DNA from: Nitrosopumilus sp.
Lineage (GTDB): Archaea; Thermoproteota; Nitrososphaeria; Nitrososphaerales; Nitrosopumilaceae
Assembly: GCA_018674605.1 (NCBI GenBank)
Contig: JABGZU010000084.1
Span: 1 to 56,328 of the forward strand
DNA length: 56,328 bases
Direction of reading: 5' to 3'
A model generated the notes under the pieces. That model searched no databases, had not been told where the DNA came from, and saw only the letters and a list, made by a program, of their open reading frames with translations. Positions 1 through 56,328 of this stretch are shown piece by piece. The position numbers were made by a program, and so were the translations under genes. Position 1 is the stretch's first letter; every line of letters starts with the position of its first letter.

Positions 1-1083
1 TTCAGATTGAGGTTCAGATTCCATTTCATCTTGTAAGTTTGATGCAATAATACTACATTGAGCTGCAACATTTTTTGCACTTGCTCTAAATGCATCAGCA
101 CTTGGAGATTCAACATGTGTAATCATGATAGGTTTTCCAGAATCAGAGCCAGACATAATACCATAATTTAATGGGATTTCACCTAAGAAAGGTATATTGA
201 ATTGTTCACTAATTTTCTTTGCACCGCCGTTACCAAAGATGTAATGTTTATCATCACAATTTGGACAAATGAAATGACTCATATTTTCAATGACACCAAT
301 AATTGGAACATTTAATTTTTCAAACATTGAGACTGCTTTAACTGCAACATTACTTGCAACATCTTGAGGAGTTGTAATAACAAGAATGCCAGTAATAGGA
401 ATTGTTTGTGCAAGAGTTAATGGAATATCACCAGTACCAGGAGGTAAATCAACAATTAGATAATCTAATTCAGACCAATTAGTATCAACCAAAAATTGTT
501 TTAAAATTCCAGAAATAATTGGACCACGATAAATTGCAGCTTGATTAGATTGATCTGCAAAGAAACCAAATGAAACAACTTTTAATCCATTAGAGTCTGC
601 AGGTTGTAATTTATTATCTTCAACTTCCATAGAACCATCTTTCATTCCCAACATCAAAGGAATACTTGGGCCATAGATATCAGCATCAAGTAATCCAACT
701 TTAGCTCCTGTTTGAGATAATGCCAAAGCTAAATTTAATGAAACAGTGGATTTTCCAACACCACCTTTTCCACTAGCAACACCAATAATATTTTTGACAG
801 TTGCCATTTGAGTATCAGCATCAAGTGAACGTCCTTCCATTACTTTTGCAGTTACTGCCATATCAAAATTTTTCAAGTCAGAAAGTTCAGCAATTGCTTT
901 TCGGACATCTTCTTCAATTTCAACATTAAAAGGGCATGCAGGAGTAGTTAATTCTAAAGTAAATTTAAGATTACCATCATTAAGCTCTAAATTTTTAATC
1001 ATCCCCATAGAAACAATGTCTTTTTTCAAATCAGGATCAATTACAGTACTAAGTTTTTCAAGGACTTGATCGATTCCAACCAT
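1..1083 (-). CDS. mrp: Mrp/NBP35 (ApbC) Fe-S cluster carrier ATPase with N-terminal FeS-assembly domain; 3' end runs off the window
   Basis: Manual translation from ATG at 1083: MVGIDQVLEKLSTVIDPDLKKDIVSMG...LELTTPACPF...VASGKGGVGKST...DADIYGPSIP...DLPPGTGD...ENMSHFICPNC. Not in ORF track because there is no stop in the window. Confidence 0.95.
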   Translation of the reverse strand, partial: MVGIDQVLEKLSTVIDPDLKKDIVSMGMIKNLELNDGNLKFTLELTTPACPFNVEIEEDVRKAIAELSDLKNFDMAVTAKVMEGRSLDADTQMATVKNIIGVASGKGGVGKSTVSLNLALALSQTGAKVGLLDADIYGPSIPLMLGMKDGSMEVEDNKLQPADSNGLKVVSFGFFADQSNQAAIYRGPIISGILKQFLVDTNWSELDYLIVDLPPGTGDIPLTLAQTIPITGILVITTPQDVASNVAVKAVSMFEKLNVPIIGVIENMSHFICPNCDDKHYIFGNGGAKKISEQFNIPFLGEIPLNYGIMSGSDSGKPIMITHVESPSADAFRASAKNVAAQCSIIASNLQDEMESEPQSE

Positions 1084-1229
1084 TGCGTCAAAAAGTGAAA
1101 ATACATTATTTATAGATAGGTCAGATAACAAAAAAATGGGAATTTTTAAAAATAATCATCAAAATCTTTAGAAATTTGAGGTAAATCACCCAAAGATTCA
1201 TAAATTGAAATTCAAGAAAAAGAAAACAG

Positions 1230-1814
1230 TTGTTTTCCATATCTACCCTAGTTGATGTTGTTAGGATTCCTCCAAGCTTATTTGGAACTACACTCAAAAA
1301 GGCAGCAGTCAACATTCTCAAAGAAAAATATGAGAGTATGATTAATGCAGAATTAGGCTACATCATTATGATTTTAGATGCCAAAGTAGATGAAATGGGA
1401 AAAATGATTGCAGGAGATGGAGGAACATTCCATAAAGTGCAATTTGAGGCATTAACATTTTATCCAAAATTACAAGAAATTGTTCAAGGAGAAATTGTAG
1501 ATATTACAGACTTTGGGGCATTTGTGAGAATTGGTCCAACAGATGCATTACTTCACTTATCACAAGTTATGGATGATTACCTCAAGAGTGATGTAAAAAT
1601 GGGATTAATTTTAGCTAACCAAAGTGGAAGAACATTAAAAGTAGGTTCAACATTACGTGCAAGAATCACTGCAGTATCTTTAGGAAAAGCTGCTGCAATG
1701 GGCAAGATTGGAATTACGTGTAGACAGCCATTCTTAGGTGCAGATGAATGGATTGCTGAAGAAATTAAAAAAGCAGATGGTTCTGGAGAACCAGCAAAAG
1801 TAGAGGCCAGTTAA
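1230..1814 (+). CDS. rpo7: DNA-directed RNA polymerase subunit Rpo7 (E')
   Basis: VVRIPP N-terminus, S1 domain (FGAFVRIGPTDALLHLSQVMDD), RQPFLG; followed by spt4. Confidence 0.95.
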   Translation: MFSISTLVDVVRIPPSLFGTTLKKAAVNILKEKYESMINAELGYIIMILDAKVDEMGKMIAGDGGTFHKVQFEALTFYPKLQEIVQGEIVDITDFGAFVRIGPTDALLHLSQVMDDYLKSDVKMGLILANQSGRTLKVGSTLRARITAVSLGKAAAMGKIGITCRQPFLGADEWIAEEIKKADGSGEPAKVEAS

Positions 1815-1815
1815 A

Positions 1816-2004
1816 ATGGCACGAGAAATGGCATGCAGAAAATGTAAACGAGTTACAACAGAAAAAGTTTGTCCAGGTTGTAAGTCATCAGATTTAACAC
1901 CAGATTGGAACGGTGTTGTATTAGTAGTGGATCCAACAAATTCAGAAATCTCAAAAACGTTAGCCATTACTCAAAAAGGCAAATATGCAATTAAAGTAAC
2001 ATAG
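1816..2004 (+). CDS. spt4: Transcription elongation factor Spt4 (RpoE'')
   Basis: Zn ribbon ACRKC...CPGC, DWNGVVLVVDP, GKYAIKV; conserved rpo7-spt4 pair. Confidence 0.95.
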   Translation: MAREMACRKCKRVTTEKVCPGCKSSDLTPDWNGVVLVVDPTNSEISKTLAITQKGKYAIKVT

Positions 2005-2048
2005 AATATTTCTAAATCTTTAAAATTAGATTAACATTTAATCATAAC

Positions 2049-2864
2049 ATGTCGTTTAATCCAAAAAAACAATTATTACAATTTCTTGCAGAAGACATAG
2101 GTAAAGGCGACATAACAAGTGCATTATTAACAAAGAAAAAAATTTCAGTAAAAATAATTTCAAGAGAAAAAGGCATTATTGCTGGCTCAAAATATGCAAA
2201 AGAAATTTTTAAACTTAAAGGATGTGAAGCTAAAATTTTGATAAAGGATGGGTCAAAAATTAAACCAAATCAAACCATTATGAAAATTACAGGAAACGCA
2301 AGTAAAATTTTAACATGTGAAAGAACTGCATTAAACATAATTACAAGAATGAGTGGAATTGCAACACAAACAAATCAACTTGTTAAAAAAATTCCAATTA
2401 AAACAAAATTATATGCAACAAGAAAAACAGCACCAGGATTAAGATATTTTGATAAAGAAGCTGTGGAGATAGGAGGAGGTAAAAAACACAGATTACGGCT
2501 AGATGAGATGGTTATGATCAAGGACAATCATATAGCAGTAGAGAAATCATTATTATCACTAATTAAAAAAACCAAAAAAAAATATAAAAAATTTGAAGTG
2601 GAAGTTGAAAACACACAAGATGCAGTTCTTGCAGCACAAGAAGGGGCAACAATAATTATGTTAGATAATTTTTCTCCAATTCAAATCATCAAAACAATTA
2701 AAATTCTTAAAAATAAAAAATTACGAAAAAAAGTATTACTAGAAGCATCGGGTGGAATTAATTCTAAAAATATTTCAAAATATGGGAAGACAGGAGTAGA
2801 CATCATATCCATTGGAAGTATAACAAATTCAGTTAAAGGAATAGACGTTAGTTTAGAAATTTAA
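2049..2864 (+). CDS. nadC: Nicotinate-nucleotide pyrophosphorylase (quinolinate phosphoribosyltransferase)
   Basis: EDIGKGDITS, ERTALN, TRKTAPGLR, HRLRL, IKDNH, EVEVEN, MLDNF, EASGGI. Confidence 0.96.
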   Translation: MSFNPKKQLLQFLAEDIGKGDITSALLTKKKISVKIISREKGIIAGSKYAKEIFKLKGCEAKILIKDGSKIKPNQTIMKITGNASKILTCERTALNIITRMSGIATQTNQLVKKIPIKTKLYATRKTAPGLRYFDKEAVEIGGGKKHRLRLDEMVMIKDNHIAVEKSLLSLIKKTKKKYKKFEVEVENTQDAVLAAQEGATIIMLDNFSPIQIIKTIKILKNKKLRKKVLLEASGGINSKNISKYGKTGVDIISIGSITNSVKGIDVSLEI

Positions 2865-3262
2865 TAATTTAATTCAGAAAGTAAATCAAATACAGATTTA
2901 TTTTTTGGATCAATCTCCTGAATTTTTCTACAGCAATCAATTGCAGGTTGGTTTTCCTCCAATTTTTGATGAGAATATGCCTTCAAAAGTAAAACATCAA
3001 TATCATAAGATCCAATATCAAGAGATTTATCAAAATATGAAATTGCAGTACGATATTTGTTTTTTAGATAATAAATTCCACCAACAGTAAATAGGGCATC
3101 ATGATGATTAGGAACTTTTTCTAAATAATCTATACCTAATTTCAAAGCATCAGGATATTTTTTTTCTTTAACAAGTTTTTTAAATTTTTTAAATTGTTCT
3201 TCATTTTTCTTTAATTGAAGATCTTTAGGAGTTCTACTAAATAATCCAACCAAAACTATCAC
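2861..3262 (-). CDS. Tetratricopeptide-repeat protein (true start may be a few codons downstream)
   Basis: TPR-like helix pairs (ALFTVGGIYYLKNKYRTAISYFDKSL; AIDCCRKIQEIDPKN). Confidence 0.8.
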   Translation of the reverse strand: MIVLVGLFSRTPKDLQLKKNEEQFKKFKKLVKEKKYPDALKLGIDYLEKVPNHHDALFTVGGIYYLKNKYRTAISYFDKSLDIGSYDIDVLLLKAYSHQKLEENQPAIDCCRKIQEIDPKNKSVFDLLSELNY

Positions 3263-3265
3263 AAA

Positions 3266-4222
3266 TTAACTGATTTCAAGCATTCTATTAATTGCTAAAC
3301 GAGCTTTATCAGCAATTTTTTTTGGAACAGTGACAATATTTTTCTCATGTATCAAAGCATCATAGACTTTTTCAAGAGTAATCATTTTCATATATTGACA
3401 TTCAGCTTTTTCAGATGCAGGGATGAATGTTTTATCAGGGTTTTGTTTTCTCATCCTATACAATATTCCTGTTTCAGTGGCAACAACAAAATTCTTGGAA
3501 TTAGATTTACTTACATGATTTAACATTCCTTCAGTTGACAAAATTGAAACTTTATTACCATCATAACTTCCATCAGCAACATCGTACATCATAGGTGTTG
3601 TACAACTACATTCAGGATGAATTACAAATTCAGCATCAGTCATGGATTTTAATTTTTTATTAACATCCTCAGCTGTGATTCCTGCATGTACATGACATTC
3701 ACCGGCCCATATGTGGATATTTTTTCGACCAGTCATTTTTGCAACATAAGAACCAAGAAACATATCAGGTAAAAATAAAATTTCTCGATCTTCAGGAATT
3801 GCCTTTACAACATTTACAGCATTTGATGAAGGACAACAATAATCAAGTTCAGATTTAATTTCGGCAGTAGTATTAACATAACCAACAGAAATAGCATTTG
3901 GATGTTGCTTTTTCCAATTACGTAATTCATCAACAGTGATTGAATCAGATAAAGAACATCCAGCTTCCAAAGAAGGCAATAATACTTTTTTTTCAGGACT
4001 GATAATGGCCGCTGTTTCAGCCATAAAATGAACACCACAAAATAAAATAGTTTTTTGATCAACGGTTGCAGCCAACCTAGATAATCCAAGAGAATCACCG
4101 GTAAAATCAGCTATATCCTGTACATCAGGAATTTCATAATTATGAGCTAAAATGACCACATCTTTTTCTTTTTTCAGTCGCATTATCTCATTTTTTAAAA
4201 ATGAAGTATCCTGAACTAACAT
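3266..4222 (-). CDS. nadA: Quinolinate synthase A
   Basis: ILAHNY, GDSLGL, FCGVHFMAE, AGCSL, GECHVH, HPEC, CQYMK (three cluster Cys). Confidence 0.96.
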   Translation of the reverse strand: MLVQDTSFLKNEIMRLKKEKDVVILAHNYEIPDVQDIADFTGDSLGLSRLAATVDQKTILFCGVHFMAETAAIISPEKKVLLPSLEAGCSLSDSITVDELRNWKKQHPNAISVGYVNTTAEIKSELDYCCPSSNAVNVVKAIPEDREILFLPDMFLGSYVAKMTGRKNIHIWAGECHVHAGITAEDVNKKLKSMTDAEFVIHPECSCTTPMMYDVADGSYDGNKVSILSTEGMLNHVSKSNSKNFVVATETGILYRMRKQNPDKTFIPASEKAECQYMKMITLEKVYDALIHEKNIVTVPKKIADKARLAINRMLEIS

Positions 4223-4314
4223 GATTCATAAAAAATTGAATATATGTGAATTTAAAGAATATGAAATAGACAATAATTTTCTAAAAAGTGTCTAAATGAG
4301 GTAATTTTTGCCAA

Positions 4315-5133
4315 TTAAGTGCCAATTTGTATATCATCAGAACAATATCTTCTCAATGTTTCAATAGCAGATAAAATAGCTAACTTACTAGTTTTAGGAT
4401 TTTCAGGATCAGGTGTATTTTCTATAGTAAATGTCATTTTTCCAGATTTTGCAATAGCCTCAATATGATGAGTATTTTTATCAGTATTAGGATCTGCAAT
4501 AATTTTTACATGAGTTTTATCGCTACCAATTCCAGATAAAGACACCAATGCGGCCACATTGATGTTTGCAGGAAATAATGAAACAGCATCACGAGCTGTT
4601 CCTTCAAAAATAATTGTGGGTGAATCAATTGAATCTAAATTAATTTTAGAAGTTTCAAAAAACTTTGCTCCCTTTAATGAACGAGGATGTTTTGTAGTTG
4701 TGATAGATACAGATTCTAATTCATTTTTAATAGACTTGATCCCATCCAATCCAGCAATTGCTCCAGAAGGGAGATAGATGGTTTTTTTGAAATGTTCACA
4801 TGCATCATACAAAATATCATAAATGGATTCATCAAGCAAAGCTCCAACACTCATTATCATAAAATCACGTTTATTTTGTAAAATACTTAATCCATCATCC
4901 CTTACAGCATTTTGAGATGCAGCTTCAACTACAATATTGACTGAATGAGAAGAGAGTAAATGAGAATTTTCAACAATTTCAGGTTTTGTGTTTAATTTTG
5001 AAACAAGGGTAATTGAAGCGTCTTTAGAATCATCATAAATATGAGTTAAAACTCCAGGTATTTTTCCCGAATCAATTGCAAGTGCAATCTGAGTACCCAT
5101 TACACCACATCCCAATAGACCAATTTTTTTCAA
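4315..5133 (-). CDS. nadX: L-aspartate dehydrogenase (NAD biosynthesis)
   Basis: Rossmann GCGVMG, VVEAASQ, MSVGAL, PSGAIAGLD, FPANINVA, NPKTSKLA; next to nadA. Confidence 0.93.
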   Translation of the reverse strand: MKKIGLLGCGVMGTQIALAIDSGKIPGVLTHIYDDSKDASITLVSKLNTKPEIVENSHLLSSHSVNIVVEAASQNAVRDDGLSILQNKRDFMIMSVGALLDESIYDILYDACEHFKKTIYLPSGAIAGLDGIKSIKNELESVSITTTKHPRSLKGAKFFETSKINLDSIDSPTIIFEGTARDAVSLFPANINVAALVSLSGIGSDKTHVKIIADPNTDKNTHHIEAIAKSGKMTFTIENTPDPENPKTSKLAILSAIETLRRYCSDDIQIGT

Positions 5134-5340
5134 GTGATCATAATAAGAAAGATCTCTTAATTAATGATAGTCTAAAATACAATTATTCAAAATATTGAAA
5201 ATAAATCATATTTGAAATTATTTTTTTAGGTCATGTAAAATGATTCTAAAATTAAATGGAAAATACATGGTTTTAGTAGATCATCTTTGTCAAGAGTTAA
5301 CACAACCTAAAGATTTTATTCAATCCTACTAACCATTGTT

Positions 5341-6177
5341 GTGCTCAATTCAGTATACAAAGATGCAATTATCAATAGGGAGAAAATGCTATCAATCCTA
5401 AAAGGTCCAAAATTTGAACAAATTTTAGAAAAGGCAAGGGGTAATTGGAATGATTTTACGCCTACTAAAGAAAATGTGATTACAGCTGGTATCGATAGTA
5501 GTTTCAACAATACAAAATTTCAAGGAATTGAATTATGGGCAACAACTGCAGTTTCAATTAAATCAGATGGAGAAATAATTGTAGATTTACACACTTCAGG
5601 ATTAGGTTCAGACACAGATCTTTCAAGAATCGCAAGTAAAATGGAAATTGATGCATGTGAAAAAACGGTTGATGAAGTAGATTTAGTATTAATGGATGGG
5701 TCACTACATTCACAATTCATGACAAGACAATCAACATTAGATGCATTAGTTGTAAAAACAATGAAAAAGAAAAATAATGTAATATTTATTGCAAAAACAT
5801 CAAATACAAAAAAACAGTTTGAAAATTTGGGTTCATTAGCTGGCGATATTTTTTACTATAATCACGTAACAAATGGTCCAGGTTTTAGTGAAATATTTGT
5901 AGAAAAAAACTATGGCCCAGATAAAATAATATCATCAACATTTGTAAGGTTAAGTGATTCAACTCCAATAATCAAATTGGAATTTTTAGGAGGTAAACAT
6001 GACAATGAAGAAATTAAATTAATAATGAATAAACTGTTTAAAACTAGTGTAGGAGGATATCCATATGCATTAAAACTTGCACATAACAACTGTAAAATAT
6101 CAGACAAGGAACTTGGAAAAATGGTTAGTTTGTTAGGATTAAGTAATGAAATTGGATCTAGAGAGGTATTAGGTTGA
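5341..6177 (+). CDS. nurA: DNA double-strand break repair nuclease NurA
   Basis: AGIDSS, LMDGSL, IAKTS, GYPYALKLAH; heads the herA-mre11-rad50 operon. Confidence 0.92.
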   Translation: MLNSVYKDAIINREKMLSILKGPKFEQILEKARGNWNDFTPTKENVITAGIDSSFNNTKFQGIELWATTAVSIKSDGEIIVDLHTSGLGSDTDLSRIASKMEIDACEKTVDEVDLVLMDGSLHSQFMTRQSTLDALVVKTMKKKNNVIFIAKTSNTKKQFENLGSLAGDIFYYNHVTNGPGFSEIFVEKNYGPDKIISSTFVRLSDSTPIIKLEFLGGKHDNEEIKLIMNKLFKTSVGGYPYALKLAHNNCKISDKELGKMVSLLGLSNEIGSREVLG

Positions 6178-7706
6178 GTTTAGGTTTTGTAGTGGGAGAA
6201 TCAAAGCCTACATCAGTAACAGCAATTACATCACGTTCATTATCAGTTGGAGAATATATCAAAATCAGTATTGATGAGGGAGAGATTTTAGGATTAGTTG
6301 AAAGATCATCAGTATCAAGTGCAGCATTTACAGATGTTAGAAATTTTCATGAAGCAGAAGAAAGTACAGAAATTGCAGACATCAATAAAAGAGATAAGAC
6401 ATTTACGGCACATATAGGAATTTTAGGATTTTTAGAAAATTTACGTAAAGGACAATCAATTATTCCAGCAATACCACCAATTCCAGGCACAGAAATTACC
6501 CAGCCAACTAATCATGATTTAGAAGAAATTTTTAGTCCAAAAAAAGAAGGATGGTTAAAAATTGGTAATTTATTACGAAATAAAAAAATTGAAGCAAAAA
6601 TAAATTTAGACAAAATTGTTTCAAGACATCTAGGAATCTTAGCAATGACAGGAATGGGTAAAAGTAATCTAGTTTCATTAATTACAAAAAAAATATCAGA
6701 AGTAAAAGGAACAGTAATAATTTTTGATTACCACAATGATTACACAACACTAAACATTCCAAATGTGAATGTAATTGATGCAAAAATTAATCCAAGATTA
6801 CTTGAAGCAGACCAATTTTCAGAAGTATTAGAAATTAGAGAAAACGCAGATGTCCAACAACGAGTTTTAAGAATGTCATTCACACAAGAAGTAAAAGAAG
6901 CAGGAGAATTTTGGAATAAATTAGAATATGAAGTAGATTTACTTGTAAATTCAGAAGACAAAAAATTAAAAGAAATTAGAACATCAGCATACAGAGTACA
7001 AGATATCATAGAGGATGCACAAAGAAGGTTTGACGATATTTTAGATCCAGAAATTGGAAATCCCATGGACTACATAAAAGAAGGATGGACAAACATCATT
7101 AACATTTCAGAATTATCAGAAAAACAAGCCAACGTAGCAATGGGATTTTATTTACAACAGTTACTAAAAGATAGAAAAAATGCGACCATAGCAAAACATG
7201 GAAAATCAAAAAAGCAAAAAGATTACAAATTCTTTGAACCAGTTTTCATCATCCTTGAAGAAGCACACGTGTTCATTCCAAAAGATCACGATACTGCAGC
7301 AAAATATTGGGCTGCAAAAATTGCAAGGGAAGGGAGGAAATTTGGAGTAGGTTTAGCAATAGTTTCTCAGAGACCACGTAGTGTAGATTTAAACATCCTA
7401 AGTCAAATGGGCTCATTTGCAATTATGAAAATCATTCAAGAAGATGACCAAAGACAAATAGCCTCAGCAACAGAGTCCACTAGTCGTGAATTGATATCTC
7501 AATTAACATCATTAAATGTAGGAGATGCAGTTCTTGTTGGACAATGGACAAATTTACCATCAATGGTACATGTTGAAGAAGTTAAAGAAAAGAAAATGGG
7601 AGCAGATCAAAGTGCAACTAAAGCTTGGATAAAGGCAGATAAAATGAAAAATGTCGGAGTTGAATCCACCCAAGGATTAGTTGAAAAAGATTTGTTGTTA
7701 GACTAA
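6174..7706 (+). CDS. herA: HerA helicase/ATPase
   Basis: N-terminal HAS barrel, Walker A AMTGMGKS, Walker B ILEEAH, AREGRKFG, SQRP. Confidence 0.93.
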   Translation: MSLGFVVGESKPTSVTAITSRSLSVGEYIKISIDEGEILGLVERSSVSSAAFTDVRNFHEAEESTEIADINKRDKTFTAHIGILGFLENLRKGQSIIPAIPPIPGTEITQPTNHDLEEIFSPKKEGWLKIGNLLRNKKIEAKINLDKIVSRHLGILAMTGMGKSNLVSLITKKISEVKGTVIIFDYHNDYTTLNIPNVNVIDAKINPRLLEADQFSEVLEIRENADVQQRVLRMSFTQEVKEAGEFWNKLEYEVDLLVNSEDKKLKEIRTSAYRVQDIIEDAQRRFDDILDPEIGNPMDYIKEGWTNIINISELSEKQANVAMGFYLQQLLKDRKNATIAKHGKSKKQKDYKFFEPVFIILEEAHVFIPKDHDTAAKYWAAKIAREGRKFGVGLAIVSQRPRSVDLNILSQMGSFAIMKIIQEDDQRQIASATESTSRELISQLTSLNVGDAVLVGQWTNLPSMVHVEEVKEKKMGADQSATKAWIKADKMKNVGVESTQGLVEKDLLLD

Positions 7707-8848
7707 TGTTATTTGCACATATTTCAGATACTCATTTAGGATTAGTACAGTATGGTTCCAATGAAAGAGAACAAGATGTGTATGATGTTTTTAATCAAGC
7801 AATAGATATTTCAATTAAGGATCATGTAGATTTTGTAATATTTTCAGGAGATATTTTTCATATGCCAAATCCAAACGGTAGAGCGATAATACAAATGGCA
7901 AATGGGTTAAAACGTTTAAAAGAAAATAATATTGATTCATTTTTTATTTTAGGTGAACATGACATTAGTAGAATTAGAACAACCCCAATTCCATACGTAT
8001 ATCATAATTTAGGATTTTCAAAATACATAGGAAATGGAAAACCAATAGAGTATAAAGGAATCATGTTAGCTGGATTAGATAAAATAAGAAAAACAGAAAT
8101 GACTCAATATGAAGAAATATTTTTAAATTTAGATAAAAGTGTAGAGGAATTTCCAGGACATAAAATATTAGTACTACATCAAGGAATTACAGAATTCAAC
8201 AAATTTGCAGGAGAACTACAATCAACAGATTTACCAAAAAATTTTACATATTATGCAATGGGCCATTTACATGATAAAGACATTAAAGAATTCAATCATC
8301 TTAAAGGTCCAATTGTATACCCAGGATCAATTGAGTTAACAACTAGTGAAGGAATTAAAGATGCCAAAAAAGGGTTTTTTGAAGTAGATATTTCTGGAAA
8401 AGAGGCAATACCAAAATGGATTGAATTAGATACCAGACCTCAATTTTCATTTAACACAAAATACACAGAATTAGAAAAAATAATTGGAGAAATTATAGAA
8501 AAAATTAGTGAACTTACAAAAAAACCAATGATTCAAGTAAAAATAGAAGGAGAGGATATAGAAACAGATCATATTCAGGCACAAATTGCAAGATTAAATT
8601 CATTAGTACTTAGATGTTTTTGGAAAATTACTACAAAGCAAATATCAGATTCATCAGTATTTTTAGATAGACCAAGTGTAATCGAGGATGAAATGTTTAG
8701 ACTTTCAATAAATGCATTAGATTCAGAAAAAGATGCAGATTTTGCAATAAAACAACTCTTACCAACATTATCGACAGACGGAATGAATCAAGCATTAGAA
8801 GTAATTCTAGAAAATTTTGAGAAATTCAAAAAGGAAGAAAAGCAATGA
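7706..8848 (+). CDS. mre11: Mre11 nuclease
   Basis: Metallophosphoesterase motifs SDTHLG, GDIFH, GEHD, LHQ, GHLH, YPGS. Confidence 0.93.
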   Translation: MLFAHISDTHLGLVQYGSNEREQDVYDVFNQAIDISIKDHVDFVIFSGDIFHMPNPNGRAIIQMANGLKRLKENNIDSFFILGEHDISRIRTTPIPYVYHNLGFSKYIGNGKPIEYKGIMLAGLDKIRKTEMTQYEEIFLNLDKSVEEFPGHKILVLHQGITEFNKFAGELQSTDLPKNFTYYAMGHLHDKDIKEFNHLKGPIVYPGSIELTTSEGIKDAKKGFFEVDISGKEAIPKWIELDTRPQFSFNTKYTELEKIIGEIIEKISELTKKPMIQVKIEGEDIETDHIQAQIARLNSLVLRCFWKITTKQISDSSVFLDRPSVIEDEMFRLSINALDSEKDADFAIKQLLPTLSTDGMNQALEVILENFEKFKKEEKQ

Positions 8849-10914
8849 TAACATCAATTGAATTAGGAGACTTTTTAGCACATTCAGAAACAAAAATAAA
8901 ATTCAAAGATGGAGTAACTATTTTTGTAGGAGATAACGGAGCAGGGAAATCAAGTATCATTGATGCAATTACATTTTCACTATTTGGACAACATACAAGA
9001 AAATCTAATAAAGGATTAATCAGACGAGGAGCAAACCAAGGATTTACAAAAATAAAATTCACCATAAATGGTAAACAGTATGAAACAGTAAGAAAAATAG
9101 ACAGTAAGGGGAGTTTAGCTGCAACATTTTCTGAAATAACAAACAATGAACGAGTAGAAATTGCTGCAGGGGAGAGAAAACAATTTGGAGAATCAATGAC
9201 AGAGCAAGTGGAAAAAATAATAGGGATGGATTTTGAAAAATTAAAAATAGCATCAATTGTGCAACAAGGGGAATTGAATTCAATAATTAATGCAAAACCA
9301 AAAGAATTCAAAGAATTACTAAATGCCATAATTGGAATAGATAAATTGGATGTGGCATCAGAATCTATGAAAAAAGTTACAAAAGAATTTCGTGAAAAAA
9401 TAAGAACGGATTTAGGATATGATGATACTCACATAGAAATTTTAGAGAGAGATTTTGAAAAATATCAACAAGACATTAAAGAAGCAGAGCCTGAAAAAAA
9501 TCAACTAGAATTAAAACAAAAAGAAATACAAGAAGAACTAAAAACATTACAAAAAGAATTAGAAATTGAAACACCAAAAATTGATAAAATTAAACAATTA
9601 GAATTAAGGAAAAATGAGCTTTTAACATATGTAAAAGACACAATTGAAGAGATTCGACAACAAATTAGTGAAAATGAGCATAAAATACGGGATTGTAAAG
9701 GTTGTTTTGAGGAAATTAAATTAAAAGGGAATTTTGAGATAAAAATTCAAAAAATAGAAGAAGCAGTAGAAGAAACATTAAAGAAAATCCAAGAAATGTC
9801 AAGTCAAATTGCATCTTTAAAAGAAAAACAAATCCTAGCATCAAAATTACAATTAAAAGATAACAAATGCCCAGTATGTGATTCAACTGTTGAAAAATTA
9901 AATCCATTTTTTCAAGAGGAGCATATCAAAGATGAGATAAACAGGTTACAAGGAGATATCAAATTAAAAGAAAAAGAAAGAGACATGTATAGTCAAAAAA
10001 GAAAAGAATTTTTAGAAAAAGTACAAAAGACACGGGATGCAGAAGCTACACTGAGAGCACATTCAATTAATAATGAAGAAGAAGTAATAAAAATTCAAAA
10101 AGAAACACAAATTCAAAAAGAAAAATTACCATTGTTAAATAATAATAATTTAAAACAAATATCACAAATAGATAATCATGCAGAATTAATTTTTCAGAAT
10201 ATATCAAAATTAGAAGTAGAAACAAAAGGATTTAATGAAAAAGAATTTTTGAATCTTAAAAAAACAATAATAGAAAAACAAACAATTGTATCTCAAATTG
10301 ATCAACAAATGGGGGGAGTTTTAGAGAAAATAGATAAAGCTAAAAAACAAATAGAAACAATTCAAAAATCAATTTTAGAACTTAAAAAAGTTAAAGAATA
10401 TATTTTAAGATTAGATAAAATCCAGATGAATATTTTTAGTAGAGATGGATCTGTTGCAACAAGTTTAAGATCATGGGCATTAAATTCAATTTCAGTTAAA
10501 GCCTCGGAATATTTATCATACCTAAATACAAAAATTCAAAGAATTGCATTATCAGAAAAATCTAGAGATGTATCCATTGCATGTTATTCAAAAACAGAAG
10601 TTTTGGAATTAGAATCTCTAAGTGGAGGGGAAAAAGTGAGCGTAGCATTAGCATTACGACTAGGAATGGCAAGTTTACTAGGCTCATCAAATCTAAATTT
10701 AATGATATTAGATGAACCTACAACACATCTTGATGCTGAAAGGAAAAAATCATTGGTCAGAGTACTGTCTCAACTATCAGAAATTTCAAATTCACAATCA
10801 CCAATGCAATTTTTAATTATTACACATGATGCAGAAATATTTGAAGATTCAAATGTTGAACAAATTTACAAGTTTGAATCTAGTGATGAAGGTAGTAAAG
10901 TTATTGAGATTTAA
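8845..10914 (+). CDS. rad50: Rad50 SMC-like ATPase
   Basis: Walker A GDNGAGKSS, Q-loop, coiled coil with central CPVC hook, LSGGE signature, LDEPT, ITHD. Confidence 0.93.
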   Translation: MITSIELGDFLAHSETKIKFKDGVTIFVGDNGAGKSSIIDAITFSLFGQHTRKSNKGLIRRGANQGFTKIKFTINGKQYETVRKIDSKGSLAATFSEITNNERVEIAAGERKQFGESMTEQVEKIIGMDFEKLKIASIVQQGELNSIINAKPKEFKELLNAIIGIDKLDVASESMKKVTKEFREKIRTDLGYDDTHIEILERDFEKYQQDIKEAEPEKNQLELKQKEIQEELKTLQKELEIETPKIDKIKQLELRKNELLTYVKDTIEEIRQQISENEHKIRDCKGCFEEIKLKGNFEIKIQKIEEAVEETLKKIQEMSSQIASLKEKQILASKLQLKDNKCPVCDSTVEKLNPFFQEEHIKDEINRLQGDIKLKEKERDMYSQKRKEFLEKVQKTRDAEATLRAHSINNEEEVIKIQKETQIQKEKLPLLNNNNLKQISQIDNHAELIFQNISKLEVETKGFNEKEFLNLKKTIIEKQTIVSQIDQQMGGVLEKIDKAKKQIETIQKSILELKKVKEYILRLDKIQMNIFSRDGSVATSLRSWALNSISVKASEYLSYLNTKIQRIALSEKSRDVSIACYSKTEVLELESLSGGEKVSVALALRLGMASLLGSSNLNLMILDEPTTHLDAERKKSLVRVLSQLSEISNSQSPMQFLIITHDAEIFEDSNVEQIYKFESSDEGSKVIEI

Positions 10915-11449
10915 GAGATAATTCTACTTTAGTTAACATAAATTTTAAGAATTCAGATAATGATTTCTCACCATCATATTTCAAATTCCATCTCTTTACA
11001 AGTTGATCATAAAATACCCATTCAGATTCATCTTTTTTGAGATGAGGTATCATCATTTCCTTAAATCCAATAAGATCCCAATCAGTAGGACACATAATAT
11101 CACTCATCTGAGACAATTTTTCATCTTTCATTTCAAATGGATATGATTTGCATACACCTGGTTTGAAATCATTAACTGTACATCTATAGACGTCATCAGT
11201 TTCTTCAAGAAATTCACATGCATTATTTTTTTGTTTCAAAGCAAGATCCACCAAACCTTCTTCAACTTTAATTCCAAGAGAATAGTCTTTTGCACCAATT
11301 AATTGTAAAAAGATTTCAGGTTTTAAATTCAAACCATTTGAAAGACGATAGACATCATGAGCATTTACAAAAATAGTATATTCCTTACAACAATCAGTAT
11401 GACAATCAACACAAGGAAATTTAGGAGGATTACTAACTAGAAACGTCAT
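10901..11449 (-). CDS. YkgJ-family cysteine-cluster (putative Fe-S/Zn) protein
   Basis: CVDCHTDCC...ACEFL...CTVNDFKPGVCKSYPF...CP pattern. Confidence 0.85.
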   Translation of the reverse strand: MTFLVSNPPKFPCVDCHTDCCKEYTIFVNAHDVYRLSNGLNLKPEIFLQLIGAKDYSLGIKVEEGLVDLALKQKNNACEFLEETDDVYRCTVNDFKPGVCKSYPFEMKDEKLSQMSDIMCPTDWDLIGFKEMMIPHLKKDESEWVFYDQLVKRWNLKYDGEKSLSEFLKFMLTKVELSLKSQ

Positions 11450-11489
11450 AAATTATAAAATAAATTTCAAGTATTAAATGTGTAAAAAA

Positions 11490-12299
11490 TTATTCTACGA
11501 TAATCGTTCCTTGCATCCAAGTGTGGAGTAAACAATAGTAAGGTACTTCACCTGAATTTTCTGGAATCCATTCAAAAGAATCATCTGCACTCATAATACC
11601 AGTATCAAATGTTCCACTTGGAGAAGGAGTAAATCCATCAACACTTCCGGCTGTAAAAGAATGCATTGCTGCAGCTGAATCAGAATTAATCATGTTTACT
11701 ACATCACCAACACTTACGGTAACAACACTAGGAGTGTAACAATCCAAAGATGCTTGGCAATCCATACTCATACCAGAATTATCTGAAGTTTTAATTTCAG
11801 TACTTGTTGCAATTGGGGGTGATACTACAGGAGTAATAGTAAATACAGTTTCAATACCTTTAGGTCCAAAAATATCATCACCATGTCCTAAACCTTGAAC
11901 AATAACTTGAATTTCAACTAAAGAATCATTTAGTGGAGTACTTTCATGGACAGGGTATTTTCCAGGATGACGATGTGATGCAGGATCTGAAAGAATGGAA
12001 TCAGAATCCTGAGTAGCAAAAATATCATAATTCACATGATCAACAATATTTCCAGCATCATCTCTAAACTCAACTTCAAGAACTAAAGCACCATCCACAT
12101 TACTAGCACTTGTTAAAAGACTAGGATTGACTGAAAGTTGATTTAGTTCTTTTTCAATTTGAGTAATTTTATTTTCAGAAGTTTCAATAATTCGTGGTTC
12201 AATGATATCATTTGGTTCAGCAATAATTAAAGCCAAAGATATTGCTACAAGAATGCCCACAACTGCAATTACACCATATGAAAAATTCATCTCATCCAC
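11490..12299 (-). CDS. Membrane-anchored blue (type-1) copper protein, plastocyanin/azurin-like C-terminal domain
   Basis: N-terminal TM helix; MHSFT and YYCLLHTWMQG give the His/Cys/His/Met T1 Cu ligands. Confidence 0.9.
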   Translation of the reverse strand: MDEMNFSYGVIAVVGILVAISLALIIAEPNDIIEPRIIETSENKITQIEKELNQLSVNPSLLTSASNVDGALVLEVEFRDDAGNIVDHVNYDIFATQDSDSILSDPASHRHPGKYPVHESTPLNDSLVEIQVIVQGLGHGDDIFGPKGIETVFTITPVVSPPIATSTEIKTSDNSGMSMDCQASLDCYTPSVVTVSVGDVVNMINSDSAAAMHSFTAGSVDGFTPSPSGTFDTGIMSADDSFEWIPENSGEVPYYCLLHTWMQGTIIVE

Positions 12300-12780
12300 C
12301 TGTTAATTTAGCAAATTTTTCGTTCTTACTTAAAGTTTCCATAAATTCAATATTAGATAAAGCAACAACTGCAGATTCTACAACGGGTTTATCTGGATCA
12401 TTTAGTGCTTTTTGTAAAGCTTCTTTTGCATCTTTGTTTCCAACCACGCCCAAAGCAATTGCAGCTTCATGACGAACAAACATGCTAGAATCATTCAAAG
12501 TAGAATCAATTAGAGGCGGAATAGCAGAAGAATAGGACATTTGACCTAATGAAAAAGCAGCTTCATGACGAACTAATTCATTCTCATCATTTTTCAAAAC
12601 TTTGGCAATATGAGGAATTTTATCTTCACCTCCAAAGTCAACTAAAATGCAAGTAGCCCTAGTTCGGACTACATAATCATGATGATTCAATAAAGAAACA
12701 AAATATTCAGTATCAGCGTTTTCATACTTTAATTCCATTTCTGCAAAAAGTGCCAATCGTTCATCAGTTACTGCTTGCAA
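12292..12780 (-). CDS. HEAT/PBS-lyase repeat protein, deoxyhypusine-hydroxylase-like half domain
   Basis: VRHEAAFSLGQM and VRHEAAIALG repeats; TTG start; overlaps the cupredoxin start by 8 nt. Confidence 0.85.
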   Translation of the reverse strand: MQAVTDERLALFAEMELKYENADTEYFVSLLNHHDYVVRTRATCILVDFGGEDKIPHIAKVLKNDENELVRHEAAFSLGQMSYSSAIPPLIDSTLNDSSMFVRHEAAIALGVVGNKDAKEALQKALNDPDKPVVESAVVALSNIEFMETLSKNEKFAKLTGG

Positions 12781-12878
12781 TACACTTGAAAAATTTCTGC
12801 GTCATATATTATTCTACTTAAAAAAAATTAAAAATTTGTAGAGATATGTATTTATCAGAAAAAATTTGACTTTATAAT

Positions 12879-13544
12879 GTGACTACAAAAATAGGTGAAA
12901 AAGTACCAAATTTTGGTGTTTCAGAATGGGTGCAAGGCGCACCAACAAATTTTGATCAAGAAAAAGATCACATTGTATTATTAGAAGTATTTCAAGTAAA
13001 TTGTCCAGGATGTTTCATGGGTGCAATTCCAGATGCAATTAAAATTTATGAAAAATACAAAGACGAGGGAGTAAGAGTGTTAGGTCTTGCAACAGCATTT
13101 GAAGATTTTGATAAAAATAATTTGGATAATTTGAAAATGCTTGTAGAAACAGGAGAAGTAGTGGGTGAAACAAAAAGTGCATTATCACAATATGGTCAAT
13201 TACAAGAAGGAAACAAATTATCTTTTAAAATTCCATTTCCAGTAGGAATGGATAATTTAACAAAAAGTGCAGGTGAAATAACTCAAGAAAAAATACTAGA
13301 ATTTATCCATCCACAAATTCCAGAATTTGATTCACAACCAGAAGAATATAGAAATCAAATAATCCAAAGAGTCAAAGATCATATGAAATCAAAAGAATAT
13401 TCTGCAGAAACATTTGAGAATTTTTCACTACAAGGTACACCATCAACAATTCTAGTAGATAGAAAAGGAATTCTAAGAGACGTATCATTTGGTCAAACAG
13501 GACATATTGATGGAATGATTCAAAGATTACTTAAGGAAGATTAA
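12879..13544 (+). CDS. Thioredoxin-fold redoxin (TlpA/AhpC-like) with large insertion
   Basis: FQVNCPGC active site, GTPSTILVDRKG cis-Pro loop. Confidence 0.85.
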   Translation: MTTKIGEKVPNFGVSEWVQGAPTNFDQEKDHIVLLEVFQVNCPGCFMGAIPDAIKIYEKYKDEGVRVLGLATAFEDFDKNNLDNLKMLVETGEVVGETKSALSQYGQLQEGNKLSFKIPFPVGMDNLTKSAGEITQEKILEFIHPQIPEFDSQPEEYRNQIIQRVKDHMKSKEYSAETFENFSLQGTPSTILVDRKGILRDVSFGQTGHIDGMIQRLLKED

Positions 13545-13545
13545 A

Positions 13546-14115
13546 TTAATTTTTATTTTTTTGAATTTTAATTATGACATATGCCACAACAATAATCAAG
13601 ATTCCTCCCAAAATTAACCAAACAAAATAACCACTAGAAAATATTTCAGGTAATTCTTCTAAATTAGTTTCAGATGATTTTTGGGGGTCAGATTCAAAAG
13701 GTATTTCAATTAAACCAACAAGATATTCAGAACCAATAATTTTTACAACATTAGTTCCAGAACCAGTAAAATTCAGAGTAACAAAATTAATTTTTTCATT
13801 AGATTGAATTTTTGGGAAAAATTCCTGTTCGTTGAGATAAAAAGTGAAATCTCCAGTTAAAAGATTTTGAGGTATTATAATTTCACCCAAATTATTTTCT
13901 AGTCCACTATCAAGATAAAGAATAATTTGTTTTTGATCCTTGTCAAAAGTGAAATCAGTAAGATCAAAATTAGAAGTTAATTTTACTTCAAAAGAATAAC
14001 CAGAAGTTTGTACATCAAGTCGATTTACAAGTCCAGTTGCATCAGATAATAATTGTCCATGTACAGGAGTAATTACAAAAAATAATACAACTAAAATTAT
14101 AAGAATTGATTTCAA
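13546..14115 (-). CDS. Exported, C-terminally membrane-anchored hypothetical protein
   Basis: Signal peptide (PVHG^Q), beta-rich domain ending VVKIIGS, C-terminal TM helix plus basic tail. Confidence 0.8.
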   Translation of the reverse strand: MKSILIILVVLFFVITPVHGQLLSDATGLVNRLDVQTSGYSFEVKLTSNFDLTDFTFDKDQKQIILYLDSGLENNLGEIIIPQNLLTGDFTFYLNEQEFFPKIQSNEKINFVTLNFTGSGTNVVKIIGSEYLVGLIEIPFESDPQKSSETNLEELPEIFSSGYFVWLILGGILIIVVAYVIIKIQKNKN

Positions 14116-14116
14116 T

Positions 14117-14572
14117 CTATGCAGATTGTGGAACTCGTTTGTTTAATTCTTTATCCTGCGCAATTCTAGGATGTGATGGGTCTGCTAAAATAACTTCAAA
14201 CCAATAGTGTTTTCCATCTTTATAGATATAGTAAGAACCTAAAAGTTTCATGTTAGGATAACGTTCAAGAACTCTTCTTTCTGCAACAGTCTTCATATCA
14301 TCATCAGCTTTAATTCTAGTAACACCAAGATGTTTTGGTCTTCTACCACCTGTTGGTCTTTGTTTTCTCATACCACCAGTTCCGACCCTCATTCTAACAA
14401 CAACAATACCTTGTTTTGCTTTGTATCCTAATCTTCTAGCCCGTTGTAGTCTACTTGGTTTATCAATACGAGTAATTGCATTTTGTTTACGCCATCCAAC
14501 TACTCGTTCACGTAATTCTGGTGCATTTTCTTTCCAGAGTCGGATCCATGTTTGGTCTTGATAACTAGGCAT
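14117..14572 (-). CDS. rpl15e: 50S ribosomal protein L15e (start moved to ATG at 14572)
   Basis: RARRLGYKAKQG, VAERRV, LLGSYYIYKDGKHYWFEVILADPSHP; TATA-like element about 22 nt upstream of 14572. Confidence 0.96.
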   Translation of the reverse strand: MPSYQDQTWIRLWKENAPELRERVVGWRKQNAITRIDKPSRLQRARRLGYKAKQGIVVVRMRVGTGGMRKQRPTGGRRPKHLGVTRIKADDDMKTVAERRVLERYPNMKLLGSYYIYKDGKHYWFEVILADPSHPRIAQDKELNKRVPQSA

Positions 14573-14700
14573 ATCGAGAATAATAAAATCCCCTTTAATA
14601 ACTGATTTCAGAGATATTTTAAGATAATTTAGCATGAAATATTACAATATAAAGAAAATTCTTGAAAACTAAATAATTATACAATGTGATAAAATATCTA

Positions 14701-14800
14701 AGCAGCGCTAATCAGTAAAAAATGTCTTGAGCGATGAATTATAATCATCAACTCGAAGATATGCTTCCGCAGAAAACGCTATGAATTGAATAATGTCGAG
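14701..14800. ncRNA. Candidate structured non-coding RNA
   Basis: GC-enriched intergenic island with a long imperfect hairpin (14723-14761) and no ORF; see findings. Confidence 0.3.
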
Positions 14801-14864
14801 GGATTAAAAAAGATTTCCAGATACAAATTTCAGATTTTTATTGATGAAATAAGATGTTGAATTA

Positions 14865-15521
14865 ATGATATCAAATAAAGTGGTATTTTTTATGATATTA
14901 ATCGGAAGTACAGGTATTTCAGGATCAGCATATGCGGAACCAACAGTTACAATTGAAATGGATAAAACAATCTACACATATTGTGAGAGATTATTTTATA
15001 CAATTGAAGTCTCAGAAATTACAGGTGATCCTGCAATAATTCACATCAGAGATGAAACTGGAAAAGGTAGCAGTGCAATTCCAATTGAAATTAAAAATTT
15101 AATAAATCCAGTTCCATCACTAATGGCTTTTGAAAAAGAAGTATTTCCATTAGGAAAATATTTTGTGGATGTAGAGTATTCAAATTCTAAATTTACAGCA
15201 GAGTTTGAATTAATAGATTCAAACAATATTTGTATTCCAAATTCTATTTCAAAATTTTTAGTAGAATGGTTAACTGGAAAAATATCAGATGGTTATCTAA
15301 TTGATGCATTTCAAAAATATGTAGATCCAAAATTAATTTCTATTCCATTTGAAATTAATGGAGAAAACATTCATCAGATAGACATACCTGAATGGACCAA
15401 AAATATAACATACTGGTGGATTCAAGGAGGAATTTCAGATAATGAGTTTGCTCAAATTATTAATTATTTAATAGAAGAGAACATCATATCGCCAAACATA
15501 AAAAATGTGAGTGAAATATGA
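14865..15521 (+). CDS. Exported protein with thaumarchaeal Trp-rich C-terminal domain
   Basis: Signal peptide SAYA^E; C-terminal IPEWTKNITYWWIQGGISDNEFAQIINYLIEENII plus a degenerate upstream copy. Confidence 0.8.
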   Translation: MISNKVVFFMILIGSTGISGSAYAEPTVTIEMDKTIYTYCERLFYTIEVSEITGDPAIIHIRDETGKGSSAIPIEIKNLINPVPSLMAFEKEVFPLGKYFVDVEYSNSKFTAEFELIDSNNICIPNSISKFLVEWLTGKISDGYLIDAFQKYVDPKLISIPFEINGENIHQIDIPEWTKNITYWWIQGGISDNEFAQIINYLIEENIISPNIKNVSEI

Positions 15522-16033
15522 ATAAACATTCAATCATAACAATAATTGCAATTATTGTAATAATAATTCCAATGACATATTCTGTTTCAAATATTGTAGG
15601 AGTACAGCAATTAGAGTATAGATGGGATAGTCCAGGAGAATTTTCGTTCTTTGCAATGTTAAATGGGGGGGAAATGGAATTTTGCAACACCATTCCATTT
15701 TGGATGAATTTACAAAAATTTGAAGTATTAACATTTTATCAATCAGAACATCTAGGTTCATTTACAGTAAATCCAACAATAATTAATCCATATTCTTCTA
15801 TAATTAATGAAGGAGTATTCAAATCTGAAGAGATGTCAGAAGCACAACATATTTTCATGACATTTGATTTTGAATTTAATGGCGGCAACATCAGACTTGA
15901 TCCAAATCAATTCATCATAACAATCAACACAGAAACACCAATTCTAGGAATAATTCCATATTCATCAACTACTCAGATATCAGGATTTGAGTTTGATAAA
16001 TTAATGAATTCTGAAGACTTGATGTGTAACTAA
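15518..16033 (+). CDS. Membrane-anchored hypothetical protein
   Basis: N-terminal TM helix; ATGA overlap with upstream gene; normal codon usage. Confidence 0.75.
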   Translation: MNKHSIITIIAIIVIIIPMTYSVSNIVGVQQLEYRWDSPGEFSFFAMLNGGEMEFCNTIPFWMNLQKFEVLTFYQSEHLGSFTVNPTIINPYSSIINEGVFKSEEMSEAQHIFMTFDFEFNGGNIRLDPNQFIITINTETPILGIIPYSSTTQISGFEFDKLMNSEDLMCN

Positions 16034-16767
16034 TTATTATTTTTATTAGCTTTTGACATTAGTCCCAAGATAATTCCAATAATACCTGCAATTACAAGTG
16101 CAACAACCATCCCAATAATCAATTCTTTACTCATTGATTTAGAAACAGTAGTTGACTTTACAGATGATTCTTCCACAATACATTCTCCATCTACAAGAAC
16201 AGTACCAGAACCACATCGTTCATCTAATACACACATATTATTTTTTAGAATAGTTCCAAGACCACATGAATTATCAAACATACTTTCAACAATTGGTTCT
16301 TCAACAATTGGTTCTTCAACAATTTGTTCTTCAACAATTGGTTCTTCAACTAGTACAAATTCAAATGATTTAGAATTATCAAATACAGAACCAATGATTT
16401 CTAACTCTTCAGTTCCAGATGGTACCTTAATACTCAAGGATCTACTTTGAGAAGTTGTTTTAATTTCTTCAGAAATTGCTTCATCACCATCAGCTAAAAT
16501 AAAGAAAAGATCATCATCACCATCATAAATAGAGTCAAAAAATGTACGTTCAAATGTTACATCCAATGTTCCAGTTAAATCAACAACATCAACTGAGAAA
16601 ATCAAAGACATAGATTCAGTATCAGATTCAATTTCAGTTACAGATAATCCTGTGGAAGCATATTGAACATCAAAAGAATTCCCATCAACATTTACAGGAA
16701 TAGTTTCAGCATAAACAAGAGCTGTAGAGATAATAGTAAAAAAGACCAATCCAAGTGAAAGTTTCAT
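16030..16767 (-). CDS. Exported, C-terminally anchored surface protein with EEPIV linker and Cys-Gly repeats (start moved to ATG at 16767)
   Basis: Signal peptide LVYA^E, domain ending ELEIIGS, CGxGT...C repeat x2, C-terminal TM. Confidence 0.8.
   Translation of the reverse strand: MKLSLGLVFFTIISTALVYAETIPVNVDGNSFDVQYASTGLSVTEIESDTESMSLIFSVDVVDLTGTLDVTFERTFFDSIYDGDDDLFFILADGDEAISEEIKTTSQSRSLSIKVPSGTEELEIIGSVFDNSKSFEFVLVEEPIVEEQIVEEPIVEEPIVESMFDNSCGLGTILKNNMCVLDERCGSGTVLVDGECIVEESSVKSTTVSKSMSKELIIGMVVALVIAGIIGIILGLMSKANKNNN
16285..16350. repeat. 15-bp coding tandem repeat (about 4.4 copies, VEEPI)
   Basis: ttcaacaattggttc repeated; one copy has a g>t change. Confidence 0.95.
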
Positions 16768-16939
16768 TAGTGAATTTAGATTTGGAAAATGTATTAATTG
16801 ATTATATTGAAAACTAGCCATATTTTTATTCTCTAACACGAATTTTAATCTCAAAAAAGGTCTTAAAAACAATGAGCCGATAATTAATCACGTACAAGTC
16901 AATTTTTTTGCGTGTTTTTAAGATTCAAGCAGAATTAAT

Positions 16940-17872
16940 CTAAACTACACCACGTAAAATCTGAATAATTTTTTCACCAATTACATTTGCAGCTAAAGAT
17001 TGGGCCTCTTTGGTTTGTGCACCAATATGAGGGGTTAAAATTACATTATCAAGTTCTGCCAATTTATTTCCAATAGCAGGTTCTTTTTCAAATACATCTA
17101 AAGCAGCACCACCCAATGCACCATTTTTAATTGCTTCATACAAGGCACCTTCATCAACCACACCACCTCTAGAAGTATTGATAATTTTTGCAGTTTTTTT
17201 CATAGTTGACATTTTTTGTGCATCTAAAAGATGGTAAGTAGAGTCTAAAAGTGGAACATGAATTGAAATATAATCAGAACTTTGTAAAAGAGTATTCAAA
17301 TCAGCTTTCATCAAGCCAACTTCTTTTGCAAATTCTTCATCAATTGGCATCACATCATAACCAATAATATTCATATTAAGTGCACGAGCAAGTCGTCCTA
17401 GTCTTTTCCCAATATTACCTAAACCAATAATTCCCAAATATTTTCCACGTAATTCTGTTCCTTTAAGTTCTTTTTTGAGCCATTTTCCATTTCTTATTGC
17501 TCTATCACCCCTACCAGTTTGTCTTGCAAGGGATAGCATCAATCCTAAAACTAATTCAGCAACAGCATTCATTGCACCTTCTACAGCATTAATTACACGA
17601 ATGTTTTTGATTTTAGCTGCTTCTTGATCAACATTATCTAATCCAACACCAACACGTGCAATAATTTTACAATTATCAGCTTTGTCAATCATTTCTTTTG
17701 TTATGGTTGTTCTACTTCTAACAATAATGATATTGAAATTAGAAATTTTTTCTAGTATTTGTTCAGGTGTAATTTCAGGTTCATAAGAAATTTTTAGTCC
17801 ATTATCTGCTAAGATCTTATTTAAAACAGGATCTACTTCATCACAAATTAAAACAGAATCTTCAAAAGTCAT
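16940..17872 (-). CDS. serA: D-isomer 2-hydroxyacid dehydrogenase (phosphoglycerate dehydrogenase-like, no ACT domain)
   Basis: RVGVGLDNVD, GLGNIG, INTSRGGVVDE, ALDVFEKEP, TPHIGAQT. Confidence 0.85.
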   Translation of the reverse strand: MTFEDSVLICDEVDPVLNKILADNGLKISYEPEITPEQILEKISNFNIIIVRSRTTITKEMIDKADNCKIIARVGVGLDNVDQEAAKIKNIRVINAVEGAMNAVAELVLGLMLSLARQTGRGDRAIRNGKWLKKELKGTELRGKYLGIIGLGNIGKRLGRLARALNMNIIGYDVMPIDEEFAKEVGLMKADLNTLLQSSDYISIHVPLLDSTYHLLDAQKMSTMKKTAKIINTSRGGVVDEGALYEAIKNGALGGAALDVFEKEPAIGNKLAELDNVILTPHIGAQTKEAQSLAANVIGEKIIQILRGVV

Positions 17873-17937
17873 ATTGAAACAAAATGAAATGCAGCATATA
17901 ATTCATTAAAAATAAAAAAAATAAAAAAATAAATTGT

Positions 17938-19347
17938 TTAGCCTAAGATCATTTCAGCCACTACAGGAATTACTTCCCAGAGAGGAATTAGACCGTCAGC
18001 TTTCAATTCAGAAACGACATCATCAGAGTATAGACCATGTATGTTTACTGCTGGGTGTGCAATACTGTTTAATCCCATTGGAGGGACAGCATCACTTGGG
18101 TTACCTAATGCATATGCATAGGATGGAACTGCTGCTGGAATGACACCTTTCTCAACTAAAACTGGGTTTAAGTTGAATGGGTCACCTGCAACAAATAGAC
18201 CAATACCGCCAGTGTAAATTGCTGCATAGTCGTGGTTTACAAGAGCATAAACTCCTGGTTCGTCAAATACCAAATCTACAATCATGTTTTGTGAACCTCC
18301 GAGTAACCATGTTTCAGTTGCTGCGGATTGGACTCTGTTACCTTGGACAACTCTATCCAAAATTTCTCCAACAATGTGGAAGAATAATGGTTCGTTACCA
18401 TGGTTTTCAATAAAGAGTCTTACATGTTGATCATTTTCAACATACAAAAGTTGTGATTGCATATTTTCTAGTTCAAGACCATTCCATGGTTGTGCAACAA
18501 AGATGTTACTGTTTGTATCACCTTTGATAAGCAAATTGTGTGCCATGTTTGGTACATAACCAAATTGAATACCGTTAACGACGGTTGCAGAGTTATGATG
18601 TTGGAACATTGCTCCTGCATCATAATTGCCATCTGCGTTAAGATATAGTTGGTTGAACTGTAGTTGGAACTCTAATGCATCTGCATCGTAGAATACTCTA
18701 TCGAGTTCACCGCTACCACTGGTTTTCTCTACCATTAATTTCTTGTATCCGTTTGCAGGATCAACAATTGCAATTCCGTACATGCCGGAAAATACGTGTT
18801 GGTCCATACCAACTAGGTGGACACCAGAGCAATGGTATTTGAATACGCCAGCAGATTCTGCGATGTAACAGTATTGGCTAGTCTCTCCAGGATTAACTGA
18901 ATCGAATGCTAATGCTGTCATTTGTGATGCGTGCATGTCGTTACCGTGACCAGTAACTTCATCAGCTGGAATTGATAATGTCATTTGTACAACATCGCCT
19001 TGTGTAACTCTAAGTGTTGGTCCTGGGACTTGTCCACTAAAAGTCATAGCGTTGTATGTTTTTCCTCCCATAATTGGAAGTTCGACACTTTCACCAGTTA
19101 GATTGAACTCAACTACGTTGCGTCCAGTATCTGCAAGTGCACCACAATCAGTTTCTGCGAATGCTTGAGGCATTACAAGTTGTAAACCGCCCATTTGATG
19201 GATTTGTTCAATTACATCGACATCCATTTTTGACATATCGAGTGATTGTCCACTAATTTGGGTTTGTGTGTATGTGCTTCCGAATAAGGTTGCTCCCATT
19301 ACAGCTACTGCTGCAATTGTAAAGAGCATACTAGTTCGCTTATTCAT
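17938..19347 (-). CDS. nirK: Copper-containing nitrite reductase, archaeal type
   Basis: HGNDMH (T1 His, catalytic Asp, T2 His), YHC...QH...SGMYG, FHIVGE, LVNHD; N-terminal signal/TM. Confidence 0.92.
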   Translation of the reverse strand: MNKRTSMLFTIAAVAVMGATLFGSTYTQTQISGQSLDMSKMDVDVIEQIHQMGGLQLVMPQAFAETDCGALADTGRNVVEFNLTGESVELPIMGGKTYNAMTFSGQVPGPTLRVTQGDVVQMTLSIPADEVTGHGNDMHASQMTALAFDSVNPGETSQYCYIAESAGVFKYHCSGVHLVGMDQHVFSGMYGIAIVDPANGYKKLMVEKTSGSGELDRVFYDADALEFQLQFNQLYLNADGNYDAGAMFQHHNSATVVNGIQFGYVPNMAHNLLIKGDTNSNIFVAQPWNGLELENMQSQLLYVENDQHVRLFIENHGNEPLFFHIVGEILDRVVQGNRVQSAATETWLLGGSQNMIVDLVFDEPGVYALVNHDYAAIYTGGIGLFVAGDPFNLNPVLVEKGVIPAAVPSYAYALGNPSDAVPPMGLNSIAHPAVNIHGLYSDDVVSELKADGLIPLWEVIPVVAEMILG

Positions 19348-19366
19348 GAATTTTAGGTTGAAATCT

Positions 19367-19374
19367 CATATAAA
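19367..19374 (-). promoter_or_regulatory. TATA box of nirK
   Basis: TTTATATG on the minus strand, 20-27 nt upstream of the ATG at 19347, consistent with a leaderless transcript. Confidence 0.6.
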
Positions 19375-19493
19375 TATCTCACCAAGTTTTTACTGTAAAT
19401 TACCGATCAAAATTAATTCTAAAAAAGATAAAGTCGGAAGTATGGGATTTTGAAATTAAAAAGAATGAATAAGAGTAAAAATTCAAAGTAATT

Positions 19494-20855
19494 ATGAAGT
19501 TTAGATTAGATGAAGATTCACTTGGAAAAGTAAAAATTCCAGATGATGCATATTATGGAGCGTTTACAGGAAGAGCAATTAATCAATACCATGTTACAGG
19601 TAACAAAGCCCACAATAATCTGATTAATGCATTTGTTATGATCAAAAGATCTGCAGCAATAGCAAATATGAAAACAAAAGCTATCGATACAAAACGGGGA
19701 AAAGCCATAGTTTCAGCATGTGATAAAATATTATCAGGAAAATTTACTGAGCAATTTGTAGTAGACATGATTAACTCAGGTGCAGGAACTGCATTTAATA
19801 TGAATTCTAATGAAGTAATATCAAATGTTGCATTAGAAGTTCTACATAAAAAAAGAGGACAATATGAGTTTCTACATCCAAATGATCATGTGAATATGTC
19901 ACAATCTAGTAACGATACATATCCAACTGCAATGCATGTTGCAATTTTGATGAATCTAAAAGAAACAATTCCAGCTATTGAAATTTTAATTAAATCATTA
20001 TCTAAAAAAGCAAAAGAATTTTCATCATTTAAGAAAATTGGAAGAACACATCTAATGGATGCATTGCCAATTACATTAGGTAGTGAATTTGCAGCTTATG
20101 CAACATCAATTACAAAAGCTAAAAACAATGTCATTTTAGCACAAAAAGAATTACAAAATATTGCACTTGGAGGTACTGCAGTAGGAAATGGAGCTAACAC
20201 TCCAAAAGGGTATAGAAAAATTGCAATATCAGAACTTTCAAAAATTTCTAAATTAAAACTAAAACCAGAACCAGATATGCAGTTTAGTTTACAAAGTAAA
20301 TTTCCAGTTGCAAATGTATCAGGTTCTTTACGAAATTTAGCATTAGAAATAGGAAAAATTGCAAATGATATTAGACTAATGGCATCAGGTCCGATTGCAG
20401 GATTAGCAGAACTAGGAATTCCTGCAGTTCATGCAGGTTCATCAATTATGCCAGGAAAAGTAAATCCATCATTAGCAGAGTGCATGAATATGATTTGTTT
20501 CAATGTTATTGGAAATGATACAGCAGTTTCATATGCAGCACAAGGAGGACAGTTTGAGCTAAATGTGATGTTACCAGGAATGCTAAAATGTGTATTAGAG
20601 TCCACAGATATGCTCAAAAACTTCTTACCAATATTTTCTGCAAATCTAATAGATGGGCTCACAGCAAATAAAGAAAAATTACAGGAAAATATTGAAAATA
20701 GCCCAGTAATAGTGACATTACTAACTCCAAAAATAGGATATTTAAAATCAGCAGAACTTTTCAAAGAGTCATTAAAAACTGGAAAAACAATAAGAGAGTT
20801 AGTGGTTGCAAAAAAACTAATGACTAACAAAGAAATAGATTCTCTATTTAGATAA
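19494..20855 (+). CDS. Class II fumarase / aspartate ammonia-lyase family
   Basis: GAGTAFNMN, HPNDHVNMSQSSND, GRTHLMDA, GSSIMPGKVNP signature; fumC versus aspA cannot be resolved by eye. Confidence 0.9.
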   Translation: MKFRLDEDSLGKVKIPDDAYYGAFTGRAINQYHVTGNKAHNNLINAFVMIKRSAAIANMKTKAIDTKRGKAIVSACDKILSGKFTEQFVVDMINSGAGTAFNMNSNEVISNVALEVLHKKRGQYEFLHPNDHVNMSQSSNDTYPTAMHVAILMNLKETIPAIEILIKSLSKKAKEFSSFKKIGRTHLMDALPITLGSEFAAYATSITKAKNNVILAQKELQNIALGGTAVGNGANTPKGYRKIAISELSKISKLKLKPEPDMQFSLQSKFPVANVSGSLRNLALEIGKIANDIRLMASGPIAGLAELGIPAVHAGSSIMPGKVNPSLAECMNMICFNVIGNDTAVSYAAQGGQFELNVMLPGMLKCVLESTDMLKNFLPIFSANLIDGLTANKEKLQENIENSPVIVTLLTPKIGYLKSAELFKESLKTGKTIRELVVAKKLMTNKEIDSLFR

Positions 20856-20858
20856 GTC

Positions 20859-22127
20859 ATGGCAAAGATTTTCGTAGAAGCTTATGGTTGTTCTGCAAGT
20901 TTTGCAGATTCAGAAATGATTTCTGGATTAATTGTTAATGGAGGCCATACGTTAGCAACAAACGCATCAGAATCAGATCTAAATCTCATAGTAACATGTT
21001 CGGTTAAAGATACAACTGCAAACAAAATGATGCACAGAATAAAATCATTAAAGAAAAAACCACTAATAGTTGCAGGGTGTCTACCAAAAGCAGAAAAAAG
21101 TAATGTTGAAAAATTTACAGAAAATGCTAGCCTACTTGGACCAAATTCATTAGGGAAAACCCTAGAAGTAATTAATTCAACATTAAGAGGCAATAAACAA
21201 ATTGCATTAGAAGATGTAGATATTTCAAAAGTAGGATTACCAAAAGTTAGATTAAATCCAACTGTAGGAATTGTAGAAATTGCAAGTGGATGTATGAGTG
21301 AATGTACATTTTGTCAGACTAAATTATCTAAAGGAGATCTTTCTAGTTACAGATTAGGAGACATCGTAAGACAAGTTCAAACAGAAATTAGAGAAGGGTG
21401 TAAAGAAGTATGGTTAACATCAACAGATAATGGATGTTATGGTTTTGATATAGGTACGGATTTACCAACATTAGTAAATACAGTTACAGAGATACCAGAA
21501 GATTTTATGATAAGAGTTGGAATGATGAATCCAATGTATATGCCAAGAATTAAAAAAAATCTAATAGAAGCGTATGATAATGATAAAGTCTTCAAATTTC
21601 TACATCTCCCAGTACAAAGTGGAAGTGATAAAGTACTCAATGATATGAAAAGAGGACATACATCAGAGACATTTAAAGAAATTGTAAAAAAAGTAAAAAG
21701 AAGATTTGAAAACTTTACAATTTCAACAGATGTCATAGTAGGATTCCCATCAGAAACTGAAGAGGATTTTCAAAAAACCATAACATTGTTAGACGAAACA
21801 AAACCAGATGTGGTAAATTTATCAAAATATAGTGCTAGACCAGGTACCGATGCTGCAAAATTAAAACAAATTGATGCTGCAGAAATTAAACGAAGAAGCA
21901 AAATAGTTTTTGAACAGATCAATAAAATATCGATGGAAAGCAACAAAAAATGGATCGGTTGGAAAGGAAAAGTACTGTTTGACGAAAATACAGAAGAAGG
22001 AATTAAAGGCAGAAACTATGCTTACAAACCTATTTCAATAGATGAAGAGGTTAAAATTGGTCAATCACACATAGTTGAAATCACAAATGCCACAGTAAAG
22101 AGACTAACAGGTAAGATCGCAAGCTAA
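20859..22127 (+). CDS. mtaB: tRNA t6A37 methylthiotransferase (MtaB/CDKAL1-like radical SAM)
   Basis: UPF0004 N-domain (YGC, TCSV, AGCL), CMSECTFC, HLPVQSGSD, C-terminal TRAM. Confidence 0.85.
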   Translation: MAKIFVEAYGCSASFADSEMISGLIVNGGHTLATNASESDLNLIVTCSVKDTTANKMMHRIKSLKKKPLIVAGCLPKAEKSNVEKFTENASLLGPNSLGKTLEVINSTLRGNKQIALEDVDISKVGLPKVRLNPTVGIVEIASGCMSECTFCQTKLSKGDLSSYRLGDIVRQVQTEIREGCKEVWLTSTDNGCYGFDIGTDLPTLVNTVTEIPEDFMIRVGMMNPMYMPRIKKNLIEAYDNDKVFKFLHLPVQSGSDKVLNDMKRGHTSETFKEIVKKVKRRFENFTISTDVIVGFPSETEEDFQKTITLLDETKPDVVNLSKYSARPGTDAAKLKQIDAAEIKRRSKIVFEQINKISMESNKKWIGWKGKVLFDENTEEGIKGRNYAYKPISIDEEVKIGQSHIVEITNATVKRLTGKIAS

Positions 22128-22200
22128 ATTTTTTCGATCTAGAATTTGATAAAAAAAACGTAAGAAGGTTTTTTATGTAAATCAGAGAAGAATATTAGAA

Positions 22201-23148
22201 ATGAGTTTTCAAGTAAAAGAACCAATTTTAGTAATAGGTTTAGGAGGTGTAGGCTCAAAATTAGCAGATGAAGCAAAAATTTCTCTTAATGTAGATTGTG
22301 TGATGATTAGTAATGACAAGAAAGATTTTTCATCAGAAAATGAATCAATTCACATATCCACAGATTCAATAATTAATCCATCAGTTCAATTAATCAGAGG
22401 TTCAACATACAAAGTATCTGAAAAGATAAAATCAAAAATTTCACAATATTCAACCATTGTATTAATGAGTAATTTGGCAGGAAAAGCAGGTGCTGCAATA
22501 GCACCAGTGGTTTCAGAAATGTGTAAAGAAGAAGACAAAGGATTAATTTCATTTGCAGTTATGCCATTCAAATATGAAAAAGAACGAATTTTTAATTCAG
22601 GAGTTGCACTAAAAAGAGTTAGAGAAAATTCTCAATGCACAATTGTATTAGATAATGATTCATTATTAGAAAGTAATCCAGAGTTAACTTCTAAAACATG
22701 TTACAAAATTGCAAACTCTGCAATAATGCACATAGTAAAATCACTAGATTCATCAGAATTATCTTCAGATACAAATATTCTAACTACCAGTAAAGATGGA
22801 CAAAATATAGAAGAATCATTAAGAGATTCATTAAAAATGCTCTATGAAAATGCCCCACCAAATACAATAAAAAGTTCAATCTTGTATGTAGTAGGAGGAG
22901 AAAACATACCAGTAGGAGTAATAAATTCAATTAAAAATATCACCAGTGGAATTTCAAATGAAGTAAATTCACAAATAGATATGTCATCATCAGATCAATC
23001 CAAAGTAGTAATGCTATCATCAGTTCAAGGAATGGTAAAATTTGATAATTATGATCCATTAGGAATGATTCCACAAGAAAATACACTTGATTGGTCTACA
23101 CCAGATTGTAGCATAGATTGTAAATTAGACTTGTATCAATTAGAATAA
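22201..23148 (+). CDS. ftsZ: Divergent FtsZ/tubulin-like protein
   Basis: VIGLGGVG, VMPFKYE, LDNDSL; tubulin signature degenerate (LAGKAGAA). Confidence 0.8.
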   Translation: MSFQVKEPILVIGLGGVGSKLADEAKISLNVDCVMISNDKKDFSSENESIHISTDSIINPSVQLIRGSTYKVSEKIKSKISQYSTIVLMSNLAGKAGAAIAPVVSEMCKEEDKGLISFAVMPFKYEKERIFNSGVALKRVRENSQCTIVLDNDSLLESNPELTSKTCYKIANSAIMHIVKSLDSSELSSDTNILTTSKDGQNIEESLRDSLKMLYENAPPNTIKSSILYVVGGENIPVGVINSIKNITSGISNEVNSQIDMSSSDQSKVVMLSSVQGMVKFDNYDPLGMIPQENTLDWSTPDCSIDCKLDLYQLE

Positions 23149-23207
23149 AATAATTTTCTAAATATATAAAATAAAAAATTTTTAAAAAAAGTTAAACCTA
23201 ATTAAGT

Positions 23208-23435
23208 TTAATTTAACACACCATCAGTATCTTTAGAATCAGATTCAACTAGTGCTTTAATTTGAGAGGTATCGATACAGTTTTTTCTAAATCCAATATT
23301 ATGTTGTAAAATTCTAACCATACCATATCTCCGATAACCAGAAATAGAATCATCATATTCTCGTTCATGTTTAGTTAAAATTATTGCTTTTACTTTTTTA
23401 CCACAAGTTTTACAATAAACATAGATCTTATCCAT
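23208..23435 (-). CDS. Small putative zinc-binding hypothetical protein
   Basis: CKTC...H...C; TATA-like TTTAAG about 27 nt upstream. Confidence 0.7.
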   Translation of the reverse strand: MDKIYVYCKTCGKKVKAIILTKHEREYDDSISGYRRYGMVRILQHNIGFRKNCIDTSQIKALVESDSKDTDGVLN

Positions 23436-23698
23436 AATTATTTTTCATAGATATTCCATGAACTTAAAATTTAGCATATTAACAAAACAACAAGAAAATG
23501 ATGGAAAATAAAAGATCCCATTATTCGCTATCATTCAAGTCTACAAAAGATAGTATTTTCTCGTTGCATTCAATACGCTGAAAAAATATTTAAGTTTGAT
23601 CCAAACCTCAAATTAATCAAAAATTTAGACCATAAATAAGTAAATCACAGTTAAATTTTATAAATAAATCTTAAATGAGAGAAAAACATTAGAGATTA

Positions 23699-23833
23699 AT
23701 GAAAAACATATTGACAAATAATCTTGAAAAAAAGATGTTTTGTTTAGTTATGGATTTGCCTGAATCTAATTCAAGCAAAAAAATAGAATCTAAAATGAAA
23801 TCAAATCTTCCTGAAGATTACTATTCATTTTAG
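23699..23833 (+). CDS. Small hypothetical protein (44 aa), not in ORF track
   Basis: MKNILTNNLEKKMFCLVMDLPESNSSKKIESKMKSNLPEDYYSF*; TATA-like CTTAAATG about 25 nt upstream. Confidence 0.5.
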   Translation: MKNILTNNLEKKMFCLVMDLPESNSSKKIESKMKSNLPEDYYSF

Positions 23834-23891
23834 TAAAAATATTTTTATGTTAACATTGAAACATTATAGAAATTTTAGATAAAACACAAAA

Positions 23892-24272
23892 TTAATTAGA
23901 TTTTGTTTTAGGTGCTTCTTTAGCAGGTGCTTCTTTAGCAGGTGCTTCTTTAGCAGTCTCTGCACTATCTTCAACTTTTTTGGTTTCTTTTTCAGTAACT
24001 GTAGATTCTGCATCATCAGTAAATAGAGAAACAAGAACATAACCTTCGTCAGTTTTACTCATTCTAACTTTAATTTTTCTTGGAGGACTACGAACACCTC
24101 TAGACCAAATTTTATGTGCTAATTCTTCATCAATTTTAATAATTTCAACTTTCATGTGATGTTGAGCAAATTCTTTAATCATATTGATAGCACGTACTGC
24201 TCTGTGTTGTGATTGTGAAATCAATACTTTACCTAAAGGAATTGTATAAACTCGTTCTAATTCTTGAGACAA
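23892..24272 (-). CDS. rpl31e: 50S ribosomal protein L31e
   Basis: ERVYTIPL, RAVRAI, IWSRGVRSPPRKIKV; immediately downstream of rpl39e. Confidence 0.95.
   Translation of the reverse strand: MSQELERVYTIPLGKVLISQSQHRAVRAINMIKEFAQHHMKVEIIKIDEELAHKIWSRGVRSPPRKIKVRMSKTDEGYVLVSLFTDDAESTVTEKETKKVEDSAETAKEAPAKEAPAKEAPKTKSN
23911..23955. repeat. 15-bp coding tandem repeat x3 (AKEAP) in the L31e tail
   Basis: ggtgcttctttagca x3. Confidence 0.95.
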
Positions 24273-24431
24273 CTATCCAACCTCCACATCAGTTGATCTC
24301 CAAGCCCTACGTTTAGGATTTGTTCTAACACTTCGGTTAGTTTTGAGAATGATCCAAGCTGGTACTGCAGAAGTCTGCTTTGTTTTTTTAAGCAGACGAA
24401 TTTTTCGTGGTGAGGACTTGCGTGCAGCCAT
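24273..24431 (-). CDS. rpl39e: 50S ribosomal protein L39e (52 aa), not in ORF track
   Basis: MAARKSSPRKIRLLKKTKQTSAVPAWIILKTNRSVRTNPKRRAWRSTDVEVG*; conserved rpl39e-rpl31e order. Confidence 0.96.
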   Translation of the reverse strand: MAARKSSPRKIRLLKKTKQTSAVPAWIILKTNRSVRTNPKRRAWRSTDVEVG

Positions 24432-24468
24432 TATTTCTCAGGCACGAAGAGCTCTTTTTAAATGAATC

Positions 24469-25017
24469 TCAGGAATTTAGGCTGCTTTTGATTTGTTTTA
24501 GGATTCTAGCAGATGCACCCCACACAATTTGATCTTGATACTCAAAAGTATACATTTCAGAAATTAGATTATGATTGGGATCAGAATCTTTTGTGATAGT
24601 TTTTAACAATGAATTAAGAGGAATGTAAAGAATTTTTTCAACTTCAGAATTTGAGATCAGTGGAGGAATTTCATCCAATATAGCTACAAAGGGTAAAATC
24701 AAAAAACCAGAATTTAACGTTATAACAGGATCTAATTGACCAACCACCTGATCTTTTGAAATTACAAGTCCAATTTCTTCACGAGTTTCACGTAACGCCG
24801 TTTCTAAAAGATTTGAATCATTAGCATCAAGCTTTCCACCAGGAAATGAAATCTCACCTGCATGAAGTTTCATACTTTTTGGTTTTTCAGTCATTATGAC
24901 TTTTGGAGAATTACCATAAATTACAACAAGAACAGATGCCAATTTACAATTTGCATCAGATTTAATTTCAGGAATTATAGGACTGCAAAGAGGGAATTTT
25001 AAATCATCTAATAGCAT
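24469..25017 (-). CDS. Nudix hydrolase, CoA pyrophosphatase family
   Basis: HAGEISFPGGK...ALRETREEIGL Nudix box; IVWGASARIL. Confidence 0.9.
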   Translation of the reverse strand: MLLDDLKFPLCSPIIPEIKSDANCKLASVLVVIYGNSPKVIMTEKPKSMKLHAGEISFPGGKLDANDSNLLETALRETREEIGLVISKDQVVGQLDPVITLNSGFLILPFVAILDEIPPLISNSEVEKILYIPLNSLLKTITKDSDPNHNLISEMYTFEYQDQIVWGASARILKQIKSSLNS

Positions 25018-25090
25018 TTTGTTGTTTCCTATAATTATACAGAAGTTTTAGTATTCAAAGGTTTTAACCAAGTATAGAAAAAATAAAAAT

Positions 25091-25825
25091 ATGACAATTA
25101 GATATGAAGCTAATCCTCCCAAAATTTTACCAGATGTGAATACAGAAGAATCAATAATAAAATTTGTAGAAAAAATGAAAATAATTTCAAAAAAATGTGA
25201 TACAATTCACATTACAGAAAATGTGTTAGGGCATCAAAGAGTATCTCCAATTAAAATTGGAGGAATTATTAAAAAAGAAATTCCAGATATTCCAATTACA
25301 GTTAGTTTAAGAGTGAGAGATAAAAATAATGATGAAATTATTAAATTTGTAGAAACGTGTATTTCAATTGGAGTTGCAGGGATTTTGATACTTATGGGAG
25401 ATCCAGCACAATCAGGAGCACCAGATTCAGGCTTAGTTCCAAGTAGAGTAGTTACCAATCTAAAAGAAAAAGGGTATAATTCAAAAATTAAATTATATCT
25501 TTCAATCTCAAATAAACCAAATTTTTCAAAAATTGTAAAAAAAATTAAAGCACAACCAAATGGTTTCATGACTCAAGTTGTTCAAAATATAGAACAAGTT
25601 CAAAATCTTGTAAATAATTTAAAACAATTTTCAATAATCCCAATAATTTTATTTCCATCTGAAAAAAATCAAAAATCGGCAGATTTTTTGGGATTAAATT
25701 TAGAAGAATACAGTAAAGAATTTGATAAATTTGTAAAAGAAATCCACAAAATTACAAAAGATGTACTAATTACATCGCCTAATGATTTTAAGGGATTAAA
25801 TGAATATTTGAAAAATAATTTTTAA
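25091..25825 (+). CDS. metF: Methylenetetrahydrofolate reductase-like protein (divergent MetF)
   Basis: YEANPPK, LRVRDKN, LILMGDP, GFMTQ; adjacent to the split metH. Confidence 0.7.
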   Translation: MTIRYEANPPKILPDVNTEESIIKFVEKMKIISKKCDTIHITENVLGHQRVSPIKIGGIIKKEIPDIPITVSLRVRDKNNDEIIKFVETCISIGVAGILILMGDPAQSGAPDSGLVPSRVVTNLKEKGYNSKIKLYLSISNKPNFSKIVKKIKAQPNGFMTQVVQNIEQVQNLVNNLKQFSIIPIILFPSEKNQKSADFLGLNLEEYSKEFDKFVKEIHKITKDVLITSPNDFKGLNEYLKNNF

Positions 25826-28324
25826 TTAAATTACAAAATATTGTGCATTTGGATGATGTACTACTATTGCAGCAGTAGATTGTTCAGGAATAATTTGACC
25901 AGATTCAGTTAAAGTCATGCCAGGTTTTTCAGGTTGTAAAAGTTTCCAAACTAAATGATGTTGAGAAACATCAGGACAACTAGGAAATCCCCAACTATAT
26001 CGCAATCCGCCTTTGTCTAAATTTAATTCAGATTTAATTTTTTGATTTACCCATTGAGCTAAAGCTTCTGCAAGTTCAACAGCTAATCCGTGTAAATAAT
26101 ATGCATCAGTATATTTATCATCATTATTCCAAGTATCCAAAATATCAGAAACCTTAGTTCCAACAGTTACAGATTGAAATGCAACAATATCGTCATCTCC
26201 AAAATAATCAGTTAAACACAAATGTTCAGGCCTAGTAGAACGTGGAAAATCAAATTCAACATCTTCACCAACAGGATTTTCAACTAATAATTTTTGACCA
26301 TTATTATGACATTTAAAATAACCATATACAATTTCAGGTTCAATTAATTTATCACGAATTATTCGAATTTTCCATTCAGTTAATAATTGCTCATGCTCTT
26401 CTTCAGATTCAGCACCAGATTTCCCACGCAATCCCCAAGATAATTTGAATAAGGATTTTTTATCAATCATTGTCCAAACTTCATTCATGTTAATTTGATC
26501 TAATTGTAAACGAATAGGTTTTCCAATAGTTGAAGGAGTAGGTGCTTTAACAGGTTGAATATTGCTTTTAGGAAGAGTAGAGGAATCAATGACAATATTA
26601 GATTTTTCTTTCCAATTTTCTAATTTTTCTTTCCATTCAGCTAAAAGTTTTGGCTTTTCATCAGAAACCAAAGTATCCATAGTTTTCAGACCTTCAAACA
26701 TAGTATTACAATAAAATACGCCAGGTTCATAAATTCCACCATCTTTTGCAATTCGATTAATGTAATTACTGTTAATTGCAGCACCACCACAAAGAATTGG
26801 AAGAGTCATGTTATTTTTTCTTGCATGTTCTACAAAAAATTTCATTTGTTTTGAAGTTGAAACTAACAATGCAGATAAACCAATAGCATCAGGTTTTATT
26901 TCATCAATTTTTTCTAAGAATTTTTGGAGTGGAACTTGTTTTCCCAAATCATAAACAGAATAACCATTATTTTGAAAAATAGTTTTTACAAGATTTTTAC
27001 CAATATCATGTACATCACCATACACAGTTCCCAAAACAAGTTTTCCTTTACTAGTTCCTTCCTCTTTAACTAGATATTTTTCAAGTTCATTAACAGATGC
27101 TTTCATACATTCAGCAGACTTGAGAACAAAAGGTAAAATCAATTCACCAGATCCAAATTTATCACCTACTTCCTTCATAGCTGGAAGTAAATCCTCATTG
27201 AGAGTCCGTATAGCACTAGAATGAGTAATATCCTTAGAAAGATCTAAAGATAAAATGCCATCAGTGTTTTTAATTAATTCAGTTTTACCAAGTTTATCAG
27301 CAATTGCAGAAACGACATCATTTTGAATACCATCTTTAAGTCTATTTACAATTCTAAAATTAGCACGTTTTCCAGGTGGCCATGTAGGATCAACATCAAC
27401 TTTTTTTGATGCAGTTGTACTTTTTGTTCCTGTCTTTTCAAAATAAGAAATTAAATCAGATAAAGCATTAGAATGTGTGTTAAAAATTAAATCCTCAGCA
27501 AGTTTTTTTTCTTCTACATTAATCTCACCATAAGGAATAATTTCTCTAGCATTAACAATAGCTGAATCAAGCCCAGTTTTTACAGCATGATATAAAAAAA
27601 TAGAATTAAGAATTTTTCTAGCATAAGGCATCAATCCAAAACTAATATTGCTAAGACCCAAAGTAGTAAAACAATTAGGAAATTTTTCTTTAACAAGACG
27701 TATACCTTCCAAAGTATTTTTACCAGCATTAAGGAATTCGTCTTCTCCAGTTGCCAAAGTAAATGTAAGTACATCAAAAATAAATTGTTCAATTTTTAAT
27801 CCATAATTTTTTCCAGTTTCATAAAGTAATTCAGCTGTTTCAACTTTTTGTTGAGGAGTTTTAGCCATACCATTAGGTCCAATACACAAAGCTATTGCAG
27901 GTAAACCATATTTTGCCATTATAGGGGCTAATTTTTCAAATCTACTACCATCACCTTCTAAATTTATAGAATTAATTATAGGTCTACCAGGAATTTGTTT
28001 TACAGATGATTCAATTACTTCGGGATCTGTAGAATCAATTACTAAAGGCGCATCAATTTCTAAACTTAATTTTTTTACTAAAGTTAACATAAATTCACGT
28101 TCATCAGAACGTTCAGTTGTAGCAACACACACATCAAGACAATGTGCACCATCTTCAGATTGAACTCTTGCCAAATCAACTAAACCATCAAAATCATCAG
28201 CAAGAACTAATTTTTTAGCTTTACGAGAACCTTGTGTGTTAATTCTTTCTCCAATAATTAGAGGTGCAGGGATTTGTTTTAGATCAACTGCTTTCAAGGC
28301 AGAACTAACTCTAGGAACAGTCAT
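25826..28324 (-). CDS. metH: B12-dependent methionine synthase, pterin-binding + cap + cobalamin + reactivation domains
   Basis: IIGERINTQGS, INSINLE, GLSNISFG, GDVHDIGKNLV, RYSWGFPSCPD, PEQSTAA. Confidence 0.94.
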   Translation of the reverse strand: MTVPRVSSALKAVDLKQIPAPLIIGERINTQGSRKAKKLVLADDFDGLVDLARVQSEDGAHCLDVCVATTERSDEREFMLTLVKKLSLEIDAPLVIDSTDPEVIESSVKQIPGRPIINSINLEGDGSRFEKLAPIMAKYGLPAIALCIGPNGMAKTPQQKVETAELLYETGKNYGLKIEQFIFDVLTFTLATGEDEFLNAGKNTLEGIRLVKEKFPNCFTTLGLSNISFGLMPYARKILNSIFLYHAVKTGLDSAIVNAREIIPYGEINVEEKKLAEDLIFNTHSNALSDLISYFEKTGTKSTTASKKVDVDPTWPPGKRANFRIVNRLKDGIQNDVVSAIADKLGKTELIKNTDGILSLDLSKDITHSSAIRTLNEDLLPAMKEVGDKFGSGELILPFVLKSAECMKASVNELEKYLVKEEGTSKGKLVLGTVYGDVHDIGKNLVKTIFQNNGYSVYDLGKQVPLQKFLEKIDEIKPDAIGLSALLVSTSKQMKFFVEHARKNNMTLPILCGGAAINSNYINRIAKDGGIYEPGVFYCNTMFEGLKTMDTLVSDEKPKLLAEWKEKLENWKEKSNIVIDSSTLPKSNIQPVKAPTPSTIGKPIRLQLDQINMNEVWTMIDKKSLFKLSWGLRGKSGAESEEEHEQLLTEWKIRIIRDKLIEPEIVYGYFKCHNNGQKLLVENPVGEDVEFDFPRSTRPEHLCLTDYFGDDDIVAFQSVTVGTKVSDILDTWNNDDKYTDAYYLHGLAVELAEALAQWVNQKIKSELNLDKGGLRYSWGFPSCPDVSQHHLVWKLLQPEKPGMTLTESGQIIPEQSTAAIVVHHPNAQYFVI

Positions 28325-28355
28325 ACTCTAAAATCACATCAGTTTTCCTAGATAC

Positions 28356-29318
28356 TTAACCCTTGATAGAACTGGCTTTTTCGTCAATTATTCGTCTTAA
28401 AGATTTGATATGATCAGGATTGGTTCCACAACATCCACCAATAATTCTAACTTTATCATATTGATCAATAAAATCACCAAGAGCATTAGCCATTTTTTCA
28501 GGAGTCATTTTGTAAACTGCTTGTCCACCTTGATTTTCAGGCATTCCAGCATTTGGAACAACTAAAAGATTATGTTCATTTTGCTCATCAAGCCATTGAA
28601 CACTTGGATTCATTTCAATTGGACCAGTTGAGCAGTTCAATCCAAATACATCAATGCCCATATCAGAAACGGTAGTGTAAGCAGATTGAATATTAGTTCC
28701 AAGTAACATTTTTCCATATTGATCCAAAGTAGTATTAGAAATAATTGCAACTTTCTTACCAGTCTTAGACATTGCATTATGACATGCTTCAATTACTAGT
28801 TTAACTTCTAAAATATCCTGACTAGTCTCTATTAGTAATGCATCAACACCACCTAAAATTAATCCTTCAGCTTGTAATTCAAATGCTTCACGAATTTCAT
28901 CAAGAGGTTTTTGTCCCAAATCAGGATCATCAGAACTTGGTAAATAACCAGTTGGACCCATAGAACCAATTACAAATCTAGACGTATCAGAATATTCAGC
29001 ACAAACTTCAGATGCAAGAAGTGCAATTTTTTTATTAAAATCAACAGTTTGATCACCAAAACCATATTCATCTAATTTTATTTTATTAGAACCAAAAGAA
29101 TTTGTTTCAATACAATCAGAACCAGCATCTAGATAATTTCGATGAATTTGTTTTATCCAATCAGGATGAGTTAGTATCAAACCATCATTAAATCCATCTT
29201 GATTATTTGGAAAATCTTCAGGAGAGGGGTCATACTTTTGAATTTCAGTACCCATAGCTCCATCAAAAAGTAAAACTCGATTTTTTAATGCATCTAGAAA
29301 AGATTCTTTTTCAGTCAA
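28356..29318 (-). CDS. Homocysteine S-methyltransferase domain (N-terminal half of split MetH)
   Basis: FDGAMGT, ETNSFG, GLNCSTGP, PNAGMP, GGCCGTNPDHI Zn ligands. Confidence 0.93.
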   Translation of the reverse strand: MTEKESFLDALKNRVLLFDGAMGTEIQKYDPSPEDFPNNQDGFNDGLILTHPDWIKQIHRNYLDAGSDCIETNSFGSNKIKLDEYGFGDQTVDFNKKIALLASEVCAEYSDTSRFVIGSMGPTGYLPSSDDPDLGQKPLDEIREAFELQAEGLILGGVDALLIETSQDILEVKLVIEACHNAMSKTGKKVAIISNTTLDQYGKMLLGTNIQSAYTTVSDMGIDVFGLNCSTGPIEMNPSVQWLDEQNEHNLLVVPNAGMPENQGGQAVYKMTPEKMANALGDFIDQYDKVRIIGGCCGTNPDHIKSLRRIIDEKASSIKG

Positions 29319-29425
29319 TTAAATTTTAAAAAATACTTGTACAGTTTAACTCTTTTCAGATGAAACAAAAATACAAAATAAACATCTATGTTGAAATTAG
29401 GTTGAATTAAAATTTTGGTATATTT

Positions 29426-30526
29426 ATGTCAAAATTACAAGTTAACAACTTAGTTCGCAGTGCAACATTTTTTCAACATGCAGGAATTTCAATAGTATTT
29501 GTATTCATGCCAATAATTGCAAAAGGCGTAACGGATTCTATTTTTGAAATTGGATTACTAGTAGCATCATTTAGTTTTGCTCAGATTTTATCAGAAATAT
29601 ATTTTGGAAGGCATTCAGATAAGAAAGGAACCAGGCTCAAATTTATCAGAATTGGGTTTGTAGGATGTGCAATAGCATTTGGATTACATTATTTTGCGGA
29701 TGATATAACAATATTTTTCCTAGTAAGAATTGCTGCAGGAATTGCAAGTGGAATAATGATTCCTGCAATGATTGCATATACCTATGAAGCAAATATTGAT
29801 AAAAAAAGAGCAGCCACAGTAATTTCATTTCATGCATTAGGATGGTTAGCAGGAATTGCTGCTGCAGGAATTGCAAGTGATCTTAAATTAATTTTTCTAA
29901 TTAGTGCAGCATCATTTATCATAGGATTAATTTTTACAATAAAACTACCCAATCCAGTACAAAAAAAAGAGATAATTCCAGGAACTACAAAACAAGTAAT
30001 TTTAAAAAATAAATTTCTCTTTTTATCATTATTACTAAGACATATCGGAGCTGCTGCAGTATGGACAATTCTTCCCATAATGATTGTAGAAAAATTAGGA
30101 GGGGAGCTATATCACATTTCAATAGTATATGTTGCAAATACAATGACAGCATTTATCTTGATGAACATAATGGCAAGTAAGATTCATCTTTCCAATGTAA
30201 CTAAATTTAAAATTGGAATTGGATGTACAACATTTGTATTTGTAGGATTATCAATTGTGACAGAGTGGTGGATGGCAATGCCATTTATGGCATTAGTTGG
30301 TGCTACATGGGCATTTTTATTTATTGGAGGAAATTTTCATTTAATGGAAAACAATCCACGTTCAACATCAACAGGAATTTTTAGCTCAACGTTATCAATT
30401 GCAACAGTGATTGGACCAATCATTGCAGGAACCATTGCATTTACATTTGATTATATTTCAGTAATGTATTTTGCAATAGTAATTATTGTAATGGCATTTG
30501 TTGTTTCATTGAAAATAAAAAACTAG
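29426..30526 (+). CDS. MFS transporter
   Basis: About 12 TM helices, motif A GRHSDKKG. Confidence 0.88.
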   Translation: MSKLQVNNLVRSATFFQHAGISIVFVFMPIIAKGVTDSIFEIGLLVASFSFAQILSEIYFGRHSDKKGTRLKFIRIGFVGCAIAFGLHYFADDITIFFLVRIAAGIASGIMIPAMIAYTYEANIDKKRAATVISFHALGWLAGIAAAGIASDLKLIFLISAASFIIGLIFTIKLPNPVQKKEIIPGTTKQVILKNKFLFLSLLLRHIGAAAVWTILPIMIVEKLGGELYHISIVYVANTMTAFILMNIMASKIHLSNVTKFKIGIGCTTFVFVGLSIVTEWWMAMPFMALVGATWAFLFIGGNFHLMENNPRSTSTGIFSSTLSIATVIGPIIAGTIAFTFDYISVMYFAIVIIVMAFVVSLKIKN

Positions 30527-30529
30527 AGA

Positions 30530-31288
30530 TTATCTCAGTCCCCAACGAGACATTACTTTAGTTTCCAATCGTTTGAAAATTATTCCATCAACTAACAAAC
30601 CTATTCCCATAATTACAACCATTATTCCAATTACTTGTGAAACATCATTTAGAGAGCGTCCAGCATTTAGTAAAAAGCCCAATCCCAAGAAGGAAAACAA
30701 TATTTCAGCACCAATAACTCCTCTCCATGCAAAAGCCCAGCCTTGTTTAAATCCAGAAATCATGTATGGAAATGCTGCAGGAATTAATACAGCAGTGATT
30801 AATTGTGTACCTTTAGCACCCATATTTCTTGCAGCCTCAATAAAGTGTGGATCAATATTTTTGACTCCAGTATAGGTGTTAATTGTAACTGCAAAAATTG
30901 CACCAATGGCAGTAACAAAAATAATTCCACCATCAGTTAAACCAAACCAAAGAATTGCTATTGGGACCCAAGCTATTGAAGGAATTGACTGTAATCCCAA
31001 AACAAGAGAGCCAACAGTTTGATTTACCACTTCGATTCTAGCCATAAAAATTCCCAACACAACACCACCTGCAATTGCAATTGCCAATCCAACAGACAAT
31101 CTCAACATACTTGTTGCAATTCCATAAAACAAACTGCCATCAATTCCACCGTAAAACAAATCTTCAGCTACTTCATAAGGTGATGGAAAAATATTATCAG
31201 GCCAAATACCAATCATCGCAATAATTTGCCAAACAGCAATTATTCCAATGTAAAATCCAATTCTATGAACAGTATAATTTTTTGCCAT
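30530..31288 (-). CDS. ABC transporter permease (SsuC/TauC/NitT family)
   Basis: QSIPSIAWVPIAILWFG, EAARNMGA loop, GLGFLL. Confidence 0.92.
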   Translation of the reverse strand: MAKNYTVHRIGFYIGIIAVWQIIAMIGIWPDNIFPSPYEVAEDLFYGGIDGSLFYGIATSMLRLSVGLAIAIAGGVVLGIFMARIEVVNQTVGSLVLGLQSIPSIAWVPIAILWFGLTDGGIIFVTAIGAIFAVTINTYTGVKNIDPHFIEAARNMGAKGTQLITAVLIPAAFPYMISGFKQGWAFAWRGVIGAEILFSFLGLGFLLNAGRSLNDVSQVIGIMVVIMGIGLLVDGIIFKRLETKVMSRWGLR

Positions 31289-31293
31289 AATAA

Positions 31294-32058
31294 TTACTCC
31301 AGATTTTTCTTTACCTCAGGTCTAAGTTCAACTAAAATATCTTGTTGGAATTTAAGTAAAGATTCATCCTCAGCAGTCCGAGGTCTAGGAAAATTATTAG
31401 TCAATTCTTTTTTAATTATTGAGGGTCTATTACTAAAAATTGCAACCTTAGTTCCAAGAACAGCAGCTTCTGCAACATTATGAGTAACAAACAAAATAGT
31501 TTTTTTTGTTTTTTCCCAAATTAATTGCATTTCAACTAATAACAAATCTCGAGTTTGTGCATCAAGAGCTGCAAAAGGCTCATCCATCAACAAAACATCT
31601 GGATCCATCACAAGAGCTCTAGCAATAGCTACACGTTGTTTCATACCAGTTGAAAGTTGATAGGTAAAAGAATCTGCAAATTTTGTTAATTGCATCATAT
31701 CCAAATATCTATGAGAAATTATTGCTCGTTCTTCTTTTGAAATTCCAGCCATTTTTAATCCAAATTCAACATTATCTTGAACTGTAAGCCATGGAAATAA
31801 TGCACCTTCTTGAAAAACCATAATTCTTTCAGGTCCAGTTTCAGTAACAGGATGACCATCAAAGATAATTTGTCCTTCATCAGGCTTTTCCAATCCTGCA
31901 ACTATACGTAAAAAAGTAGATTTACCACAACCTGAAGGTCCAACTAGGCAAACAAAATCCCCAGATTCAATTTTTAAATTTACACCACCTAATGCTTTGA
32001 GTTTATGAGAATCATGGCTAAAGTATTTTACAATATTTTTTGCCTCTAATTTTGTCAT
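31294..32058 (-). CDS. ABC transporter ATPase (SsuB/TauB family)
   Basis: GPSGCGKST, LSTGMKQR, LMDEPFAALD, VTHN. Confidence 0.93.
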   Translation of the reverse strand: MTKLEAKNIVKYFSHDSHKLKALGGVNLKIESGDFVCLVGPSGCGKSTFLRIVAGLEKPDEGQIIFDGHPVTETGPERIMVFQEGALFPWLTVQDNVEFGLKMAGISKEERAIISHRYLDMMQLTKFADSFTYQLSTGMKQRVAIARALVMDPDVLLMDEPFAALDAQTRDLLLVEMQLIWEKTKKTILFVTHNVAEAAVLGTKVAIFSNRPSIIKKELTNNFPRPRTAEDESLLKFQQDILVELRPEVKKNLE

Positions 32059-33081
32059 CTATGTATCTCCTTCAAAGTTAGAATTTGAACCAAGATTGTA
32101 AAAAATTCCAGATAAATCATATCCATTTCTTCCAAGATATCCCAACACATTAGCCTTTTCAGCAAATGAATAAACAGAATCCATTACAGGATCAGAAGTG
32201 ATTTCAAGATTAGATAAAGAAATGTCAACTACATCATCAGATAAAGATTGGCCTAAATGTGACTTTAAAAAAGTGTTAAAAGTTATTCGGGTTTCAACAG
32301 GATTATCATTAATCCATTTTACTATCTCATGATGAGAAATAAGGAAATCAGAAATTATCTCAGGGTTTTTTTCAACATAATCAGTATTTGCAATTAAAAG
32401 TACAGATGCAAATTGTTTATCAGGCCACAAATCTTCTTCAAAAAATAATCTATGCCCACCAAGTTCAGTTTCTAAAATTGTTGCCCAAGGTTCTGCAACC
32501 CATGCACCATCAATATCACCTTTTACAAATAAAGTATAGATATCAGGATTGGAAATATTATAAACAATTACAGAACCACCTTTTTCAGCAGGTTTCAAAT
32601 TATTTTCAGATAAATAATGACGTAATGAGATATCTTGAGTATTTCCAATTTGAGGCACAGCAATTTTTTTTCCTGCAAAATCAGATGCAGTATTAATTTC
32701 AGAGTTTGGATGAACAATAAAACTAGCACCGCCGCTTGCAGCTCCAGATAGGATTTGAATATTTTTATTTTCAGAATTTAAAAATCCATTAATTGTAGGT
32801 CCAGGTCCAACATATGCAATATCAATAGAATTTGCAAAAAGGGATTCAATCACTTGAGGCCCACTATCAAAAACCCTAGTTTCAATTTCAGTGTCAGTAA
32901 GTTGTTCTGTAAAAAATCCTTTCTCCATTCCAATTATAGGAATTGCATGTCCAATATTTGGAAAATATGCAATTCGAAGAGTGTTTTCATTAGAACTTTC
33001 ATCAGAATTTAAAATAATTCCAGCAATAAAACCAACTATAACTACCACAATACTTACAGAAAGTATCAATTTAATCGTCAT
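32059..33081 (-). CDS. ABC substrate-binding protein (SsuA/aliphatic sulfonate-like)
   Basis: N-terminal anchor, YFPNIGHA, DIAYVGPGP, PQIGNTQD, WVAEPW. Confidence 0.85.
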   Translation of the reverse strand: MTIKLILSVSIVVVIVGFIAGIILNSDESSNENTLRIAYFPNIGHAIPIIGMEKGFFTEQLTDTEIETRVFDSGPQVIESLFANSIDIAYVGPGPTINGFLNSENKNIQILSGAASGGASFIVHPNSEINTASDFAGKKIAVPQIGNTQDISLRHYLSENNLKPAEKGGSVIVYNISNPDIYTLFVKGDIDGAWVAEPWATILETELGGHRLFFEEDLWPDKQFASVLLIANTDYVEKNPEIISDFLISHHEIVKWINDNPVETRITFNTFLKSHLGQSLSDDVVDISLSNLEITSDPVMDSVYSFAEKANVLGYLGRNGYDLSGIFYNLGSNSNFEGDT

Positions 33082-33204
33082 AAAACAGCGTTATATTTGA
33101 TGGTTAAATAATCATCGAATTTTAGCTTAAGCTAGTCATGGATTTTTTGTAAAAAACACTCAACACAAAAGATAAATTCCAAAATAATACGGAAAAGATG
33201 TTTC

Positions 33205-34404
33205 ATGACTCAAAAAGGAATTCTTGCATTTTCTGGAGGACTAGATACTTCAGTTGTTGTAAAATATTTACAAGAAGAACACGACATGGATGTAATTACA
33301 GTTACAGTAGATGTAGGTCAAGGAGATGATACTAAAAAAATTGCTGCAAAAGCAAAAACATTAGGAGTGAAAAAACATTACAATATAGATGCAAGAAAAG
33401 AATTTGTTAAAAATTATATTTTTCCAGCAATTAAAGCAAATGCACTTTATCAAAAGAAATATTGTTTAGCAACAGCTCTTGCAAGACCATTAATTGCAGA
33501 AAAAGTATTAGAGATTGCAAAAAAAGAAAAAGTGACATCATTAGCACATGGATGTTCAGGTAAAGGAAATGATCAAGTACGTTTTGATATAACATTACGT
33601 TCAGGTTCTGATCTTCCAATCATAGCACCAATCAGAGATAAAAATTTGGATAGAGATACAGAATTAAAATTTGCACAAAAACATGGAATAGAGATAGATG
33701 CAGTTGCAAAAAGATTCAGTATTGATCAAAATTTATGGGGACGTGCAATTGAAGGAGGGGTTCTAGAAGACCCATACAATGAACCACCAGATGATGCATT
33801 CATTTGGGTAAAAACAAAAGACTTGCCAGATAAACCAACATATTTAGAAATTAAATTTGAAAAAGGAATTCCAGTTGTAGTAGATGGAAAAATAACTGAA
33901 TCACAAAAAATAATTGAATATATCAATAAAAAAGCAGGAGCAGCAGGTGTTGGAATAGTTGATCATATTGAAGATAGAGTTGTAGGAATTAAATCACGAG
34001 AAGTATATGAAAATCCCGCAGCAACTTGTTTAATTGAGGCACATTCAGATTTAGAAAAAATGGTTCATACAAAACATCAAAATAAATTCAAGTCAATAAT
34101 TGATGATGAATGGGCACATTTGGTGTATTCAGGACTTTGGCAAGATCCTCTTAAAGCAGACCTAGACGGATTTATAGAAACATCTCAAAAACAAGTATCA
34201 GGTACAGTGAAATTAAAAATGTACAAAGGAAGTTTGAGAGTAGTAGGTAGAAAATCAAAAAATTCATTGTACAGTCACGATATTGCAACTTATGGAGTAG
34301 AATCCACATTTGATCAAAGATTAGCTAAAGGATTCGTCGAATTATGGGGAATGCAGTCAACGGAAGCTAATAAATTACAAAAGAAATGGAAATCAAAAAC
34401 ATGA
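33205..34404 (+). CDS. argG: Argininosuccinate synthase
   Basis: AFSGGLDTS, HGCSGKGNDQVRF, SIDQNLWG, GIKSREVYE. Confidence 0.97.
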   Translation: MTQKGILAFSGGLDTSVVVKYLQEEHDMDVITVTVDVGQGDDTKKIAAKAKTLGVKKHYNIDARKEFVKNYIFPAIKANALYQKKYCLATALARPLIAEKVLEIAKKEKVTSLAHGCSGKGNDQVRFDITLRSGSDLPIIAPIRDKNLDRDTELKFAQKHGIEIDAVAKRFSIDQNLWGRAIEGGVLEDPYNEPPDDAFIWVKTKDLPDKPTYLEIKFEKGIPVVVDGKITESQKIIEYINKKAGAAGVGIVDHIEDRVVGIKSREVYENPAATCLIEAHSDLEKMVHTKHQNKFKSIIDDEWAHLVYSGLWQDPLKADLDGFIETSQKQVSGTVKLKMYKGSLRVVGRKSKNSLYSHDIATYGVESTFDQRLAKGFVELWGMQSTEANKLQKKWKSKT

Positions 34405-34568
34405 ACTGTCCAGAATGTGACGCAAAACTCAACATCCCAGATGATGCCTCAGTTGGAGAAATAGTCTCCTGTCCTGATTGTGGAGCTGACTTTGAAATTT
34501 CTAAAAAAGAAGGATCAAACATTGAGCTTAAACAAGCAGAAAGTGTAGGCGAAGACTGGGGAGAGTAA
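34401..34568 (+). CDS. lysW: Amino-group carrier protein LysW/ArgW, copy 1 (55 aa, ends EDWGE; start moved to 34401)
   Basis: MNCPECDA...CPDCG...EDWGE; ATGA overlap with argG. Confidence 0.95.
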   Translation: MNCPECDAKLNIPDDASVGEIVSCPDCGADFEISKKEGSNIELKQAESVGEDWGE

Positions 34569-35425
34569 TGTCAAAAATCAGTATTGTTTTTGACCGTTTA
34601 AGAACGGAAGAAAAAATGCTACAAAAGGAAGCTGCCGCATTAGGGCACACAGCAGTAATGTTAGATGCCAAAATTACACAAATCAACACAGATAGTAAGA
34701 AAGAAGATTTGGATTTAGGAGATGTAGTGTTAGAAAGATGTGTAAGTTATTTTAGAGGTTTACATTTTACATCAGCACTAGAATTTTTAGATATTCCAGT
34801 TTTGAATAAATTTGATGTTGCAAGTATTTGTGGAAACAAAATGTTTATGACATTACTTTTAAAGAAAAACAACATACCAACACCAAAAACATATTTTTCA
34901 TTTTCAAGTGAAAGTGCTACAGATAATTTAGAAAAAGTTGGATACCCACTAGTAATCAAACCAGTAATAGGTAGTTGGGGAAGAGGTGTAATGCAGATTG
35001 TAGATAAAGATGCAATGGATGCAATTGTTGAAATTAGAGACATTACAGATAGTCCTCACGATAGAATTTACTATTTACAAAAAGTCGTCAAAAGACCACC
35101 AAGAGATATTAGAATTATTACAATTGGAGATGAACCTATCGCTGCCATGTATAGAAAATCATCAGGTGGTTTTAAAACAAATATCGCATTAGGGGCAGAT
35201 CCAGAGATCTGTGAAATTACAAAAGAAATGGAAGAAATGGCAATAAAAGCATCAAAAGCAATGGGCGGAGGAATATTAGGAATTGATATGATGGAAGATG
35301 AAGAAAGAGGAATAGTGGTTCACGAAGTAAATAATACAGTAGAATTCAAAGGATTAGCAAGGGTTTCACAACGAAATATACCAAAAGAGATGGTAAAATT
35401 CGCCTTAGACTACGTTAGGAAATAA
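34568..35425 (+). CDS. RimK-family LysW ligase, probably ArgX-type (glutamate)
   Basis: ATP-grasp, GSWGRG, FKTNIALG, EVNNTVEFKG; adjacent to argG. Substrate assignment is inference. Confidence 0.85.
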   Translation: MSKISIVFDRLRTEEKMLQKEAAALGHTAVMLDAKITQINTDSKKEDLDLGDVVLERCVSYFRGLHFTSALEFLDIPVLNKFDVASICGNKMFMTLLLKKNNIPTPKTYFSFSSESATDNLEKVGYPLVIKPVIGSWGRGVMQIVDKDAMDAIVEIRDITDSPHDRIYYLQKVVKRPPRDIRIITIGDEPIAAMYRKSSGGFKTNIALGADPEICEITKEMEEMAIKASKAMGGGILGIDMMEDEERGIVVHEVNNTVEFKGLARVSQRNIPKEMVKFALDYVRK

Positions 35426-35453
35426 ATTATACTACATTACAAGGAGATTTATC

Positions 35454-36500
35454 ATGAAAGTTGGAGTTGTAGGAGCATCAGGTTATGTAGGAGGAGAAAC
35501 ACTTCGTCTTCTAGTTAACCACCCAGATGTTGAAATTGGTATGGTAACATCAAGACAGCATGTTGGAGAATATTTGCATAGAGTTCAACCAAGTTTAAAG
35601 GGATTCACAGATCTAACTTTTTCAGAATTAGATTACGATAAACTAACAGATCAATGTGATGTGGTATTTACAGCAGTCCCACACGGTACTGCAACTGAAA
35701 TTGTAAAAGCACTATACGATAGAGGTATCAAAGTTATTGATTTGAGTGCAGATTATAGATTACATCAACAAGATGCATATGACAAATGGTATGGTTGGAA
35801 ACACCCACATCCAGACTACTTACCAAAATCAGTGTTTGGAGTACCAGAACTACATAGAGAAGAAATCAAAAAAGCACAACTAGTTTCATGTCCAGGATGT
35901 ATGGCAGTAACTTCAATGTTAGCATTAGCACCATTAATTAAAAATGACATCATAGATAGAGAACACATTATTGTTGATTCAAAAATTGGTTCTTCAGGAG
36001 CAGGTTCAGGTTCAGGGACAGCACATGCAATGCGTGCAGGAGTAATCAGACCATACAAACCAGCAAAGCACAGACACACAGGTGAAATTGAACAAGAGCT
36101 AAGTGAAATTGCAGGAAATAAAATTCGTGTTTCGATGAGTCCACATGCAGTAGATGTTGTTAGAGGTATTTTGTGTACAAATCATACATTTATGAAAAAA
36201 GATATCAGTGAAAAAGAATTATGGAAAATATATCGTCAAGCTTATGGTGATGAAAAATTTGTTAGATTAATTAGAGATAAAAAAGGATTATACAAATTCC
36301 CAGATCCAAAATTCTTAGTTGGTTCTAACTTTTGTGATATTGGATTTGATTTAGATGAGGATAATAATAGATTAATTGCGTTATCAGCATCAGATAATTT
36401 GATGAAAGGTGCAGCAGGTTCTGCGATTCAAAACATGAATGTTATGTGTGGTTTTGATGAAATGAATGGACTAAGATACACACCATTAACTCCGGTCTAG
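35454..36500 (+). CDS. lysY: [LysW]-aminoadipate/glutamate phosphate reductase (LysY/ArgC)
   Basis: GASGYVG, DLSADYR, CPGC, HRHTGEI, DNLMKGAAG. Confidence 0.93.
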   Translation: MKVGVVGASGYVGGETLRLLVNHPDVEIGMVTSRQHVGEYLHRVQPSLKGFTDLTFSELDYDKLTDQCDVVFTAVPHGTATEIVKALYDRGIKVIDLSADYRLHQQDAYDKWYGWKHPHPDYLPKSVFGVPELHREEIKKAQLVSCPGCMAVTSMLALAPLIKNDIIDREHIIVDSKIGSSGAGSGSGTAHAMRAGVIRPYKPAKHRHTGEIEQELSEIAGNKIRVSMSPHAVDVVRGILCTNHTFMKKDISEKELWKIYRQAYGDEKFVRLIRDKKGLYKFPDPKFLVGSNFCDIGFDLDEDNNRLIALSASDNLMKGAAGSAIQNMNVMCGFDEMNGLRYTPLTPV

Positions 36501-36502
36501 AA

Positions 36503-37306
36503 ATGATTACTATCAAAATTGGCGGAAGTGTAGTAGATGATTTACATCCATCCACAATTAAAGATATTAAAAAAACTGCAGAATCAGAAGGCATTATCAT
36601 AGTTCACGGAGGTGGAAAAGAAGTTACAAAAGTTTGTAAACAATTAGGTAAAGAGCCAAAGTTTGTAACATCTCCAAGTGGAATTAAAAGCAGGTATACA
36701 GATAAAGAAACTGCAGAAATTTTTACAATGGTAATGTCAGGCAGAATAAACAAAACTATTGTTCAAATGTTACAAAAAAATGGAATCAATGCAATTGGAT
36801 TATCAGGAGTAGATGCAAAAATAATAGAAGCAGACAGAAAGAAAAGATTGTTAATTGTAAATGAAAAAGGTCGAAAACAAGCAATTGATGGTGGATATAC
36901 AGGTAAAATTAAAAACGTAAATTCAGAATTTATCAAATCATTACTCAAACAAGGACTGACACCCGTAATTTCACCAATAGCAATTAGTGAAGAATCAGAA
37001 TTTCTTAATGTAGATGGAGATAGAGCTGCAGCGTATGTAGCTGGAAGTGTAGGAAGTGATAAAGTATTATTCATTACAAATGTAGATGGATTATTAATGG
37101 ATGAAAAAGTAGTACCAAAATTAACATTAGCAGAAGCAAAAGAAATTCGACCAAAAATAGGTCCAGGTATGGAAAAAAAGATTTTGGCTTCTACAGAAGC
37201 ACTAGACATGGGAGTCAAACAAGCTTTTATCGCAAATGGTCAAAAAGAAAATCCTATTTCTTCAGCAATCACACATGATAATTGTACGGTGATTGAACAT
37301 GAGTGA
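36503..37306 (+). CDS. lysZ: [LysW]-aminoadipate/glutamate kinase (LysZ/ArgB)
   Basis: KIGGS, VHGGG, SRYTD, NVDGDRAA, GPGMEKK. Confidence 0.93.
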   Translation: MITIKIGGSVVDDLHPSTIKDIKKTAESEGIIIVHGGGKEVTKVCKQLGKEPKFVTSPSGIKSRYTDKETAEIFTMVMSGRINKTIVQMLQKNGINAIGLSGVDAKIIEADRKKRLLIVNEKGRKQAIDGGYTGKIKNVNSEFIKSLLKQGLTPVISPIAISEESEFLNVDGDRAAAYVAGSVGSDKVLFITNVDGLLMDEKVVPKLTLAEAKEIRPKIGPGMEKKILASTEALDMGVKQAFIANGQKENPISSAITHDNCTVIEHE

Positions 37307-38480
37307 AGATCAACATATGGGAAATCTATATCAAAGATTTCCAGTTACAATTGAAAAAGGTGTAGGAGCTCATGTTTGGGATATCAAAGGAAAAGAGTAT
37401 GTAGATTGTATGGGAGGATATGGAGTAGCTCTAGTAGGACATCAAAATCAAAGAGTCAATAATGCAATTAAAGAACAAGTAGACAAAATTATTACGGTTC
37501 ACAGTTCATTGTACAATAAAACAAGAGAAGAGTTTTTAAAAAAATTAATTGAAATAGCACCAGAGGGATTAACACAAGTACATCTTAACAATAGTGGAGC
37601 AGAAGCAATTGAAGCTGCAATGAAATTTGCAAGAAAGTTTACAGGTAAAAAAGGAATGGTTGCAATGAAAGGATCATATCATGGAAAATCATTTGGGGCA
37701 TTATCATTAACATTTAATCCAAAATACAGAAAAGCATTTGCACCATTAGTTGAAAAAGTTTCTTTTGCATCATTTGGAGACATGGATTCACTTCGATCAG
37801 TTATTGATGAGGATACAGCTTTCATAATTTTAGAACCAATTCAAGGTGAAAGTGGAATAATTGTTGCACCAGATGGATTCTTACAAGAAGTTAGAAAACT
37901 ATGTAACGAAAAAGGAATTCTATTAATTTTTGACGAAATACAAGCAGGTTTAGGAAGAACTGGTCGATTATGGGCAGGAGAGCACTGGAATACAGTACCA
38001 GACATTTTGTGTCTTGCAAAAGGAATTGCAGGAGGAGTACCAATGGGTGCAACATTAGTTAGACCAGATATTTTAGCTGCAATAAGTAAAGGAGAACATT
38101 CATCAACATTTGGTGGAAATCCAATATCATGTGCAGCAGGAATTGCAGCTCTAAAATCAATAACAGAAGATGGATTAATTGAAAACTCTAAAAAAATGGG
38201 AGAAATGTTTAGAGAAGGATTAGAAAAATTGAAAGAGAAACATACGATGATTAGAGAGATCAGAGGAAAAGGACTAATGATTGGGATCGAAATGAAATTT
38301 GAAGTAAAAGATATTCTAATGGGATTAATTGAAGAAGGTGTTTTAATGCTATATTCAGGAAGAAATATTCTAAGAATATTACCACCATTAGTAATTAACG
38401 AAGAAGATGTAACAAAAGTTTTACATGCTTTAGATATTGTAATAGGTAGAGAGGAACAAAAAAGAAATGTACAAAGATAA
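37299..38480 (+). CDS. lysJ: [LysW]-semialdehyde aminotransferase (LysJ/ArgD), class III PLP
   Basis: NSGAEAIE, SYHGKS, EPIQGESG, FDEIQAG, AKGIAGG, STFGGNP; ATG at 37299 preferred. Confidence 0.92.
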   Translation: MSEDQHMGNLYQRFPVTIEKGVGAHVWDIKGKEYVDCMGGYGVALVGHQNQRVNNAIKEQVDKIITVHSSLYNKTREEFLKKLIEIAPEGLTQVHLNNSGAEAIEAAMKFARKFTGKKGMVAMKGSYHGKSFGALSLTFNPKYRKAFAPLVEKVSFASFGDMDSLRSVIDEDTAFIILEPIQGESGIIVAPDGFLQEVRKLCNEKGILLIFDEIQAGLGRTGRLWAGEHWNTVPDILCLAKGIAGGVPMGATLVRPDILAAISKGEHSSTFGGNPISCAAGIAALKSITEDGLIENSKKMGEMFREGLEKLKEKHTMIREIRGKGLMIGIEMKFEVKDILMGLIEEGVLMLYSGRNILRILPPLVINEEDVTKVLHALDIVIGREEQKRNVQR

Positions 38481-38886
38481 AACAGACGAGAGAATTATTG
38501 GATATCTAAAAGAAGATGCTAGAGAATCATTTGTAGATATTGGTAAAAAATTAAAGCTTTCAGAATCAGCAGTTAGAAGACGAGTAAAAAATTTAGTAGA
38601 TAGTAAAACAATTAATAAATTTACAATAGAGTTAGGAGAAGAAAATGTCACAAGCGCCATAGTATTGGTTTCAGTAGATTCTGCAACAGACACATCCAAA
38701 GTATCATTAAAACTTGCAAAATTAAATGGCGTAAAAACAGTTTATGAAATTACAGGACAATATGACATCACCACAATAATGAGTGCATCAAGTATTGCAG
38801 AAATTAACAATAGTATTGATGAATTGAGAAAAATTGCAGGTGTTGTAGATACCAATACAGTGATAATTTTAAAGAAAATTATCTAA
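38467..38886 (+). CDS. lysM: Lrp/AsnC-family regulator (LysM-like)
   Basis: HTH (LSESAVRRRV) plus RAM domain (EITGQYD); lies inside the lys/arg cluster. Confidence 0.8.
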   Translation: MYKDKTDERIIGYLKEDARESFVDIGKKLKLSESAVRRRVKNLVDSKTINKFTIELGEENVTSAIVLVSVDSATDTSKVSLKLAKLNGVKTVYEITGQYDITTIMSASSIAEINNSIDELRKIAGVVDTNTVIILKKII

Positions 38887-39003
38887 AAACGAGTTTCGTT
38901 TTAAAATTTTAAATCAAAACTAATTTAGGATCAATTAGAATTATTTTCAACGTAAATAGTACGAATATGTTTATATCATCAATTTTGATAAACGAATTCA
39001 GTA

Positions 39004-40170
39004 ATGAAAGATCCGAATCACTATGCAAATATCTATAACGCATATGAAAAAAATCCAAAAAAAATCAGAGTGTTAGATAGTACTCTAAGAGAAGGAGAGC
39101 AACATCCAGGAGTTTCATTTACAAATAAACAAAGAATCCAGATTGCATGGATGTTAGATTATTTTGGAGTGGATCAAATCGAGATATCCCCAATTGTATC
39201 AAAGGATCATCAAGAAGCAACTAAAACAATTATCAAACAAGGATTAACAGCAGACATTGTATCTCATGGACGTGCATTAAAAGGAGATATAGATATTTCA
39301 TTAAGCTGTGATGCAAAATGGTGTGCAGCATATTTAGGAATTTCAGATATACATCTAAAAGAAAAATTACGCATTTCAAGAGAAGAAGCTTTGGAAAGAG
39401 CTGTAGGAACAGTAGAGTATGCAAAATCTCATGGATTAAAAATTAGATTTACAGTAGAAGATGGAAGTAGAGCAGAACCAGAATTTCTATTAGAAGTATG
39501 TAAAGCAATTGAAGATGCAGGGGTGGATAGAATTAGTCTTCCAGATACAGTTGGAATTTTACGTCCAATTGGAATGTATAATTTTGTTAAAAAAGTTAGA
39601 GAAGTTGTAGACGTACCATTAGATGCACATGTTCATAACGATATAGGATTTGCAGTGGCAAATGCATTTTCAGCATGTGAGGCAGGAGTTGATCAAATTC
39701 ATACCACTATTGATGGGATAGGTGAAAGAACAGGCATACCTCCACTTGCAGAAGTAGCAGTTGCATTAACTTACTTGTACAAATCACCAAATGACTTTAG
39801 ATTAGATATGTTACTAGATTTATCTAAATTAATTGAAGATTATACAAAAATTGTGCCATACGATTCAAAACCAATTGTTGGATCATCAGCATACAAACAC
39901 AAAGCTGGTACACACCTTGCAGCAATTTTGAAAAATCCAGCTGCCTATGAGCCAATACCACCAAGAGCCGTGGGCAATAGAAGAAGAATAGTATTTGGAG
40001 AATTAGCTGGAAAAACAGGCGCTGCTTATTTGATGTCATTATTAGGATTAAAGAAAGATGAGGCAGGTGCAAAAGCAGTTGCAGCAGGACTAAAAAATCT
40101 AAGAATGGGAGATTTAATAGAAATTCCACTTGAAGACAGACTAGAAAAAAAGATAATTAATGATAAATAA
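39004..40170 (+). CDS. Homocitrate synthase (LeuA family, no regulatory domain)
   Basis: DSTLREGEQ, PDTVG, HVHNDIG, GIGERTG, HKAGTH; lysine-cluster context. Confidence 0.85.
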   Translation: MKDPNHYANIYNAYEKNPKKIRVLDSTLREGEQHPGVSFTNKQRIQIAWMLDYFGVDQIEISPIVSKDHQEATKTIIKQGLTADIVSHGRALKGDIDISLSCDAKWCAAYLGISDIHLKEKLRISREEALERAVGTVEYAKSHGLKIRFTVEDGSRAEPEFLLEVCKAIEDAGVDRISLPDTVGILRPIGMYNFVKKVREVVDVPLDAHVHNDIGFAVANAFSACEAGVDQIHTTIDGIGERTGIPPLAEVAVALTYLYKSPNDFRLDMLLDLSKLIEDYTKIVPYDSKPIVGSSAYKHKAGTHLAAILKNPAAYEPIPPRAVGNRRRIVFGELAGKTGAAYLMSLLGLKKDEAGAKAVAAGLKNLRMGDLIEIPLEDRLEKKIINDK

Positions 40171-40192
40171 AGAGGAGAAATGAAAGAAAGAT

Positions 40193-40360
40193 ATGTCAAA
40201 ATGTGAAGAATGTGATGCTGAGATCTCCATACCAAGTGATGCACTTGAAGGGGAAATTGTAACATGTCCAGAATGTGGCGCAAGTTTTGAATTAGCAAAA
40301 AGTTCAAATGGTTTCGATCTCAAGCCGGCCCAAACGGTTGGTGAGGATTGGGGACAGTGA
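40193..40360 (+). CDS. lysW: LysW-like carrier protein, copy 2 (55 aa, ends EDWGQ), not in ORF track
   Basis: MSKCEECDAEISIPSDALEGEIVTCPECGASFELAKSSNGFDLKPAQTVGEDWGQ*. Confidence 0.93.
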   Translation: MSKCEECDAEISIPSDALEGEIVTCPECGASFELAKSSNGFDLKPAQTVGEDWGQ

Positions 40361-41199
40361 ATCCTGATGTTACAATTCTTTACGATTCCATACGTTGGGA
40401 AGAAAAAGCTCTACTAGAAGCAGGTAAAAAAAAGAACATCAACATACAGATGGTTGATTGTAAAAAACTAGCATTAGATTTAGAAAAAAAACCTGAAGAC
40501 TATGGAGTAGTAATTCAAAGATGTGTCAGTTATTATAGAAATTTACATTCAACTGCAGCTTTAGAAGGGTTAGGAGTTAAAGTAATCAATTGTCTAAACA
40601 CAGGGGTTTTTGCTGGAAATAAATTATTTACACACATGTTATTAAAAAAATTTGGAGTTCCAACACCAGATGCAACAGTTGCATTTTCAAAAGATGCAGC
40701 AATTGAATCATTAGAAACTAATGGATATCCCAAAGTCATCAAACCAACAGTTGGTAGTTGGGGAAGATTAATTTCAAAATTAAATGATAAAGATTCAGCT
40801 GAAGGTATAATTGAAAGTAGAGAAACAATGTATCCAATTTATCAAATTCATTATTTAGAAGAATTTGTAAAAAGACCTCCAAGAGATATTAGAGCAATTA
40901 TGGTAGGAGATAAAATAGTTGCAGCAATTTACAGAAATTCAAAACATTGGAAAACCAATATGGCATTAGGAGGAACTGCAGAACCATGTAAAGTTACACA
41001 AGAAATGGAAGAGATGTGTATCAAAGCAAAAAATGCAGTTCAAGGAGATATTGTAGGAGTAGATTTAATGGAAAGTGAAGAAAAAGGGCTTGTCGTTCAT
41101 GAAGTTAATAATACAACAGAGTACAAAAATACTGTAAGGGTATGTGATGTAGACATACCTTCTCTAATGCTAGATTATGCACTAAAAGTAGATAAATAA
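40357..41199 (+). CDS. lysX: RimK-family LysW ligase, probably LysX (alpha-aminoadipate)
   Basis: GSWGRL, WKTNMALG, EVNNTTEYKN; GTG start at 40357 overlaps the lysW2 stop (GTGA). Confidence 0.88.
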   Translation: MNPDVTILYDSIRWEEKALLEAGKKKNINIQMVDCKKLALDLEKKPEDYGVVIQRCVSYYRNLHSTAALEGLGVKVINCLNTGVFAGNKLFTHMLLKKFGVPTPDATVAFSKDAAIESLETNGYPKVIKPTVGSWGRLISKLNDKDSAEGIIESRETMYPIYQIHYLEEFVKRPPRDIRAIMVGDKIVAAIYRNSKHWKTNMALGGTAEPCKVTQEMEEMCIKAKNAVQGDIVGVDLMESEEKGLVVHEVNNTTEYKNTVRVCDVDIPSLMLDYALKVDK

Positions 41200-41201
41200 A
41201 A

Positions 41202-42329
41202 TTGGACAATAATTTCACAGTAACTTCAAAGTTTGCAACAAAAATGCTAGAAAAAGCACTTCGACTTTACACACCATCTCTTAGTGAAAAACCAATGGCA
41301 GAATTTTTGGCAGATAAATGTGATGATTTAGGATTTGAAGATATACAAATTGATGAAGTAGGAAATGTAATTGCACAAAAAGGAACAGGATCTCCCAGAA
41401 TAATGTTATGTGGACATATGGATGTAGTTCCAGGAAAAGTAAAAGTTAGAAAAGAAGGAGATTCACTTTATGGTCGTGGTGCATCAGATGCAAAAGCACC
41501 ATTAATGGCAATGTTGTTTGCTGCAGCATCAATTAAGAACAATAGTGGAACAGTAATTTTTGTAGGAGCAGTAGATGAAGAAGGGAATGCAATAGGAATT
41601 AAAAATATTGTAAAAAAAGAAATGAATATTGATTATGCAGTATTTGGAGAACCTAGTGGAATTCAAAAAGTTACAATTGCATACAAAGGAAGATTAGCAA
41701 TCAATCTAAGAATCAGTGTTCCAGATAGTTCACATGCAAGTGCTCCATGGTTGTCAAAAAATGCAATTGAAGAATCAATGATATTTGTAAAAGAATTAAA
41801 AGAAAAATTAGAAAAAGGGCAGGATGGAAAAACTAAAGGAATGTTGTTAACTGCAACAATGACCGAAATTAGAGGTGGAACAAGTCACAATGTAACACCA
41901 AAAGAGTGTGAAACTACATTTGATATTAGAATTCCAGTAGATATGAATTGCAAATCAATTGAACAAAAAATTGCAACATTAGTTAAAGAAATTGCTCAAA
42001 ATAGAGAAGTGGAAGCATTTTACTCAATTTTAGATGAAACTGAACCATTTGAAGCACCACATAATTCGGCACTAGTTAGAGCATTCACATTAGGTATAAT
42101 GGAGGTAGAGAAATCCAGACCAACTTTAATTAGAAAAACAGGTACAGGAGACATGAATGTATTAGGTAACCAATGGAAAATTCCAGTTGTAACATACGGT
42201 CCAGGAGATCCACACGAAGCTCACACAATAGATGAAAAAGTTTCAATTGAAGAATATCTAAAAGGTATAGAAATTATCAAGGCAACACTACAGCATTTAA
42301 AAAGACTTCATGATAAAAAATTGCAATAA
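41202..42329 (+). CDS. lysK: [LysW]-lysine/ornithine hydrolase (LysK/ArgE, M20 family)
   Basis: GHMDVVPG, GRGASDAK, VDEEG, GEPS, TGTGDMN, YGPGD...H. Confidence 0.92.
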   Translation: MDNNFTVTSKFATKMLEKALRLYTPSLSEKPMAEFLADKCDDLGFEDIQIDEVGNVIAQKGTGSPRIMLCGHMDVVPGKVKVRKEGDSLYGRGASDAKAPLMAMLFAAASIKNNSGTVIFVGAVDEEGNAIGIKNIVKKEMNIDYAVFGEPSGIQKVTIAYKGRLAINLRISVPDSSHASAPWLSKNAIEESMIFVKELKEKLEKGQDGKTKGMLLTATMTEIRGGTSHNVTPKECETTFDIRIPVDMNCKSIEQKIATLVKEIAQNREVEAFYSILDETEPFEAPHNSALVRAFTLGIMEVEKSRPTLIRKTGTGDMNVLGNQWKIPVVTYGPGDPHEAHTIDEKVSIEEYLKGIEIIKATLQHLKRLHDKKLQ

Positions 42330-43366
42330 TGTTATCGTTTGTCGGTTTAGGAATTTCAGGATTTGAATCCATTTCAATTGAAGGGTTGAATGCAATATCA
42401 ACTGCAGACATTGTATATCTAGAACAATTTACAAGTCCAATTGGAAAATCAGATTTAGAAAAAATTCAAAATGCAATAAAAGGAGAGTTCAAGCCTGCAA
42501 AAAGATGGTTAGTAGAAGACGGTAATGAAATTTTAGAAAATGCAAAGGGCAAAAATGTAGTTTTGTTATCTTATGGAGATCCATACATTGCAACAACACA
42601 TATTGAATTACGAGCAAGAGCAATTGAAAATAAAACAGAAACACATTCCATACATGCATCATCAGCACTCACATCAATGATTGGAGAATGTGGTTTACAT
42701 TTTTACAAGGTTGGAAGAATAGCAACAATAATGAGTGAAATGAAATCACTCACTACACCATATTATGTAATTTATAAAAATTTGATAGAAGGTAACCATA
42801 CAGTATTGCTATTAGAATATAATCAAGACAAAGATTTTTTCTTGGATCCTAATGATGCATTGAAAGGACTATTAGAAACAGAACAAGGGCAAAGAAGAAA
42901 AGTCATCACAGAATCAAGTTATGTCATAGTAGCATCAAGAATTGGTTTTAAAGATCAAACAATTATTTCAGGTAAAATATCAAGTTTAGCAAAAATGAAT
43001 TTTGGAAAACCTCCACACACAGTAATTATTCCAGGTAGATTACATTTTACAGAATCAGATGCATTGAAATTATTTGGTCAATGCATAGATGAACCATTTG
43101 ATAATTCTGAAAAAACAGAAAAAATTTCAAAACAAATGATGAAAAAGTATGTACCAATGGTAAGAGAAGCACTTGAAGAAATTGAGCCACATTATAAAGA
43201 TCAAAAAGAATTCAAAGTAATTTTAGAAAATGCAGAATTATACATCAATGATGCTGAGAAATTTTTAGAAGACGGGCAAGATGAAGTTGCAATTTTGAGT
43301 ATAGGATATGCAGATGGACTAGTAGATGCACTAAGATTAGCAAAAGGTCTAGACCCCAAAATGTAA
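42329..43366 (+). CDS. dph5: Diphthine synthase with C-terminal DUF357-like domain
   Basis: VGLG, GDPYIATTH, HTVLLLE, FGKPPHTVIIPGRLHFTE; extra helical C-terminal domain. Confidence 0.9.
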   Translation: MLSFVGLGISGFESISIEGLNAISTADIVYLEQFTSPIGKSDLEKIQNAIKGEFKPAKRWLVEDGNEILENAKGKNVVLLSYGDPYIATTHIELRARAIENKTETHSIHASSALTSMIGECGLHFYKVGRIATIMSEMKSLTTPYYVIYKNLIEGNHTVLLLEYNQDKDFFLDPNDALKGLLETEQGQRRKVITESSYVIVASRIGFKDQTIISGKISSLAKMNFGKPPHTVIIPGRLHFTESDALKLFGQCIDEPFDNSEKTEKISKQMMKKYVPMVREALEEIEPHYKDQKEFKVILENAELYINDAEKFLEDGQDEVAILSIGYADGLVDALRLAKGLDPKM

Positions 43367-43410
43367 TATCATCAATAAATTAAAGAAGAGGTCAATAAGT
43401 ACAAAAAATA

Positions 43411-44028
43411 TTGGAATTAATTGAAAAGAAAATTCTATCAACAATGTACGTATGTCAAATTAATGGAACAAATCCAGTTGAAATAATTAAAAAGAAAACT
43501 ATGCTTTTAGATAATCAAATTGATACTAAAATCACAGAATTAATTGAAAAAAATTTAGTAAATGAAGATAAAATTACACTTACAGAAACTGGACGAGATT
43601 CATTACACATAGTATTAGCAGGAGGGGTTTTTGATATTATTCATCCAGGGCATATTTCCACACTAAATGCAGCAAAAGCATTAGGAGATGTGTTGGTGGT
43701 GGTGGTAGCAACCGACAATACTGCAGTAAAAATGAAAAAAAGAAATCCAATACACAGTCAAGAACAAAGGCAAGAATTAGTAAATTCATTAGAAGTAGTA
43801 GATCTTTGTTTAATAGGTCAAGAAGAAAATATTTTCAAAACAGTAAAGCATGTCAGACCACAAATCATTGCATTAGGATATGATCAAATTCATCAAGAAC
43901 AATTCATTACAGAGGGATGTAAAAAAATTAATTTAAATGCAAAAGTTGCCAGATTACAATCTCCAATTCCTGAAAGTTCTAGCTCTAAAATTCAAAAAGA
44001 GTATGGAAAATCAATTCATGGAATCTAA
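43411..44028 (+). CDS. ribL: FAD synthetase (cytidylyltransferase family) with N-terminal extension
   Basis: GGVFDIIHPGH, ALGYDQ, SSSKI; convergent with riboflavin kinase. Confidence 0.8.
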   Translation: MELIEKKILSTMYVCQINGTNPVEIIKKKTMLLDNQIDTKITELIEKNLVNEDKITLTETGRDSLHIVLAGGVFDIIHPGHISTLNAAKALGDVLVVVVATDNTAVKMKKRNPIHSQEQRQELVNSLEVVDLCLIGQEENIFKTVKHVRPQIIALGYDQIHQEQFITEGCKKINLNAKVARLQSPIPESSSSKIQKEYGKSIHGI

Positions 44029-44708
44029 GAATTAATTAGGATTTTTATTGAAACTTTCGAGCCATCTTTTAATTTAGTATTTTTACGTAAACATGTTTTA
44101 GATATTAATTCAATTACAGAGTCATCATGATGAGTACGTTCAAGCATAATTAATTCACAATTAATAGAATTATTTAATTTGGCTGAAAAACATTTTACCC
44201 AACCATATGTCCTCTTACCATCAGAAAAACTTTTAATTTTAATTCCATCTAAGGTTTCAAATTGTTTAATTGATTCTTGATGTATTTTTTGATCCAATCG
44301 AACATTGAGAGTTCCAGGAAATGGAATATAACCAATTTTAGACTTGAATTGTTTTGTGTATCCTTTTAATCCCATGTAATATGCACCTTCACCCATTCCA
44401 GAAACCAAAGTACCTTTTAGTTCAACATAAGATGGAGAAGAGTCTAAACTTTTTTGTAAAATAGAAGATAGTTTTACCATTTCAGAAAAACCCTTACTAG
44501 TAATTTTTACTGAAATATTCCTCCCATTAATAATTCGTGTAATGAATTTATTTTGATCTAATTCAAGTAAATGTTTAGATGCTGCTTGTTGAGATTTTTC
44601 TATATTTTTTCCTAAAGAAGAAGAAGTAATTGTAACATAGTTGTATTTAGCTCCTTTTGATAACAGATAAGAGAGAGTTAAGAGATGCTGAATTTTTAGT
44701 TCAGTCAA
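44025..44708 (-). CDS. ribK: CTP-dependent riboflavin kinase with N-terminal winged helix (RbkR-type)
   Basis: SQQAASKHL HTH; SGMGEGAYY, PFPGTLNV, RTHHD, ELIS. Confidence 0.92.
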   Translation of the reverse strand: MTELKIQHLLTLSYLLSKGAKYNYVTITSSSLGKNIEKSQQAASKHLLELDQNKFITRIINGRNISVKITSKGFSEMVKLSSILQKSLDSSPSYVELKGTLVSGMGEGAYYMGLKGYTKQFKSKIGYIPFPGTLNVRLDQKIHQESIKQFETLDGIKIKSFSDGKRTYGWVKCFSAKLNNSINCELIMLERTHHDDSVIELISKTCLRKNTKLKDGSKVSIKILINS

Positions 44709-44716
44709 CTAAAATC

Positions 44717-45862
44717 CTAAGATACGCCTAAATCAGCGAATGTTTTTATCGTCATGCCATCAGTAGAATTGGTTAATTTTGCAACTCTATGTCCAATGAC
44801 ACATTCAATTCCAGCATTTTTTGCACCATCTAAAAGTCGTTTGGTAATAATTCCATCCAATAGAAGATATTTGATTCCTGATTGAGAAGATAATTTGCTA
44901 ACAACTTCACTTATTGGAACTTTGAAAATTTCATTTTTATCACCATCTAATGCAGTTGCTTCAAGGGTTTCATTGAGATTTGGGAATATTTTAGATGCCA
45001 CTTCTGCAATAGATTTATCATTTTCATTATCAAGTTTTGGTGCAGGTTTACCATTTTTAATTTCATCTGCAATTGGTCTTAGAATTTCATCTAGTCTTTG
45101 TGGGGTTAATTCTTCAACCTCAACTCCAGTGTCTGCTTGTAATTCATAATCAAGTTTAACAACAGATTTGAGTTCTTTTAGAATAAATCCACCAGCTCTA
45201 TCACCATCAATAAAAGCAACAACAGTATCCTTTTCAGCACATAATTCTTTAATGGATTCATCAATTTTTGCACCTTCAATTGCAACGACATTATCATAAC
45301 CAGCTCGTAAAAGATTAATCACATCAGCTCTTCCCTCAACAAGAATTATCCATTTTGAATCAAAGACACCAGAACTACAAGTTAATTTTGATGGGCCATA
45401 TGTAGATAATTTACCAGAATCACCCTGATGAACATCATTTAACATAGTTTCACCTTCACTAACGGTTTTTGTTGCCCATTTTTGTTTAATTTCCTTTGCA
45501 CGTCTTACAATATCATCTTTTTTGGCAGCACGTACATCATCAATTGCATCTAAAGTAAATTTACAATCAAATGGACCAACCTTATCAATACTCTCAATAC
45601 CTGCAGCAATTAATGCACAAGTATCAATATCAGTACTCATTGGAATTATAGCATTACCATTAGTGGTATTAGAAGTAGATTTTGCAATAACTTCAATACG
45701 TCCTACTTTAGAAACTCGTTGTAGTTCATTCAAATTCATCTCTGGGCCTAACAGTCCTTCTGTTTGTCCAAATATGGCACCGATTATATCGGCTCGTTCA
45801 ACGAGTCCATCTACGTCGTATGAAAGTTTTACGTGGTACTTGACAATACCTGTTTGAGGCAT
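44717..45862 (-). CDS. dnaG: Archaeal DnaG-like protein (TOPRIM; exosome-associated)
   Basis: GAIFGQTEGLLG, VEGRADVINL, DGDRAG, DGIITKRL. Confidence 0.94.
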   Translation of the reverse strand: MPQTGIVKYHVKLSYDVDGLVERADIIGAIFGQTEGLLGPEMNLNELQRVSKVGRIEVIAKSTSNTTNGNAIIPMSTDIDTCALIAAGIESIDKVGPFDCKFTLDAIDDVRAAKKDDIVRRAKEIKQKWATKTVSEGETMLNDVHQGDSGKLSTYGPSKLTCSSGVFDSKWIILVEGRADVINLLRAGYDNVVAIEGAKIDESIKELCAEKDTVVAFIDGDRAGGFILKELKSVVKLDYELQADTGVEVEELTPQRLDEILRPIADEIKNGKPAPKLDNENDKSIAEVASKIFPNLNETLEATALDGDKNEIFKVPISEVVSKLSSQSGIKYLLLDGIITKRLLDGAKNAGIECVIGHRVAKLTNSTDGMTIKTFADLGVS

Positions 45863-45994
45863 AAATTATTAATCTCCTTTATCATTATAATTGGAATTCC
45901 AATTTACGATATATGAGGGTATCGCAAAATATTAACAAATTTTTAGATACAGCAAACGCTAAAGAGATTAAAAAATGAAAATAATGATACTAGT

Positions 45995-46345
45995 TTATTC
46001 AGTACTAAATGAGTGACCACATGAACAGGATTTTGTAACATTTGGATTATTAATTTTAAATCCAGAGCCCATTAAACTTTCAATATAGTCAACGTTTGCA
46101 CCTTGTAAATGATCAACACTGTAACTATCAACTAAGAGTTTGACTCCATTTTCTTCAAGAACAAGATCATCTTCTTCTGGTGCTTTTTCAAAGCCCATAC
46201 CATAAGATAATCCAGAACAACCTCCACCTTGAACATATACTCGTAGGTATTCAGGGGATTCTGCTTCCTCTTTCATGAATTCATGAATTTTCTCAGCTGC
46301 TTTTGCAGTAACTGTAACCATTTTTTGTGTTTGTTCAGTTGCCAT
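45995..46345 (-). CDS. A-type Fe-S carrier (HesB/IscA/ErpA)
   Basis: GGGCSGLSY, NPNVTKSCSCGHSF; start at MATEQ (46345). Confidence 0.94.
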   Translation of the reverse strand: MATEQTQKMVTVTAKAAEKIHEFMKEEAESPEYLRVYVQGGGCSGLSYGMGFEKAPEEDDLVLEENGVKLLVDSYSVDHLQGANVDYIESLMGSGFKINNPNVTKSCSCGHSFSTE

Positions 46346-46452
46346 TATGATCAAAAATCGATTTTAAATTATAATAAGTTTTTCCCCGCCAACATACTAG
46401 TAATTCACACAGGCTTGATGAATAATAAAAATAAAAAAGAGACAGAAATAGC

Positions 46453-47250
<798 letters not shown>

Positions 47251-49368
47251 CTATTTTCCACGGACTTTGCCCCATTGAGACAAAGCAGATGCTGCAGCAA
47301 CCCAAGTTCTAAGGTCTTGATAAACAGGAACATTATGTTCCTCAATTAATTTAATCATTTTTTCAGTATATGGTCCACCATTTCCACCAGCCAAAATTGG
47401 TTTAACACCTTTTTTGGATAATTCATCAAGGTAACCTACAATTGTTTCTTCAAGTGGATCATCTTGGAACACAAACCAGGGCATAGCAATATCAATATTT
47501 TTTTCATCTACAAATTGTTCAATAACAAATTTGTAATCATCTGCAGTTGCACCACCACCAACATCTGCCGGATTACCATTATGAATTGGTACAGTTGGAG
47601 GGAAATGTCCCTTTATGGATTTGACAGTTTTAGGAGATAATTTTCCTATAACAAGACCTGATTTTTCTAATTGATCAATTCCACCAATCATTGGACCAGC
47701 ACCATTACTAGTCATTGCAACACGATTGCCTTTTGCATGAGGTTGCCATGCTAGTGCCTTTAAGACACCAACTAATTCTTGATAACTGTCAACTGAAATA
47801 ATTCCTGCTTGTTTGAATGCACCCATAATCATTGCATTAGATCCACCAAGTGAGCCTGTATGTGATGCTGCTTGTTTTGCACCTGCAGCAGTTCTTCCAC
47901 TTTTCCAAATAACAATTGGTTTCTTTGTTTGTTTCATTACACGTTTAGCTGTATTGATGAATTTTCTACCATCACCAAACCCTTCAACGTATAATCCAAT
48001 TACTTTAGTTTGAGGATCATTTGCAGCATACCATATCATATCTGCCTCATCAACATCAGAACGATTACCAAAACTAATCATTTTTGATAAACCAAAGATA
48101 TCAGCACTTTCTAACATACTAATTCCCATTGTTCCACTTTGTGAGAAAAATGCAACATTTCCTAATTTTGAACGTACCATTCTTTCTTGTCCTTGAAATG
48201 CACAATCAAGACGATTTGCTGCATTAAACATTCCAATACAATTAGGACCAACAACACGAATTTTGTGTTTTATTGATAATTCTTTTACTTCAGCTTCCAT
48301 GGCAGCTCTATCACCACCAAGTTCTTTGCCACCACCAGAAACAATCACAACATTGTGAATTCCTTTTTCAGCACATGTCTTCATAATTGGTCCACAAAAT
48401 GCAAGATCAATACAAACAACAACTAGATCAACTTTTGCTTTTATTGCATCTAATGATGGATAACATTTGATTCCAAGAATCTCTTTTTGTTTAGGATTAA
48501 TTGGAAATACTTTACCTTTGTAATCTTGTTTTCCAAGTGCATCTAATACAGAATTACCAATCTTTCCAGGGGTTGCAGATGCACCAACTAGTGCAACAGA
48601 TTTTGGAGTAAAGAAAGACTCCATGGATGCAATGTTTGGTTTTGCTTTTGAAATCGAATTCTTTTTTAATTCACTATTTAGAATAATTTTTGCATCAACT
48701 ACAAAATGGGATTTTGGATATACAATTACAGGATTAAAATCAATACTGTTAACATAGTCAGCATTGTCTACACCTAATTTTCCAATGTCAACTAACATTT
48801 TTGCAACCATGTTAAGATCAACTGGTTCACTTCCTCTGAAACCCTTGAGAAGTTTTGAGCCTTTTAGTTCATTTATCATAGATTTTGCATCAGATGTAGT
48901 TATTGGAAGCATTCTAAATGCAACATCTTTGAATACTTCAGTCATTACTCCACCTAATCCAGCCATAATCATTGGGCCAAATTGTGGATCATTTTGAATA
49001 CCTACAATTAGCTCAACACCTTTTGGAACCATTTTTTCCAAAAGAATTCCTTTAACATCAACACCTTTCTTTTTAGAAAGACGACCATGCATATCTTTGA
49101 ATGTTTTTTTAACATCATCAACATTATCAATTCCAACTTTAACTCCACCGACATCAGTTTTATGCAAAATTTGTGGAGATACTACTTTCATTACTAGTGG
49201 AAAACCTATTTTCTTTGCTTGTTTTACTGCATCATCTACAGAAGTAGCTAATGCATAAGGTGGAACCTTAACGCCATATGATTTAAGAATAGATTTGGAT
49301 AGTTCCTCAGTGATAACTTTGTGATCGGTTTGAATTGTTTCTTCAAAAATTTTCTGTACTGCAGTCAT
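47251..49368 (-). CDS. ADP-forming acyl-CoA synthetase (ATP-grasp domain first); probable 3-hydroxypropionyl-CoA synthetase
   Basis: [11 protein letters not shown]-grasp, GPNCIG, SQSG, ASHTGSL phospho-His, SNGAG; gene context. Confidence 0.88.
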
Positions 49369-49409
49369 TGCTCGATCGATAAATCAAATCTCAATATATT
49401 AAACTTTGG

Positions 49410-50093
49410 TCAAATACAAAATGATGATTTAAAATTGTTGTAAAAAATTGCCATGTTTGATTTTACAACAAATATACGTTCATCAATATCAGAACGAATT
49501 TTTTGAGGATCAATGTAAGGTATTTGTTGTAATTTTTCTTCAGTGTTATCAAGCCAAAGATTTATCATTTGTTCATTTACTTCAAGATGAAATTGTAAAC
49601 CAATTGCACTTTTGTATTGAAATGCTTGATTTTGGTAATGTTCAGATGAGACTAGTCTTACAGCACCATCAGGCAAATCAAATGTATCACCATGCCAATG
49701 AAACACAGTGAAAGGGTTTTTGATGCCTGAAAATAATGCAGAATTATTAGAAATTTTCAAATCATCGTAAAATCCAATTTCAGTTTTTGGTCCACGATAT
49801 ACAGATGCTCCAAAAGTTTTAGCAATCAATTGGGAACCCAAACATATTCCCAAAATAGGAATATTTTTTTCAACGCTGTTTCGGATTAAGTTTTGTTCAT
49901 CTAAAAGATAAGGTAAATTATCATTTACACTTTCAGGTGCGCCCAAAATTACAATCAATTCAAAATCTTTTGTTGGAATGGGTTCGTGTTTTGCATTAAT
50001 AGAAGTAATGTTAAATCCATCATTTTTTAAAAGTTCACCCAAATATCCAGATCCTTCAATTCGAGTATTTTGAATTAATAGTACATCAGACAA
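49410..50093 (-). CDS. Stand-alone class I glutamine amidotransferase-like protein
   Basis: GICLGSQ nucleophile, HWHGDTF, QFHLE His-Glu. Confidence 0.9.
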   Translation of the reverse strand: MSDVLLIQNTRIEGSGYLGELLKNDGFNITSINAKHEPIPTKDFELIVILGAPESVNDNLPYLLDEQNLIRNSVEKNIPILGICLGSQLIAKTFGASVYRGPKTEIGFYDDLKISNNSALFSGIKNPFTVFHWHGDTFDLPDGAVRLVSSEHYQNQAFQYKSAIGLQFHLEVNEQMINLWLDNTEEKLQQIPYIDPQKIRSDIDERIFVVKSNMAIFYNNFKSSFCI

Positions 50094-50168
50094 TAAGATA
50101 CATCAAATAAATTCTTCAATATATTAGAATTCCAATAAATTTTATATCAAAAGTATTGTTACAAAATA

Positions 50169-50342
50169 ATGGCTTTGAAGTTAAAATGTAAAGATTATGG
50201 ATTTGAATGTGATTTTAACATCGAAGGTGAATTTTCAGAATCTCAAGTAAAAATATTGAAAGAACATTTTGAAGAAAAACATGGAATTGATTATTCAAAA
50301 GAAGTTGTTGCTCAAATGATCATGAATAAAGATCATTCTTAA
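50169..50342 (+). CDS. Small metal-binding protein, DUF1059-like (57 aa), not in ORF track
   Basis: MALKLKCKDYGFECDF...EHFEEKHGIDY...; C-x6-C and H-x4-H; TTTATA about 25 nt upstream. Confidence 0.8.
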   Translation: MALKLKCKDYGFECDFNIEGEFSESQVKILKEHFEEKHGIDYSKEVVAQMIMNKDHS

Positions 50343-50590
50343 AATATAATAAAATAATTATTTTAAAACATAGATGATAATTTCAGAATACTCAAATTTG
50401 GATATTGTAATGTTGTTATTTTTAATATTCTAGTTTCAATGATAATCTAATTTATTACAGATTGGGCTTCACCAATAGAGAATTACTCAAATATTACAAA
50501 TAATGGTCATAGAGTATTGAGTTAATTATAAAAAAATTAGAAAATCTTTGCACTCAAAAGTCCAGTTTTTACATTCAACTAATGTGAATT

Positions 50591-50690
50591 TCCGTGCAAA
50601 TAGAATTCGTTTTGTGCAAATAAACTAAAATTTGTGCAAATAGAATCATTTTTGTGCAAATAGATGTGCATTTGTGCAAATAGAATTACA
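50591..50690. repeat. Five non-coding direct repeats, exact 20-bp period, core TTTGTGCAAATA
   Basis: Units start at 50591, 50611, 50631, 50651, 50671; the first has tcc instead of ttt; the last 6-8 nt of each unit vary. Confidence 0.95.
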
Positions 50691-50697
50691 AAAAGTG

Positions 50698-50713
50698 AAT
50701 ACGCATGCGTATT
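50698..50713. other. Perfect 16-bp palindrome AATACGCATGCGTATT
   Basis: Self-reverse-complementary, 7 bp after the repeat array. Confidence 0.9.
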
Positions 50714-50866
50714 TCAAGGAGTATAATGCTAAAAATTCAAGATAAATGTTCTTGTTGTAAATGTTATTTGAACGAAAATACTCTAAATTGAGATATGGGT
50801 AAATGGTAAAACACCATATTACTAATTGAATAGATAGTCAGTTATGAATTATATTTTGAATAAAGA

Positions 50867-52141
50867 TTATGGCCAAATGCCTTTTTGATTAAAGGCCTCA
50901 AGTACTCGCTCAACTGCCAAAACCATAGTTGCTTTTCTCATATCGACTTTATGTTTTTTAGATACTGCAAGTGCATCTTTGAATCCTTTTGTGATATTTG
51001 CCTCCATTTTACTTGCAACCTCATCAAATGTCCAATAGTATCCCATGTTGTTTTGTACCCATTCTAAATATGAGATACAGACACCACCAGAGTTTGCCAA
51101 AATATCAGGAATAACCATAATTTTCTTTTTGTAAATAATTGGATCAGCCTCAGGTAATGTTGGACCATTTGCAGCCTCTGCAATGAGTTTACATTGTAAT
51201 TTCTCTGCAATCTTTGCATCAATTTGATTTTCAAGTGCACCTGGAACTAAAATATCACATTTTGTAGTTAGTAATTCTTCAGTAGAGATTTTCTTACTAC
51301 CAGGAAAACCAACAACAGAACCAGTTTTTTGTTTATGTTCTAAAATTTTACTGACTTTAGCACCTTTAGGAATTGAAATTGAACCTTTAGAATCACTAAC
51401 AGCAATTACAATAGAACCCATTTTTTCTAAAGATTCACCTGCAAATGTAGATGCATTTCCAAATCCTTGTAAAACTACTTTAGCACCTTTTAATTTAATT
51501 TTCAATGTTTTTGCAGCTTCTCTAATAGTATATGCTGCACCTAATCCAGTTGCAACATTTCTTGCAAGTGAGCCACCCATTGAAATTGGTTTTCCAGTAA
51601 TTACACCTGGAGAGTATTTGTTTCCATTTAATTTACTAAAAGTATCCATAATTTGGGTCATTTCTCGTCCTGTAGTATAAACATCAGGTGCAGGAATATC
51701 TTTTTCAGGTCCAATTATTTCAGAAATTTTATATGCAAAACCTCTTGTTAATCGCTCCATTTCACCATCACTAAGTTTTTCAGTTTTTGGGTTAACGTAG
51801 ATTGCACCTTTTCCACCACCAAGTGGGATATCAACAATTGCACATTTCCAAGTCATCCAAGATGATAAAGCCATAACTTCGCGCTCCATATACTCAACAC
51901 CACCTTCAGGATTGAAATAACGAATGCCTCCCTTGTATGGGCCTCTATCGTTATTGTGTTGACTTCTAAAGCCAGTAAATATTCTAATTTTTCCATTATC
52001 CATTTTAACAGGAATTTTAACTCTTAACATTTTATTTGGCATTGCAAGATATTCACGAATTCCTTTATCAGATATACCAAGAATATCACAAGCATCATTG
52101 ACTTGTTTAGTTGCATTTGCAAATGGATCATGCTTTACCAA
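50867..52141 (-). CDS. gdhA: Glutamate dehydrogenase
   Basis: GPYKGGIRY, MTWKCA, LGGGKG, DIPAPDV, QGFGN, EAANGP, PDILANSGGV. Confidence 0.96.
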   Translation of the reverse strand: MVKHDPFANATKQVNDACDILGISDKGIREYLAMPNKMLRVKIPVKMDNGKIRIFTGFRSQHNNDRGPYKGGIRYFNPEGGVEYMEREVMALSSWMTWKCAIVDIPLGGGKGAIYVNPKTEKLSDGEMERLTRGFAYKISEIIGPEKDIPAPDVYTTGREMTQIMDTFSKLNGNKYSPGVITGKPISMGGSLARNVATGLGAAYTIREAAKTLKIKLKGAKVVLQGFGNASTFAGESLEKMGSIVIAVSDSKGSISIPKGAKVSKILEHKQKTGSVVGFPGSKKISTEELLTTKCDILVPGALENQIDAKIAEKLQCKLIAEAANGPTLPEADPIIYKKKIMVIPDILANSGGVCISYLEWVQNNMGYYWTFDEVASKMEANITKGFKDALAVSKKHKVDMRKATMVLAVERVLEAFNQKGIWP

Positions 52142-52379
52142 GATATTTTGAATTGTTCGTATGATATTATATAAGTTTGGTAAGCAGAATTCTGATCGTA
52201 ATTTTCGAGTAAAAGTATAGAGAAGTTTTGAGGAAAATCAAAATTATGGATAAATTAAAAATTCTAAAAAATAGAAATTGATTTTTAGAAAATTAGTTAA
52301 AAATTGAATAAATGAATATTTCCACAGACATTAAGACGAGGATTACCCTTAAATTGACTGAGAAGGAACTCTGATTATC

Positions 52380-53105
52380 ATGATGGCATCACGAGGATAC
52401 GATATGACACCTACAATGTATTCTCCAGATGGTAGAATATACCAAGTAGAATATGCCATAGAGACAGTAAAGAGAGGAACTCTAGCAATAGGCATTAGAA
52501 CTAATCAAGGAGTAATCATGGCAGTTGAAGAAAAACCACGAACATTACAAACTAAAAATATCACACAGAAAATTTTTCAAGTCGATCATCATATTGGAGT
52601 TGCAGCAGCAGGATACATTCCAGATGCACGTGTTCAAGTAGATAGTGCAAGAGCATTTTCACAAGGAAACAAAATGACATATGATGAAGCAGTAGAAATT
52701 GGAACAGTTGCAAAATATTTAGCAGATACAGCTCATCAATTTACCCAATATGGCGGAGTACGTCCAAATGGTGTCTCCATGATTATTGCAGGAATTGATC
52801 AAAAAGGAGAATCAATCTATGTAATAGATCCTAGTGGAACATATGTACAATTTACAGCAGTAGCAATAGGTGCAGGGGCTGATGAAGTAAATTCATTTTT
52901 AGAAAAAAATTATAATCCAGATATGAGTTTAGAAGATGCAGCAGCATTAGCTATTGCATCAATCAATTTGAAAGCAGAAGAAAAAGAGGAAATTAAAAAT
53001 GTTAAAATGGCTAAAGTTTCATCAGATACAAAAGTTTTTGAAAAAGTTTCAGAATCAGATTTGAAAAATTATTCTAAAAACGTATCAAAATTTACAAATG
53101 AATAA
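52380..53105 (+). CDS. psmA: Proteasome alpha subunit
   Basis: YDMTPTMYSPDGRIYQVEYA, QYGGVRPNG, DPSG. Confidence 0.96.
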   Translation: MMASRGYDMTPTMYSPDGRIYQVEYAIETVKRGTLAIGIRTNQGVIMAVEEKPRTLQTKNITQKIFQVDHHIGVAAAGYIPDARVQVDSARAFSQGNKMTYDEAVEIGTVAKYLADTAHQFTQYGGVRPNGVSMIIAGIDQKGESIYVIDPSGTYVQFTAVAIGAGADEVNSFLEKNYNPDMSLEDAAALAIASINLKAEEKEEIKNVKMAKVSSDTKVFEKVSESDLKNYSKNVSKFTNE

Positions 53106-53154
53106 AAATTTTAGATTTGAAAAATATTCAATTAAAACAAAGAGAGTATAAAAA

Positions 53155-53847
53155 ATGGGTTTAGGAAGTAGTTATTGGAATGAAGTTATCGAAGTACTTC
53201 GAGAAATCATTCCAGTTTATGATAAAGTTAATTCAATAATATCATTAGGAAAAGATGTAAAACATAGAAATCAAGGTATCTCAGGAAGAGTATTTCCAGG
53301 AAATAAAATCTTAGATGCAGGATCAGGTTTTGGAAATATGTCAAAGACAGCACTGAAACTAACAGATGAAAATCTCTCAATCACACTTTATGATCCTTTA
53401 GTACCGATGTTAAAAAATACAAGCACATATTTTGAAAAAACTCCAAATATGGCAAACGGTGTTTTTGAACATATTCCATTTAAAGAAGGAGAATTTGATG
53501 CAGTTTTGTGTGGATATTCGTTAAGAGATGCAATTAATTTAAGAGTTGCAATTTCAGAAATCCACAGAGTATTAAAAAAAGAGGGACGTATGGTCATCGT
53601 AGATTTGGGAAAACCAGATGAATCATTTTTTAGAATTGGAGTTTCATTTTATTTAAGATGCATTCTTCCAATTCTAGCATTTGCAGCAGCAGGAAAATTA
53701 GGATTAAAATTTGGAACACTGTATGGCACTTACAAGAGATGGCCTCAAAATAAAAAACTTGAAAAATTATTATTAGAAAAATTTTCACGAGTTGAGTTTG
53801 AGAAAGATCTTATGGGCGGTGCAATAATAGTTGCAGCTTACAAATGA
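53155..53847 (+). CDS. Class I SAM methyltransferase, UbiE/MenG-like
   Basis: YDKVNSIISLG, LDAGSGFG, IPFKEGEFD, EIHRVLKKEG. Confidence 0.8.
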   Translation: MGLGSSYWNEVIEVLREIIPVYDKVNSIISLGKDVKHRNQGISGRVFPGNKILDAGSGFGNMSKTALKLTDENLSITLYDPLVPMLKNTSTYFEKTPNMANGVFEHIPFKEGEFDAVLCGYSLRDAINLRVAISEIHRVLKKEGRMVIVDLGKPDESFFRIGVSFYLRCILPILAFAAAGKLGLKFGTLYGTYKRWPQNKKLEKLLLEKFSRVEFEKDLMGGAIIVAAYK

Positions 53848-55001
53848 ATAGAGTTCTAATTTTAGTAAACATTACAGGGTTAATCATAGGTATTTCATAT
53901 GGACTTCACGGTCCAATATTACCAATTTTCGCAAAAAATGTTATTGGTGCAACATATTCAGAATTAGGTTTTATTGGATTAGCAAATTTTGTACCATACA
54001 TGTTCATTCCACTTTTTGTGGGAATATTATTAGATAGAATAAACAACGCATACATACTAGGATTAGGTGCAGCAATTAATTCAGCATCAATTTATCTTCT
54101 ATCCATTGCACAATCCGTTCCAGAAATAATGGGATTTAGAATAATGACAGGTATAGCTCATGCATTTTTTTGGCCTCCATGCGAATCTATCATTTCAAAC
54201 GAAAGTACAGAAAAAAGTAGAGTCAAGCACATCTCATGGTTTACAATGTTTTTTGTAATGGGGTTTATGATAGGACCACTAATTGGAACAATGTTTTTAG
54301 AAAATATGGATATTACGTATAGAATTTTGTTTCAAATTGCAGCATTCATTTTAGCTGCAGGAATAATAACATCATTACTTACTTCAAGAAAAAATGTAAA
54401 AAGACATCATGAAAAATTTTCATTTTCAGCAATAAAAGATATGAAGAAATTTCCAGAAGTAATTATTTTATTAATTTTTTGTACATCATCATTTGGGATT
54501 ATTTTAACAATCTATCCAGCATTTCTTAATGATAATGGAATGGATGCAACAAACATTTTGTTATTATATTTTGTATTTGGTATTTCACGAGTAGTGTCAT
54601 TAGCATTAGCTGGGAAATTTGCAGAAAAAACAAGTCAAACCTTGATTGCAGCAACTTTAGCAGTTTCATTAGGATTAGCAATATCAGTAATTGCAGATTC
54701 AATTGTCATGTTTGGAATTGCTCTAGTTTTAATGGGATTTGGATTTAGTATATTTTTTCCATTAACGTTAGAAATTATTTTAAGCAAAACAAGGAAAAAT
54801 ATTTCAGGAAAAATTATTGGAGCATATGAAACAATTTTTGGACTAGGATGGGTATTAGGACCAACCATCGGAGGTCCAATCACACAGTCATTTGGAGATG
54901 AAACACCATATATGATATTTGGAATAATAGGAATAGGAGTCACAATACTTGCCATAATATCAAGAAAGAAATTAGAACCAGAAGAAATTCAAAATCAGTA
55001 A
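53844..55001 (+). CDS. MFS transporter
   Basis: About 12 TM helices, GILLDRIN motif A; ATGA overlap with the methyltransferase. Confidence 0.88.
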   Translation: MNRVLILVNITGLIIGISYGLHGPILPIFAKNVIGATYSELGFIGLANFVPYMFIPLFVGILLDRINNAYILGLGAAINSASIYLLSIAQSVPEIMGFRIMTGIAHAFFWPPCESIISNESTEKSRVKHISWFTMFFVMGFMIGPLIGTMFLENMDITYRILFQIAAFILAAGIITSLLTSRKNVKRHHEKFSFSAIKDMKKFPEVIILLIFCTSSFGIILTIYPAFLNDNGMDATNILLLYFVFGISRVVSLALAGKFAEKTSQTLIAATLAVSLGLAISVIADSIVMFGIALVLMGFGFSIFFPLTLEIILSKTRKNISGKIIGAYETIFGLGWVLGPTIGGPITQSFGDETPYMIFGIIGIGVTILAIISRKKLEPEEIQNQ

Positions 55002-55087
55002 ATAAAGAAATTATTCAATAAAATAATGAACAAATTAGGCACAATAGAAAACATTACGTTTAATTTTAAATCAAAGAATTTCTGAAC

Positions 55088-55432
55088 ATGTTAGACTATT
55101 CATTGAATATAGGTGGCAGTGAATGGATGATAATTATATTTGCAGCAGTAGTGCTAATTTTAGGAACAGGTAAACTTCCAGGTTTTGCAAAAAAAATGGG
55201 TAAAGTTGTTAATGAATACAATAATGCCAAAAATGAAATTCAACAACAAATGAAAGAAGTTACAGAAGAAATTCCAAAAATTTCAGGTCCTGTAGAAACA
55301 GAAAGAGAGAAACTTGAAACAATAGCTAAATCAGTTGGAATTAAAACTGAAGGAAAGACAGATGAAGAAATTCAAAAAGATATTTCCACAAGAATTGGTA
55401 AAAAAACACCAGATACTTCTGAAACAAAATAA
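55088..55432 (+). CDS. tatA: Twin-arginine translocase TatA/E subunit
   Basis: IGGSEWMII TM, LGTGKLP hinge, amphipathic helix, charged tail. Confidence 0.85.
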   Translation: MLDYSLNIGGSEWMIIIFAAVVLILGTGKLPGFAKKMGKVVNEYNNAKNEIQQQMKEVTEEIPKISGPVETEREKLETIAKSVGIKTEGKTDEEIQKDISTRIGKKTPDTSETK

Positions 55433-55435
55433 AAA

Positions 55436-56212
55436 TTATTTTGATGTTTTAATTCTATACAAATTTTCATCTAATCTTTTTTTGGCAAATTTATAGTAAT
55501 CAGGAACAATTTCAAATCCAAGAAAACGTCGATTAAGAGATTTACTTACAACTGCTACTTGTCCAGAACCAAGAAAAGGATCAAATATAATATCTTTTTT
55601 TTCACTAGAATATTCTAATAATTTTTTTATTATTTCAGACGGTAACTTGGTAGGGGTTTTTTCATCACCAGACCAATATTCTCTTTTAATATTCCACACA
55701 TCTTCTTTATCACGATAATGAAGACTACGGCCTTCATCAGATTTATCTTCTTTTTTAAATCTAGAAAAAGGAAAAAATTTTCTTTTTTTATCATCCTTAC
55801 AAACATAAAGACAATGATAATGTGAAGTTACAAACTTCTTTTTAGTTACAACACCAAACTGATATTTCCAAATAATATGATTAATAGTTACAAATCCAAC
55901 ATCATCTAATGCACGTAAAATATCTTTAAGGTTATTCCATCCTGAAAATACATACATACTTCCAGAATCTTTTAGGATTCGAAAAACTTCACTCATCCAG
56001 GAAAAGGTAAAATCATAATAGTCTTCAGGTTTAATTTCATTATATCCAGATAAGACTCTAGAAGCGATTCGATTGTAATTGGCTTTTTTTGCTTTAAAAT
56101 TAATAGCAAAAGGAGGATCAGTAATTACAAGATCAATTTTATTTTTAGGAATTAAACTCATTCCATCAATACAGTTTTGATTGTAAATTTTGTTAATTTC
56201 AATTTTTTTCAA
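55436..56212 (-). CDS. Site-specific DNA methyltransferase (N6-A/N4-C, beta class)
   Basis: Motif IV DPPF near the N-terminus, PTKLP, motif I DPFLGSG near the C-terminus. Confidence 0.92.
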   Translation of the reverse strand: MKKIEINKIYNQNCIDGMSLIPKNKIDLVITDPPFAINFKAKKANYNRIASRVLSGYNEIKPEDYYDFTFSWMSEVFRILKDSGSMYVFSGWNNLKDILRALDDVGFVTINHIIWKYQFGVVTKKKFVTSHYHCLYVCKDDKKRKFFPFSRFKKEDKSDEGRSLHYRDKEDVWNIKREYWSGDEKTPTKLPSEIIKKLLEYSSEKKDIIFDPFLGSGQVAVVSKSLNRRFLGFEIVPDYYKFAKKRLDENLYRIKTSK

Positions 56213-56328
56213 TTTTAAAATTTAATAGAATGTAGCCAATTTCTATCTTTTTCTTTTGTTTTAACTAATAATCTTCTAAATAGTCTATAATTACACTCAG
56301 TAATTAGAAATTATTTTTCTTATTCCAA

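What the first reader, a model, noticed from the sequence alone, without database searches (positions are those of the whole stretch)
40193..40360. Second LysW carrier ends in Gln (EDWGQ), lacking the gamma-carboxyl that LysW chemistry requires
Seen: an unannotated 55-aa LysW paralogue (CEEC...CPEC) ends GAG GAT TGG GGA CAG TGA, whereas copy 1 ends EDWGE. The GTGA overlap with lysX does not force this, since GAG would give the same overlap. Established: LysX/ArgX ligate the substrate amine to the gamma-carboxyl of the C-terminal Glu. Inference: LysW2 needs post-translational deamidation, uses a different linkage (alpha-carboxyl or transamidation), or is a non-loadable decoy/regulator. A one-base sequencing error is also possible.
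Basis: partly seen in the sequence, partly recalled or inferred. Interest (0 to 1): 0.7.

Follow-up and report, generated by a model that had tools for sequence, protein, structure and literature searches.

The report
Glutamine-ended LysW carrier in nitrifying archaea
The small carrier protein beside this archaeon's lysine genes is encoded with a terminal glutamine where the known chemistry needs a glutamate, some complete relatives encode no other kind of carrier, and it is likely made as an inactive precursor whose amide must first be removed by a step we found described nowhere for this pathway.

Summary
Confirmed, and not an error. LysW2 (40193-40360) ends EDWGQ. CAG stands in 78 of 80 close loci, and 178 of 180 genomes of the family carry the Gln ending. 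Gln is kept at protein level: CAA and CAG codons, all three stops, and 1 Gln/Glu switch where about 21 neutral changes were expected. Five single-contig relatives encode only Gln-ended carriers and show no ArgJ or DapB, so it is not a general decoy. The end flips between Glu and Gln at least six times on LysW2, is never another residue (495 of 495 copies), and also occurs outside ammonia oxidisers. The ligases keep LysX-type motifs and do not co-vary with it. Best reading (0.5, untested): a pro-carrier deamidated once, probably by LysK, then used by ordinary gamma-linked chemistry, as Dop does for Pup. Rivals are alpha-carboxyl linkage (0.22) and ligase transamidation (0.15). Not found in five targeted paper searches. 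This scan noted the trait before on other DNA (21 findings).

The parts
40193..40360 (+). lysW2, 55-aa zinc-ribbon amino-group carrier ending EDWGQ
   Evidence: (NF041070 89.8 bits, cut-off 75)
40355..40357 (+). terminal Gln codon CAG; its G is the first base of the likely lysX GTG start
40357..41199 (+). LysX-type ATP-grasp ligase (N-T and I at the specificity positions; aminoadipate loading inferred)
   Evidence: motif definition from PMC12998189
41202..42329 (+). lysK, M20 [LysW]-lysine/ornithine hydrolase, single copy in the assembly; prime candidate for the deamidation (inferred)
39004..40170 (+). homocitrate/isopropylmalate synthase family gene (homocitrate synthase inferred from context)
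   Evidence: TIGR02146 371.8 bits, below cut-off 413.55
34386..34568 (+). lysW1/argW, carrier ending EDWGE
34568..35425 (+). ArgX-type ATP-grasp ligase (G-L at the specificity positions; glutamate loading inferred)
35454..38480 (+). lysY (35454-36500), lysZ (36503-37306), lysJ (37293-38480): one shared set for both carriers
38467..38886 (+). lysM, Lrp-type regulator
   Evidence: NF040947 178.3 bits, cut-off 180
33205..34404 (+). argG, argininosuccinate synthase
49410..50093 (-). stand-alone class I glutamine amidotransferase-like protein; secondary candidate amidase, link to LysW unproven

Best explanation
LysW2 is encoded with a terminal glutamine and is likely a pro-carrier: its side-chain amide would be hydrolysed once to glutamate, probably by the pathway's own release enzyme LysK, after which it would cycle by the ordinary gamma-glutamyl route. 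Shown: the Gln end, its conservation at protein level, Gln-only genomes with a complete pathway, Glu/Gln flipping, and unchanged ligase motifs. Established: LysK cleaves the carrier's gamma-glutamyl amide to free lysine or ornithine; a terminal Gln is the same amide with ammonia as leaving group. Inferred, untested: that deamidation happens and that LysK does it (about 0.35 of the 0.5; another amidase such as the stand-alone glutamine amidotransferase-like protein about 0.12; spontaneous loss about 0.03). A carrier is recycled, so a slow side activity would be enough.
For: (1) Gln-only genomes need a usable carrier: G120, G159, G171 have one lysW, ending Q, with both ligases; G184 and G244 have two, both Q; none of these 5 has ArgJ or DapB. 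(2) Every combination exists with the same enzyme set: E+Q (window), Q+E (7 of 7 genomes of g33), Q+Q (g31), sole Q (g24), sole E with both ligases (G236), E+E. This is simplest if the mature product is the same. (3) The alphabet is only E or Q: 495 of 495 LysW copies in 405 loci, with redundancy, and 99 E plus 17 Q among the 116 of 150 representatives that end D/E-W-G-x. (4) Ligases keep the LysX motifs RCVS, GSWGR, TN and EVN..E(F/Y)K, where RimK differs. LysX of the Glu revertants is 96-97% identical to a Gln-partnered LysX. No column well conserved in Gln partners separates them from Glu partners in the same clade, and no convergent ArgX change tracks Q. (5) Q arose separately outside ammonia oxidisers (G435/L260; Caldarchaeum sp. 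P0258), pointing to a latent ability of the pathway itself. (6) Precedent: Pup ends GGQ or GGE by species, some organisms encode both, Q is invariant in mycobacteria, and Dop is both deamidase and releasing enzyme (PMC3511204, passages).
Against: No biochemical or proteomic evidence. After the first cycle the encoded residue would not matter, yet Q is under purifying selection (1 change against about 21 expected on LysW2; 1 against about 9 on LysW1 of family f3), and the model does not say why; Pup shows the same unexplained pattern. M20 hydrolases normally bind the carboxylate of the leaving amino acid (recalled), which ammonia lacks. LysK residues fixed in about all 141 LysKs of the Q-bearing clade (S95, S228-H229-N230, H338) are absent from the LysK of L260, the independent Q lineage, so they are no convergent sign of a deamidase. 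They could also reflect a changed linkage.
Confidence: 0.5

Rival explanations
1. Alpha linkage: the ligase activates the terminal alpha-carboxyl, as its relative RimK does, so Gln stays on the carrier through every cycle and blocks gamma ligation; LysK would then act as a carboxypeptidase.
For: Explains lasting selection on Q directly. RimK, same family, makes alpha links through the same conserved first-site Arg (PMC10375531, passages). LysK of the Q-bearing clade has fixed clade-specific residues near the active site. If the whole clade had switched to alpha linkage, Glu and Gln would both be tolerated without ligase co-variation.
Against: Ligases keep LysX-type, not RimK-type, carrier-binding motifs. 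No residue other than E or Q is ever found at the end. Four downstream enzymes would have to accept an arm two bonds shorter. Q also arose in lineages whose LysK lacks the clade-specific residues.
Confidence: 0.22
2. Ligase-catalysed transamidation: LysX/ArgX with ADP and phosphate cleaves the Gln amide to the gamma-glutamyl phosphate, which aminoadipate or glutamate attacks, so no separate deamidation is needed.
For: Needs no new gene and fits E/Q interchange and independent origins. Carboxylate-amine ligases pass through an acyl phosphate; reversibility of that step is recalled knowledge.
Against: No ligase residue tracks Q. Both paralogues, in several lineages, would need the activity. It does not explain selection for Q any better.
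Confidence: 0.15
3. Non-loadable decoy or regulator: in this genome LysW1 (Glu) carries both pathways and LysW2 (Gln) only binds and damps the enzymes.
For: The window has a Glu-ended carrier. G236 runs both ligases with one Glu carrier. Orphan Gln-ended copies occur away from the pathway (L171, L257, L276, L284).
Against: Gln-only single-contig genomes keep argX, lysX, lysY, lysZ, lysJ, lysK and lack ArgJ and DapB. They would be double auxotrophs with an intact useless pathway. A lysA-like decarboxylase below cut-off is present in all 5, but without DapB it gives no diaminopimelate route.
Confidence: 0.06
4. Glu is supplied at translation (Glu-tRNA(Gln) misincorporation, RNA editing or read-through and trimming), or the base is a sequencing error.
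For: Archaea make Gln-tRNA indirectly through Glu-tRNA(Gln) (recalled).
Against: DNA- and RNA-library contigs match CAG. 78 of 80 loci agree. All three stop codons and unrelated downstream sequences occur, against programmed read-through. Misincorporation would make little active carrier and would favour Glu codons.
Confidence: 0.03

Closest known systems
LysW/ArgW amino-group carrier pathway (Thermus thermophilus LysWXZYJK; Sulfolobus LysW with LysX and ArgX; Thermococcus kodakarensis; Natrinema ArgW)
   Same: Zinc-ribbon carrier with EDWG tail, LysX- and ArgX-type ATP-grasp ligases, shared LysZ/LysY/LysJ/LysK, LysM regulator.
   Different: All three solved LysW sequences retrieved end EDWGE. 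Here two carriers are encoded and one ends in Gln, which has no gamma-carboxyl as translated.
Pup / Dop / PafA pupylation system of actinobacteria
   Same: A small protein coupled through the gamma-carboxyl of a terminal Glu, encoded as Gln or Glu by lineage, sometimes both; the enzyme that releases the amine also removes ammonia (PMC3511204, passages). This is what it likely works like.
   Different: No homology: Pup is disordered and tags proteins, PafA/Dop have the glutamine-synthetase-related fold, and PF03136 was found in 0 of 5 genomes. The deamidation here is not shown.
RimK alpha-L-glutamate ligase
   Same: Same ATP-grasp subfamily and same first-site Arg; precedent for alpha linkage to a protein C-terminus.
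   Different: RimK has RIGT, GTQGI and EVNASPG where these ligases have RCVS, GSWGR and EVNNTTE(F/Y)K.

Membership tests
LysW/ArgW carrier family (NF041070, PF21344) | about 55-aa zinc ribbon with two CxxC pairs, score over the curated cut-off | tested here: met
   89.8 bits against 75; aligns full length to 3VPB_E, E 1.9e-10
LysW/ArgW carrier family (NF041070, PF21344) | encoded with LysX/ArgX, LysY, LysZ, LysJ, LysK | tested here: met
canonical LysW (gamma-glutamyl carrier as translated) | C-terminal EDWGE with the reactive Glu | tested here: not met
   ends EDWGQ
canonical LysW (gamma-glutamyl carrier as translated) | substrate amine linked to the gamma-carboxyl | not testable with these tools
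   needs mass spectrometry or NMR
LysX/ArgX ligases | GSWGR loop, first-site Arg, N-S/T (LysX) or G-F (ArgX) specificity motif | tested here: met
   GSWGR and R179 present; N-T in ligase 2 and G-L in ligase 1
RimK alpha-ligases | RimK-type motifs (RIGT, GTQGI, EVNASPG in E. coli RimK) | tested here: not met
Pup-Dop-PafA system | Pup ligase/Dop family genes in the genome | tested here: not met
   PF03136 in 0 of 5 genomes; control found it in Corynebacterium
Pup-Dop-PafA system | terminal Gln deamidated by the enzyme that also releases the amine | not testable with these tools
   analogy only

The most novel reading that the evidence does not exclude
Most ammonia-oxidising archaea run lysine and arginine synthesis on a carrier that stays glutamine-ended and is loaded through its alpha-carboxyl: a second attachment chemistry for amino-group carrier proteins, with LysK turned carboxypeptidase, and with virus-like elements carrying their own Gln-ended carrier.
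Probability: 0.2. Interest if true: 0.85.

Novelty: new variant of a known kind. Interest (0 to 1): 0.66.

Why it matters
Ammonia-oxidising archaea are among the most abundant autotrophs in oceans and soils (recalled), and this appears to be their only route to lysine and arginine. A metabolic model of Nitrosopumilus maritimus fills both pathways with standard LysW chemistry, and the passages seen do not mention the Gln end (PMC6038301). As encoded, the carrier cannot do that chemistry. Either a maturation step exists, which would be a convergent parallel to Pup/Dop and a possible control point on two nitrogen-rich amino acids, or the linkage differs. Both are testable with a handful of small recombinant proteins, and natural Glu/Gln pairs with 96% identical ligases give ready controls.

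Tried and rejected
Sequencing error and RNA editing: rejected. Overlap or codon constraint: rejected, since Q is CAA or CAG before TAA, TAG or TGA, with and without overlap, and GAG works with the same overlap. Dedicated deamidases tested in 5 Q-bearing genomes and not universal: Pup ligase/Dop 0 of 5, CheD 2 of 5 (99), transglutaminase 1 of 5 (100), GCS2 1 of 5 (101), gamma-glutamyl transpeptidase 1 of 5 (102). Glutaminase, amidase, nitrilase and asparaginase families were not tested. The stand-alone glutamine amidotransferase-like gene is kept as a minor candidate: strong hits in 25 of 25 genomes of f1, f2, f3, f5, only a weak hit or none in the 3 of f4/f6, and none in G435, which has a Q carrier; it is also retained in Glu-only genomes. 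A complex prediction of it with LysW2 gave no verdict. Co-varying ligase residues: none convincing; the top-ranked columns follow clade sampling. A gene inserted between the Q carrier and argX in L260: none. Relatives of divergent Q carriers in viral contigs: none confirmed. A third RimK-like ligase: none over cut-off in 5 genomes. The structural papers PMC5076833 and PMC4281745 were not held, so the residues that bind the terminal alpha-carboxylate could not be listed and checked one by one. A whole-genome subtraction between Q and Glu-only genomes was not done.

Full report
Observation. The window holds a complete carrier-based lysine/arginine cluster: argG, lysW1, argX, lysY, lysZ, lysJ, lysM, a homocitrate-synthase-like gene, lysW2, lysX, lysK. 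LysW2 (40193-40360) ends EDWGQ and LysW1 ends EDWGE. The own assembly (62% complete) has no further lysW, ligase or lysK. The nearest named loci are Nitrosopumilus. By the specificity motif given in PMC12998189 (parts 1, 2 and 5 of 5 read), ligase 1 is ArgX-like and ligase 2 LysX-like; their substrates are inferred.

It is not an error. 78 of 80 related loci have CAG TGA and 2 have GAG TGA. Of the 120 listed homologues (of 351 hits), 113 end xDWGQ, 1 ends EDWGE and 6 have extended or chimeric ends. Public contigs, one from an RNA library, match the window with no difference across the codon.

Distribution. An EDWGQ-stop pattern matched 224 of 301 genomes of the class: f1 178 of 180, f3 39 of 39, f2 5 of 9, f5 1 of 4, f4 0 of 3, f6 0 of 1, other orders 0 of 64. 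Three unpublished genomes (G231, G132, G283) are in the f1 tally; without them it is 175 of 177, and no other claim rests on them. The pattern also admits TGG, which gave at least one false match (G120), so I read the ends directly wherever a claim depends on them. f1 is Nitrosopumilaceae by the titles; f3 is probably Nitrososphaeraceae (inference). In the other orders 11 of 16 sampled genomes have lysW and all 11 end in E. In the phylum and sister-class samples the carriers are E except one of two copies in G435; 132 phylum matches were not listed, and the 9 other Q-pattern hits I cut out or held (L235-L240, L242-L244) were not lysW.

Gln-only genomes. G120, G159 and G171 (single contig, 99% complete) have one lysW, ending Q, with argG directly next to argX and both ligases kept. 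G184 and G244 have two, both Q. None of these 5 has ArgJ or DapB; all 5 have a lysA-like decarboxylase below the cut-off. N-acetylglutamate synthase was not searched. G235, G208 and G153 are also Q-only by family search and direct reading. Other combinations are Q on the arginine side and E on the lysine side (7 of 7 genomes of g33), E+E (g29, g35, three f5 genomes, f4, f6, G131), and one Glu carrier serving both ligases (G236). So a Gln-ended gene can supply the working carrier for either ligase.

Evolution. On a LysX+LysK tree of 41 loci rooted on f4, a hand count gives at least six E/Q changes on LysW2; one early gain and several separate gains are equally short. LysW1 changed separately in f3. 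Q is nevertheless held by selection. In 105 f1 sequences there is 1 change where four-fold sites of lysX predict about 21 C-to-G events (0.346 x 61.8). In 83 f3 LysW1 sequences there is 1 change against about 9 expected, with 7 third-position changes. These rates come from 60 and 36 sites under a stationary model and are rough. No other terminal residue was seen in 495 copies (redundant loci included). Among 150 representatives at 50% identity, 99 end in E, 17 in Q, and 34 are truncated, fused or F/Y variants such as EDFGE and EDFGQ. Divergent Q carriers include Caldarchaeum sp. P0258, G435/L260 in a full arg-lys cluster, a near-identical Q/E pair in one 90% cluster (P0169, P0271), and an orphan in a virus-like contig (L257).

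Enzymes. Gln-partnered ligases keep the columns invariant in never-Q ligases and the LysX motifs that differ from E. coli RimK. LysX of three Glu revertants is 96-97% identical to a Gln-partnered LysX. Changes shared by ArgX of Q-only g12 and f3 are also present in Glu-partnered ArgX. LysK has intact metal-binding motifs. A set of residues is fixed in the 141 LysKs of f1/f2/f3/f5 but absent from L260, so it is a clade signature of unknown meaning. Five candidate deamidase families are not universal. LysK-family M20 hydrolases were found in 19 of 19 genomes tested, and a stand-alone amidotransferase-like gene in 25 of 25 genomes of the four families but not in G435.

Mechanism. Known chemistry links the substrate amine to the gamma-carboxyl of the terminal Glu, and E54A abolishes function in Natrinema (PMC10433800, passages). 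The simplest account of free E/Q exchange, a two-letter alphabet, unchanged ligases and repeated origins is that Gln is converted to Glu once by an activity already in the pathway. LysK recognises the carrier and cleaves exactly this carbonyl-nitrogen bond. Pup/Dop is a close functional precedent, including invariant Q in one lineage (PMC3511204, passages). The weak point is that selection for Q is unexplained, which alpha linkage would explain; the RimK precedent is in PMC10375531 (passages). I give hydrolytic uncapping 0.5, alpha linkage 0.22, ligase transamidation 0.15, decoy 0.06, translation-level or error 0.03, and 0.04 to anything else. None is shown.

Literature. Searches for LysW+EDWGQ, LysW+LysX+Thaumarchaeota (11) and amino-group carrier protein+LysW+glutamine (73) found nothing. 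LysW+Nitrososphaera (29) gave one unrelated paper (listing only). LysW+deamidat (105) gave one paper whose passages do not link the two (109). LysW+ammonia-oxidizing archaea (82) gave three; I read passages of PMC6038301, which assumes standard chemistry (86). The library lacks most subscription papers, including the primary LysW papers (Horie 2009 and Ouchi 2013 seen only as citations; PMC5076833 and PMC4281745 not held), and no supplements were read, so a remark on Gln-ended LysW there cannot be excluded.

Verdict. A real, widespread and selected variant of the LysW system that the known chemistry does not cover. It is a new variant of a known kind with an open, cheaply testable mechanism; interest 0.66.

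Noticed in passing
L257:8001-8168 and L258 (metagenome contigs of 66.6 and 57.6 kb): Orphan Gln-ended LysW (P0177) with no pathway gene within 8 kb, among short ORFs, an RNA-binding protein (phrog_850), a collagen-like protein and sugar-transfer genes; looks virus-like, no hallmark viral gene shown.
   Followed up: partly
L171, L173, L276, L284, L323, L326: Further Gln-ended lysW copies away from any ligase; in G208/G153 argG abuts argX and the second carrier lies elsewhere.
   Followed up: partly
L186:4100-4315 (G236): lysW2 is missing and GC-rich tandem repeats fill the gap; one Glu carrier remains with both ligases.
   Followed up: partly
window 49410-50093 (-): Stand-alone class I glutamine amidotransferase-like protein with intact Cys and His-x-Glu, conserved across four families, directly upstream of an ADP-forming acyl-CoA synthetase and an enoyl-CoA hydratase-like gene (recalled as 3-hydroxypropionate/4-hydroxybutyrate cycle genes).
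   Followed up: partly
window 41202-42329; LysK of f1/f2/f3/f5 carries fixed residues near the active site (S95, S228-H229-N230, T232, H338) that are rare in outgroup LysKs.
   Followed up: partly
G120, G159, G171, G184, G244: A conserved lysA-like decarboxylase below cut-off in genomes without DapB; substrate unknown.
   Followed up: no
L260:8568-9434 and L351: ArgX-type ligases with GSHGR in place of GSWGR, shared by a Gln- and a Glu-partnered copy.
   Followed up: no
P0160, P0200, P0201, P0248, P0253, P0269: LysW variants ending EDFGE, EDFGQ or EDYGE; origin not determined.
   Followed up: no
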